DNA of 63,985 bases, filler included, from Vicugna vicugna (Eukaryota): NCBI GenBank assembly GCA_013265495.1. It is 81 parts of 76 records of this genome, joined end to end, with 100 filler letters (N's around TTAATTAATTAA, not from the genome) between each part and the next. Parts side by side here need not be neighbours in the genome. Positions count along the whole stretch, not along the records: positions 11,591 to 12,527 come from PNXW01003269.1; 80 more parts are not named here. One strand, 5' to 3'. Within the stretch, counting starts at the first letter, position 1. Every line of letters begins with the position of its first letter. The position numbers were made by a program, and so were the translations under genes. Below are positions 1 to 63,985 of the stretch, piece after piece. The notes below the pieces were generated by a model. It was given only the letters and a program-made list of their open reading frames with translations, made no database searches and was not told the origin of the DNA.

Positions 1-99
1 GTGAAAGCACATTGTCAACTGTAAAGGGTGCTATAGAAATGTAAGGCAGAAAGATGACAGTGGCCACTAGTGACCTACTGAAATGCTGAGGACACTTTT

Positions 100-740
100 T
101 TAAAATCAGAAGGACAATAAAATGGGAAAGTTAGAGCGGGCATGGGGAGTTCTCATTTGGGGTATGTTAAGTGTCAGTAAACTGTTACCGGACATCTCCA
201 ACAGGTATATAGTGCTTTGGTACTTGATGCCTTCTGGGGATTTTAGGTGTTTTGACCTTAAATAAATTCCTGTTCCTGAAATGAACACCGACTAGCACCA
301 GGCAGTTAGACACCGAATGTAGCAGTTGAGGGGTTAGGCTGTAGTGGCAGGAACAGAAGAACAAGTATACAGCAACCCTTTATCAGGGACAGTAAGTCCT
401 TCACATAAGGAACGTGGAGAGCGTTAGGTTAGACAACAGTGGGGGAGTTTGTAGTTAGGACGGGGGTGGAGTAAGGGTGGAATTTACTTAGTCAGAAAAG
501 AGCTGAATGTGACCAAAGCTGCCAGGTGATGGACAGGAAGGAGCCAGTCACACGAAGGTCCAGGGGAGGGATGTTCCGGATAGAGAGAACAGCAGGTCAC
601 AACTGCTCATCTCGGTACTCCAGCATCTTGGAGTGGCCAGGAAGCAGCAAGTGTGTAACCATCCTTAGAATCACTTTTATTATTGTGTGTAGAGAAGAGA
701 ATGTGCATAATAAGGGCCTGGCACGTGCAGATGGTCACTA
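100..740 (-). mobile_element. Degraded L2-like LINE remnants
   Basis: Motifs such as ttggggtatgttaagtgtc..gacatctcc, ggagccagtcac..gttccggatagagagaacagc and gcctggcacgtgcagatggtcactaa resemble old mammalian L2; recalled, highly diverged. Confidence 0.4.
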
Positions 741-967
741 AACTGTTCTTATTGTTCCCTAAGTAAAGTAAAGCTTATGCGGTACTTTTTCGAAGACCTG
801 CATAGCTACATTGAAAATTTCTCTGCTGTTAATTTAAACATAAATCTTTTTATTTCTACTTCGGTACTGTATTCGTCTATTTTTCCTATCAATAAAAGTT
901 TTATCAAATAATAGTTCGATTCCGCTAAACCTTTGTTTACTGAAATGTAGCAGTTTCCACAGTGTTC

Positions 968-1067
968 NNNNNNNNNNNNNNNNNNNNNNNNNNNNNNNNN
1001 NNNNNNNNNNNTTAATTAATTAANNNNNNNNNNNNNNNNNNNNNNNNNNNNNNNNNNNNNNNNNNNN
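968..1067. other. Artificial assembly linker N44-TTAATTAATTAA-N44 (first of ~80 copies, last near 63878)
   Basis: Identical palindromic 12-mer with stops in all six frames, flanked by 44 N on each side (100 bp total), repeated about every 0.8 kb between unrelated sequences. Confidence 0.98.
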
Positions 1068-1927
1068 GCAAATCTGAGGATTTATGTTATAGAATACAGA
1101 ATACTGAATTTAAAATTTACAATATACAATGTAGTACACAGAATATTGAATATAGAATAGAGAATATAGAACCAATTATTTAGAGAATGTAATGTAGAAC
1201 ACAGAGTTAAAATATAGAATAAAGAACACTGAATATAAAATTTGGAATATAGAATGTAGAAACAGAATTTAGAATATAGAATACAGAATACTGAATATAC
1301 AATTTAGAATATAGAATAAGAGAATGTAATGTAGAACACAGAGTTAAAATATAGAATAAAGAACACTGAATATAAAATTTATAATATAGAATGTAGAAAC
1401 AGAATTTAGAATATAGAATACAGAATACTGAATATACAATTTAGAATATAGAATGTAGAAAACACAATATAGAATAGAGAATAGAGAATAAAAACCCAGA
1501 ATTTAGAACATGGAATTCAGAAAACAGAAGTTGGAATATAGAATTCAAAATACTGAATATAGAATTTATAATATAGAATGTAGAACACAGAATATAGAAT
1601 ATAGAATTCGAAATGCAGGAAATAGAATATAGAATATAGAATGAAGAACACAAAATTTAGTACATAGAATTGAGATTAAGAACACAAAATTTAAACTTAG
1701 AATGTAGAACACATATTTAAGACTATAGAATACAGAATACTGAATATAGAATTCAGAATATAGAATGTAGAACACAGAATATAGAATATACAATATAGAA
1801 CACAGAAATTATAACATACATAACACAGATAATATAGAATTCAGAAGACTGAATATAGAGTTTACAAAATAGAATGCAGACTACAGAATATAAAATAGAG
1901 GATAGAGAATATAGAAGCCAGAATTTA
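1068..1927 (+). repeat. Satellite E: AT-rich heptamer satellite (AGAATAT/AGAACAC/GGAATGC units)
   Basis: Continuous 7-bp periodicity with GAA core; ~137-bp near-exact duplication 1184/1321. Confidence 0.95.
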
Positions 1928-2027
1928 NNNNNNNNNNNNNNNNNNNNNNNNNNNNNNNNNNNNNNNNNNNNTTAATTAATTAANNNNNNNNNNNNNNNNN
2001 NNNNNNNNNNNNNNNNNNNNNNNNNNN

Positions 2028-2224
2028 GAATTTGGGCTCATAAAATTTCCTGAATATATTAAACTATCTGAATGCCTTTCTACCCATTTTCCCAGAGCAC
2101 AGAATGCTCCTTTCCTGATCTCTGCACTGAACTACTTTCAGAGGGTGTTGAAGGTCAGCAGCTGCAGTGACTCATGACTTTATCAAATCAGAGGCAGATG
2201 ACACGTGCCAATATTTAGTTGACA
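2028..2224 (-). mobile_element. ERV LTR fragment (terminus reads TGTCAAC on minus strand)
   Basis: ...gaaggtcagcagctgcagtgactcatgac...gcagatgacacgtgccaatatttagttgaca resembles recalled laurasiatherian ERV LTR ends; ends in -ACA. Confidence 0.55.
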
Positions 2225-3228
2225 ATATGTATATATTGTAGGAAAAAATGTTACTTACACTACCCCTGTTTTACTTTTAGTTAGAGATCAACTGATAACT
2301 GTTAGATGACTTAAGTCAGACGAGGGGGTGAAGGAGTCGTCTCTTGAACCGGCCAGTGCTCTTTGTCAGCCTCCTTGATCACATTCAATTTTCTTTCTGT
2401 TCAAACAGCATGCATATGATTTTATGAAGTTTGGAGACTGTTCTGAGCACATGGGGTCTGGAGGTGGCCCTGTTCCTGTGGTCTTTGNNNNNNNNNNNNN
2501 NNNNNNNNNNNNNNNNNNNNNNNNNNNNNNNTTAATTAATTAANNNNNNNNNNNNNNNNNNNNNNNNNNNNNNNNNNNNNNNNNNNNTTATCTTGCCATA
2601 AAATATGAGTTTTATTTCATCAATTATCAGAGCGTTATTTGGGGGTGGCAAAAGAGCAGGGTGGGCAAATGGATATGACCAGTCTTTATAATTGTTGCTT
2701 TCAAACGTTTCTGAAAAGCATTTTTTCCCAAACGGCTTGGGACATCAGTAGAGAGGTGGACCAGAGACTGCATTTAACCAGCTGGTGGACAAGGTAGGGA
2801 CTGGGAAGATGGCGGAAACCATCAGAGGGAGAAGGGTATTTAACAGGCATTATTGGCCAGGAGGTAAGGAAGGAGCATCCATGACGAGGCGGGACTGCGG
2901 AACGAGACTTTTGGGGACCACACAACCACATTATTGAGAGACAAAGCCCACAGCAGGCCCGTTGTAGCCTGCGACGGCACTTGCCAACCCCACCTCTGCC
3001 ATCCTGCACTTGACCCAGAGTCCTCTACGGGTCCGGACCTCTCACCCCGTTCCACGCCGCGCGTCCCGCCCACGCGTCCCGCCCCGCCCTGCCCCGCTCT
3101 CTCTCCCCCCTCCCCACACCTCGTGCCCNNNNNNNNNNNNNNNNNNNNNNNNNNNNNNNNNNNNNNNNNNNNTTAATTAATTAANNNNNNNNNNNNNNNN
3201 NNNNNNNNNNNNNNNNNNNNNNNNNNNN

Positions 3229-4468
3229 TGGGAGAAAACAGTGATTCTTGAACTGGTGAAAGGAAGACTTTACGAAGTCAAGTATATATTTCAAAGTGCA
3301 TAGGAACCTAGTTTGGTTGTTGAAACATCAGTCATGCACATGTTCACATCTCAGAAATGCATGTTTGTGGAATCTGTGATGCATGAAACATGTTAGGAGT
3401 ATGGAATTATATTGTTATGTAAACAATGTAAATTACATGGGTATTGGTCAGAATTCGCTCAAGGGTGTTTCTTGGCGCAAAATGTCAGATTTTATAATTT
3501 GGTGATGGAGAAAAACTATGAAGTCAGTGTCAAAATTTTTTAGTGTTTATATGACTTGTTTGGTGGATGAATGTTCAGTAATCCAGATGCTCACAACTCA
3601 GAAACGCATGTTTGTCAAATTCGTCACGTATGTATCATGTACGGAACCCAGAATGCCATATTGATCGAAATTATGTAAATTTCATAATTATTAGGTGTAA
3701 ATCGCTCCAAAAGTATTTTTCTGTGAAAAATGCACGAATTCGAAACTGGTGTTAGGCAATGCTTCTGAAAATGAGTACACGTTTCTAGATGAAAATATTA
3801 CTTTTATAGAGGATGAAAGATTNNNNNNNNNNNNNNNNNNNNNNNNNNNNNNNNNNNNNNNNNNNNNNNNNNNNNNNNNNNNNNNNNNNNNNNNNNNNNN
3901 NNNNNNNNNNNNNNNNNNNNNNNNNNNNNNNNNNNNNNNNNNNNNNNNNNNNNNNNNNNNNNNNNNNNNNNNNNNNNNNNNNNNNNNNNNNNNNNNNNNN
4001 NNNNNNNNNNNNNNNNNNNNNNNNNNNNNNNNNNNNNNNNNNNNNNNNNNNNNNNNNNNNNNNNNNNNNNNNNNNNNNNNNNNNNNNNNNNNNNNNNNNN
4101 NNNNNNNNNNNNNNNNNNNNNNNNNNNNNNNNNNNGTCGAATCCGTCATGCATGTAGCATGTACGAAACACGGAATATCATGTTGATTGAATCTATTCAA
4201 ATTACATATCTATAGGGTAGAATTGTCTTTAAGAGTGTTTTTCTGGGAGCAAGTTTGATTCTTTAAACTGGTTATAGGAAGAAGCTACGAAGTCAAAGTA
4301 AATATTTCAAAGTGCTTGTGTAACTTGATTGGTGGTTGAAACATCAGTCATCCACATGTCCACAACTCAGAATTGCATGTTTGTTGAATCCGTGATGCAT
4401 GAAACATGATCGGAATACAGTAAGCCATGCTTATGTAAACAATGTTAATTATATGTGTATTGGTGAGA
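3229..4468 (+). repeat. Satellite C (~737-bp trimer of ~245-bp subunits)
   Basis: Recurrent cacatgYtcacaactcagaa..gcatgtttg..gaatccgt motif; same sequence in 11 contigs. Confidence 0.92.
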
Positions 4469-7059
4469 NNNNNNNNNNNNNNNNNNNNNNNNNNNNNNNN
4501 NNNNNNNNNNNNTTAATTAATTAANNNNNNNNNNNNNNNNNNNNNNNNNNNNNNNNNNNNNNNNNNNNGAGTGAATCTGCGCCCAGAATTCTCTTACCCC
4601 ATTTCTCTTTACCAGGAAATGTAATAGTGGTGTAAGTCCCAGCTCAAGCACCCCCTCCATCAGAAACATTCTATGTCTGAGCCCAGAAGCAGAGCTCGTT
4701 ACAGTTTTCTTTGTCACATCATATAGATACGCATTTCACTTTAGTAGCTTTTATCTGAATATACTTAAGTATTGGGACTCAGCTGACTGAAGACTAGGAT
4801 CATGTCAATTTGGGGAATGAGACCAATGTATTGACCATTTAGTAGGCGCTTCGTAGCAGTCAGTATATATATATTGCAGATATGAGCATTAATGAATGAA
4901 TAAATGAAAAGAAAACATATCAGAAGTTTAGCAAACAATGCCCAGTTCCCTCCGAGTGCAGGGGTAGAATGGGGTTAGCCTGAGGAGTGGGCGCTCTGAC
5001 CATTGTCTCCTGTTGGACCATGATGATGTTTTACTTTAGTAGGATTTGAGATGACATCAAAAACAGAAACATCACATTCTCTCTGTGCTTCGGGGGAAAA
5101 ATGTGCTCCCTATTTCTTTTAACTTCTATTATTTATAATGCAGATCAGTGCTATTTTTAGGGCTGCTTTGTAATTATCCTCAATTTCTACCTCTATATTC
5201 TGTTGTGTTAACATCGAAAGCCAAACTGATTCCTCACAGGTTTGTATTTTGCCTATGAGGATAAAGTGTGAAGAAAATGTTAAATGTTTGTTCAAACTCA
5301 GAATAAGAACTGCCAAAATGTTATATTCCTGAATGTATTCCTAAGATCTACCAAAAATGTTGTATTCTTGANNNNNNNNNNNNNNNNNNNNNNNNNNNNN
5401 NNNNNNNNNNNNNNNTTAATTAATTAANNNNNNNNNNNNNNNNNNNNNNNNNNNNNNNNNNNNNNNNNNNNACTGCCCTTGCCCGAGGGGGCCACTTTGA
5501 CCGCAAGTGATGGCCAGCTCCTCACCTGCATCATATATTTATACATCTCTTCATCTGTCCATCCATCCAACCACCCAAGACTTGTATTACATTTACTGGG
5601 TGTCAGGCACTGTTCAAGTGATTTACAAATAAAAGCTCATTTAATCCTAATTAAAAAAAAAAAAAAACACCTCACTCACAGCCAGTGACCTACAGTCACG
5701 GCGGTAGAGAAGGTTGCCTCCTCCTTACCCCAAGAGGGGACAACCGTATGTTCCGGTGTCCCCAGATGGGGACAGGCTAAACTTGTATGACACTATATCC
5801 TTGCTCGGCTCTTTCTCCTTCTCTAACCTGCTTCCCTCAATAGACCACACACCCCAACCCTGTCCCAGGCTCTGCTCCCAGGGAGCCTGAGCAGAGACAA
5901 TGTGCTCCTCTGCACAGAGGCACTCCTTGCTCTGGAAGGCTGACCGCTGTGGGTGGCATTGCCAGGACTTCCTGTCCTCCAGTTTCCTTTGGGATTTGAC
6001 CCAGGGGGACTCAGGCAGTGATGAGTGGATGGGTGGGGAGGGGTGGGGGGTTCTCCCCTGCTCCCCGCTTGCTGGGTTGGCCAGGGCTGCCTCAGTGCTT
6101 TAGCCACTGTCCCCCTCCCTTAGCTCTGGCAAGAGTGGGAAGATGACATTCCCCCAGCAGCACTAGCCCAGGTGCTTCAACAAACCTCAGCCGGCCTCCT
6201 TAACCTTGCCCACACTTTCATAAAGACTCAGTTCATTAACCTTGCTCTCAGTGCCCTTTGACTGTACCCTCCCTTCCCTGCCAGCCCTTAATTGGTCCAG
6301 AAGTGATGCCCCAGTCTCCCCTACCCTCCTCNNNNNNNNNNNNNNNNNNNNNNNNNNNNNNNNNNNNNNNNNNNNTTAATTAATTAANNNNNNNNNNNNN
6401 NNNNNNNNNNNNNNNNNNNNNNNNNNNNNNNTTTCCACCACATAGGACTGCTGCTAACATCTGGGGTGGGGGGCGGGGGGGGTGTGTGTTATAACCTCAA
6501 CTGGAGAGCTCTCCTCTGTAACTTGCTGTCTGTTTCCCTTAACGCATTACAAGCACCCCTCTGTCCCGTGCAGTGGGGCTGTGGGATTGTTCATGTTTAC
6601 CAGCTGCCTGTGCTGATTCCCTGCTGGAGCTGGAAGGCTGTGCCTGCTTTTCTGGGATACGGAAGGGCCAGTGTGTGCGGCTCCAGCTGTGTGTGTCTTC
6701 AGTNNNNNNNNNNNNNNNNNNNNNNNNNNNNNNNNNNNNNNNNNNNNNNNNNNNNNNNNNNNNNNNNNNNNNNNNNNNNNNNNNNNNNNNNNNNNNNNNN
6801 CCCCCCCCCGGCTCGGGTGGCTTACCTTGCTGACTTAATAGGCCAGAATCACTCATCCTGGTGCTATCTCAGGGGAGGAATCAAAGAAATGAAAAGTGGA
6901 CCATTTCTGAATGTATACTGCTGCCAAGTGCAGACAAGCTTAGAGTTAAAAGAATTAATNNNNNNNNNNNNNNNNNNNNNNNNNNNNNNNNNNNNNNNNN
7001 NNNTTAATTAATTAANNNNNNNNNNNNNNNNNNNNNNNNNNNNNNNNNNNNNNNNNNNN

Positions 7060-7559
7060 CCCGCGGAGCGCGGCCAGGGCGGAGCGCGCAACCGCACAGA
7101 GCAGCGGAGCTACCGGCGGCACAGGCAGAGGCAGAGCGGCCCCCCCGCCTGTCGGGCGGGAACACAGCCCCTGACCGAGGTGCTGGGAGGGGGCACGACC
7201 CACCCTCCTGCCTGGCGAGTCTGCAACATCTGACTGTGGCATCTGGAGGGGCAGTGCCCCGCCCGCCCGCAGCGGAGGAGAGCTGCATCTGACCCCGTGT
7301 TATGAGGAGGCGCCATCTGCTTGCCGACAGGTGCTGGGAGCAAGGGCGCCAACGGAGGGCCTATGAAAACAAGCTGAGCTTCCAAAACAGGACGAAGACA
7401 GAAGGACTTCACATTAAAAGCACACAGACTCCAGAACACCGACAACCCCTTTTTTGTTTTGTTTTGTTTTGTTTTTTGTTTTTGTTTTTTTGTTTGTTTT
7501 TTGTTTTGTTCGTAAATCTGTTTTTACCTGTTCTATTTTCAAATACTCTCTTAATTTTT
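7060..7559 (+). mobile_element. Probable L1 5'UTR interior (CpG-rich part followed by T-rich tract)
   Basis: GC/CpG-rich segment running into a (TTTTG)n tract, an arrangement typical of cetartiodactyl L1 5'UTRs; recalled similarity only. Confidence 0.55.
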
Positions 7560-7659
7560 NNNNNNNNNNNNNNNNNNNNNNNNNNNNNNNNNNNNNNNNN
7601 NNNTTAATTAATTAANNNNNNNNNNNNNNNNNNNNNNNNNNNNNNNNNNNNNNNNNNNN

Positions 7660-8480
7660 GAATACGGAATGCAGAAAATAGTATACAGAATATAGAATAT
7701 AGAATTCAGAATATAGTATATGGAAAACAGAATACAGAAACCAGATTTTAGAACTTGGAATGCAGAACACAGAATTTCGTATATAGAACACAGAATACTG
7801 AATATAGAATTTAAAATATACAATGCGGAACACAGATTTTAGAATATAGAATACAGAATACTGAATATAGAATTTAGAACATGGAATGCAGAACACATTA
7901 TTTAGAATNNNNNNNNNNNNNNNNNNNNNNNNNNNNNNNNNNNNNNNNNNNNNNNNNNNNNNNNNNNNNNNNNNNNNNNNNNNNNNNNNNNNNNNNNNNN
8001 NNNNNNNNNNNNNNNNNNNNNNNNNNNNNNNNNNNNNNNNNNNNNNNNNNNNNNNNNNNNNNNNNNNNNNNNNNNNNNNNNNNNNNNNNNNNNNNNNNNN
8101 NNNNNNNNNNNNNNNNNNNNNNNNNNNNNNNNNNNNNNNNNNNNNNNNNNNNNNNNNNNNNNNNNNNNNNNNNNNNNNNNNNNNNNNNNNNNNNNNNNNN
8201 NNNNNNNNNNNNNNNNNNNNNNNNNNNNNNNNNNNNNNNNNNNNNNNNNNNNNNNNNNNNNNNNNNNNNNNNNNNNNNNNNNNNNNNNNNNNNNNTACTG
8301 AATATTTAGAATATAGAATGTAGAACACAGAATATAGAATACAGTATACGGAATGCAAAATATAAAATGTAGAATCTAGAATGAAAAACAAACAATTTAG
8401 AATATAGAACAGAGAATATAGAACCCTGAACTTAAAACATGGAATGCAGAACACATAATTTAGAATATAGAATAGAGAAT
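7660..8480 (+). repeat. Satellite E heptamer
   Basis: 7-bp AGAATAT-type periodicity. Confidence 0.95.
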
Positions 8481-8580
8481 NNNNNNNNNNNNNNNNNNNN
8501 NNNNNNNNNNNNNNNNNNNNNNNNTTAATTAATTAANNNNNNNNNNNNNNNNNNNNNNNNNNNNNNNNNNNNNNNNNNNN

Positions 8581-9104
8581 TGCATGTTTGAGGAATCCAT
8601 GATGCATGAATTATGTTCGGAATACAGAATGCCATGGATATGTACACAATGTAAATTACATGTGTATTTGTGACAATTCCCTCAAAGAGTTTTTCTGGTG
8701 CCAAATGTCCGATTTTAGTACGTGGTGATAGGAAAAACCTATGAAGTCAGATTAAATATTTCTAAGCCTATATACGCCTTGTTTGGTGGATGAAAGGTCA
8801 GTAATCCACATGCTCACAACTCAGAAAATCATGTTTGCCGAATTCGTCATGAATGTAGGCTGTACGGGACCCGGAACACCATGTTGATGGAATCCATGTA
8901 CATTACATATCTTTTACATGGAAATCGCTCCAGAAGTATTTTTCTGTGAAAAATGCGCGAATTCGAAACAGGTGTTAGGGAAAGCTTGTGAAAATGAATA
9001 CACGTGTCTAGATGAAAACATTCCTTTTATAGAGGATGAACGATTAGCAATACAATCCTCATGCTCTCAACACAGGAAGGCATGTTTGTCGAATCCGTCA
9101 TGCA
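8581..9104 (+). repeat. Satellite C
   Basis: Same subunit motifs as 3229-4468. Confidence 0.92.
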
Positions 9105-9204
9105 NNNNNNNNNNNNNNNNNNNNNNNNNNNNNNNNNNNNNNNNNNNNTTAATTAATTAANNNNNNNNNNNNNNNNNNNNNNNNNNNNNNNNNNNNNNNN
9201 NNNN

Positions 9205-9950
9205 TAAAGTTTATGATCTAAGGATCTATCACTAGATGCTAGAAAAGAATGGTATATTAAATTTGAGGAAAGTAGGGAGGAATCAATTAAGAGCAGAAGT
9301 TAATGAAATAAATATCAAATGTATAATGGGGAGTTTTTTAAATCCTTTTTTGAAAAGATTACTAAAATTAATAAAAGACTAAAAAAAACCTTACCAAGCC
9401 TGGTAGAGGAGAAGGGAGAAAGGAAGGAAGGAAAGAAGAGTTGGAGGGAGAGGGAGGAAGGAAGAAGAAAAAGAAAACATAGATTACTACTATCAAGAGT
9501 TTAAAAATGGACTCTTATCCTAAAGATACTGGAAAGGTATAGAGGCTAAACAACTTTAAGACAATAAATTTGAAAATTTAGTTGAAATGATCAAATTCCT
9601 TACAAAATTCAACTTAAACAGAAACAGGAAAAACAGAAAATCTGAATATTTATCTATCTATTAAAGAAACTAAATCTGTAATTAATTTTTTTCCACAAAG
9701 AAAATATCAGGATTGCAGATAGCTTTACCAAGGATTGCAGATAGCTTTACCAAGGATTGCAGATAGCTTTACCACTAACTTCATTCAAGCATTTAAAAAA
9801 GAAATAACACCAATCTTACCAAATCCAATCAGGGAAATTCACTACATTAACAGAATAATAAAAACACGTTATGTTCACCTTAATAGATACAAAAGGGAGA
9901 AAAAAACTCCTTTAATCAAAATCTACTTCACTTGATGATAAAAAGCCTTC
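9205..9950 (+). mobile_element. Old L1 ORF2 remnant (degraded), with internal 22-bp x3 tandem at 9709-9774
   Basis: A-rich; conceptual FFEKITKINK, F.QAFKKEITPIL and IHYINR motifs match L1 ORF2; many stops. Confidence 0.8.
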
Positions 9951-9954
9951 AAAG

Positions 9955-9997
9955 AGAAGAGGCAAGATGGCGGAGTAGAAGGACGCTTGTAAGTCAC
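9955..9997 (+). mobile_element. 5' start of a younger L1 (5'UTR)
   Basis: ggcaagatggcggagtagaaggacgct..taagtcac is near-identical to 39268-39304; contains the YY1-type CAAGATGGCG. Confidence 0.75.
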
Positions 9998-10325
9998 NNN
10001 NNNNNNNNNNNNNNNNNNNNNNNNNNNNNNNNNNNNNNNNNTTAATTAATTAANNNNNNNNNNNNNNNNNNNNNNNNNNNNNNNNNNNNNNNNNNNNATT
10101 GTGCTTGCACAAGATTTTATAAGACCAAAAAGAGTTTTTGAGGTCAGGAAATACATTTTTTTCCCATCAACTTAAATAAGAGTCAATTAAGAGTCATTTT
10201 ACAGATCATCTTAACATTCCCAGCATTTTAAACAGGAAACATATCTCTTCCTCCAACACAACTTTCCTTCAGTCTTACTTTCAAAACTATGATAAAGGGT
10301 ATACCTTGAGTTCCAAGTACCTCAT

Positions 10326-10658
10326 TGTGAGCTGGCCTTGAGATGAGTTAAGGCCGTGGGACCCAAGGCCACGATCAGAGCATGTTTGTAGTAATGCAGT
10401 AAATAATTGCTATTTGCATGCATCAATTAATCAATTATATTTAGAACAAAGAAAATAGAAGTATACATGTGCTAGAGATACTTTGTAAGCCTAATGAACA
10501 AAGAAACTCGCATTGCGCATGTGCTGGCAGAGAACAGATAAAAACCAGGACAGGTGCTTCATAAGCGCGCACATCCCTGTGGCAATAAAGTGCTGTTAAC
10601 CCCTTGGTGTCTTTGGCTGAAGTCTGTCCAGTGGTTTGGCAACTCCTCGTGCATTTTT
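10326..10658 (+). mobile_element. Possible ERV LTR fragment
   Basis: TATA-like gataaaaa ~10537, AATAAA at 10584, U5-like tail; boundaries uncertain. Confidence 0.35.
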
Positions 10659-10758
10659 NNNNNNNNNNNNNNNNNNNNNNNNNNNNNNNNNNNNNNNNNN
10701 NNTTAATTAATTAANNNNNNNNNNNNNNNNNNNNNNNNNNNNNNNNNNNNNNNNNNNN

Positions 10759-11490
10759 ATGTAGAATATAGAATTTAAAACACAGAATATAGAACATAGA
10801 ATATAGAATAGAGAACACAGTATTTACAACATGGAATTAAGAACACAGAATTTAGTACATAGGATAAAGAACACAGAAAATATAATGTACAACACAGAAT
10901 AAAGAATATAAAATACAGAACCCAGAATTTAGATGATGGAATGCAGAATACAAAATATAGAATATAGATTACTGAATATAGAATGTAGATTATAGAATGT
11001 AGAACTCAGAATAAATAATATAGAATACAGAATACAGAACATAGAATTTAGAACATGCAATTCAGCACAAAGAAATTAGAATATAGAGTACAGAATACAG
11101 AATATAAAATGTTAGAATTTAGAATGCAGAACACATAATATAGAATATAGAATACAGTATACAGAATAAAGAATGTAGAATACAGAATGCAGAAACCAGA
11201 ATTTAGAACACGGAATGCAAAACACAATTTAGAATATAGAATAAAGAATACAGAATACAGAATATCGAATTTAGAATGGAGAATGTAGAACACAGAATAT
11301 AGAATGTAGAATACAGAATACAGAAAGCATAATTTATAACATGGAATTCAGAACACAGAATATAAAATATAGAAATAAAATATACAGAAATAGAATGTGG
11401 AATATAGAATGTAGAACACAGAATAAAGAATATAGAATAAATAAAACAGAATATAGAATGTAGAATACAGAATGAAGAACCTAGAATTTA
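10759..11490 (+). repeat. Satellite E heptamer
   Basis: 7-bp periodicity. Confidence 0.95.
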
Positions 11491-11590
11491 NNNNNNNNNN
11501 NNNNNNNNNNNNNNNNNNNNNNNNNNNNNNNNNNTTAATTAATTAANNNNNNNNNNNNNNNNNNNNNNNNNNNNNNNNNNNNNNNNNNNN

Positions 11591-11707
11591 AGAAACCAGC
11601 CATGCCAGCCACGCCAGCCAAGCAAGAGCCTGGGGTGCGGCCCGCAGTCCCTGGAGGGGTGTAAGCTCCACCGCTCACAGGGGACAGAGCCCTGCTGGCT
11701 GGTGGCC
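11591..11707 (-). pseudogene. MIA3/TANGO1-like paralog, degenerate proline-rich-domain exon (SPVSGG)
   Basis: Encodes ..LSPVSGGAYTPP.., compare recalled MIA3 PSPVSGGECSPP; the expected acceptor reads ttttcttcAT rather than AG, and SQQGS is in a different frame from SPVSGG. Confidence 0.55.
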
Positions 11708-11887
11708 CATGAAGAAAACAGCATCTTGTCACCCAGCTGTGAACCTGTTCCCCGCAGTGAGTGTGTGGTGTGGTGTCCAGGAAATCTGACAACTACCCCC
11801 GGGGAAAAGCAGCCCACTGGGCGGCTCCTGCTGCAGAAATGGAGCTGCTGCACTTCACAGAGAGCTGCCGCACAGTGCGCTCCTTAC

Positions 11888-11982
11888 CTCTCAGGGGAGG
11901 GTGCAGCCTGTACGGTCCTCCTGGGGTGGGCTCCTGCCTCATGTATTCCTCTGCCTGCCTCCATTTGCAGATTGCATCCAAT
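11888..11982 (-). CDS. MIA3/TANGO1-like paralog exon (95 nt): (R)LDAICKWRQAEEYMRQEPTPGGPYRLHPPLR(G)
   Basis: Acceptor tctttatctttaag and donor gtaagg; phase 2 in, phase 1 out, compatible with the preceding exon; PTPGGP..HPPLRG resembles recalled MIA3 PMPGKP..NPPRRG. Confidence 0.75.
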
Positions 11983-12099
11983 CTTAAAGATAAAGAATGG
12001 CTTCAATACGAATTACACCACCAATTCTTCTACTAGGCACAAAACAACCAGTCCTTAAAAATCTCAAAACACCCGTAAAAATGTGTCAAAATTCTGTAC

Positions 12100-12230
12100 C
12101 TCTGTTTCAGGTGGGCAACTTCCCTTCGCTGGTCCGAGTTGTCCCTTCGCAGGTCCGAGTTGTCCCTTCGCAGGTCCGAGTTATCCCTTCGCAGGTCAGA
12201 GTTGTCCCTCTCCAGCTCCTGAGCCCTGAG
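12100..12230 (-). CDS. MIA3/TANGO1-like paralog exon (131 nt) with 21-bp heptad repeats: LRAQELERDNSD(LRRDNSD)3QRREVAHLKQ(R)
   Basis: Acceptor gtttttctcccacag and donor gtacag; 131 nt = 68 + 3x21; flanks resemble recalled MIA3 LKARAAER..EKREAANLRHK. Confidence 0.75.
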
Positions 12231-12305
12231 CTGTGGGAGAAAAACACATCCACGTTCAGTTGTGGTCAACTGTGCACAAAGGGAAGGAAGGAAACAAATT
12301 CTTAC

Positions 12306-12341
12306 CGAGCTGTCTTGGGCCTTCTTCTCGGCAAGAGCAAC
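12306..12341 (-). CDS. MIA3/TANGO1-like paralog 36-nt exon: VALAEKKAQDSS
   Basis: Acceptor gactttttcag and donor gtaaga, phase 0/0; compare recalled MIA3 IATHEKKAHENW and cTAGE5 IISHEKKAHDNW. Confidence 0.8.
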
Positions 12342-12452
12342 CTGAAAAAGTCAACACATCAAGAAACACCTCATGGTGAGGGGAACGTCTTACCCTTCAG
12401 TGTCCATAGTTCTCTGTCTACTGATTTCATCAGGGACACGTACTTTCTTCAC

Positions 12453-12527
12453 CTGCTCTTGGAAATCATCTTCCTCACGTTTTTTCAGAGATCCCGATGC
12501 AGCATGGTGGTCTTGCATTTTCTTTTT
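12453..12527 (-). CDS. MIA3/TANGO1-like paralog exon (5' truncated by contig end): KKKMQDHHAASGSLKKREEDDFQEQ
   Basis: Open, ends at phase-0 donor cag|gtgaag; end resembles recalled MIA3 LQKTERSFKNQ. Confidence 0.6.
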
Positions 12528-12627
12528 NNNNNNNNNNNNNNNNNNNNNNNNNNNNNNNNNNNNNNNNNNNNTTAATTAATTAANNNNNNNNNNNNNNNNN
12601 NNNNNNNNNNNNNNNNNNNNNNNNNNN

Positions 12628-13532
12628 AAGTTACCTATGCACTCTGAAATATTTTCTTTGAGTTTGTAGCTTATGCCTATCACCAGTTTCAAGAATAACA
12701 CTTTGATCGCACAAAAACACTATTGGAGCCAATTCTTCCCTAGAGATATGTAATTTGAATAGATTATATCTACATGATATTCCGTGTTCCGTACATGCTA
12801 CATACATGACGGATTCGACAAACATGCATTCCTGAGTTGAGAGCATGTGGATTACTATTCTTTCATCCTCTATAAAAGGAATATTTTCATCTAGACACGT
12901 GTACACATTTTCACAAGCTTTCCCTAACACCAGTTTCGAATTCGTGCATTTTTCACAGAAAAATAGTTCTGGAGCGATTTCCACCTAACAGATATGTAAT
13001 TTACATGTATTCCAACAACATGGCATTCCGGGTTCCTTACATGTTAAATGCATGTCGGATTCGGCAATCATGAGTTTCTGACTTGTGAGCATGTGAATTA
13101 CAGGCCTTTCACCCTCCGAACAAGGCGTATATAGTCTTAGAAATATTTACTCTGACTTCATAGGTTTTTCCTATCACCAGGTTCTAAAATGGGACATTTG
13201 GCACCAGAAACACTCTTTGAGCGNNNNNNNNNNNNNNNNNNNNNNNNNNNNNNNNNNNNNNNNNNNNNNNNNNNNNNNNNNNNNNNNNNNNNNNNNNNNN
13301 NNNNNNNNNNNNNNNNNNNNNNNNNNNNNNNNNNNNNNNNNNNNNNNNNNNNNNNNNNNNNNNNNNNNNNNNNNNNNNNNNNNNNNNNNNNNNNNNNNNN
13401 NNNNNNNNNNNNNNNNNNNNNNNNNNNNNNNNNNNNNNNNNNNNNNNNNNNNNNNNNNNNNNNNNNNNAAACTCTCTTTAAGCGAAATATACCCTAGAGA
13501 TATGTAATTTGAATAGATTCCATCTACATGAT
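12628..13532 (-). repeat. Satellite C
   Basis: Reverse complement of family C motifs. Confidence 0.92.
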
Positions 13533-13632
13533 NNNNNNNNNNNNNNNNNNNNNNNNNNNNNNNNNNNNNNNNNNNNTTAATTAATTAANNNNNNNNNNNN
13601 NNNNNNNNNNNNNNNNNNNNNNNNNNNNNNNN

Positions 13633-14453
13633 GCTCTCTTCAGTCACAGGTGTTTCCTGTTCGGGGAAGCCCGAGAATTATATTCCCTGACCTTGGGGAG
13701 GCATCCTCTGACACTGGTATACCCTGCAATAACCCCTAGCATTCCCTGGCACAGAGACATTAGGAAAACACTCAGGGGAGACAGGCTTAGGCATTCCGTT
13801 AGAACCCACGCGCTGCCGACCGTTGGTGGAACCTCCCCACGCTCAGGATTCCGGAANNNNNNNNNNNNNNNNNNNNNNNNNNNNNNNNNNNNNNNNTCCA
13901 CGCAGCTCTCTTCAATCACAGGGGTTCCCTGTTCTGGGAAGTCCGAGAAATAAATTCCCTGACCTTGGGGATGCAGCCTCGGTCACTGGGATATCCTGCA
14001 ATCACCCCTAGCGTTCCGTGGCACTGAGACATTAGGAAAACCCTCAGGGGAGACGAGCTTAGGCATTCCGTTAGAACCCACGCGCTGCCGACCGATGGTA
14101 TAAACTCCCCACGCTCAGGATTCCGGAACCATTGTCAGTGGGTTGGGGAGCTCGAGAGACAACTCCACGCACCTCTCTTCAGTCACAGGTGTTCCCTGTT
14201 CGGGGAAGTCTGAGAAATACCTTCCCTGAGCTTGCGGAGGCAGCCTCTGACACTGGGATATCCTGCAATCACGCCTAGCATTCCCTGGCACAGAGACAGT
14301 AGGAAAAACCTCAGGGGAGACGAGATTAGGCATTCCGTTAGAACCCACGCGCTGAAGTCGGTTGGTGGAACTTAACCACGCTCAGGATTCCGGAACCATT
14401 CTCAGTGAGTGGGGGAGTTCGAGAAACAACTCCACGCAGCTCTCTTCAGTCAC
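13633..14453 (+). repeat. Satellite A (267-bp GC-rich monomer)
   Basis: Tandem gagctcgagagacaactccacgcagctctcttcagtcacagg units. Confidence 0.95.
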
Positions 14454-14553
14454 NNNNNNNNNNNNNNNNNNNNNNNNNNNNNNNNNNNNNNNNNNNNTTA
14501 ATTAATTAANNNNNNNNNNNNNNNNNNNNNNNNNNNNNNNNNNNNNNNNNNNN

Positions 14554-14963
14554 ACTTTGAAATATTTATTTTTACTTCGTAGCTTCTGCCTATCACCATT
14601 TGAAAGAATCACAGTTTGATCTAAGAAAAAGCCTCTTGGAGCGGATACTACACTAGAGATATGAAATTTGAATAGATTCCATCTACATGATATTCCGTGT
14701 TCCGTACATGCTTCATACATGACGGATTCGACAAACATGCATTCCTGAGTTTAGAGCATGTGGATTATTAATCTTTCAACCCCTATAAAAAGAATATTTT
14801 CATCTAGACACGTGTACACATTTTCAAAAGCTTTCAACCTCAGATATTTACATGAATTCCATCAACATGTCATTCCGGGTTCCGTACATGCTACATGCAT
14901 GACGGATTCGGCAATCATGTGATTCTGACTTGTGAGCATGTGTATTACTGACCTTTCCTTTCT
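14554..14963 (-). repeat. Satellite C (copy with ~60-bp internal deletion near 14835)
   Basis: Compared with 12915-12985, the segment between two tttc motifs is missing. Confidence 0.9.
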
Positions 14964-15063
14964 NNNNNNNNNNNNNNNNNNNNNNNNNNNNNNNNNNNNN
15001 NNNNNNNTTAATTAATTAANNNNNNNNNNNNNNNNNNNNNNNNNNNNNNNNNNNNNNNNNNNN

Positions 15064-15796
15064 CATCAACATGGCATTCCGGGTTCCGTACATGTTACAT
15101 GCATGATGCATTCGGCAATCATGCATTTCTCACTTGTAAGCATGTGGATTACTGCCCTTTCATACACCAAAGGAGGCGTATATAGACTTACAAATATTTA
15201 CTCTGACTTCATAGGTTTTTAATATCACCAGGTTCTAAAATTGGATATTTGGCACCAGAAAATTCTGTTTGAGCGAATTCTCACCAAAACACATTTAATT
15301 TACATTGTTTACATAACCATGGCATTCCGTATAGCGAACATGTTTCATGCATCACGGTTTCCTCAAACATGAATTTCTGAGTTGTGAACATGCGCATGAC
15401 TGATGTTTCAACCACCAAACAAGTTACCTACTAACTTTGAAATATTTATTTTGACTTCGTAGCTTCTGCCTATCACCAGTTTCAAGAATGACACTTTGAT
15501 CCCAGAAAAACCCTCTTGGAGCGAATTCTACCATAGAGATATGGAATTTGAATACATACCATCTACATGATATTCCGTGTTCCGTACATGCTACATACAT
15601 GACGGATTCGACAAACATGCATTCCTGGGTTGAGAGCATGTGGATTACTAATCTTTCATCCTCTATAAANNNNNNNNNNNNNNNNNNNNNNNNNTCCATC
15701 TAGAGTACACATTTTCACAAGCTTTCCCTATCACCAGGTTCGTGTTTGTGCTTTTTTCACAGAAAAATAATTCTGGAGCGAATTCCACCTCAGATA
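15064..15796 (-). repeat. Satellite C
   Basis: About one full trimer. Confidence 0.92.
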
Positions 15797-15896
15797 NNNN
15801 NNNNNNNNNNNNNNNNNNNNNNNNNNNNNNNNNNNNNNNNTTAATTAATTAANNNNNNNNNNNNNNNNNNNNNNNNNNNNNNNNNNNNNNNNNNNN

Positions 15897-16681
15897 ATTC
15901 TATATTCAGTATTATGTAATCTATCTTCTTAATTCTGTGTTGTGCATAGCATGTTCTTAGTTCTGGATTCTTTAATCTGTATTCTACATTCTATATTCTG
16001 TGTTCTACATTCTATATTCTAAATTCTATATTCAGTATTCTTTATTCTATATTCTATATTTTGTGTTCTACATTCTATATTCTNNNNNNNNNNNNNNNNN
16101 NNNNNNNNNNNNNNNNNNNNNNNNNNNNNNNNNNNNNNNNNNNNNNNNNNNNNNNNNNNNNNNNNNNNNNNNNNNNNNNNNNNNNNNNNNNNNNNNNNNN
16201 NNNNNNNNNNNNNNNNNNNNNNNNNNNNNNNNNNNNNNNNNNNNNNNNNNNNNNNNNNNNNNNNNNNNNNNNNNNNNNNNTTCTATATTCTAAATAATCT
16301 ATTCAGTATTCTTTATTCTATATTCTATATTCTGTGTTCTACATTCTATATTCTAAATAATCTATTCAGTATTCTTTATTCTATAATCTATATTCTGTGT
16401 TCTACATTCTATATTCTAAATTGTATATTCAGTATTCTGTATTCTATATTCGAAATTGTGAGTTCTGCTTTCCATGTTCCAAAATCTGGCTTCAATATTC
16501 TTTAAGCTATATTTTTTATTCTGTTTTCTACATTCTATATTCCAAATTATATATTCAGTATTATGTATTTTATATTCTATATTCTGTGTTATTCATTCAA
16601 TTTTTTAATTGTTTATTAAGTATCCTGTATACTTTTTTCTAAATTCAGGGTTCTGCAATTCAATGTTCTAAATTCTGGGTT
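15897..16681 (-). repeat. Satellite E heptamer
   Basis: ATATTCT periodicity; local 63-bp (9x7) repeat at 16281/16344. Confidence 0.95.
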
Positions 16682-17380
16682 NNNNNNNNNNNNNNNNNNN
16701 NNNNNNNNNNNNNNNNNNNNNNNNNTTAATTAATTAANNNNNNNNNNNNNNNNNNNNNNNNNNNNNNNNNNNNNNNNNNNNCTGCCTAGAAGCACTGGCA
16801 CAGTTGTGGCTGCGTCATACATTTTGAAGCCCATCCATTTCCCCGGCTCCGTGATCACGGTAGAGTGGTTCCTTGTTTACCTGTCCATCTCCTCTGTGAC
16901 ATCATAACCCATGAAAAGACCGGAGCATATTAACATGGCTTTGTTAAAATCAAAGGAACAGATCAAATATGGAGACAGATTTGTTCTTTCCTAGTTCAGT
17001 AGTGCCATGGAGAAGGCAGTTTGGGCAGCTTTTTGTAGTGTCCTGGAGGCCGTGTCTCTCAGCTTCTGGGTACCTCTATTGAAAACCCTTCATAGCTATC
17101 TGGCCTGCTGGAAAAGCACTCCGCCTGTTTTGCCCTGAAGATGTGTTCTTTTTATAACTCATCTCTACTCCTTGGAAAACAACTCAATAAAAACTCAGTT
17201 GGTTTTCATTTTCTGCCAGCCATGGGTAGGGTGATGTATACCATGTTATAATTTCATATAATAATAATAGTAATAATAATNNNNNNNNNNNNNNNNNNNN
17301 NNNNNNNNNNNNNNNNNNNNNNNNTTAATTAATTAANNNNNNNNNNNNNNNNNNNNNNNNNNNNNNNNNNNNNNNNNNNN

Positions 17381-17873
17381 ATTTATCCCCTCCCACTCCC
17401 TTTTCCTGGTAACCATAAGATTGTTCACTAAGTCTGCAAGTCTGTTTCTATTTGATAGATGAGTTCATAATGTCCCTTCTTTTTTTTTTTTTAGATACCA
17501 CATATAAGTGATATCATATGGTATTTTTGTTTCTCTTCATGGCTGACTTCACTTAGAATGACAATCTCCAGGTCCATCCATGTTGCTGAAATTGGCATTA
17601 TTTTATTCTTTTTTATGGCAGAGTAGTATTCCATTGTATAAATATACCACTGCTTCTTTATCCAGTCATCTGTTGATGCACATTTAGGTTGCTTCCATAT
17701 CTTGCATACTATAAATAGCCAATATGGAAAACAGTATAGATTCCTTGAAAAAACTGAAGAGTTAGCATATGATCCAGCAATCCCACTCCTGGGCAAAAGA
17801 GAAAACTCTAATTCAAAACATACATGCACCCCATTGTTGATAACAATACTATCTACAGCAGCGAAGAGATGGA
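17381..17873 (-). mobile_element. L1 3' fragment (ORF2 C-terminus and 3'UTR) with 5' inversion
   Basis: Minus 17381-17718 encodes KIWKQPKCASTDDWIKKQWYIYTMEYYSAIKKN (classic L1 ORF2 C-terminus); 17719-17873 is the immediately upstream L1 segment on the plus strand. Confidence 0.9.
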
Positions 17874-18281
17874 TAACTTAAAAAGAATTGTTTTTCTTCT
17901 ACACTCAGAACAAACCTAACATCAAGGATGTCTGTTTTTATTTGAAATGTAACATCAGCAAAAGTAGTTGACATGATATCACAGCTTATTCCATCATCCT
18001 TTATGATGATTGGAAAATGAATTTCACTTTGTAGCTCATTCCTGTCAGAATAGTGATGTTGCTGCTCGGTACTCCTCTAAGCCACGGGTTTCAAAGTCAG
18101 CCTTTTCAAGCAGTTAAGGATTATTTTAAGGTGATTTTGTCCACATGGCAATGAGAGTGCTCATTGCATCAAGAACACATCNNNNNNNNNNNNNNNNNNN
18201 NNNNNNNNNNNNNNNNNNNNNNNNNTTAATTAATTAANNNNNNNNNNNNNNNNNNNNNNNNNNNNNNNNNNNNNNNNNNNN

Positions 18282-19513
18282 TGACCTTTGGGAGGCAGCC
18301 TCGGTCACTGGGATTTCCTGCAAAAAACCCTAGCATTCCCTGGCAAAGATTAATGGGGAAAACCCTCAGGGGAGACGAGCACAGGCATTTCCGTACAACC
18401 CACGCGCTGCCGACCGTTGGTGGAACCTCCCCACGCTCAGTATACCGGAATCATTGTCATTGAGTGGGGGAGCTCGAGAGACAAATCCACGCAGCTCTCT
18501 TCATTCACAGGTGTTCCTTGTAAGGGGGAAGTCCGGGAAATACCTTCCCTGACCTTGGGGAGGCAGCATCTGACACTGGGATAACCTGCAAACCCCCCAA
18601 GCATTCCCTGGCACAGAGACATTAGGAAAACCCTCAGGGGAGACGAGCTTAAGCATTCCGTTAGAACCCAGGCGCTGCCGACGGTTGGTAAAACCTCCCC
18701 ACGCTCATGATTCCGCAACAATTTTCATTGAGTGGGGGAGCTCGAGAGACACCTCCACGCAGCTCTCTTCAGTCACAGGTGTTCCCTGTTCGGGGAAGTC
18801 CGAGAAATAACTTCCCTGACATTGGGGAGGCAGCCTCTGACACTGGGATATCCTGAAAACACCCCTNNNNNNNNNNNNNNNNNNNNNNNNNNNNNNNNNN
18901 NNNNNNNNNNNNNNNNNNNNNNNNNNNNNNNNNNNNNNNNNNNNNNNNNNNNNNNNNNNNNNNNNNNNNNNNNNNNNNNNNNNNNNNNNNNNNNNNNNNN
19001 NNNNNNNNNNNNNNNNNNNNNNNNNNNNNNNNNNNNNNNNNNNNNNNNNNNNNNNNNNNNNNNNNNNNNNNNNNNNNNNNNNNNNNNNNNNNNNNNNNNN
19101 NNNNNNNNNNNNNNNNNNNNNNNNNNNNNNNNNNNNNNNNNNNNNNNNNNNNNNNNNNNNNNNNNNNNNNNNNNNNNNNNNNNNNNNNNNNNNNNNNNNN
19201 NNNNNNNNNNNNNNNNNNNNNNNNNNNNNNNNNNNNGGAACCATTGTCAGTGCGTGGGGGAGCTCGAGAGACAACTCCACGCAGCTCTCTTCAGTCACAG
19301 GTGTTCCCTGTTCGGGGAAGTCCGAGAAATACCTTCCCAGACCTTGGGGAGGCAGCCTCTGTCACTGGGATAACCTGCAAACCTCCCTAGAATTCTCTGG
19401 CACAGAGACATTAGGAAAACCCACAGGGGAAACAAGCTTAGGCTGTCCGTTAGAACCAACGCGCTGCAGAACGTTGGTGGAACCTCCACACGCTCAGGAT
19501 TCCGGAATCATTG
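18282..19513 (+). repeat. Satellite A
   Basis: 267-bp monomers. Confidence 0.95.
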
Positions 19514-19643
19514 NNNNNNNNNNNNNNNNNNNNNNNNNNNNNNNNNNNNNNNNNNNNTTAATTAATTAANNNNNNNNNNNNNNNNNNNNNNNNNNNNNNN
19601 NNNNNNNNNNNNNATGGAAAGTGCTTTGGATTATTGGGTATAA

Positions 19644-19729
19644 TCACTTCATTCCCTTTCTTATGGAGATAAAAATCAGTTTCACTTCACTTCATTCCCT
19701 GCCTTATGGAGGTAAAAATCAGTTTTACA
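19644..19729. repeat. 43-bp direct tandem duplication
   Basis: tcacttcattccct..cttatggagRtaaaaatcagttt at 19644 and 19687. Confidence 0.8.
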
Positions 19730-20284
19730 TCTATTCTCAATTTTGCACGGCAGTGCTACATGTAGAATGCCCTCCCTTCCTTTGTTCCTTATTGTCGCAA
19801 GGGACCAGGCTGGTTATTGAGCACGGAGTTCAGGGAGATAGAAACCTGCTCTAGAGAGGGCACTCTGAGGGGCTGGGAACAAGGCCAGCTCCTTGCCCTG
19901 CTCTGCATTTTCTTTCTTGTCTCCTTGTGAAGGAAAACCTCAGTTGAGCTCTTCCAAGCCCACACAGCTGCCTTGGCTGTAAAGGGCGTGTCCTCCGTTT
20001 CCCTTTGTTTCTTCCTGCCCTGAGGGGTGGCTCTCTGTCTGTCAGTGGCTCTCTGTCTGTCATCCAGCGCTCAGTATGAGGTAAGATGGAAAACCGCCGC
20101 CCAGAGGCTGCCCTGAGAGGGCCAGAGGGCCTGCTCACACCCCAGTCTCACTCCCCTCCCCCGGGGGAAACCATGGGCACAGGCNNNNNNNNNNNNNNNN
20201 NNNNNNNNNNNNNNNNNNNNNNNNNNNNTTAATTAATTAANNNNNNNNNNNNNNNNNNNNNNNNNNNNNNNNNNNNNNNNNNNN

Positions 20285-21109
20285 TATGTCACTGGGATAT
20301 CCTGCAAACCCCCCTACCATAACCTGGCAAAGACACATTAGGAAAACCTCAGGGGAGACGAGCTTGGGCATTCCGTTAGAAACCACGGGCTGACGACCGT
20401 TGGTGGAACCTCCCCACGCTCAGGATTCCGGAAACATTGTCAGTGTNNNNNNNNNNNNNNNNNNNNNNNNNNNNNNNNNNNNNNNNNNNNNNNNNNNNNN
20501 NNNNNNNNNNNNNNNNNNNNNNNNNNNNNNNNNNNNNNNNNNNNNNNNNNNNNNNNNNNNNNNNNNNNNNNNNNNNNNNNNNNNNNNNNNNNNNNNNNNN
20601 NNNNNNNNNNNNNNNNNNNNNNNNNNNNNNNNNNNNNNNNNNNNNNNNNNNNNNNNNGTTGGTGGAACCTCCCCACGCTCAGGATTCCGGAAACATTCTC
20701 AGTGCGTGGGGGAGCTCGAGAGACAACTCCACGCAGCTGTCTTCATTCACAGGATTTCCGTGTTGGGGGAAGTCCGTGAAACACCTTCCCTGAAATTGGG
20801 GAGGCAGCGTATGTCACTGGGATGTCCTGCAACCCCCCTACCATTCCCTGGCACAGACATATTAGGAAAACCCTCAGGGGAGACGAGCTTAGGCATTCCG
20901 TTAGAACCCACGCACTGCCGACGGTTGGTGGAACCTCCCCACGCTCAGGATTCCGGAACCATTGTCAGTGCGTGGGGGAGCTCGAGAGACAACTCCACGC
21001 AGCTCTCTTCAGTCACAGGTGTTCCCTGTTCGTGGAAGTCTGGGATATACCTTCCTTGACATTCTGGAGGCAGCCTCGGTCACTGGGATATCCTGCAATC
21101 AACCCTAGC
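20285..21109 (+). repeat. Satellite A
   Basis: 267-bp monomers. Confidence 0.95.
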
Positions 21110-21209
21110 NNNNNNNNNNNNNNNNNNNNNNNNNNNNNNNNNNNNNNNNNNNNTTAATTAATTAANNNNNNNNNNNNNNNNNNNNNNNNNNNNNNNNNNN
21201 NNNNNNNNN

Positions 21210-21941
21210 AGAAGCGTGGAGTATTTTTCCCCACCTCCAGCACACACACGAAGATGTGTTCTGGTATCCTGAGTGAGGGGAGGCTCCTCCTACTGACAGC
21301 AGCCCCTGGGTCCTAATAAAATCAGTTAGCTGTATTCCCAGAGTGTTTCCCTAACCCGGGTTGCGTGGGAAAGCTGAGGACTGGTTTAGGGAGTCAAGTA
21401 GATGCAAGTGTTACCCAATGGGATGAGGAATCATTTAGATAAATTTTCCCTAAAGGGGAATACCTGTGCCCACATCCAACTTCATGGAGTGGGGATAAAC
21501 AAATCCCCCCCGACAAGAATGGCTTCCAGAATCCTGAGAGTGGGAAAGTTCCTCCAACTGACAACAGTGCCAGTGTTCTAGTAGAATCCTTAAGCTTCTC
21601 TTCCCTGATGGATTGCATAAGCTGGAGTGCGGTTCAAAGTGGGATTTGGGATCTAAATCCAAGTATTATTGCCTCTCCATGGTAAGTGGAAGGGCTTAAT
21701 CAACAACCACAAACAAGGGTATACCTGTGCCCCCTGAAATATGCGTGGACTCTGTTTCTCCACCAACAGCACACTCACGAAGAAGTTTTCTGGAATCCTG
21801 AGCATGAGGAGGCTATTCCAAATAACAGCAGCACCTGGGTTCTATTAGAATCCCTTAGCTTGTGTTCCCTTAGTGTTTCCTTAGTCCTGGCCATGAGGGA
21901 AAGCTGGGGGTAGGGCTTTGAGGCCTAGTAGCAGCGACTAC
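21210..21941 (+). repeat. Satellite B (~265-bp monomers, alternating types; relative of A on the opposite strand)
   Basis: atcctgag at 21266, 21531 and 21795 (265/264 spacing). Confidence 0.9.
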
Positions 21942-22041
21942 NNNNNNNNNNNNNNNNNNNNNNNNNNNNNNNNNNNNNNNNNNNNTTAATTAATTAANNN
22001 NNNNNNNNNNNNNNNNNNNNNNNNNNNNNNNNNNNNNNNNN

Positions 22042-22358
22042 CCTCAAAATGACAGCAGCGTCTGGGTTCTAATAGAATCCCTTAGCTTGTAATACGAGTG
22101 TTTCCCTGGTCCGGGATGTGAGGGAAAGCTGGGGGTTGGGCTTGGAGTCCAAGTAGCAGTGAGTGTCCCCTGATCGATTGAGGAAGTACTTAGAGGGCTT
22201 CTCCCTAAAGGGAACACATTTGCCCCCATTCATCTGGGTGGAGTGGGGCTGCACAACTCCCCCAAACACAAGAATGTGTTCTGGAATTCTGAGTGCAGAG
22301 AAGAACCTCCGACTGATAGCAGCGCCTGGGTACTATTGGAATCCCTTTGCTTGTCTTC
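22042..22358 (+). repeat. Satellite B
   Basis: tgacagcagc..ctgggttctaatagaatcccttagcttg motif twice. Confidence 0.9.
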
Positions 22359-22458
22359 NNNNNNNNNNNNNNNNNNNNNNNNNNNNNNNNNNNNNNNNNN
22401 NNTTAATTAATTAANNNNNNNNNNNNNNNNNNNNNNNNNNNNNNNNNNNNNNNNNNNN

Positions 22459-22706
22459 CGTGAAAGCAGCAAGCCTGCAGTGACTAGCTCAGCTGTCTTG
22501 ACGGCAGTGCAGTCAATCCCCACCATCCCGTGGCCCTGAGCTTCTGATGCTGGTAAGAGAGCACGCTGCTGCCTCAGATGGAAAGAGAAGGTGAAAGCAT
22601 TTTCTGAAGTCTACAGCACTGAAAAAACATAACTGATAAATCCCAGGCTCCTTTGAGGCTGTCATTTTCCGTTTCTGGCCAACACCCGTCAATGAGCAGA
22701 ACCACC
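22459..22706 (+). repeat. Low-copy repeat, paralog of 38318-38565
   Basis: Directly alignable over ~245 bp with scattered substitutions. Confidence 0.85.
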
Positions 22707-23439
22707 CCATTCCCGAGTCATGGAACTCACGTGGACAGCAGTTTTGGAGAATTTTCCAGGTATAGAATGTAAACCAACTATACATAAAACTCTGAAAAAG
22801 AAAAGATGCAATACTCTGATTTTGGAAGACACTAAAATATTCTCCTAAGCCTTAGTATTTGGAAAGGCTGGGCTTCTACTAAGCCACTTATTTATTTCAC
22901 AGCCAATGAGCATCTTCCACAAACCCTGTTTCCCTGTGTCTGCTGGGAGCTTCAGGCACATTGATGCTGTCTATCTTATTAGTCACAAGGCAGAGGCGTG
23001 TGTCTCATGCCTGCAACTCTCACACAGGCTCAACTCCTAGCCTCANNNNNNNNNNNNNNNNNNNNNNNNNNNNNNNNNNNNNNNNNNNNTTAATTAATTA
23101 ANNNNNNNNNNNNNNNNNNNNNNNNNNNNNNNNNNNNNNNNNNNNCTAGTGAAAGGAAGAGTCCACAGACAAGGAAAATCAATGCCACAGGCAGGCTGAA
23201 ACACAGGCTGGAGGAAAGGAAGAGAAAGGACATAGTTAAGGAGAGGGGAAATTCTGGGAAAAAGACATCAACACAAGGACTCTCAAGCATCATCCAGCAA
23301 TCATATAATCATTCTTTCAAGAGAGAGTTACTTAGGTCCTATTTTGTGCAACATTGTACAGTGGGCGAAGCAAGAGCACAGCGTCCATGGTGGCAGCAAG
23401 TTGCGGAGCTCCAATACACTTCTGATCCCGGTACCTTGC

Positions 23440-23860
23440 ACACTTGTCCTCAGTATAAAGGCAAAAAATATAGTAAAATAATCCAATGTAAACTCTATGC
23501 AATGCTGAAAAAAAATTAAAGAAGACCTAAATACCTGGACAGACACACCAAGCACATTCCTGGATCAAATGACAACATTCCTGGGATGGCAGTGCTCCCC
23601 AGAGCGATCCATATATTAAACGTGGACTCAATCACAATCCCAGCAGGTTCCTCTGCAGAAACTGACTATCTGCTGCTACAATTCATATGGGAATTCGAGC
23701 ATCTCAGTAACCAAACCGTACTTGAATTAGAAGAACAATTTGAGAGGACTTGTAATTCTCAATTTCAAACCTTACAACTGTATCTCCAGGTGAGATTAGA
23801 GGCCATTTTTAAGTTATAATTGTGTTTATCCTTATTTTCTAAATTCTGTACAATGAATAT
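23440..23860 (+). mobile_element. Old L1 remnant
   Basis: aaaaattaaagaagacctaaata.., MAVLPRAIH.., QFIW motifs of L1 ORF2. Confidence 0.7.
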
Positions 23861-24140
23861 ACCTGTTAGAATAAGAAATATAAAAAGTAAGGTATTTTTT
23901 AAAACATGCAAACCGATTCATTCATTGGGAAAAAAATATTTTGACTATAAAGAAGAAAACAAATATCAAGTGAAAAAGGACTATTTAAAAACAACAGTGC
24001 ATTTACATTTTTCGTAAATTGGAAACTGAAAAGCACAAACNNNNNNNNNNNNNNNNNNNNNNNNNNNNNNNNNNNNNNNNNNNNTTAATTAATTAANNNN
24101 NNNNNNNNNNNNNNNNNNNNNNNNNNNNNNNNNNNNNNNN

Positions 24141-24880
24141 TCCCCCACGCACTGACAATGTTTCCGAAATTCTGAGGGTGGGGAGATTCCACCAAATGTC
24201 GGCAGCGCCTGGGTTCTAACGGAATGTCTAAGCTCGTCTCCCCTGAGGGTTTTCCTAATGTCTCTGTGCCAGGGAATGCTAGGGGTGATTGCAGTATATA
24301 ACAGTGTCAGAGGCTGCCTCCCCAAGGTCAGGGAAGGTATTTCTCGGACTTCCCCGATCAGGGAACACCTGTGACTGAAGAGAGTTGCGTGGAGTTGTCT
24401 CTCGAGCTCCCCCACGCACTGACAGTGGTTCCGGAATCCTGAGCGTGTGGAAGTTCCAACAACGGTNNNNNNNNNNNNNNNNNNNNNNNNNNNNNNNNNN
24501 NNNNNNNNNNNNNNNNNNNNNNNNNNNNNNNNNNNNNNNNNNNNNNNNNNNNNNNNNNNNNNNNNNNNNNNNNNNNNNNNNNNNNNNNNNNNNNNNNNNN
24601 NNNNNNNNNNNNNNNNNNNNNNNNNNNNGAAGAGAGCTGCGTGGAGTTGTCTCTCGAGCTCCCCCACGCACTGACAATGGTTCCGGAATCCTGAGCGTGG
24701 GGAGGTTCCACCAACGGTCCGCAGCGCGTGGGTTCGAACGGAATGCCTAAGGTCGTCGCCCCTGAGGGTTTTCCTAATTTCTCTGTGTCAGAGTATACTA
24801 GGGGTGATTGCAGGTAATCCCATTGACCGAGGTTTCCTCCCCAAGTTCAGGAAAGGTATTTCTCGGGCTTCCCCGAACAC
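24141..24880 (-). repeat. Satellite A
   Basis: Reverse-complement 267-bp monomers. Confidence 0.95.
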
Positions 24881-26658
24881 NNNNNNNNNNNNNNNNNNNN
24901 NNNNNNNNNNNNNNNNNNNNNNNNTTAATTAATTAANNNNNNNNNNNNNNNNNNNNNNNNNNNNNNNNNNNNNNNNNNNNGAAATCAGAGGCGTGCATTT
25001 ATATTAGTAAATATTGTTTCATAAGAGCATATCGTGACGTAACCCAAAAGCCGATTTGGAAGAAATGGGGTCCTAGTCCTTTATATAGATTTGCAAGTCT
25101 TCCAACAGTATGAATAAATGCCATATTCTACCCTACGTAGAGAAGAAATGTAAGAAGCCTATAACAAAGACAAGTAGCTCTGCCAAAGTGTACTAAGGGC
25201 AAAAGAGGCAGACAGTAAAGTGCACATTGGGGTTGGTTTCATTTCTTGGAANNNNNNNNNNNNNNNNNNNNNNNNNNNNNNNNNNNNNNNNNNNNNNNNN
25301 NNNNNNNNNNNNNNNNNNNNNNNNNNNNNNNNNNNNNNNNNNNNNNNNNNNNNNNNNNNNNNNNNNNNNNNNNNNNNNNNNNNNNNNNNNNNNNNNNNNN
25401 NNNNNNNNNNNNNNNNNNNNNNNNNNNNNNNNNNNNNNNNNNNNNNNNNNNNNNNNNNNNNNNNNNNNNNNNNNNNNNNNNNNNNNNNNNNNNNNNNNNN
25501 NNNNNNNNNNNNNNNNNNNNNNNNNNNNNNNNNNNNNNNNNNNNNNNNNNNNNNNNNNNNNNNNNNNNNNNNNNNNNNNNNNNNNNNNNNNNNNNNNNNN
25601 NNNNNNNNNNNNNNNNNNNNNNNNNNNNNNNNNNNNNNNNNNNNNNNNNNNNNNNNNNNNNNNNNNNNNNNNNNNNNNNNNNNNNNNNNNNNNNNNNNNN
25701 NNNNNNNNNNNNNNNNNNNNNNNNNNNNNNNNNNNNNNNNNNNNNNNNNNNNNNNNNNNNNNNNNNNNNNNNNNNNNNNNNNNNNNNNNNNNNNNNNNNN
25801 NNNNNNNTGTTGGATCCTAGGTAACCGGGCAGAGTTCTGTAGGTGCATCAGTTTGATGGGGGGGCTGCCTCCCTCTGTGGAGCTTGGCTTAAGTGTTTGG
25901 TCCGGGAAGCTGTGTAAGTTCGAGATACTGCTGCTTCCCAATGGCCTGTGTTCACGGGTCAGTTTCCAGAACCCTTAAGAGCAGACAGTGGAAAAAATAC
26001 CTGTCATCAGCTCACTGGTGTTTCTCCGAGGTACTTTCAGAATTGCCCAATCCTTTAGAATTTGACTTTATAGGAGACACGAAGTGAATCTGGCAGAAAA
26101 GTTATCTGCACGGGTTGAGGAGAGATGCGATCTCATTTATGAGATTTGTTGTGCTACTATGAATAATACTGACATGGAGACCTGTAGAGAATACCAATCT
26201 TGGAAGACATTCATGGACATATTGTGCCTCGTTGATACTTTCAGCAACATGTTGAATATGAATGTGCACTTGAGGAAGTTATTTAATTCTCTGCTCCAAG
26301 TACGGGTCCAAGATTTCTTCCATCCAAAACATAAGAGAAGGTAGAAATGATAGAAGCTCTCATGTTCTTCAATGATGTCTTGAAATTCCAAACGTTCCAC
26401 GGGGCATTTACAAACCNNNNNNNNNNNNNNNNNNNNNNNNNNNNNNNNNNNNNNNNNNNNNNNNNNNNNNNNNNNNNNNNNNNNNNNNNTTTTCCCAGGG
26501 CCTTGGTCTCAATCACTTGCTTTTCCCTCCCCTTCACTCAGTTATACATTTCAGAGAANNNNNNNNNNNNNNNNNNNNNNNNNNNNNNNNNNNNNNNNNN
26601 NNTTAATTAATTAANNNNNNNNNNNNNNNNNNNNNNNNNNNNNNNNNNNNNNNNNNNN

Positions 26659-27100
26659 TGACAGCAGCGACTGGGTTCTAATAGAATCCCTTAGCTTGTA
26701 TTCCATGATGGCATGCCTAGGATGGAGAGTGGGGGAAACTGGGGTTTGGGCTCTAAACCAAGTATTAGCGAGAGCCTATTCATGGGATGTGGGTTTTTAA
26801 CCTACAACCCACAACCATGGAATAAATGTGCCCCCTGAAAGATGCTTTGACTGTTTCCCTACATCCAGGACACACGCGAAGATTTGTTCTTGTATTCTGA
26901 GTTTGGGGAGGTTCCTCAAATTGACAGCAGCACCTGGGTTCTATTAAATAGAATCCCTTGTCTTCCCTGATGGCATGCCTAGGCTGGAGTGTGGGGGAAA
27001 GTGGGGTTTGGGCTCTAAACCAAGTGTTAGCGAGAGCCTATCCATGGGATGTTTGTTTTAAAGTACAACCCACAACCATGGAATAAATGTGCCCCCTGAA
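26659..27100 (+). repeat. Satellite B (two same-type monomers adjacent)
   Basis: gatggcatgcctagg at 26707 and 26969. Confidence 0.9.
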
Positions 27101-27200
27101 NNNNNNNNNNNNNNNNNNNNNNNNNNNNNNNNNNNNNNNNNNNNTTAATTAATTAANNNNNNNNNNNNNNNNNNNNNNNNNNNNNNNNNNNNNNNNNNNN

Positions 27201-27671
27201 ATATAGAATACTGAATGCAGAATATAGAATTTAGAATATACAGTGTAGAACAGTGAATATAGAATATAGAAAAGAGAAAATAAAACCCAGAATTTACAAC
27301 ATGGAATGCAAACACAGAATATAGAATATAGTATAAGGAATACATAATAAACAATTTAAAAAATTGAATGTAGAACAGAGAATATAGAATAGAATATACA
27401 TAATACTGAATAAATAATTTAGAATATAGAATGTAGGACACAGTATTTAGAATATACAATACAGAATACTAAATATAGAATTTAGAATATACAATGTAGA
27501 ACACAGAATTTAGAATATGCCATACAGAATACAAAATATAGGATTTAGAATATAGAATATAGAACACTGAATATAGAAAAAAGCATAGAGAATGAGGAAC
27601 CCAGAATTTAGTAAAATGCAGAAAATAGAATAAAAAATATATCTTAGAGAATATTGAAGACAGATTTTGGA
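27201..27671 (+). repeat. Satellite E heptamer
   Basis: 7-bp periodicity. Confidence 0.95.
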
Positions 27672-28354
27672 NNNNNNNNNNNNNNNNNNNNNNNNNNNNN
27701 NNNNNNNNNNNNNNNTTAATTAATTAANNNNNNNNNNNNNNNNNNNNNNNNNNNNNNNNNNNNNNNNNNNNTACATGCAACACATAAGTACACATGTTTC
27801 CATGAAACACTGAAGTTACATGTCAACGTGTGCATCTGTATTACGCTCTGGACCCACGTGTAGACTGCATACGTGTGTGCATGTCTCTATATGGGCAGAC
27901 ACGCAGGTGAGACAGGGAGGAAAGCAGTGCGTACAGAGCTGGGCGGGTCAATTCCTTGAAATAAGCAGGTGGTAAGGAGGCAGGTCTCCAGAAAGGTCTC
28001 AGTCTGCTCTTCAATAAGGAACCTGGCCACGCCTGTGGGCTTAGAGAGGGGGCAGAGGAGAAGGGGGCTGACATTCGGCACTGAGCGCATTTGAGACACA
28101 ACAGGGTCTACAGGACAGAGGAGGGAGGCCCCCGTCATCGCCTTTCTCTGTCTTTTTGCACAGATTTGTGTATTTATATCCGCAAGCATTGCCGAAAAGT
28201 TCTCAAAAGAGGAGAGAGCAGTAAAAGTGCACGCACGGAGCAGAGCAGACAGGANNNNNNNNNNNNNNNNNNNNNNNNNNNNNNNNNNNNNNNNNNNNTT
28301 AATTAATTAANNNNNNNNNNNNNNNNNNNNNNNNNNNNNNNNNNNNNNNNNNNN

Positions 28355-29057
28355 TGGTTATGTAAACAATGTAAATTACATGTGTATTGGTGGGAATTCA
28401 CACAAAGAGTGTTTTCTGGCTCCAAATGTCCGATTTTACAACCTGGTGATAGGAAAAACCTATGAAGTCAGAATAAATATTTCTAAGTCTATATACGCCT
28501 TGTTCGGTGGGTGAAAGGTCTGTAATCCACATGCTCTCGACTCAGGAATGCAACTTTGTCGAATCGGCCATGTATGTAGCATGTACGGAACCCGGAATTC
28601 CATGTTGTTGGAATACATGTAAATTACATATCTGTTAGGTGGAAATCGCTCCAGAACTATTTTTCTGTGAAAAATGAACGAATTCGAACCTGGTGTTAGG
28701 GAAAGCTTGTGAAAATGTGTACACGTGTCTAGATGAAAGTATTCCTTTTATAGAGGATGAAAGATAAGTAATCCACATGCTCTCGACTCAGGAATGCAAC
28801 TTTGTCGAATCGGCCATGTATGTAGCATGTACGGAACACGGAATATCATGTAGATGGAATCTAATCTAATTACATATCTCTAGGGAAGAATTCGCTACAA
28901 GAAGGTTTTTGTGGGATCAAAGTGTGATTCTTAAAATTGGTTAAAGGAAGATGCTGCGAAGTCAAAGTAAATATTTCAGAAGTGCGTAGGTATTTGGTTG
29001 TTGAAACATCAGTCATGCGCTTTTCACAACTCAGAACTGCATGTTTGAGGAGTCCGT
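28355..29057 (+). repeat. Satellite C
   Basis: Subunit anchors at 28523, 28769 and ~29013 (246/244 spacing). Confidence 0.92.
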
Positions 29058-29801
29058 NNNNNNNNNNNNNNNNNNNNNNNNNNNNNNNNNNNNNNNNNNN
29101 NTTAATTAATTAANNNNNNNNNNNNNNNNNNNNNNNNNNNNNNNNNNNNNNNNNNNNAAGTTCAGTATTTATTTTAAGGTTTTTGTTTTAGAATTGAATG
29201 AGATAATTCCCTCATTTATACCTAAAATGCTGATCACGTGGTTCTATTCTGGTGCCTTGGTAGTTGATTACTAAGGGACTCGGCAGTGAGAATGGGGTGG
29301 GGGACCCCTGGATAATAAAAGACTGGATGTGCAGTGGAATTTTAGTAAGTATCCACTCCTTTCCTAATTTGCATTGNNNNNNNNNNNNNNNNNNNNNNNN
29401 NNNNNNNNNNNNNNNNNNNNNNNNNNNNNNNNNNNNNNNNNNNNNNNNNNNNNNNNNNNNNNNNNNNNNNNNNNNNNNNNNNNNNNNNNNNNNNNNNNNN
29501 NNNNNNNNNNNNNNNNNNNNNNNNNNNNNNNNNNNNNNNNNNNNNNNNNNNNNNNNNNNNNNNNNNNNNNNNNNNNNNNNNNNNNNNNNNNNNNNNNNNN
29601 NNNNNNNNNNNNNNNNNNNNNNNNNNNNNNNNNNNNNNNNNNNNNNNNNNNNNNNNNNNNNNNNNNNNNNNNNNNNNNNNNNNNNNNNNNNNNNNNNNNN
29701 NNNNNNNNNNNNNNNNNNNNNNNNNNNNNNNNNNNNNNNNNNNNNNNNNNNNNNNNNNNNNNNNNNNNNNNNNNNNNNNNNNNNNNNNNNNNNNNNNNNN
29801 N

Positions 29802-30245
29802 GCTGGCAGACCCAGAAGATGGCATACTGATATCCTGGAGAACCCTCTTCCCCATGTCAGAATTCAGTCTCCTTTTATAATAAAAAGAGGTGGGTGTGTG
29901 GTTGGTTGTTGCAAACTTCTTGCTGTACGAATTGTTTGTCCTTGGAATCCTTTGTTCTTGCAGCTGTCCATGTGGGTCAAATCATGTTTCCCCTGTAAAA
30001 CCTTCAAAAAAACACAAAGGTTATTCTCTATTTTGCAACTTGCCATCTCTACATAAGTGCAGAAGAGATAACATCCTTAAAGATTAGAGCCCAGAGAATA
30101 GGCTCTTCTGGATATTTCAGGCTAAAGGCAACTTTTTTTTACAAAAGGTGCAGAGCTATCATGTCTGATCCTAGAAAACACGGCACAGGTTTAAAGCCAA
30201 AGGAACACATCTAACATGGAGTCAAAATTGTTCTTTTCTATTACA
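29802..30245 (-). mobile_element. ERV1-type LTR fragment (terminus TGTAATAGAAAAGAAC on minus strand)
   Basis: ..atttcaggctaaaggcaac..acaaaaggtgcagagc..ctaacatggagtcaaaattgttcttttctattaca resembles recalled cetartiodactyl LTRs. Confidence 0.65.
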
Positions 30246-30356
30246 ATTTCTTTTTCNNNNNNNNNNNNNNNNNNNNNNNNNNNNNNNNNNNNNNNNNNNN
30301 TTAATTAATTAANNNNNNNNNNNNNNNNNNNNNNNNNNNNNNNNNNNNNNNNNNNN

Positions 30357-31134
30357 GTTTTCCTAAATTCTCTGTTCCAGGGAATGCTAGGGGTGATTGC
30401 AAGATATCCCAGACTCAGAGGCTGCCTCCCCAAGGTCAGTGAAAGTATTTTCGGACTTCCCCAACCAGGGAACACCTGTGACTGAAGAGAGCTGCGTGGA
30501 GTTGTCTCTCGAGCTCCCCCACGCACTGAAAATGGTTCCAGAATCCTGAGTTTGTGGAGGTTCCACCAACGGTCGGCAGCGCATGGGTTCTAAAGGAATG
30601 CCTAAGATTTTCTCCCCTGAGGATTTTCCTAATGTCTCAGTGCCAGGGAATGCTAGAGGTGATTGCAGGATATCCCAGTGTCAGTGAAAGCCTCCCCAAG
30701 GTCAGGGAAGGTATTTCTCGGACTTCCCCGATCAGGGAACACCTGTGACTGAAGAGAGCTGCGTGGANNNNNNNNNNNNNNNNNNNNNNNNNNNNNNNNN
30801 NNNNNNNNNNNNNNNNNNNNNNNNNNNNNNNNNNNNNNNNNNNNNNNNNNNNNNNNNNNNNNNNNNNNNNNNNNNNNNNNNNNNNNNNNNNNNNNNNNNN
30901 NNNNNNNNNNNNNNNNNNNNNNNNNNNNNNNNNNNNNNNNNNNNNNNNNNNNNNNNNNNNNNNNNNNNNNNNNNNNNNNNNNNNNNNNNNNNNNNNNNNN
31001 NNNNNNNNNNNNNNNNNNNNNNNNNNNNNNNNNNNNNNNNNNNNNNNNNNNNNNNNNNNNNNNNNNTGACAACATTATTCCTGAGCGTAGGGAGGTTACA
31101 CCAACAGTCGGCAGCGCGTGGGTTCTAACGGAAT
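30357..31134 (-). repeat. Satellite A
   Basis: 267-bp monomers. Confidence 0.95.
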
Positions 31135-32594
31135 NNNNNNNNNNNNNNNNNNNNNNNNNNNNNNNNNNNNNNNNNNNNTTAATTAATTAANNNNNNNNNN
31201 NNNNNNNNNNNNNNNNNNNNNNNNNNNNNNNNNNAGCCTCTTGTGGAATCCGGTCCATGCCACAGGGAAGCAGGGCTTTAACCCTCCGGGACCTAAATCA
31301 ATCACGGTATGGATCCAGGGTGAAACTTCCATGTTAAATCACCTGGCGCTCCCTTCTTGTGCTGAAATGCCCTCCCCTGTCGATGGCATTAGGTCGTATT
31401 AGAAGTCCCGACTTGCTTGNNNNNNNNNNNNNNNNNNNNNNNNNNNNNNNNNNNNNNNNNNNNNNNNNNNNNNNNNNNNNNNNNNNNNNNNNNNNNNNNN
31501 NNNNNNNNNNNNNNNNNNNNNNNNNNNNNNNNAGGTTCTCGTGCAGGGATATCAATTTGCACATGAGAAGCACCTGTAGACATTTAAAAAAATACAGACA
31601 CTGGATCCTCCCCTCTCTCCAGCCAAGGCTGGAAGCTTTCTTCCTCTAGCAGGGTTTACACAATCATTTCCTTGGGAATTGACCACACATATTGGCATAA
31701 NNNNNNNNNNNNNNNNNNNNNNNNNNNNNNNNNNNNNNNNNNNNTTAATTAATTAANNNNNNNNNNNNNNNNNNNNNNNNNNNNNNNNNNNNNNNNNNNN
31801 GGAGACTAGCCTGAGCTGGCCCTTAAGATGCTTGGCTTGGGGTCTGCTGAGGAGTGGCAGGTCCTGTGCTGCTATTTGGGCTCTGTTGCTCCCCCCATAC
31901 CGGTAACCCCATCTCAGGATCTCAATCATGTCTGTAATGTTCCCTTTGCCACAACACATTCACACATTCAGGAGTTTAGAACGTGGGCATCTTTGGGAGC
32001 CTAGCACATTGAGTTTCTCCTGGAAGCTTCCAACCTTTCTGGGCAGTTATTGGGGGCAGCAGATGACTAGATCCAATATTTTGGGTTCTCCTTTCTGTAT
32101 AGGGATGTTTTTGCTTCACTAGCCTGTGAAAAGGTGAAGAGAATTCGTTAGTGTCTTTTCCTCTCACTGAATATATGTGTTTCTCACTTTGAACATCTCT
32201 CTCCCTTCCTTGAAACCTCTCTGTTGCCTCCAAGCTGGGTAAGACCTCCCTGATGCTCTGTCCTGGATTGTTTGTAGTCAAGGCTTGTAGTCATCCTTTG
32301 ATTCAGTTCAGCCAAGTTGTATTCTGTCTACCGATGTCTTGGAGGTAACCTGCACATTCAGCTCAGTTAGTTCTTGATCATTAAATGGAAGCCTTGGAAA
32401 TTTTGATCTCCCCAATTCTTTCTCAAGAAAACCTAGCTTTCAGGATAGATGTATGACTCGGGCCTTGAGAAAGCATTAGTTTATAGTGAAGTCTGGGCAA
32501 TGATCTTTATGTTCAAATTGACATCAAGCCTCTCAGTCCCTCGGTATTAAGGTTTGTGGCTTAGCCTTCATGGGAGGCTGCAGCATGATGGTTC

Positions 32595-32628
32595 TGTGTG
32601 TGCGTGTGCGTGTGCGTGTGTGTGTGTG
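32595..32628. repeat. (TG)n/(TGCGTG)n microsatellite
   Basis: Direct reading. Confidence 0.9.
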
Positions 32629-35022
32629 AATGAAGAAATAAATNNNNNNNNNNNNNNNNNNNNNNNNNNNNNNNNNNNNNNNNNNNNTTAATTAATTAAN
32701 NNNNNNNNNNNNNNNNNNNNNNNNNNNNNNNNNNNNNNNNNNNCTGCATCCCCGCCCCCTCACTGTCCCAGACCCCTCACTGTGGCCCTTCCTGGGGCTG
32801 GAGATCCCATGTGACTAAGACCTCTGAGTGGACTGTTGATGGCTGGGAGTCTTGCCCACCTGCCCTGGAGACAGACTCTTGGGCGCATGGTTAGGAGAAG
32901 AGTCAGTTCATGCCATGTGCTCAAGAATCAGATTATAAAAGTTGACCCTTGGAGCTGGTTTGGGGATAGGGTGCATTTTATTTTGGGAAGTTGTTTTTCT
33001 TTGGGTAATGAAAAATATTTCATGAGGTTTTTATACTGTTTGGATAGGATAGGTGATGAGAGGTTGAATTACTCTGCAGAATAAAGTGATATTTCCTTTA
33101 TCCAATTTGAGTTTGTGCAGAAGAACCCAGAGGCTGACAGTGGGTCTCCAGCTCTGTTTGGGGGATCTGCACTATCAAGCCAGAAAAGCTGACCATCCAA
33201 AAATTTCCAGGGAGTTGGGTGGCTCCTGAACGTAGTCTGGTATTTTTATTTTATGTATTTGATATTCTGAGATGGATAAAACACACCCATTTTCCTTTTG
33301 TTTAAATTGGCTTCTAGTCAGTTGACATTGTTGTGTCAATTTCTGGTGTACAGCATGGTATTTCAGTCATACATNNNNNNNNNNNNNNNNNNNNNNNNNN
33401 NNNNNNNNNNNNNNNNNNTTAATTAATTAANNNNNNNNNNNNNNNNNNNNNNNNNNNNNNNNNNNNNNNNNNNNCTCTAGGAAGCAGGGGCCAGAATGAT
33501 CCCCACTGTGCCGATGGGGTATTGGGGAGACTCTGAGAGACACGTGGCTTGTCCAGGATGATAACACTGCTGAGTAGGGGGAGCCGCGTCTGAACCCAGC
33601 TGTGTCTTCAGAGCTGCGGCACTGGTTGCATCCAGGCCTCCCCAGGGCTATGGGGGGGGCTAAGTTGGTGTCACTGTGTGTGGACATGGCATGGAGTGAG
33701 AAATGAGAGATTGGCAGCCCAGAAAGGCCCTTGAGGATCTTTGTGTCAGGAGGAAGCTTGGATAAGTGGACCCCAGGAAGTGACCACACTTCCCTGGCAA
33801 TAGAGCCCAACAGAACTTGGAACCGAAGTCACCAGGCACCCACTCTGTAGAGAAGTCCCTACTCAGCAACAGAGGCATGTTCTGCTGCATCCCAGTATCC
33901 CGAGGCCGCAGCCCCGGAAAGACCGCAGCGAGGGACTATACCAAAGCTGCCGGCACTGCGTCAGGTCTCACCCAAGGCGCCTCTGGCCTTTTGGCCAGAG
34001 AGACNNNNNNNNNNNNNNNNNNNNNNNNNNNNNNNNNNNNNNNNNNNNTTAATTAATTAANNNNNNNNNNNNNNNNNNNNNNNNNNNNNNNNNNNNNNNN
34101 NNNNGGAAGGCAGGGCGCGAGTGGCCAGGTAGACAGGGCCTCATTGATCATACTCATTCCCCTTTAAGCGGCAGCTGTCACGGGCACTTACCTAGTAAAC
34201 AGATGTCGGCCATAATCATCACGCACTTTGCTTGGTAGTTTTATTGGCCCCACCTTTGAGATGAGGTCATTGAAACTGAGGAGTTTGCTGCATGCCCGTG
34301 ATTACCTTGGAAATACCCCCACTTGTCTTTCAACTTAGACTGGTGTGGCTGTCATGCCCCAGTCCTGTGAATGGCATCGTGTAGCTTCTCCCAAGTGGCC
34401 CAAATTACTGACATTGATATGCTTAATTCGAAGGAAATTGTATGTGACAATAAGAGTAAAAGGTAGTAAGAAATTGTTTGGAAAACTAGAAAAAAACGTA
34501 TTCTTCCCCAGCTGGGGGAGTGTACCCTTTATCACTCACCCCACTCACTGCCTGTCACATCCTCCCTGCAGACTCCGTGTTCAGAAGCCACTCTGAGCCT
34601 TTGAGGAACATTTTGCCTCATGACACTTTTGACTAGGACCTGCGAAGGACCTGCGAATTCTCTGTCCTGGTTAACTCTCTCTTCAATGCCATTTAAATTT
34701 CTTGCAGGTTCCTCCGCTCAGATGTAAGAATAGCCTCTTTATATTTCTTGATGAAGCTCCTTAATGAAGATCTTGGGAAGGAAACCTAGCCAAACCTGGG
34801 AGGTATGGACATAGTGACTTCAACCTCAGCATTTTGTGAAGTTCAGAATCAGAGGGGTGGGTGACNNNNNNNNNNNNNNNNNNNNNNNNNNNNNNNNNNN
34901 NNNNNNNNNTTAATTAATTAANNNNNNNNNNNNNNNNNNNNNNNNNNNNNNNNNNNNNNNNNNNNATTTGGATTAAATACTTAAAAAAAGCAAAAAAGAA
35001 AAATAGAAAACATAAGTGACAC

Positions 35023-35433
35023 TCTGAAGGAAAACCACAGCTGGTCTAACAAGCTAAGTCACAAATCTAAGTGTGATAAGTGTCGGTTTACTGATCTAAG
35101 TTTTGCTGGGATACCTGGTAAATCTGAAGTTTAGTGTCAGTTTACTGGGCTAATAAGCTAACCCGAAAATCCAAGGTGAACAATTGTACAGTAACGGGAT
35201 CTGTTCCAAATTGATAAGCTTCAGTGTACTGATTCCTTGCTTTTTGTTGTTTGAGCCTTATTGGCTGATAGCCCCATACATGTAATTAACCGTATAAAAC
35301 ATCATGTGCACATCTTGGAGGGGCTCAGAGCTTTGGAAAAGAAGCCCCTCTGAGCCCACCAACGTAATAAATCTCAATACTCCAACCCTCTGAATGATTC
35401 TTGTTTCTTGGCTGGCCTGTTGTTTCCATAACA
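35023..35433 (+). mobile_element. Complete solo LTR (~411 bp, ERV1-like) with 4-bp TSD ACAC
   Basis: Termini T(C/G)TGAAGGAAA...TTTCCATAACA (imperfect inverted repeat), TATAAA ~35293, AATAAA ~35366, ACAC at 35019-35022 and 35434-35437. Confidence 0.8.
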
Positions 35434-35539
35434 ACACAANNNNNNNNNNNNNNNNNNNNNNNNNNNNNNNNNNNNNNNNNNNNTTAATTAATTAANNNNN
35501 NNNNNNNNNNNNNNNNNNNNNNNNNNNNNNNNNNNNNNN

Positions 35540-35876
35540 AAACAAAAACAAACAAACAAAAACAAAGCATAAATACATGACAGACATAGACTCATGGACA
35601 TGACACAAATAGACTTGTGGTCACCGGGGGGGGGCGGGGTAGAGGCTGGGAAGGGATACACTGGGATTTCAAAATTGTAGAATAGATAAACAAGATTACA
35701 CTGTATAGCACAGGGAAATATACACAAAATGTTATGATAAATCACAGAGAAAAAAATGTGACAATGAGATGAGTGTGTATATGTCCATGAATGACTGAAA
35801 AATTGTGCTGAACACTGGAATTTGACACAACACTGTAAAATGATTATGAATCAATAAAAAATGTAAATAAAAAAAC
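35540..35876 (+). mobile_element. L1 3'UTR with poly(A) signal and tail
   Basis: cagacatagactcatggaca..ctgtatagcacagggaaatata..aataaa..A-tail. Confidence 0.85.
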
Positions 35877-36234
35877 ATTATTGGTTATCTTGCCCTAACA
35901 AGCTATTTTTGTATGTCTTGCTTTCGGTGGTTTGTAATGCCTGCGACTAATGTTTCCCTTACAGTGACGTATTTTGAAATTAGAAGTTACTGGACACAGT
36001 ACCCACATATCACAGTTGAAAACAACTGACCCACATAAGCAAGATTGTCTGACTTAGTAGTTATGAGCAGGGGCTCTGGGGCCAGCCTGCAGGGAGTTCT
36101 GTGTTAATCTTGGACAAATTATTGTTGTTGTTGTNNNNNNNNNNNNNNNNNNNNNNNNNNNNNNNNNNNNNNNNNNNNTTAATTAATTAANNNNNNNNNN
36201 NNNNNNNNNNNNNNNNNNNNNNNNNNNNNNNNNN

Positions 36235-36733
36235 CCCAAACCGCGCCCGAAGCCAGGATCTTGTAGTCACTGACCCAAATGGCACCCCAGTAAAGGCCCC
36301 CGCGACCACTGGCCCAAACCGCGCCCCAGGCCAGGCCCCCGCAACCACTGGCCCAAACCGCTCCCCAGTCCAGGCNNNNNNNNNNNNNNNNNNNNNNNNN
36401 NNNNNNNNNNNNNNNNNNNNNNNNNNNNNNNNNNNNNNNNNNNNNNNNNNNNNNNNNNNNNNNNNNNNNNNNNNNNNNNNNNNNNNNNNNNNNNNNNNNN
36501 NNNNNNNNNNNNNNNNNNNNNNNNNNNNNNNNNNNNNNNNNNNNNNNNNNNNNNNNNNNNNNNNNNNNNNNNNNNNNNNNNNNNCCAAACTGCTCCCCAG
36601 ACCAGGCCCCCACGACCACAGGCCCAAACAGCTCAACAAACAAGGCCCATGCGACCACTAGCCCAAACCGCGCTCCAGGCCAGGACCTCGCGACCACTGG
36701 CCCAAACCGCGCCCCAGGCCAAGCCCCCGCGAC
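36235..36733 (+). repeat. 39-bp GC-rich minisatellite, candidate coding mucin-like repeat (PNRAPGQAPATTG)n
   Basis: Unit ccaaaccgcgccccaggccaggcccccgcgaccactggc; no indels; one plus frame open in both sequenced parts, with several synonymous third-position variants. Confidence 0.85.
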
Positions 36734-37262
36734 NNNNNNNNNNNNNNNNNNNNNNNNNNNNNNNNNNNNNNNNNNNNTTAATTAATTAANNNNNNNNNNN
36801 NNNNNNNNNNNNNNNNNNNNNNNNNNNNNNNNNTGTATTGCGGGTGTGCCCATATTACAGGAACAATAGTTTCCCTTAGTGGGTCTCTGTGTACTGTGAA
36901 CTGTTAGAAAGTTTAAAGACGTGTGAAACATTCAACTGAAAATGGACACACTTCCCTCCGTTGCTACAGTTCATAAAGATCTGAACAAAAGGAAAGAGGG
37001 AAGAACAAAGGCCCATGGGACGCTAGTGGGTAGAATCACATTTACCTTAGGAACCTCTCGTCGGATGCAGCCCCACCCCCAACACTGGCAAGATGCAGCA
37101 ACCATTGGGGATGGCATTTAGCGGTTGGATTCCAGGTGGAATGTAGGTGTGTACCGCGAGGCNNNNNNNNNNNNNNNNNNNNNNNNNNNNNNNNNNNNNN
37201 NNNNNNTTAATTAATTAANNNNNNNNNNNNNNNNNNNNNNNNNNNNNNNNNNNNNNNNNNNN

Positions 37263-37796
37263 AACACCTCCACAAACCATAGAGAGGTCATCGTAAATAC
37301 TTGGTTTAGGAGCCCAAACAACACTTTCCCCCGCACTCCCGCCCAGGCTTTCCATCAGGGAAGACAAGCAAAGGGATTCAATTAGAACCCAGGCGCTGCT
37401 GTCAGTTGGAGGAACTTCCCGGCACTCAGAATTCCAGAACACATTTTTAGGTGTGGGAGAGATGTGCAGCCCCACTGCACCCAGATGGATGAAGGAAAAG
37501 GTGTTCCGTTTAGGGAGAAGCCTTCTAAGTATTTCCTCAGTGGATCAGGGGGCGCTCACTGCTACTTGGCCTCCAAGCCCAACCCCCAGCTTTCCCTCAT
37601 GGCCTGGCCTAAAGGAACACTCAGGGAACAGAAGCTAAGGGATACTAATAGATCTGCTGTCAGTTTGAGGAACTTCCCAACACTCAGAACACCAGAACAC
37701 ATCTTCGTCTGTGTGTTGGATGTATGGAAACAGTCAAAGCATTTTTCAGGTGGCACATTTATTCCATGGTTGTGGGTTGTAGTTTAAAAACCCACA
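37263..37796 (-). repeat. Satellite B
   Basis: Reverse complement, about one dimer. Confidence 0.9.
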
Positions 37797-37896
37797 NNNN
37801 NNNNNNNNNNNNNNNNNNNNNNNNNNNNNNNNNNNNNNNNTTAATTAATTAANNNNNNNNNNNNNNNNNNNNNNNNNNNNNNNNNNNNNNNNNNNN

Positions 37897-38217
37897 AGTT
37901 AGGTGGCTAATGAGTGAAAAATGCTCAATACCACACTGGTCGTTAAGTGCAAAGTAAAACAATGAAAATCATTTTGCTCATCATATTGGCAAATATTTGT
38001 TAAATATATTCCAGCTAGTGTCCATTTTTGGGACAACAAACTGGGAGCGATCTTTTGGAGGACGACATGTCAATGGATATATAAACCCTGGAAAACGTGT
38101 GTACACACAGGCTGAACTTCACTTTTAGGAATCGTTTCATTTACAAAAAGAATCAGTTCAAAAAGATGTACTCATCAGAGCATTTACACAGCACTGTTTA
38201 CATTGGTGGGAAGAAAA
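37897..38217 (+). mobile_element. Ancient L1 (ORF2 3' region) remnant
   Basis: tgaaaaatgctcaatacc..gcaaagtaaaacaatga..cttttaggaat motifs. Confidence 0.55.
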
Positions 38218-38317
38218 NNNNNNNNNNNNNNNNNNNNNNNNNNNNNNNNNNNNNNNNNNNNTTAATTAATTAANNNNNNNNNNNNNNNNNNNNNNNNNNN
38301 NNNNNNNNNNNNNNNNN

Positions 38318-38703
38318 TGAAAGCACCACACCTGCAGTGACTAGCACAGCTGTCTTGACGACAGTGCAGTCAGCCCCCACCATCCCGTGGCCCTGAGCTC
38401 CTGATGCTGGGAAGAGAGCACGCTGCCGCCTCAGGCGGAGAAATATGGTAAAAGCATTTTCTGAAATCTACAGCACTGACAAAACATAACTGATTAATCC
38501 CAGGCTCCTTTGAGGCTGTCATTTTCCGTTTCTGGCCAACACAAGTCAATGAGCAGAACCACCCAGACGACAGTGCAGTCAGCCCCCATCATCCCGTGGC
38601 CCTGAGCTCCTGATGCTGGGAAGAGAGCACGCTGCCACCTCAGGCGGAGAAATATGGTAAAGCATTTTCTGAAATCTACAGCACTGACAAAACATAACTG
38701 ATT
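38318..38703 (+). repeat. Low-copy repeat with 209-bp tandem duplication; paralog of 22459-22706
   Basis: gacgacagtgcagtcagcc at 38357 and 38566. Confidence 0.85.
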
Positions 38704-39259
38704 NNNNNNNNNNNNNNNNNNNNNNNNNNNNNNNNNNNNNNNNNNNNTTAATTAATTAANNNNNNNNNNNNNNNNNNNNNNNNNNNNNNNNNNNNNNNNN
38801 NNNTCTCTAAAACTGGGGAGACTCTCTGCTTAGTAATGCTCTCCACATAAAATGATCCAGCTAACAGTGTAAACGTACCTGCTGTTTAATAATTATGCTT
38901 AAATACCTTCCTTTTTATGTTTAACTTAAATCCCCAAGTGCTATAGTTTCTGCTTATTAGCCCATCACTGGGGACAGACTGATCAGAGCCCTTTGAGAGA
39001 TGGCCCTTTTTGAGGCGGTGAACAAAGTTTTCCCACAAGTTCCCACAACATTCTCCTCCTTTTATGCATGCATTTAAAAATCCATAACAGGAATTTGTTG
39101 AGTGCCTAGTATGTGCTAGTCACTGTATTATATGTTATGCATATATGTGAGTGTGCATGTGTCTGTGTGTGTGTGGGTGTACAATTTAATCACCCAAACA
39201 ATCCTTATTCTTATCTTCCTTTTGCAAATGAAGATCCTGTGGCTTAAAGAGGGTAAATG

Positions 39260-39487
39260 GGCTTCCGGGCAAGATGGCGGAGTAGAAGGACGCTAGTAAG
39301 TCACCCTCTCCCACAAATACACCAAGACCCATATCTACAGACCCACTCAGCCAACCAGAGCACCTGCGGAACTCCAACAGATCGTCGCCCTCTTCAAAAG
39401 ATAAAGACGCCAAAAATCTGGTAGGAGAAAAGGAAAAAAATGAAGAACAAAAGGCAAAGCAGAGCGGGTCGGGTCCCGTGGGGAGGG
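39260..39487 (+). mobile_element. 5' end of L1 (5'UTR/internal promoter)
   Basis: gggcttccgggcaagatggcggagtagaaggacg with YY1 motif, CpGs retained; second copy at 9955-9997. Confidence 0.8.
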
Positions 39488-39587
39488 NNNNNNNNNNNNN
39501 NNNNNNNNNNNNNNNNNNNNNNNNNNNNNNNTTAATTAATTAANNNNNNNNNNNNNNNNNNNNNNNNNNNNNNNNNNNNNNNNNNNN

Positions 39588-40120
39588 CTGAGTTATTCTA
39601 TTAAAACGCAGGCGCTGCTGTCAGTTGGAGGAACTTCCACACTCTGAGGATTCCGGATCCCAGCCTTGTGTTTGGGGGAGGTGTGGATACCCAGTCCACA
39701 GAGATGAATGGGGGCACAGGTGTTCCATAATAGCGTGAAATCCTCTAAGTACTTCCTCAGTAAATCGGGGGGCACTCGTTGCTACTTGGACTTCAAACCC
39801 AACGCCCACTTTCTCCCACTCTCCAGCCTAGGCATGCCATCAGGTAAGACAAGCTAAGGGATTCTATTAGAACCNNNNNNNNNNNNNNNNNNNNNNNNNN
39901 NNNNNNNNNNNNNNNNNNNNNNNNNNNNNNNNNNNNNNNNNNNNNNNNNNNNNNNNNNNNNNNNNNNNNNNNCACGCAACATGGGCACAGGTGTTCCCAG
40001 GGATGGAATGTACTTTAAAAACCTCCACTATCCATAGAGAGGCACTCGCTATTACTTGGCTTTACAGCCCAACCACCACCTTCGGTCCCATCCCGTCCTT
40101 GGAAAACACTCAGGGAAGAT
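39588..40120 (-). repeat. Satellite B
   Basis: Reverse-complement motifs. Confidence 0.88.
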
Positions 40121-40793
40121 NNNNNNNNNNNNNNNNNNNNNNNNNNNNNNNNNNNNNNNNNNNNTTAATTAATTAANNNNNNNNNNNNNNNNNNNNNNNN
40201 NNNNNNNNNNNNNNNNNNNNACTGAAAAATTGTGCTCTACGTTGGAATTTGACACAACATTGCAAGACGACTATGACTAAAGAAAAAACTGTTAAAATAA
40301 TAATAATTTCTGAATCTTAACACCTATTTTTTCAAAATAAAAAGACTTTAGACCTAGGCAATCCTGGAAATCTACTTTTAATAAAGATTTGCTTTTGCTA
40401 AAGACATTACTCAGCAGGCGTTCATTATCCATTCAGCTGTTTGTTCATGCATTTGACATGTCCTTATGGAGCATGATGGCTTTTTTAATTTAGAACTTAG
40501 TAATCCAAAAGTAATTTAGTAATCCTAATCATCTGTGATAGATTGTTAATAGTTTATTATTCTATTGTATATAAACAAAACCTTCCCGTTCTTCCTAGAA
40601 TCTAAACAGATACTGTTAATATAATCTGGTATTTTACAATAGCATACAAAAACCACAGCCACTCATGATGATACTGTCAAGGACACTATAAAGNNNNNNN
40701 NNNNNNNNNNNNNNNNNNNNNNNNNNNNNNNNNNNNNTTAATTAATTAANNNNNNNNNNNNNNNNNNNNNNNNNNNNNNNNNNNNNNNNNNNN

Positions 40794-41718
40794 CCCAGGT
40801 AGAGAGGCACACAGAGACACTCTAGGATGCACTCCCAGTTAGTCAGGGAGGGAGAGAGGCACACAGAGACACTCTAGGCTGCTCTCCCAGGTAGACAGGC
40901 ACACAGAGACACTCTAGGCCGCACTTCCAGGTAGATAGGCACACACACACACTCTTGGCAGCACTCCCAGGGAGACAAGCACATAGAGACCCTCTAGTCT
41001 GCAGTCCCAGCTAGATAGGCACACACAGACACTCTAGGCAGCACTCCCAGGCGGACAGGCAGGGAGAGAGTCACACAGAGACACTCTAAGCTGCTCTCCC
41101 AGGCAGACAGGCACACAGAGTCACTCAGGGCAGCCCTCCCAGGTAGACAGGCAGGAGAGAGGCACACAGAGACAGCTGCACTCCAGACAGGCACACAGAG
41201 ACACTCTAGACTGCACTCACAGGTAGATAGGGACACACACACACTCTAGGCAGCACTCCCAGGTAGACAGGCACATAGAGACACTCTAGGCTACTCTCCC
41301 AGATAGACAGGCACACACAGACACTCTAGGCTGCACTCCCAGGTAGATAGGGACACACACACACTCTAGGCAGCACTCCCAGGTAGACAGGCACACAGAG
41401 ACACTCCAGGCAGCACTCCCAGTTAGACAGGCACACAGAGACACTGTAGGCTGCACCCACAGGTAGACAGGCAGGAGAGAGGCACACAGAGACACTGTAG
41501 GCTCCTCTCCCAGGTAGACAGGCACACAGAGACACTCTAGGCAGCACTCCTAGGTAGACAGGCACACAAACACTCTAGGCTGCACTCTCAGATAGACAGG
41601 CACACAAAGACACTGTAGGATGCACTCCCAGGTAGACAAGCAGAGAGAGAGGCACACAGAGACACTATAGACAGCACTCCCAGGTAGACAGGCACACAGA
41701 GACACTCTAGGCGCACTC
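40794..41718 (+). repeat. 40-bp minisatellite (ggcacacagagacactctaggcagcactcccaggtagaca) with ~51-52-bp variant units
   Basis: About 22 tandem units; periodic ggcaggagaga insert. Confidence 0.95.
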
Positions 41719-41818
41719 NNNNNNNNNNNNNNNNNNNNNNNNNNNNNNNNNNNNNNNNNNNNTTAATTAATTAANNNNNNNNNNNNNNNNNNNNNNNNNN
41801 NNNNNNNNNNNNNNNNNN

Positions 41819-42180
41819 TTTATATTTGTACAGTGTGAGGGAGTGTTCTAATTTCCTTGATTTACATGTAGATGTCTAGTTTTCTCAACATCACTTGCTG
41901 AAGACTGTCTTTTAGTCATTGTGTATTTTTGTTTCCTTTGTCATAGTTTAGTTGACCATAGGTGTGATGTTTTATTTCTGCCTCTGTGTTCTGTTCCAGT
42001 GATATAGATGTTTGTTCATTTTCCAGTATTGTGCTGTTTTGATTACTGTAATTTTGTAATATATTCTGAGATTTGGGAGGGTTATGTGTTATGCCTCCAA
42101 CTTTGTTCTTTTTCCTGATTGTTTCTTTTGCAGTTCTGGTTCTTTTGCAGTTCCATACAAATCATAAGACTGTTTTTAAT
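41819..42180 (-). mobile_element. L1 ORF2 remnant
   Basis: T-rich; gtttgattactgta.., gcctccaactttgttctttt, ttccatacaaat motifs of antisense L1. Confidence 0.8.
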
Positions 42181-42357
42181 TCCTGGAAAGTATCATGTAG
42201 TTCGATAATTCAATCTGAATCACTTTATATCTGTAGACATCTTTTGAAGTATGTATANNNNNNNNNNNNNNNNNNNNNNNNNNNNNNNNNNNNNNNNNNN
42301 NTTAATTAATTAANNNNNNNNNNNNNNNNNNNNNNNNNNNNNNNNNNNNNNNNNNNN

Positions 42358-43113
42358 AGGGGAGACGAGCTTAGGTATTCATTTAGAACCCACGTGCTGC
42401 CGACCGGTTGGAACCTCCCCACGCTCAGGATTCCGGAACCATTGTCAGCGCGTGGGGGAGCTCGAGAGACAACTCCACGCAGCTCTCTTCAGTCAAACGT
42501 GTTCTCTGTTCGATGAAGTACGAGAAATACCTTAACTGATCTTGGGGAGGCAGCCTCTGACACTGGGATATCCTGCAATCACCCCTAGCATTCCCTGGCA
42601 CAGAGGCATTAGTAAAATCCTCAGGGGAGACGAGCTTAGGCTTTCCGTTTGAACTCACGCGCTGCCGACCGTTGGTGGAACCTCCCCACGCTCAGGATTC
42701 CGGAAACACTGTCAGTGCGTGGGGGAGCTCGAGAAACAACTCCACCCATCTCTCTTCAGACACTGGTGTTCCCTGTTAGGGGAAGCCCGAGAAATACCTT
42801 CCGTGACCTTGGCGAGGCAGTCTCTGACACTGGGAAATCCTGCAATCACCCCTAGCATTCCCTGGCACAGAGGCATTAGTAAAATCCTCAGGGGAGACGA
42901 GCTTAGGCTTTCCGTTTGAACTCACGCGCTGCCGACCGTTGGTGGAACCTCCCCCGCTCAGGATTCCGGAACCATTGTCAGTGCGTGGGGGAGCTCGAGA
43001 GACAACTCCACGCAGCTCTCTTCAGTCACACGTGTTCTCTGTTCGATGAAGTACGAGAATTACCTTAACTGATCTTGGGGAGGCAGCCTCTGACACTGGG
43101 AAATCCTGCAATC
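42358..43113 (+). repeat. Satellite A
   Basis: CTCGAG at 42461, 42728 and 42994 (267/266 spacing). Confidence 0.97.
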
Positions 43114-43213
43114 NNNNNNNNNNNNNNNNNNNNNNNNNNNNNNNNNNNNNNNNNNNNTTAATTAATTAANNNNNNNNNNNNNNNNNNNNNNNNNNNNNNN
43201 NNNNNNNNNNNNN

Positions 43214-43992
43214 TTCCTGAATTGAGAGAATGTGCATTACTGATCTTCCATCCTGTATTAAAGGAAAATTTTTATCTAGACACGTGTACTCATTTTCACA
43301 AGTTTTCCCTAACACCAGTTTCGAATACGTGCATTTTTCACAGAAAAAATTTTTCCCAAACACCAGTTTCGAATACGTGCATTTTTCACAGAAAAATATT
43401 TCTGGAGTGATATTAACCTAATAGATATGTAATTTACATGAATTCCATCAACATGGCATTCCGGGTTCCGTACATGCTACATGCATGACGGATCTGCAAA
43501 CATGCGTTTTTGAGTTGTGAGCACATGGATTTCTGACCTTTAATTCACCAAACAAGGCATGTATAAACTTAGAAATATTTACTCTGACTTCATAGGTTTA
43601 TTCTATCCCCAGGTTCTTAAATCGGACATTTGGCACCAGAAAGCACTCTTTGAGCGAATTCTCACCAATAAGCATTTAATTTAAATTTTTTACATAACCG
43701 TGGCATTCCGTATTCCGAACAGGTTTCATGCATCACGGATTCCTCAAACATGCATTTCTGAGTTGTGAGCATGCGCATGACTGATGTTTCAACCACCAAA
43801 AAAGTTACCTATGCACTTTGAATTTTTGACTTCGTAGCATTTCCTATCACCAAGTTCAAAAATCAGAATTTGACCCCAGAAAAAATTCTTGGAGCGTAAT
43901 CTAAACTAGTGATATGAAATTTGTATAGATTCCATCAACATGACATCCCAGTTTCTGTACATATTTCATGCATGACGGATTCGACAAACATG
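43214..43992 (-). repeat. Satellite C
   Basis: One trimer plus a local duplication at ~43311/43359. Confidence 0.92.
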
Positions 43993-44092
43993 NNNNNNNN
44001 NNNNNNNNNNNNNNNNNNNNNNNNNNNNNNNNNNNNTTAATTAATTAANNNNNNNNNNNNNNNNNNNNNNNNNNNNNNNNNNNNNNNNNNNN

Positions 44093-44978
44093 GCAGCGCG
44101 TGGGTTCTAAGGGAATGCCTATGCTCGAATCCCCTGAAGTTTTTCCTCATTTCTCTGTGCCAGGGAATGCTAGGGGGGATTTCAGAATATCCCAGTGACA
44201 GAGGCTGCCTCTCCAAGGATAGGGAAGGTATTTCTCTGACTTCCCGGAGCAGGGAACACCTGTGACTTAAGAGAGCTGCGAGGAGTTGTCTCTCGAGCTC
44301 CCCGACTCAATGAAAATGGTTCCGGAATCCTGAGCGTGGGGAGGTTCCACCAACGGTCGGCAGCGCGTGGGTTCTAAGGGAATGCCTATGCTCGAATCCC
44401 CTGAAGTTTTTCCTCATTTCTCTGTGCCAGGGAATGCTAGGGGGGATTTCAGAATATCCCAGTGACAGAGGCTGCCTCCACAAGGTCAAGGAAGGTATTT
44501 CTCGGACTTCCCAGAGCAGGGAACAGCTGTGACTGAAAGAGCTGCGTAGAGTTGTCTCCCGAGCTCCCCGACACAATGACAATTGTTCCGGAATCCTGAG
44601 CGTGGGGAGGTTCCACCAACGGTCGGCAGCGCGTGGGTTCAAACGGAATGCCTGTGCTCGTCTCCCCTGAGTGTTTTCCTCATGTCTCTGTGCCAGGGAA
44701 TGCTAGGNNNNNNNNNNNNNNNNNNNNNNNNNNNNNNNNNNNNNNNNNNNNNNNNNNNNNNNNNNNNNNNNNNNNNNNNNNNNNNNNNNNNNNNNNNNNN
44801 NNNNNNNNNNNNNNNNNNNNNNNNNNNNNNNNNNNNNNNNNNNNNNNNNNNNNNNNNNNNNNNNNNNNNNNNNNGGCAGCGCGTCTAAGGGAATGCCTGT
44901 GCTCGTCTCTCCTGAGAGTTTTCCTCATGTTTATGCGCCAGGGAATGCTAGGGGGGGTTGCAGGAAATCCCAGTGACA
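44093..44978 (-). repeat. Satellite A
   Basis: ~267-bp monomers. Confidence 0.95.
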
Positions 44979-45079
44979 NNNNNNNNNNNNNNNNNNNNNN
45001 NNNNNNNNNNNNNNNNNNNNNNTTAATTAATTAANNNNNNNNNNNNNNNNNNNNNNNNNNNNNNNNNNNNNNNNNNNNT

Positions 45080-45835
45080 AGAGGCTTACGCAGGTTTCCT
45101 GGCTGGAGGAGCCAGTGCCTGCCAACTGCTGGGTGAACCTCGGTCCTGGACCTCTGGTGGGTAGAGCCCTGTTCAGAAGCCTCTGTGGCTCAGGAAGTCT
45201 GCTGATGGGTGGGGCTGTGTTCCCACCCTGTATGTCGTTTGGCCTGAGGCTTCCCTACAGGCTGTTGGGTGGGGCTGGTCTTGGTTCTAATGATCCAATC
45301 AAGATGTCAGCCTCCAGGAAAGCTCGTGTAGATGAACACTCCCAGAATGTCTTCTACCAGCTTTTATGTCCCCTGGGTGAGCCACAGATGTCCTCTATGT
45401 CCNNNNNNNNNNNNNNNNNNNNNNNNNNNNNNNNNNNNNNNNNNNNNNNNNNNNNNNNNNNNNNNNNNNNNNNNNNNNNNNNNNNNNNNNNNTGTATGCT
45501 TCCCAAGAGAGTGAAGCCTGTTTCCCCCAAGTCCTGTGTAGCTCCTAGAGCTAAGCCCCACTGGCCTTCAAAACCAGATGTCCTGGGGTCTCCTCCACCT
45601 CCCGATGCTGGAATCCTGGGCTGCAGAACCTGATGTGGGGTTTAGAACTCAGTCCGGTGAGAGGGTCTCTGTGATTTATTCTTCAGCTTCTGGTTCACCC
45701 ACCCTGAGGGGTATAGGGCCTGATTATATCATGAGAATGCCTCTCGCACCGTCCTGCTGTGGCTCCCTTTTTATATTTCCAGTTGAAGACCTTTTTTGCT
45801 AGGTTCCAGTCTTTTATTTGATGCTTGTTTAGAAG
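45080..45835 (-). mobile_element. Probable L1 5' region remnant
   Basis: tgctgatgggtggggctgtgttcc, tgatgtggggtttagaact and ctgctgtggctccctttttat motifs recalled from antisense cetartiodactyl L1. Confidence 0.55.
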
Positions 45836-45935
45836 NNNNNNNNNNNNNNNNNNNNNNNNNNNNNNNNNNNNNNNNNNNNTTAATTAATTAANNNNNNNNN
45901 NNNNNNNNNNNNNNNNNNNNNNNNNNNNNNNNNNN

Positions 45936-46443
45936 GGCTGCCTCCCCAAGGAAAGGGAAGGTATTTCCCGGACTTCCACGAACAGGGAACTGTTGTGAAT
46001 GAATAGAGATGCGTGGAGTTGTCTCTCGAGCTCCCCCACGCACTGACAATGGTTCCGGAATCCTTAGCGTGGGGAGGTTCAACCAACTGTCGGCAGCGCG
46101 TGGGTTTTAACGGAATACCTAAGCTCGTCTCCCCTGAGGGTTTTCCTAATGTCTCTGTGCCAGGGAACACTAGTTTTGATTGCATGATATCCCAGTGACC
46201 GAGGCTGCCTCCCCAAGTTCAGGGAAGGTATATCCCAGACTTCCACGAACACGAGAAAACCTGTAAGAGAGCTGCTTGGAGTTGTCTCTCGAGCTCCTCC
46301 ACGCAATGACAATGGTTCCGGAATCCTGCGCGTGTGGAGGTTCCACCAACTGTCGGCAGCGCTTTTGTTCTAACGGAATGCGAAAGCTCGTCTTCCCCGA
46401 GGGTTTTCCTAATGTGTCTGTTCCAGGGAATGCTAGGGGTGAT
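45936..46443 (-). repeat. Satellite A
   Basis: Monomers of family A. Confidence 0.95.
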
Positions 46444-46543
46444 NNNNNNNNNNNNNNNNNNNNNNNNNNNNNNNNNNNNNNNNNNNNTTAATTAATTAAN
46501 NNNNNNNNNNNNNNNNNNNNNNNNNNNNNNNNNNNNNNNNNNN

Positions 46544-47780
46544 TAATTTCTGTGTTATGCATTCCGTGTTCTAAATTCTGGGTTCTATAATCGATATTAT
46601 ATATTCTATATCTGTGGTCTACATTCTATATTCTAAATACTATATTCAACTTTCTGTATTTTATATTATAAATACTGTGTTCTACATTCTATATTCTAAA
46701 TTCTATACTCAGTATTATGTAATCTCTATTCTAAATTCTGTGTTCTGCATAGCATGTTCTTTATTCTGGATTCTATATTCTGTATTCTACATTCTATATT
46801 GTTTGTTTTAAATTCTATATNNNNNNNNNNNNNNNNNNNNNNNNNNNNNNNNNNNNNNNNNNNNNNNNNNNNNNNNNNNNNNNNNNNNNNNNNNNNNNNN
46901 NNNNNNNNNNNNNNNNNNNNNNNNNNNNNNNNNNNNNNNNNNNNNNNNNNNNNNNNNNNNNNNNNNNNNNNNNNNNNNNNNNNNNNNNNNNNNNNNNNNN
47001 NNNNNNNNNNNNNNNNNNNNNNNNNNNNNNNNNNNNNNNNNNNNNNNNNNNNNNNNNNNNNNNNNNNNNNNNNNNNNNNNNNNNNNNNNNNNNNNNNNNN
47101 NNNNNNNNNNNNNNNNNNNNNNNNNNNNNNNNNNNNNNNNNNNNNNNNNNNNNNNNNNNNNNNNNNNNNNNNNNNNNNNNNNNNNNNNNNNNNNNNNNNN
47201 NNNNNNNNNNNNNNNNNNNNNNNNNNNNNNNNNNNNNNNNNNNNNNNNNNNNNNNNNNNNNNNNNNNNNNNNNNNNNNNNNNNNNNNTTTATCCTATTTT
47301 CTATATTTTGTGTTATTCATTGTATATTCTACATTCTATATAATGCTTTCCGTTTACTATATTCTATATTCTGTATTCTGCAATCTATATTCTAAATTCT
47401 ATATTCAGGATTTAGTATGCTATATTCTAAACTTTGTGTTCTGCATTCCATGTTCTAAATTCTGGGTTCTGTAATCTTTATTCTATATTCTATATTCTGT
47501 GTTCTACATTCTTTTCTAAATACTATATTCAGCATTCTATATTCTATATTATATATTCTGTGTTCTACATTCTATATTCTAAATTCTATATTCAGTATTA
47601 TGTAATCTATATTCTAAATTCTGTATTCTGCATAGCATGTTCCTTCTTCTGAACTCTATATTCTGTATTCTACATTGTATATTCTGTGTTCTACATTCTA
47701 TATCCTAAACTCAATATTCAGTATTCTCTATTCTGTATTCTAAATTCTGATTTCTGCTTTCCAAGTTCCAAAATCTGGAT
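46544..47780 (-). repeat. Satellite E heptamer
   Basis: ATATTCT periodicity. Confidence 0.95.
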
Positions 47781-47880
47781 NNNNNNNNNNNNNNNNNNNN
47801 NNNNNNNNNNNNNNNNNNNNNNNNTTAATTAATTAANNNNNNNNNNNNNNNNNNNNNNNNNNNNNNNNNNNNNNNNNNNN

Positions 47881-48385
47881 TGACAATCGTTCCGGAATCC
47901 TGAGCGTGGGTAGGTTCCACCAACGTTCGACAGCACGTGAGTTCTAATGGAATGCATAAGCTCGTCTACCCTGAGTGTTTTCCTAATTTCTCTGTGCCAG
48001 GGAATGCTAGGGGTGATTGCATGATATCCCAGTGTCCGAGGCTGCCTCCCCAAAGTCAGGAACGGTATTTCTCGGACTTCCTCGAACAGGGGACACCTGT
48101 GACTGAAGAGAGCTGCGTGGAGTTGTCTCTCGAGCTCCCCCACGCACTGACAATGNNNNNNNNNNNNNNNNNNNNNNNNNNNNNNNNNNNNNNNNNNNNN
48201 NNNNNNNNNNNNNNNNNNNNNNNNNNNNNNNNNNNNNNNNNNNNNNNNNNNNNNNNNNNNNNNNNNNNNNNNNNNNNNNNNNNNNNNNNNNNNNNNNNNG
48301 CCTCCCCAAGGTCAGGGAAGTTATTTCTCTGTCTTCTCCTAACAGGGAAAACCTGTGACTGAAAAGAGCTGCGTGGAGTTGTCTC
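47881..48385 (-). repeat. Satellite A
   Basis: Monomers of family A. Confidence 0.95.
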
Positions 48386-48485
48386 NNNNNNNNNNNNNNN
48401 NNNNNNNNNNNNNNNNNNNNNNNNNNNNNTTAATTAATTAANNNNNNNNNNNNNNNNNNNNNNNNNNNNNNNNNNNNNNNNNNNN

Positions 48486-49641
48486 TCCCTGGCACAGAGA
48501 CATTAGGGAAAACCTCAGGGGAGACGAGCTAAGGCAATCCGTTAGAACCAACACGCTGCCGACCGTTGGTGGAACCTCCCCACGCTCAGGATTCCGGAAC
48601 CATTGTCAGTGCGTGGGGGAGCTCGAGAGACAACTCCACGCAGCTCTCTTCAGTCACAGGTGTTCCCTGTTCGGNNNNNNNNNNNNNNNNNNNNNNNNNN
48701 NNNNNNNNNNNNNNNNNNNNNNNNNNNNNNNNNNNNNNNNNNNNNNNNNNNNNNNNNNNNNNNNNNNNNNNNNNNNNNNNNNNNNNNNNNNNNNNNNNNN
48801 NCGTTAAATCCCACGAGTTGCCGACCGTTCGTGGAACCTCCCCTCGCTCAGGATTCCGGAACAATTGTCAGTGCATCGGGGAGCTCGAGAGACAGCTCCA
48901 TGCAGCTCTCTACTTTCACAGGATTTCCCTGTTCCGGGAAGTCCGTGAAATAACTTCCCTGACCTTGGAGAGTCAGCCTCTGTCACTGGGATATCCTGCA
49001 AACACCCCTAGAATTGCCTGGCACAGAGATATTAGGAAAACCCTTAGGGGAGACGAGATTATGCATAACGTTAGAACCCACGAGCTGCTGACCGTTTGTG
49101 AAACCTCTCCACGCTCAGAATTCCGGAACCATTGTCAGTGCATCGGGGAGCTCGAGAGACAACTCCACGCAGCTCTCTTCAGTCACAGGTGTTCCCTGTT
49201 CGGGGAAGTCCGAGAAATACCTTCCCTGACCTTGGGGAGGCAGCCTCTGTCACTGGGATATCCNNNNNNNNNNNNNNNNNNNNNNNNNNNNNNNNNNNNN
49301 NNNNNNNNNNNNNNNNNNNNNNNNNNNNNNNNNNNNNNNNNNNNNNNNNNNNNNNNNNNNNNNNNNNNNNNNNNNNNNNNNNNNNNNNNNNNGTCAGTGC
49401 GTGAGAGATCTCGAGAGACAACTCCACGCAGCTCTCTTCAGTCACAGGTGTTCCCTATTCGGGGAAGTCCGAGAAATACCTTCACTGACTTGGGGAGGCA
49501 GCCTCTGTCACTGGGATATCCTCCAATCATCCCCAGCATTCTCAGGCACAGAGATATTAGGAAAAACCTCAGGTGAGACGAGCTTAGGCATTTAGATAGA
49601 ACCCACGCGCTACCGTCCGTTGTTGGAACCTCCCCACGCTC
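48486..49641 (+). repeat. Satellite A
   Basis: Monomers of family A. Confidence 0.95.
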
Positions 49642-49741
49642 NNNNNNNNNNNNNNNNNNNNNNNNNNNNNNNNNNNNNNNNNNNNTTAATTAATTAANNN
49701 NNNNNNNNNNNNNNNNNNNNNNNNNNNNNNNNNNNNNNNNN

Positions 49742-50643
49742 TCTCCACATGCTCAGTTCTGAGAGATATGTGTGTGTGTTAAAGCCAAAATTCACCTATC
49801 TTGAAGGGAACACAATTTTTCTTTTCAGTTGCCAACTCCACTCCATACAAATATATGGGGAGGTACAAGCTCCAACTCGGTTTTACAGTGAAAACGGCAG
49901 GCACTTCAAACCGGCACTAGGAAACAGACTGAGAAACCAGAGTAAGGGTTTCTCCTGCAACCCGATCCCCTTGTGCTGGATGAACGAACGTCTCTCCACA
50001 TGCTCAGTTCTGAGAGATAAGTGTGTGTGAAAGCCGTCCTTCACCTAGCTTGAAGGGAACACAAAGTTTCTTTTCAGTTGCCAACTCCACTCCATACATA
50101 TATATGGGGAGGTACAAGCTCCAAATCGGTTTTACAGTGAAATCGGCAAGCACTTCAAACAGGCACTAGGAAACAAACTGAGAAACCAGAGTAATAGTTT
50201 CTCCTGCAACCCGTTCCCTTTGTGCTGAATGAACGAACATCTCTCCACATGCTCAGTTCTGAGAGGTATGTGTGTGTGAAAGCCGTCCTTCATCTAGCTT
50301 GAAGGGAACACAAAGTTTCTTTCAGTTGCCAACTCTACTCCATACATATATATGGGGAGGTTCAAGCTCCAACTCGGTTTTACAATGAAAACCATAGGCC
50401 CTTCAAACCGGCACTAGGAAACAGACTGAGAAACTAGAGACAGTGTTTCTCCTGCAAACTCGTTCTATTTTTGATGGATGAACGAACTTCTCTCCACATG
50501 CTCAGTTCTGAGAGTTAAGTGTGTGTGAAAGCCGTCCTTCACCTAGCTTGAAGGGAACACAAAGTTTCCTTTCAGTTGCAAACTCCAATCCGTACAATTA
50601 TATGGGGAGGTACAATCTCCAACACGGTTTTACCGTGAAAACG
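49742..50643 (+). repeat. Satellite D (~249-bp monomer, 3.6 copies)
   Basis: tctccacatgctcagttctgagag at 49742, 49993, 50242 and 50491. Confidence 0.95.
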
Positions 50644-50743
50644 NNNNNNNNNNNNNNNNNNNNNNNNNNNNNNNNNNNNNNNNNNNNTTAATTAATTAAN
50701 NNNNNNNNNNNNNNNNNNNNNNNNNNNNNNNNNNNNNNNNNNN

Positions 50744-51774
50744 TCCAAATTCTGTATTCTGCACTCCATGTTCTAAATTCTGTGTTCTGCATTCTATAAT
50801 CTGTATTCAATATTCTGTATTCCGTATTATACATACCATATTCTATGTTCAACAATCTATATTCTAAATTCGTTATTCAGTATAATGTATTCTATATTCT
50901 AAATTCTGTGTTCTACATTCCGGGTTCTTAATTTTCAGTTCTATATTCTCTATTCTGCATTCCGTAGTCTATATACTATATAATGTGTTCTACATTGTAT
51001 ATTCTAAATTCTATATTCACAATTCTGTTTTCTATATTCTAAATTCTGTGTTCGGAATTCCATATTCTCAATTATGGGTTTTGTATTCTGTTTTCCATAT
51101 TCTATACTATGTGTTCTACATTCTACAACATAAATTCTATATTCAGNNNNNNNNNNNNNNNNNNNNNNNNNNNNNNNNNNNNNNNNNNNNNNNNNNNNNN
51201 NNNNNNNNNNNNNNNNNNNNNNNNNNNNNNNNNNNNNNNNNNNNNNNNNNNNNNNNNNNNNNNNNNNNNNNNNNNNNNNNNNNNNNNNNNNNNNNNNNNN
51301 NNNNNNNNNNNNNNNNNNNNNNNNNNNNNNNNNNNNNNNNNNNNNNNNNNNNNNNNNNNNNNNNNNNNNNNNNNNNNNNNNNNNNNNNNNNNNNNNNNNN
51401 NNNNNNNNNNNNNNNNNNNNNNNNNNNNNNNNNNNNNNNNNNNNNNNNNNNNNNNNNNTATATTCTGTATTCTATATTCTGCATTCCGTATTCTATATTC
51501 TATACTCTGTGTTCTACATTGTATATTCTAAATTTTATATTCAGTATTCTGTTTTCTATATTCTAAATTCTGTGCTCTACATTCTATATTCATATTCTAT
51601 ATTCAGTTTTCGGTATTCTATATTCTAAATTCTGTGTTCTGCATTCCAAGTTCCAAATTCTGTGTTTTATATTCTGTATTTTATATTCTATATTTTGGGT
51701 TCTACATTCTATATTCTAAATTCTATATACTGTATTCTATACGCTATATTCTGAGTTCTGTGTTCTACATTCTA
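50744..51774 (-). repeat. Satellite E heptamer
   Basis: ATATTCT periodicity. Confidence 0.95.
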
Positions 51775-51874
51775 NNNNNNNNNNNNNNNNNNNNNNNNNN
51801 NNNNNNNNNNNNNNNNNNTTAATTAATTAANNNNNNNNNNNNNNNNNNNNNNNNNNNNNNNNNNNNNNNNNNNN

Positions 51875-52704
51875 ATGCGTTTCTGACTTGTGTGCACGTG
51901 GATTACTGACCTTTCATCCCCCAAGCAAGGCATACATTCACTTAGAAATATGCATTATGTCTTCAAAGGTTTTTTCTATCACCAGGTTATAAAATCGGAC
52001 ATTTGGCACCAGAAAACACTCTTTGAGCAAATTCCCACCAATACACATATAATTTAATTTGTTTACATAACAATACACATATAATTTAATTTGTTACATA
52101 ACCATGGTATTCCATATACTGAACATGTTTCATGCAACACGGATTCCTTAAACATGCATTTCTGAGTTGTGAACATGCGCATGAAAGCTGTTTCAGCCAT
52201 AACAGGGTACCTATCCTTTTTGAAATATTTACTTAGACTTCATTGCTTCTCCCTGTCACCATTTTCAATAATCACACTTTGATCCCAGAAAAACCCTCTT
52301 GGAGCGATATCTAACCTAGAGATATGTAATTTAATAGATTCCATCTACATGGAATTCCATGTTCCGTACATGCTACATGCATGACGGATTTGAAAAACAT
52401 GCATTCCTGAGTTGAGAGCATGTGGATTTCTGATCTTTCGTCCTCTATAAAAGGATGTTTTCATCTAGACACGTGTACTCATTTTCACAAGTTTTCCTTA
52501 ACAACAGTTTCGAATTCTTGCTTCTTTCACAGAAAAATATTTCTGGAGCGATTTCAACCTAACAGATATGTAATTAACATGAATGTCATCAACATGGCAT
52601 TCCGGGTTCCGTACATGCTACATGCCGAACGGATTCGGCAAACATGCGTTTCTGAGTTCTGAGCACGTTGATTACAAATCTTTCATCCACCAAACAAGGC
52701 ATAT
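51875..52704 (-). repeat. Satellite C
   Basis: atgcgtttctga recurs at 51875/52644 (769 bp including a ~32-bp local duplication, so ~737). Confidence 0.93.
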
Positions 52705-52804
52705 NNNNNNNNNNNNNNNNNNNNNNNNNNNNNNNNNNNNNNNNNNNNTTAATTAATTAANNNNNNNNNNNNNNNNNNNNNNNNNNNNNNNNNNNNNNNN
52801 NNNN

Positions 52805-53495
52805 GCATGTGGATTACAGATCTTTCACCATCCGAACAAGGCGTATATATACATAGAATTATTTATACTGACTTCATAGTTTTTTCCTATCACCAGGTTC
52901 TAAAATCGGATATTTGACACCAGAAAACACTCTTTGAGCGAATTCTCACCAATACACATGTAATTTACATTGTTTACATAACCATGGATTTCCGTATTAC
53001 AAGCATGTTTCATGCATCACGGATTCCTCAAACATGCACTTCTGAGTTGTGAACATGCGCATGACTGATGTTTCAACCACCAAACAAGTTNNNNNNNNNN
53101 NNNNNNNNNNNNNNNNNNNNNNNNNNNNNNNNNNNNNNNNNNNNNNNNNNNNNNNNNNNNNNNNNNNNNNNNNNNNNNNNNNNNNNNNNNNNNNNNNNNN
53201 NNNNNNNNNNNNNNNNNNNNNNNNNNNNNNNNNNNNNNNNNNNNNNNNNNTCCGTGTTCCGTACATGCTACATACATGACGGATTCGACAAAAATACATT
53301 CCTGAGTTGAGGTCATCTGGATTACTAATCTTTCCTCCTCAATAAAAGGAATATTTTCATCTAGACACGTGTAAACATTTTCACAAGCTTTCCTTAAAAC
53401 AAGGTTCGAATACGTGCATTTTTCACAAAAAAAATTTCTGGAGCGATTTTCACCTAATAGGTATTTAATTTCATGAATTCCATCAACATGGCATT
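52805..53495 (-). repeat. Satellite C
   Basis: Family C motifs. Confidence 0.92.
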
Positions 53496-53595
53496 NNNNN
53501 NNNNNNNNNNNNNNNNNNNNNNNNNNNNNNNNNNNNNNNTTAATTAATTAANNNNNNNNNNNNNNNNNNNNNNNNNNNNNNNNNNNNNNNNNNNN

Positions 53596-54551
53596 CAGGG
53601 TGAGTGTGGCCTCATAGAATGAATTTGGAATTGTTCCTTCCTCTTCAATTTTTTGGAATGGTTTCAGAAAAATAGATGTTAACTCTTCAGTAAATGTATG
53701 GTATTGTTCACCTTGTGAAGCCAACTAGTCCTGGACCTTTGCTTGTGGATACTTTAAAATTACTGACTTAATTCAGTACTGGTAATTGGTCTACTCATAT
53801 TTTCTATTTCTTTCTGATTCAGCCTTGGCAAATGGTACCTTTNNNNNNNNNNNNNNNNNNNNNNNNNNNNNNNNNNNNNNNNNNNNNNNNNNNNNNNNNN
53901 NNNNNNNNNNNNNNNNNNNNNNNNNNNNNNNNNNNNNNNNNNNNNNNNNNNNNNNNNNNNNNNNNNNNNNNNNNNNNNNNNNNNNNNNNNNNNNNNNNNN
54001 NNNNNNNNNNNNNNNNNNNNNNNNNNNNNNNNNNNNNNNNNNNNNNNNNNNNNNNNNNNNNNNNNNNNNNNNNNNNNNNNNNNNNNNNNNNNNNNNNNNN
54101 NNNNNNNNNNNNNNNNNNNNNNNNNNNNNNNNNNNNNNNNNNNNNNNNNNNTTCTTTGCTCTCTCTAGCTGCTTTACATTTAAGTTTAGGTTGTTTATTT
54201 GAGATTTTTCTTGTTTCCTAAGTTAGACTTGTATTGCTATAATCTTGCCTCTTAGAACTGCTTTTGCTTCATCTCAAAACTTGTGGTCTGTTGAGTTTCA
54301 TTTTCATTGGCCTCAAAGTGTTTTCCAATTTTCTCTTTGATTTCTTCAGTGAGTCATTGATTGTGTAGTGGCATTTTGTTTAGCTCCCACGTATTTGCAG
54401 TTTTTACAGTCTTTTTTTTTCTTCTTGTAGTTGATTTCTGACCTTATAGCCTGTGATAAGAAAAGATGCTTGGTATGATTTCAAATTTCTTAAATTTACT
54501 GAGGCTTGCTTTGTGATCCAATATGTGATTGATTCTGGAGTTTACTTCATG
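53596..54551 (-). mobile_element. L1 ORF2 remnant
   Basis: ggcctcatagaatga.., tgtgaagcca..gtcctggac, cctcttagaactgcttttgc, aatttcttaaatttactgaggcttg: antisense L1 ORF2. Confidence 0.85.
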
Positions 54552-55597
54552 NNNNNNNNNNNNNNNNNNNNNNNNNNNNNNNNNNNNNNNNNNNNTTAAT
54601 TAATTAANNNNNNNNNNNNNNNNNNNNNNNNNNNNNNNNNNNNNNNNNNNNCCTGTGGCACTTTGATGTATCCTGCCCATTGTTCTGCTGGAGAGGGGCG
54701 TCCATTTGCTCATCCCTCCAGGGGACCTCCTGGGGCCTCTGCCTGCTCACGTTGTCACCAGGACTGGTTGTCACCAGGCTAAAGACCTGCCAGTGTGATG
54801 GTGGCCAATGATGTCTCTGCAGTCTGTCCATCTGCATATGTCCTCAACTTACAGGTCGAGCATCTCTAGCACACACCGGCCACCTGCACTGCCTCTCATT
54901 GGAACTGTCTGTTTGTGTTTTGTTTCTTTTCAGAACACTGGGCGTCAAGAGGTTTTTGGACCACAGTGATGTGAAGATTATCTCCGACCTTGGGTCATGA
55001 GGAAAGNNNNNNNNNNNNNNNNNNNNNNNNNNNNNNNNNNNNNNNNNNNNNNNNNNNNNNNNNNNNNNNNNNNNNNNNNNNNNNNNNNNNNNNNNNNNNN
55101 NNNNNNNNNNNNNNNNNNNNNNNNNNNNNNNNNNNNNNNNNNNNNNNNNNNNNNNNNNNNNNNNNNNNNNNNNNNNNNNNNNNNNNNNNNNNNNNNNNNN
55201 NNNNNNNNNNNNNNNNNNNNNNNNNNNNNNNNNNNNNNNNNNNNNNNNNNNNNNNNAAAATGTTCACCCGTCCCTACTTAAGATATGTGGGCAGAGAGAA
55301 AAAAAAAAGCCACCTTTTATATGATTTCATTGATAGGGAACCTCCAGGATAGGTAAAGACATAGAGAGAGAAAGGGGATTAGGGCTTCTCATGGGCTGGG
55401 GGACGTAGGATTTGGGATGGGCTTTGTATTCAAGCTTTTAGTTTGAGGAAGTCAATTGTCTAAACCAGTGGTGTTAGTCCCACAGCATTCTGAATGCNNN
55501 NNNNNNNNNNNNNNNNNNNNNNNNNNNNNNNNNNNNNNNNNTTAATTAATTAANNNNNNNNNNNNNNNNNNNNNNNNNNNNNNNNNNNNNNNNNNNN

Positions 55598-56361
55598 AGC
55601 TTTTGAAAATGTGTACACGTGTCTACATGATAATATTCCTTTGATAGAGGATGAAAGTTATTAATCCACATGCTCTCAACTCAGGAATGCATGTTTGTCG
55701 AATCCGTCATACATGTAGCATGTATGAACTCGGAATATCATGCAGATGGAATCTATTCAAATTAAATATCTCTAGTGTAGTATTCGCTCCAAGAGGGTTT
55801 TTTTGGGATTAATGTGTGATTCTGAAACTGGTGATAGGAAGAAGCCACAAAGACAAAGTAGATATTTCAATGTGCATAGGTATCTTGTATGGTTGAAACA
55901 TCAGTCATGCACATGTTCACAACTCAGGAATGCATGTTTGAGGAATCTGTTTTGCATGAAACATGTTCAGAATACGGAGTGCCACGGTTATGTAAACAAT
56001 ATAATTTACAAGTGTATTGGTGAGAATTCGCTCAAAGAGTGTTTTCAGGTGCCAAATGTCCTATTTTAGAACCTGGTGAAAGAAAAAATCTATGAAGTCA
56101 CAGTAAATATTTTTAAGTCTATATACGCCTTGTTCGGAGGATGAAAGGTCAGTAATCCACATGCTCACATGTCAGAAACACATGATTGCCGAATCCGTCA
56201 TACATGTAGCATGTACGGAACCCAATGTAGCATGTACGGAACCCGGGAATGCCATGTTGTTGAAATTCATGTAAATTGCATATCTGTTAGGTGGAAATAG
56301 CCCCAGAATAAATTTTTGAGCAAAAAGCACGAATTCGAAACTGGTGTAGGGAAAGCTTGTG
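55598..56361 (+). repeat. Satellite C
   Basis: Subunit anchors 55662, 55905 and 56153. Confidence 0.93.
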
Positions 56362-56461
56362 NNNNNNNNNNNNNNNNNNNNNNNNNNNNNNNNNNNNNNN
56401 NNNNNTTAATTAATTAANNNNNNNNNNNNNNNNNNNNNNNNNNNNNNNNNNNNNNNNNNNN

Positions 56462-57234
56462 TTAGTAATCCACATGCTCTCAACTCAGGAATGCATGTTT
56501 GAGAAAGCCGTCATGTATATAGCATGTAAGGAACACGGAATATAATGAAGATGCAATCTATTCAAATTACATATGTCTAGGGAAGAATTCGCTCCAAGAG
56601 GGTTTTTCTGGGATTAAAGTGTGATTCTTGAAACTGGTGATAGGAAGAAGCTACAAAGTCAAAGTAANNNNNNNNNNNNNNNNNNNNNNNNNNNNNNNNN
56701 NNNNNNNNNNNNNNNNNNNNNNNNNNNNNNNNNNNNNNNNNNNNNNNNNNNNNNNNNNNNNNNNNNNNNNNNNNNNNNNNNNNNNNNNNNNNNNNNNNNN
56801 NNNNNNNNNNNNNNNNNNNNNNNNNNNNNNNNNNNNNNNNNNNNNNNNNNNNNNNNNNNNNNNNNNNNNNNNNNNNNNNNNNNNNNNNNNNNNNNNNNNN
56901 NNNNNNNNNNNNNNNNNNNNNNNNNNNNNNNNNNNNNNNNNNNNNNNNNNNNNNNNNNNNNNNNNNNNNNNNNNNNNNNNNNNNNNNNNNNNNNNNNNNN
57001 NNNNNNNNNNNNNNNNNNNNNNNNNNNNNNNNNNNNNNNNNNNNNNNNNNNNNNNNNNNNNNNNNNNNNNNNNNNNNNNNNNNNNNNNNNNNNNNNNNNN
57101 NNNNNNNNNNNNNNNNNNNNNNNNNNNNNNNNNNNNGTTTTAAGGATGTGAAAATGTGTACACGTGTCTTGATGAAATTAGTACTTTTTTAGAGGAGGAA
57201 AAATTAGTAATCCAGATGACCTCAACTCAGGAAT
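56462..57234 (+). repeat. Satellite C
   Basis: Family C motifs on both sides of the gap. Confidence 0.9.
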
Positions 57235-57968
57235 NNNNNNNNNNNNNNNNNNNNNNNNNNNNNNNNNNNNNNNNNNNNTTAATTAATTAANNNNNNNNNN
57301 NNNNNNNNNNNNNNNNNNNNNNNNNNNNNNNNNNTCAGGTTCATGGAGTTTGAGGTGAAGGAGGAGATGCAGGTTCAGGAGGTGCAGTGGATAAATGGGG
57401 TGAAGGCCTGTCTCCTCCAGCCCCACCAAAGTTGGAACCTCGGGGGCCCCAGCCCCAAAAGTTGGCCCTCAGCCAGGTACCCAAGTGCACAATGGAGCTG
57501 AATGCAAAGGTAACAGGGGCTTAGGGACAGCCACTGTCCCCACATCAGTACTTTTCCCTCAAGGGGGTTACTGGTCTTTCACCCTCAACAGCCATTGAGG
57601 GGTCTCAGCTGTCCTTTGTCACCCTAGGGTACTGATTTGGTCAGTTACAAAACTCCCACCTCCCTGTCTAAGGCCACCACATACAGCCTGCCTGAGAAGC
57701 AGGCTGGATGAGGAGACAAACGGGCTGGATGGGGAGACACTTGGAAAATTGGAGGTTCCACACTTCCTCACATGTGACTCTCTTAGAACCTCCCCCTTAC
57801 CTCTCCCTCCTCATTCCCCATCACTGTTGGTGAAGATACAGTTGGCCTTGACTTGAACGACACCCACGNNNNNNNNNNNNNNNNNNNNNNNNNNNNNNNN
57901 NNNNNNNNNNNNTTAATTAATTAANNNNNNNNNNNNNNNNNNNNNNNNNNNNNNNNNNNNNNNNNNNN

Positions 57969-58395
57969 CTGTGCTCCTTGAAAATTGCGTGGACTCTTTA
58001 TCCCCACCTCCAGAACACACATGCAGAAGTTTTCTGGTATCATGAGTGTGGGCTGGCACTTTCAGGTGACAGAAGCACAGAAGCAGCTGGTTTCTAATAG
58101 AATCCCTTAGCTTGTAATCCCTGAGTGTTTCCCTAGGACTGACACTGAGAGAAACCTGGGGGTTGAGCTTTGAGGTCAAATAGTAGCGAGTGCCCCCCGA
58201 TGGACTGAGGAAGTATTTAGATGAATTCTCCATAAAGGGAATCACCTGAGAACCCATTCATCTGCGTGGAGTGGGGCTTCAAACCTCCCCACCACACAAG
58301 GTTGTGATCCAGTATCCTGAGTGTGGGGTCGTTCCTCCAACTGATATCATCCTCTTGGTTTTAATAGAATCCCTTTGCTTGTCTTCCCTGATGGT
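57969..58395 (+). repeat. Satellite B
   Basis: taatagaatccctt motif twice. Confidence 0.88.
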
Positions 58396-58495
58396 NNNNN
58401 NNNNNNNNNNNNNNNNNNNNNNNNNNNNNNNNNNNNNNNTTAATTAATTAANNNNNNNNNNNNNNNNNNNNNNNNNNNNNNNNNNNNNNNNNNNN

Positions 58496-59103
58496 CTTCC
58501 CTGATGGCATTCCTAGGCTGGAGAGGGGTGGAGTGTGGGGTTTGGGCTCTAAACCAAGTATTAGCGAGAGCCTATCAATGAGATGTGGCTGTTTAAACTA
58601 GAACCCACAACCATGGAATAACTATGCTCCCTGAAAGATGCTTTGACTCTGTTTCCCTACATCCAGCTCACACACGAAGAAGTGTTCTGGTATTCTGAGG
58701 GTAGGGAGGCTCCACAAACTGACAGCAGCACCTGGGTTCTAATAGAATCCCTTAGCNNNNNNNNNNNNNNNNNNNNNNNNNNNNNNNNNNNNNNNNNNNN
58801 NNNNNNNNNNNNNNNNNNNNNNNNNNNNNNNNNNNNNNNNNNNNNNNNNNNNNNNNNNNNNNNNNNNNNNNNNNNNNNNNNNNNNNNNNNNNNNNNNNNN
58901 NNNNNNNNNNNNNNNCCACTTCCAACACACACACGAAGACGTGTTCAGGTATCCTGAGTTTGGGCCGGCAATTTCAAGTGACAGCACCGCCTGGGTTCTA
59001 ATAATATCCGATAGCTTGTAATCCCTGAGTGTTTCCGAAGACCTGGCTCTGAGGGAATGCTGGGGTTTGGGCTTTGAGTCCATATAGTAGCGAGTGCCCC
59101 CGA
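58496..59103 (+). repeat. Satellite B
   Basis: Family B motifs. Confidence 0.88.
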
Positions 59104-59615
59104 NNNNNNNNNNNNNNNNNNNNNNNNNNNNNNNNNNNNNNNNNNNNTTAATTAATTAANNNNNNNNNNNNNNNNNNNNNNNNNNNNNNNNNNNNNNNNN
59201 NNNCTATTGTACACCTGAAACTAATATCATATTTTAAACCAGCTATATCTTCATAAAAAATTAAAAATAATTTTAAAATGTTATCACTTTAATATTGAAA
59301 TCGGTTTTTAAGTAACTACTAAACAGCTTAGAATGTATAAAAGCATTTAAGTGTGCTGTTTGTTTACATATTTATTTCGTTTCAGCCTCCTGCTAAAAGA
59401 GAAATTAAACAATTTTTTTAAACACAGCTTAACAACCATAACAACAAAAAGGCAAAGTTGAGAGTGAAGAGAAAATGGAGATTCAATACTTAAATGAAAC
59501 CAGAGGGAGATAAAGTCATAAAAATGGATTCCACGAAGTCAGGGCATGTGTTAAAGGCCGACTAGAAATTCAGCTGTAAGATTCTTGGCAGCTAAAGCAA
59601 AAAGAAAAAGATGAT

Positions 59616-59720
59616 GGGGCGGGTGGTACAGCGTGTGCTTAGTGTGCACGGGGTCCTGGGTTTAAGCCCCAGGGCCTCCACTAACTGATAAATACATCTA
59701 ATTACCTCCCCCACTAAAAG
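59616..59720 (+). mobile_element. tRNA-derived SINE, Vic-1 (camelid) type, A-box partly deleted
   Basis: ggggcgggt-ggtacagcgtgtgcttagtgtgcacggggtcctgggtttaagccccagggcctcca plus ctaattacctccccc tail; tRNA-Ala-like body with degenerate B-box. Confidence 0.75.
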
Positions 59721-59831
59721 AGCCCCAAAGAAAAGAAAAAGAGAATTTTCTCTCCCAAAAAACCCTGATATTAAATTTGGATTAAATACTTAAAGAAAGA
59801 AAAAAAGAAAAATAGAAAAGATAAGTGACAC

Positions 59832-60033
59832 TGTGAAGGAAAACCCCAGCTGGGCTAACAAGCTAAGTCACAAATCTAAGTGTGATAAGTGTCAGTTTAC
59901 TGATTTAAGTTTTGCTGGGCTACCTGAAGCTTAGTGTCAGTTTACTGGGCTAATATGCTTAATCGTAAGTCCAAGTCAACAATTGTCGATAATGTGATCT
60001 GTTCCAAATTGATGAGTTTCAGTGTACTGATTC
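59832..60033 (+). mobile_element. LTR 5' part, same insertion site as 35023-35433
   Basis: TGTGAAGGAAAACC start preceded by the same ~57-bp flank and ACAC. Confidence 0.8.
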
Positions 60034-60133
60034 NNNNNNNNNNNNNNNNNNNNNNNNNNNNNNNNNNNNNNNNNNNNTTAATTAATTAANNNNNNNNNNN
60101 NNNNNNNNNNNNNNNNNNNNNNNNNNNNNNNNN

Positions 60134-60928
60134 TGCAAACCCCCCTATCATTCCCTGGCACAGAGACATTAGTAAAATTCTCAGGGGAGATGAGCTTCGG
60201 CTTTCCGTTAGAACCCAAGTGCTGCCGACCGTTGGTGGAACCTCCCCACGCTCAGGATTCCGGAGCCATTGTCAGTGCGTGTGGGAGCTCGAGAGACAAC
60301 TCCACGCAGCTCTCTTCAGTCACAGGTGTTCCCTNNNNNNNNNNNNNNNNNNNNNNNNNNNNNNNNNNNNNNNNNNNNNNNNNNNNNNNNNNNNNNNNNN
60401 NNNNNNNNNNNNNNNNNNNNNNNNNNNNNNNNNNNNNNNNNNNNNNNNNNNNNNNNNNNNNNNNNNNNNNNNNNNNNNNNNNNNNNNNNNNNNNNNNNNN
60501 NNNNNNNNNNNNNNNNNNNNNNNNNNNNNNNNNNNNNNNNNNNNNNNNNNNNNNNNNNNNNNNNNNNNNNNNNNNNNNNNNNNNNNNNNNNNNNNNNNNN
60601 NNNNNNNNNNNNNNNNNNNNNNNNNNNNNNNNNNNNNNNNNNNNNNNNNNNNNNNNNNNNNNNNNNNNNNNNNNNNNNNNNNNNNNNNNNNNNNNNNNNN
60701 NNNNNNNNNNNNNNNNNNNNNNNNNNNNNNNNNNNNNNNNNNNNNNNNNNNNNNNNNNNNNNNNNNNNNNNNNNNNNNNNNNNNNNNNNNNNNNNNNNNN
60801 NNNNNNNNNNNNNNNNNNNNNNNNNNNNNNNNNNNNNNNNNNNNNNNNNNNNNNNNNNNNNNNNNNNNNNNNNNNNNAATATGTTCCCTGACGTTGGGGA
60901 GGCAGCCTCAGTCACTGGGATATCCTGC
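60134..60928 (+). repeat. Satellite A
   Basis: Monomers of family A. Confidence 0.95.
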
Positions 60929-61028
60929 NNNNNNNNNNNNNNNNNNNNNNNNNNNNNNNNNNNNNNNNNNNNTTAATTAATTAANNNNNNNNNNNNNNNN
61001 NNNNNNNNNNNNNNNNNNNNNNNNNNNN

Positions 61029-61170
61029 ATAGATAAGCAACCAGATTTACTGTATAGCTCAGGGAGTTATATTGAATATCTTGTAATAACTTTTAATAGT
61101 ACAAAAGAATCTGAAGCTGTACACCTGAAACTAACACAATATTGTAAATCAACTATAATTAAATTAAAAA
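61029..61170 (+). mobile_element. L1 3' end
   Basis: tactgtatagctcaggga..gctgtacacctgaaactaacacaatattgtaaatcaactat plus A-rich tail (similar piece at 59204-59265). Confidence 0.8.
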
Positions 61171-61586
61171 ACCCACCAAACAAACAAAAAAACACCAAAC
61201 CACAAAATGTATGAAAGATTTTTAATGAAACATTTGAATAAAGAAAAAAAAACAAAGTGGAATCTCAGCGGTGGGGTCAGTGGGTTGGCTGGTGAGAAGC
61301 TGCTTTTGTGGAGTTCATGCCCGGCCTCCTTTCCTACCTCCTTTCCTGCCATTATGGCCGTTCTATTCACAGGCCCATTCAGAACGAACTGAGTATGATT
61401 TGTTGAGGAAGGAGGTAGATGCAACTTTCTTGTGTCTTTAGGACGTGTGCTTGGGCCCTGTCTGAATTCAGCACTTCTGCTTGTNNNNNNNNNNNNNNNN
61501 NNNNNNNNNNNNNNNNNNNNNNNNNNNNTTAATTAATTAANNNNNNNNNNNNNNNNNNNNNNNNNNNNNNNNNNNNNNNNNNNNGC

Positions 61587-61751
61587 GTGCGCTCGGGCCT
61601 TCTGCTCAGGAAGGTGGCCGTGTTCTTCCAGGCGGGCTGGGCCCAGGATGCGGACACCATCAGCACCGCCACGCTGGAGCTCAGCGTCCTGGGCATCACC
61701 TCTGCCATCATCACCTTCACGGAGGGGCACAACCTCCCGGAGGCTCTGCTG
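61587..61751 (+). CDS. COL6A4: Collagen VI alpha chain C-terminal VWA exon (3' part), best fit COL6A4
   Basis: VRSGLLLRKVAVFFQAGWAQDADTISTATLEL..ITFTEGHNLPEALL, then phase-0 donor gtacgt; resembles recalled COL6A3 VRNGFLMRKVAVFF and, more closely, mouse Col6a4 VRSGLLVRKVAVFFQAG..STATLEL..TFTEEHNLPEA; GC3-rich codons. Confidence 0.75.
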
Positions 61752-62248
61752 GTACGTGGGGGCCGCGGCCAGGTGGGGGGGCCCAGGGTGAGTGCCATGT
61801 GCCTCGTGAACACCGGTTTACTGAATTCTTCCCTGGACTCTACAAGGTAGGTGTTACCATGCATCTCCCTTCCAGAGAGAAGAAATCCAAGGCTTAGAGA
61901 GGTTAAGTCTATCATCAAAGGTCAGATATCTTATTAGGGGTGGACTGATTTGACCTGCCTTCAGAGCCTGTGCTGAAGCACTGTGCTAACCAGTATCACG
62001 AGGTCAGTAGAATGGACTTTTCTTTCTTCTTTTTCACTCAGGCTATAAAATCCATACCCAGGTAACGTGTAGAGATGGCACACCAATCCCGTCTACGGCT
62101 GGGTGGATGTTGACATAGGGTTAAACCCCTGCAACCAAGACATGGTTCNNNNNNNNNNNNNNNNNNNNNNNNNNNNNNNNNNNNNNNNNNNNTTAATTAA
62201 TTAANNNNNNNNNNNNNNNNNNNNNNNNNNNNNNNNNNNNNNNNNNNN

Positions 62249-62439
62249 GTGACTGAAGAGAGCTGCGTGGAGTTGTCTCTCGAGCTCCACAACTCACTGA
62301 CAAATCTACCGGAATCCTGAGCGTTGGGAGGTTCCACCAACGGTCGGCAGCGCGTGGGTTATAACGGAATGCCTAAGCTCGTCTCCCCTGAGGTTTTTCC
62401 TAATGTCTCTCTGCCAGGGAATGCTAGGGGTGATTGCAG
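62249..62439 (-). repeat. Satellite A
   Basis: Partial monomer. Confidence 0.95.
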
Positions 62440-62539
62440 NNNNNNNNNNNNNNNNNNNNNNNNNNNNNNNNNNNNNNNNNNNNTTAATTAATTAANNNNN
62501 NNNNNNNNNNNNNNNNNNNNNNNNNNNNNNNNNNNNNNN

Positions 62540-63169
62540 CCCGAACAGGGAACTCCTGTGACTGAAGAGAGCTGCGTGGAGTTGTCTCTCGAGCTCCCCC
62601 ACGCACTGAAAATGGTTCCGGAATCCTGAGCGTGGGGAGGTTCCACCAACGGTCGGCAGCGCGTGGGTTCTAACGGAATGCCGAAGCTCGTCTCCCCTGA
62701 GGGTTTTCCTAATGTCTCTGTGAAAGGGAGTTCTAGGGGTGATTGCAGGATATCCCAGTGACCGAGACTGCCTCTCCAAGTTCAGGGAAGGTTTTTCTCG
62801 GACTTCCCCGAACATTAAACTCCTGTTACTGAAGAGATCTGCGTGGAGATGTCTCTCGAGCTCCCCCACATACTGACAACCATTCTGGAATCCTGAGCGT
62901 GGGGAGGTTCCTCCAACGTTCGGCAGCGCGTGGCTACTAACGGAATGCCTAATCTCGTCTCCCCTGGGGTTTTTCCTAATGTCTCTGTGCCAGGGAATGC
63001 TAGGGGTGACTGCAGGATATCCCAGTGACCGAGGCTGCCTCCCCAAGTTCAGGGAAGGTATTTGTCGGACTTCCCCGAACAGGGAAATCCTGTGACGAAA
63101 GAGAGCTTCGTGGAGGTGTTTCTAGAGATCCCCCACGCACTGACAACTGTTCCGGAATCCTGAGCGTGG
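62540..63169 (-). repeat. Satellite A
   Basis: Anchor at 62588, 62855 and 63122 (267/267 spacing). Confidence 0.97.
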
Positions 63170-63270
63170 NNNNNNNNNNNNNNNNNNNNNNNNNNNNNNN
63201 NNNNNNNNNNNNNTTAATTAATTAANNNNNNNNNNNNNNNNNNNNNNNNNNNNNNNNNNNNNNNNNNNNA

Positions 63271-63833
63271 GAAACCTGGAGAGTTGTTGGGGTTCGTTTG
63301 AGAGATTATTATACAGCTAATGGCCCAAATAAATTACCGGTCACTGTTTTGCCCTTATGGCAGTTAATTCGAGATTGCCTCGATCCAGCTACTGAGGGAG
63401 AGAAATTAGATACAGTCAAGATAGAAAATATTGAGCCTTCCGCTCCTACTAATACAGAATTGAAAGAAGCACCCTCTGCTCCTCCTGCAGTAAATGCAAG
63501 TGACAATCCTTTTGATTCAGAATTAGATCCAGCCGATCAGGAGGAATTAGAGGAGCAAGCTGCTCAATATCATAGGGATGAAGACCCTTGGGGTGTCTTT
63601 TTAACTGAAGAAAATAAAAATTTTGACATGACTAAGCTTAAAAACATTATTACAGAATGTGTTCAACAAAATGTTTCTAAAAATAACCATAGGACCTTAC
63701 CTCTAACTTCTTCTCCCCCTCCTGGTTACACATCCCAGGAGGCATGGACACCAAAATTTGTTGTTTTAAGTCCTTTACAAAAGGCTTTGCAACAAGCTAG
63801 TAAAGAAGGAGAACACATTCCTGGTTTTTCTTT
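63271..63833 (+). mobile_element. gag: Endogenous betaretrovirus (ERVK-class) gag fragment: matrix C-terminus plus phosphoprotein region, open frame
   Basis: ETWRVVGVRLRDYYTANGPNKLPVTVLPLWQLIRDCLD matches the betaretroviral MA (Gag_p10) pattern; PSAP x2, LEEQAAQYH, PPPGY; ~187 codons with no stop. Confidence 0.9.
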
Positions 63834-63933
63834 NNNNNNNNNNNNNNNNNNNNNNNNNNNNNNNNNNNNNNNNNNNNTTAATTAATTAANNNNNNNNNNN
63901 NNNNNNNNNNNNNNNNNNNNNNNNNNNNNNNNN

Positions 63934-63985
63934 AATTCTTTATTCTGTATTCTATATTCTGCATTTCGTATTCTATATTCTATAT
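63934..63985 (-). repeat. Satellite E heptamer (start of next contig)
   Basis: ATATTCT units. Confidence 0.85.

What the first reader, a model, noticed from the sequence alone, without database searches (positions are those of the whole stretch)
11591..12527. Fast-evolving, intron-containing MIA3/TANGO1-like paralog hidden in an unplaced contig
Seen: four minus-strand exons (12527-12453, 12341-12306, 12230-12100, 11982-11888) with GT/AG sites, short introns (111, 75, 117 nt) and compatible phases. They splice into one stop-free frame: ..LKKREEDDFQEQ|VALAEKKAQDSS|LRAQELERDNSD(LRRDNSD)3QRREVAHLKQR|LDAICK..EPTPGGPYRLHPPLRG. Recalled knowledge: this order and size match the MIA3 (TANGO1) second coiled coil to proline-rich junction (..SFKNQ|IATHEKKAHENW|LKARAAER..NLRHK|LLEL..PMPGKPNTQNPPRRG|..SPVSGG). 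Inference: identity is far too low for the orthologue, yet splice sites and frame are kept. That suggests a genomic (not retroposed) duplicate of an ER-exit-site cargo receptor under relaxed or positive selection, possibly multicopy, which would explain why it is unplaced. The ORF track misses it because it is spliced.
Basis: partly seen in the sequence, partly recalled or inferred. Interest (0 to 1): 0.8.

Follow-up and report, generated by a model that had tools for sequence, protein, structure and literature searches.

The report
Broken copy of TANGO1-derived NPIP-like gene
This is a probably broken copy of a gene that camels and alpacas carry in many copies, descended from the secretion gene TANGO1 and apparently the counterpart of the fast-evolving human NPIP genes, whose origin and job have been unclear.

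Summary
The exons are real and MIA3/TANGO1-derived, but the gene model needs correcting. The first exon runs to 12394, not 12453. This 937-bp contig lacks two internal exons (53 codons), leaving a 52-nt intron and a frameshift, so this copy is probably a pseudogene. Exons 2-4 are 87/87 identical to an alpaca RefSeq protein of a camelid family found on many scaffolds; contigs from two RNA-type runs show introns 2 and 3 removed in family members.

The duplicate is not camelid-specific. Relatives in horse, carnivores, cattle, rabbit, treeshrew, lemur, xenarthrans and dugong form one clade (100/100) inside mammalian MIA3, about 7-9 times faster than MIA3; most share two internal deletions. A camelid-only origin is rejected (AU p=4e-8).

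The clade appears to be the NPIP/morpheus lineage: a lemur member scores 66.8 bits on Pfam NPIP, and by eye human NPIPA1 has the clade's residue at 10 of 18 diagnostic coiled-coil columns and MIA3's at none. Synteny was not testable, and no simian NPIP was in the tree. The papers I read note the MIA3 likeness in one sentence only. Best guess for intact copies: a cargo-less modulator of TANGO1-cTAGE5 complexes; positive selection is not shown.

The parts
11591..12527 (-). Whole 937-bp contig: an internal fragment (coiled coil 2 to start of the proline-rich region) of one copy of the camelid-amplified MIA3-derived family
   Evidence: spacers; identity to alpaca P0001/P0002
12394..12527 (-). Exon A, cut at its 5' end by the contig edge; 44 codons + 2 nt, ends in phase 2 at a GTAAG donor
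   Evidence: 41/44 identical to P0001; tblastn to 12393; X1 contig continues from 12393 into the next family exon (table 7)
12445..12452 (-).
   Evidence: sequence; no joint listed in 4 runs; 0 of 63 proteins have this spacing
12381..12383 (-). Deletion junction with a 3-nt shared CCC; two exons (53 codons) and flanking intron lost, leaving a 52-nt intron
   Evidence: loose ends of up to 255 listed letters: before 12381 in X1, X2, X15 and behind 12383 in X1, X2, X15 (8 letters in X7); 53-aa gap; intron length
12306..12341 (-). 36-nt exon (VALAEKK...), phase 0/0, homologous to the HEKKAH exon region of MIA3 coiled coil 2
12231..12305 (-). 75-nt GT-AG intron, removed in a family member
   Evidence: joint 12230>12306 in RNA run X7 (26 letters on the short side)
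12100..12230 (-). 131-nt exon (LRAQELER...) with an in-frame 21-nt (one heptad) tandem repeat at 12121-12209, variable in copy number across the family
   Evidence: 63-nt-shorter form in X15
11983..12099 (-). 117-nt GT-AG intron, removed in a family member
   Evidence: joint 11982>12100 in run X1, whose RNA status is a guess (28 letters on the short side)
11888..11982 (-). 95-nt exon: end of coiled coil 2 and start of the proline-rich region; ends in phase 1 at GTAAG
   Evidence: X7 loose end at 11888 reads as the family's downstream ASGPGG exon (my reading table 7)
11640..11708 (-). Vestigial remnant of the MIA3 SQNGS..SPVSGG exon: no AG at the expected acceptor, the two motif halves in different frames, skipped by family proteins
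   Evidence: 6 of 2000 shuffles

Best explanation
The contig is a deletion-damaged, probably non-functional copy of a camelid-amplified gene. That gene descends from a genomic duplicate of MIA3 made in the ancestor of placental mammals, and this duplicate is most likely the lineage called NPIP (morpheus) in primates. SHOWN: homology, exon structure, deletion and frameshift, one fast placental clade inside MIA3, shared internal deletions, many camelid copies. INFERRED: orthology to NPIP (about 0.85); pseudogene status of this copy (about 0.75); spread by interspersed segmental duplication, as for the primate LCR16a core. INFERRED MECHANISM for intact copies (about 0.4): an ER membrane protein with TANGO1-Short topology. 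It keeps the membrane helices, the first part of coiled coil 1 (including the stretch matching the tether/self-association site) and coiled coil 2 (the cTAGE5-binding part). It lacks the luminal cargo domain, about 165 residues of coiled coil 1 and linker, about 70 residues of the proline-rich region and a recognisable Sec16-binding region. It would join TANGO1/cTAGE5 assemblies as a cargo-less modulator or decoy, probably in the male germ line.
For: Exons 2-4 are 87/87 and exon A 41/44 identical to alpaca XP_072807761.1. All 23 hits and 25 of 27 are camelid; the other two are meerkat MIA3. Named relatives in horse, bear, mustelids, otter, clouded leopard, zebu, rabbit and tamandua, armadillo, treeshrew, mouse lemur, dugong. 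The membrane-to-CC2 distance is 163-166 residues shorter than in MIA3 in camelid, horse, bear, ferret, otter and lemur proteins. The CC2-end to GPPP distance is about 65 against about 140. Trees: 99.9/100 with 52 rows under JTT+G4 and 100/100 with 27 rows under LG+C20; the second puts two xenarthrans and one unnamed row apart from Boreoeutheria (95/96), with Laurasiatheria at 94/95. AU p=4e-8 against camelid copies grouping with carnivore MIA3. NPIP link: PF06409 hits 18 of 30 family proteins at E<=0.05, 8 above the cut-off; lemur P0280 66.8 bits with two stretches, the best in CC2; dugong members are named 'putative NPIP family member B2' by their source; by-eye comparison of human NPIPA1 with diagnostic columns: 10 family, 0 MIA3, 8 neither in CC2, plus a matching LLFWLL leader. 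TANGO1 domain functions. Ancestral NPIP is testis-restricted, with a dog orthologue.
Against: No simian NPIP sequence could be placed in a tree (one search returned lemur and dugong only), and synteny could not be tested. PF06409 also passes its cut-off on MIA3-type proteins through the membrane segment (P0097 32, P0141 34.6, P0150 37.3, P0174 33 bits) and hits a MIA3 CC2 fragment weakly (16.8 bits). It does not hit the subfamily nearest the window (P0001, P0002, P0020, P0058). At the 3 diagnostic membrane-segment columns I could compare, NPIPA1 has the family residue at 0, MIA3's at 1. All family branches are long, so attraction cannot be excluded. Xenarthran members have smaller CC1 deletions (about 57-131). 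The tether-equivalent stretch is only 12-18 of 37-41 identical to MIA3 (9 of 25 in rabbit), and the camelid leader has lost hydrophobicity. No binding or localisation evidence exists here. Overexpressed human NPIP was reported in nucleus and cytoplasm, not at ER exit sites. The RNA joints come from other copies and have short sides.
Confidence: 0.7

Rival explanations
1. This copy is functional: the cryptic donor at 12453 restores the frame and gives a protein lacking 73 residues of coiled coil 2.
For: The frame is open with that donor. Exons 2-4 carry no disabling change and match an annotated alpaca protein 87/87. Exon loss with a kept frame is typical of primate NPIP, including loss of exon 5 in NPIPB.
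Against: Weak donor (GTGAAG), no joint in 4 runs, 0 of 63 proteins with that spacing. A strong donor at 12394 remains and leads to a stop either by frameshift or by intron retention. The four runs show no listed contig with this deletion, so they cannot test the allele directly.
Confidence: 0.15
2. The camelid family is a placental MIA3 duplicate, but NPIP is a separate MIA3 derivative; the resemblance is shared ancestry plus fast evolution.
For: The NPIP profile matches true MIA3 as well. Rodent MIA3-like copies of another origin exist (guinea pig P0094). The residue comparison was by eye with two gaps placed by me.
Against: The lemur member scores far above any MIA3 tested (66.8 vs at most 37.3 bits). 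The profile aligns across the family's deletion. NPIPA1 never has the MIA3 state at 18 CC2 columns. A dog orthologue shows NPIP predates primates.
Confidence: 0.12
3. The whole camelid expansion is a neutral passenger: copies multiply because they sit in duplication-prone, satellite-rich DNA, and the proteins do little or have left the secretory pathway.
For: 12 nonsynonymous to 6 synonymous listed variants. Several predictions are chimeras with ankyrin, KH, actin or collagen pieces. This copy is broken. Dog, Old World and New World monkey NPIP were indistinguishable from neutral evolution.
Against: Open frames with the membrane helices and both coiled-coil parts persist in all four placental superorders. 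Repeat changes in exon 3 are whole heptads. Spliced forms exist. The variant sample is small and mixes paralogues.
Confidence: 0.3
4. The deletion is an assembly artefact of a collapsed repeat family.
For: Tiny unplaced contig in a multicopy family; no listed contig in four runs bridges the junction.
Against: The two sides share only 3 nt, the signature of microhomology repair and too short for a k-mer assembler to join (inference loose ends).
Confidence: 0.1

Closest known systems
MIA3 / TANGO1-Short (785 aa ER-exit-site scaffold)
   Same: Membrane helices, first part of coiled coil 1 and coiled coil 2 are homologous and in order (48% and 28% identity in two blocks); a remnant of its SPVSGG exon lies in the contig.
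   Different: About 165 residues of CC1/linker and about 70 of the proline-rich region are absent; the last 120 residues (Sec16/Sec23 site) give only low-complexity scores; different leader; 7-9 times faster; multicopy.
NPIP / morpheus family (LCR16a core duplicon, Pfam PF06409)
   Same: Leader, membrane segment and CC2 motifs by eye; Pfam hits in the clade; interspersed amplification, exon turnover, variable repeat tails and fusion models.
   Different: Camelid copies keep more of CC1 and CC2 than human NPIPA1, lie on many scaffolds rather than mainly one chromosome, and the window's subfamily no longer matches PF06409. Positive selection is not shown here.
RefSeq camelid models named 'TANGO1 homolog', 'MIA2-like', 'uncharacterized' (e.g. 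XP_072807761.1, XP_072808363.1, XP_064334159.1)
   Same: Same subfamily; 87/87 identity over exons 2-4 with the first.
   Different: They retain the two exons that this copy lacks; they are automatic predictions, and my searches found no paper on them.
MIA2 / cTAGE5 and the primate CTAGE retrocopies (the latter recalled, not from a call)
   Same: Same overall membrane-coiled coil-proline-rich plan.
   Different: The family nests inside mammalian MIA3 (100/100) and has introns. Only one distant, unnamed cTAGE5-like outgroup was available.

Membership tests
MIA3/TANGO1 orthologue | Luminal SH3-like cargo domain (long form) or TANGO1-Short N-terminus | tested here: not met
   Family proteins reach the membrane segment within about 30-60 residues of a different leader; no SH3 in Pfam scans
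MIA3/TANGO1 orthologue | Membrane helices followed by full coiled coil 1 | tested here: not met
   Helices present (11-22 of 37-38 identical) but 163-166 residues missing before CC2
MIA3/TANGO1 orthologue | Coiled coil 2 (cTAGE5 binding) | tested here: inconclusive
   Homologous in intact family members (about 30-43% identity); 53 residues deleted in this copy; binding not tested
MIA3/TANGO1 orthologue | Proline-rich domain with Sec16-interacting region and PPP motifs | tested here: not met
   Local scores 29-74 against 597 for mink MIA3; PPP count 0-10, varying by copy; region defined
MIA3-derived paralogue (descent) | Significant collinear similarity and nesting inside MIA3 | tested here: met
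MIA3-derived paralogue (descent) | Shared intron positions with MIA3 | not testable with these tools
The vestigial exon and the deletion limits are consistent with shared exons
NPIP/morpheus | Pfam PF06409 above 27.5 bits | tested here: inconclusive
   8 of 30 family proteins and lemur P0280 at 66.8 pass; the four closest to the window do not; some MIA3-type proteins also pass
NPIP/morpheus | Derived residues shared with human NPIP | tested here: met
   By eye only: 10 family, 0 MIA3, 8 neither at 18 CC2 columns; 0, 1, 2 at 3 membrane-segment columns
NPIP/morpheus | Phylogenetic grouping with simian NPIP | not testable with these tools
   No simian NPIP protein was returned
NPIP/morpheus | Synteny with the ancestral locus (PDXDC1, RRN3, MPV17L, ACSM region) | not testable with these tools
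   No genome held; contig is 937 bp. The dugong name is a lead of unknown basis
NPIP/morpheus | Interspersed multicopy duplication | tested here: met
   Models on 13 alpaca, 13 dromedary and 7 Bactrian scaffolds of distinct length (tally; dromedary may mix two assemblies); 3-62 contigs per run in four identity classes
NPIP/morpheus | Testis-biased ancestral expression | tested here: inconclusive
   One spliced joint in a run labelled reproductive system; contigs cannot give levels
NPIP/morpheus | Positive selection (African ape members) | tested here: inconclusive
   12 N to 6 S among 18 displayed variants; no coding sequences for dN/dS
MIA2/cTAGE5 | Closer to MIA2 than to MIA3 | tested here: not met
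   Nests in mammalian MIA3; the window peptide alone does not discriminate (scores 72-80); no mammalian MIA2 was in the set
Retrocopy | No introns | tested here: not met
   GT-AG introns present and removed in transcripts of family members

The most novel reading that the evidence does not exclude
NPIP/morpheus is not a primate novelty but a truncated TANGO1 duplicate present in all placental superorders. It has seeded interspersed duplications independently in camelids as in apes and marmosets, so the core-duplicon behaviour is older than primates, and its protein acts on TANGO1-cTAGE5 complexes at ER exit sites.
Probability: 0.4. Interest if true: 0.88.

Novelty: new variant of a known kind. 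Interest (0 to 1): 0.7.

Why it matters
NPIP is among the fastest-evolving human gene families and its duplications underlie recurrent chromosome 16 disorders, yet a 2019 review lists 'no homolog' and a 2025 paper states that it lacks deep homology. Descent from MIA3 supplies a deep alignment, a domain map and direct tests (cTAGE5, TANGO1, NRZ tether, Sec16 binding). A separate camelid expansion offers a non-primate test of the core-duplicon idea. The fragment itself is ordinary, a likely pseudogene of an already predicted family, and the MIA3 likeness was mentioned once in a 2017 preprint and is latent in Pfam annotations, which lowers the novelty.

Tried and rejected
No genome is held for this window, so copy number and synteny were not measured. 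No second family fragment lies in the window. A 22-nt motif scan of metagenome contigs gave 1 locus, L001, a chance 23-nt match with no protein similarity. The last protein search, with a lemur-first alignment, returned 6 proteins and no simian NPIP. The ESM Atlas gave MIA2/TGO1-like clusters for P0109, one with PF06409 on 77% of members, and only generic coiled-coil clusters for P0120. A Pfam scan of CC2-only fragments did not cleanly separate family from MIA3. Depth differences between exons and introns were not used, because contig depth cannot rank parts of a gene; run shares under 0.2 were not used as habitat evidence. Two papers holding 'npip' and 'tango1' were false hits inside an author name. 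Earlier scan findings: none. Rfam: 0 matches. The leader profile scores long-form MIA3 signal peptides only weakly, so its origin from MIA3 exon 1 is a guess. In one search the treeshrew row P0099 lacks CC2 and was misaligned there; it and tamandua P0187 were left out of the consensus. No complex or structure prediction was run, as no mammalian cTAGE5 partner was in hand.

Full report
Observation. The window is 81 small contigs joined by spacers, rich in 7-bp and 267-bp satellites. The finding fills one 937-bp contig. I laid 4 of the 24 listed runs on the contig (all are assembled contigs, not reads). Run X7 (RNA) shows the 75-nt intron removed and run X1 (RNA by guess) the 117-nt intron, both at the predicted limits, with only 26-28 letters on the short side and from copies that differ from this one.

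The corrected model. A search with the open frame 12036-12350 gave 23 hits, all camelid. Exons 2-4 are 87/87 identical to alpaca XP_072807761.1 and the first exon 41/44, which points to a South American camelid. In these proteins the first exon continues to 12394 and is followed by 53 residues that the contig lacks; isoforms that break inside this stretch indicate two exons. Other copies carry extra DNA at 12381-12383, with loose ends on both sides in X1, X2 and X15, and an X1 contig runs from 12393 into the missing exon (my reading). The junction shares 3 nt. What is left is a 52-nt intron between a phase-2 donor and a phase-0 acceptor: splicing gives a frameshift and stop, and retention gives an immediate stop. 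Only the weak donor at 12453 would keep the frame; 0 of 63 stored proteins have that spacing. I put pseudogene at about 0.75. The SPVSGG stretch is a remnant of a MIA3 exon (6 of 2000 shuffles) that family proteins skip.

The family. Alpaca P0020 aligns to meerkat TANGO1-Short in two blocks (E 1e-35, 1e-25). Camelid models lie on 13, 13 and 7 scaffolds of distinct length in alpaca, dromedary and Bactrian camel (dromedary may mix assemblies). A search of 1.84 billion representatives found 253 proteins, 150 listed. I looked up names for 20 of these: relatives occur in horse, bear, mustelids, otter, clouded leopard, zebu, rabbit, treeshrew, mouse lemur, tamandua, armadillo and dugong. Camelid, horse, bear, ferret, otter and lemur proteins lack the same 163-166 residues between the membrane segment and CC2; rabbit and zebu lack 168-174, tamandua P0087 57 and armadillo 131. 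Most also lack about 70 residues after CC2. They form one clade inside mammalian MIA3 in both trees; the second tree follows the placental superorders with moderate support. Forcing four camelid copies with carnivore MIA3 costs 98 log units (AU p=4e-8; the test shares any long-branch pull). Camelids have an expanded subclade (100/100) and a separate slower copy, P0078. Across the feliform-caniform split the family shows 0.91-1.21 changes per site against 0.128 for MIA3. The 18 displayed exon variants are 12 nonsynonymous and 6 synonymous, which does not show positive selection.

The link to NPIP. A Pfam NPIP mark on one alpaca hit prompted the test. PF06409 hits 18 of 30 family proteins, 8 above the cut-off, and lemur P0280 at 66.8 bits. 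It also hits MIA3-type proteins at up to 37.3 bits, almost always only over the membrane segment, so it proves NPIP-MIA3 homology but not membership of this clade. It misses the four camelid proteins nearest the window. For membership I read human NPIP sequences in Table S5 of PMC12790995 and compared NPIPA1 by eye with columns where the family differs from MIA3. In CC2 it has the family residue at 10 of 18, the MIA3 residue at 0 and neither at 8; in the membrane segment 0, 1 and 2 of 3. Its leader (LLFWLL..GF) matches the family's, EGIK is shared with the lemur genes, and its RAQ.L motif corresponds to the third exon of this contig. Dugong members are named NPIPB2-like by their source. No simian NPIP could be put in the tree and synteny was untestable, so this stands at about 0.85.

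Mechanism. Human TANGO1 self-associates and binds the NRZ tether through residues 1255-1295, binds cTAGE5 through CC2, and binds Sec16 and Sec23 through 1788-1847. Mapped onto the 785-residue short form by a length offset (my assumption), intact family proteins keep the helices, the tether-equivalent stretch at about 30-45% identity and CC2, but not the luminal domain or a recognisable Sec16 site. The simplest reading is a cargo-less subunit that enters TANGO1-cTAGE5 assemblies and weakens or retunes them, probably in testis, where monkey NPIP is expressed. This is inference (about 0.4). Neutral amplification or a new role away from exit sites remain open, and reported NPIP localisation is nuclear and cytoplasmic.

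What is in print. Nine searches were run. 'Alpaca + MIA3' gave 0 papers; 'NPIP + MIA3' gave 11, of which I opened 3 and judged 8 from the listing. The 2017 preprint 10.1101/116087 states in one sentence 16-27% similarity of morpheus to MIA3 (passages; supplements of preprints are closed and could say more). PMC6920530 lists 'no homolog' (passages). PMC7419210 describes two dog copies and five primate expansions and has 0 mentions of MIA3 in text or held supplements (passages and part 3 of supplement 1; its dog alignment is a figure I could not see). PMC12790995 and its preprint have 0 mentions and say NPIP lacks deep homology (passages and Table S5 rows). PMC11034787, PMC12596725, PMC5851698, PMC5461033, PMC11883524 and PMC11274388 were seen as passages only. 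Most subscription journals are not in the library.

Verdict. The fragment is a probable pseudogene of a family that databases already predict under TANGO1-like names. Its value is the lead it exposes: a pan-placental, truncated TANGO1 duplicate that is probably NPIP and has expanded separately in camelids. Interest 0.7; new variant of a known kind.

Noticed in passing
window:63271-63831 (+): 187-codon open frame with a retroviral Gag p10 match (PF02337, E 5e-8): a fragment of an endogenous retrovirus.
   Followed up: partly
window:13633-14453, 18282-18865, 42358-43113, 45936-46430, 62540-63169: Arrays of a 263-268-bp GC-rich satellite on many contigs, plus 7-bp TATAGAA-type arrays and one 249-bp repeat at 49742-50643.
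   Followed up: no
P0001, P0018, P0023, P0062/P0063: Camelid family models fused to ankyrin-repeat, KH-type, actin, fibronectin-III and JAKMIP pieces, like the fusion transcripts reported around primate NPIP copies; they may be prediction artefacts.
   Followed up: no
P0002, P0017, P0027, P0073: Alpaca and bear members have long tandem protein repeats in the tail (up to 2472 aa), paralleling the variable last-exon repeat of human NPIPB.
   Followed up: no
P0078 / XP_072798196.1: A slower alpaca copy outside the expanded subclade, with the membrane-segment exon apparently repeated several times; candidate for the ancestral locus.
   Followed up: partly
P0094 cluster, guinea pig: Several divergent MIA3-like copies with the TANGO1-Short N-terminus, outside the fast clade: a second, separate MIA3 duplication.
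   Followed up: partly
   Followed up: no
window:61587-61847 (+) and 26066-26341 (+): Open frames of 87 and 92 codons that look coding but match no Pfam family.
   Followed up: partly
P0090 cluster, zebu: Its scaffold length (43.4 Mb) fits the cattle chromosome that I recall as homologous to human 16p; recalled, not tested.
   Followed up: no
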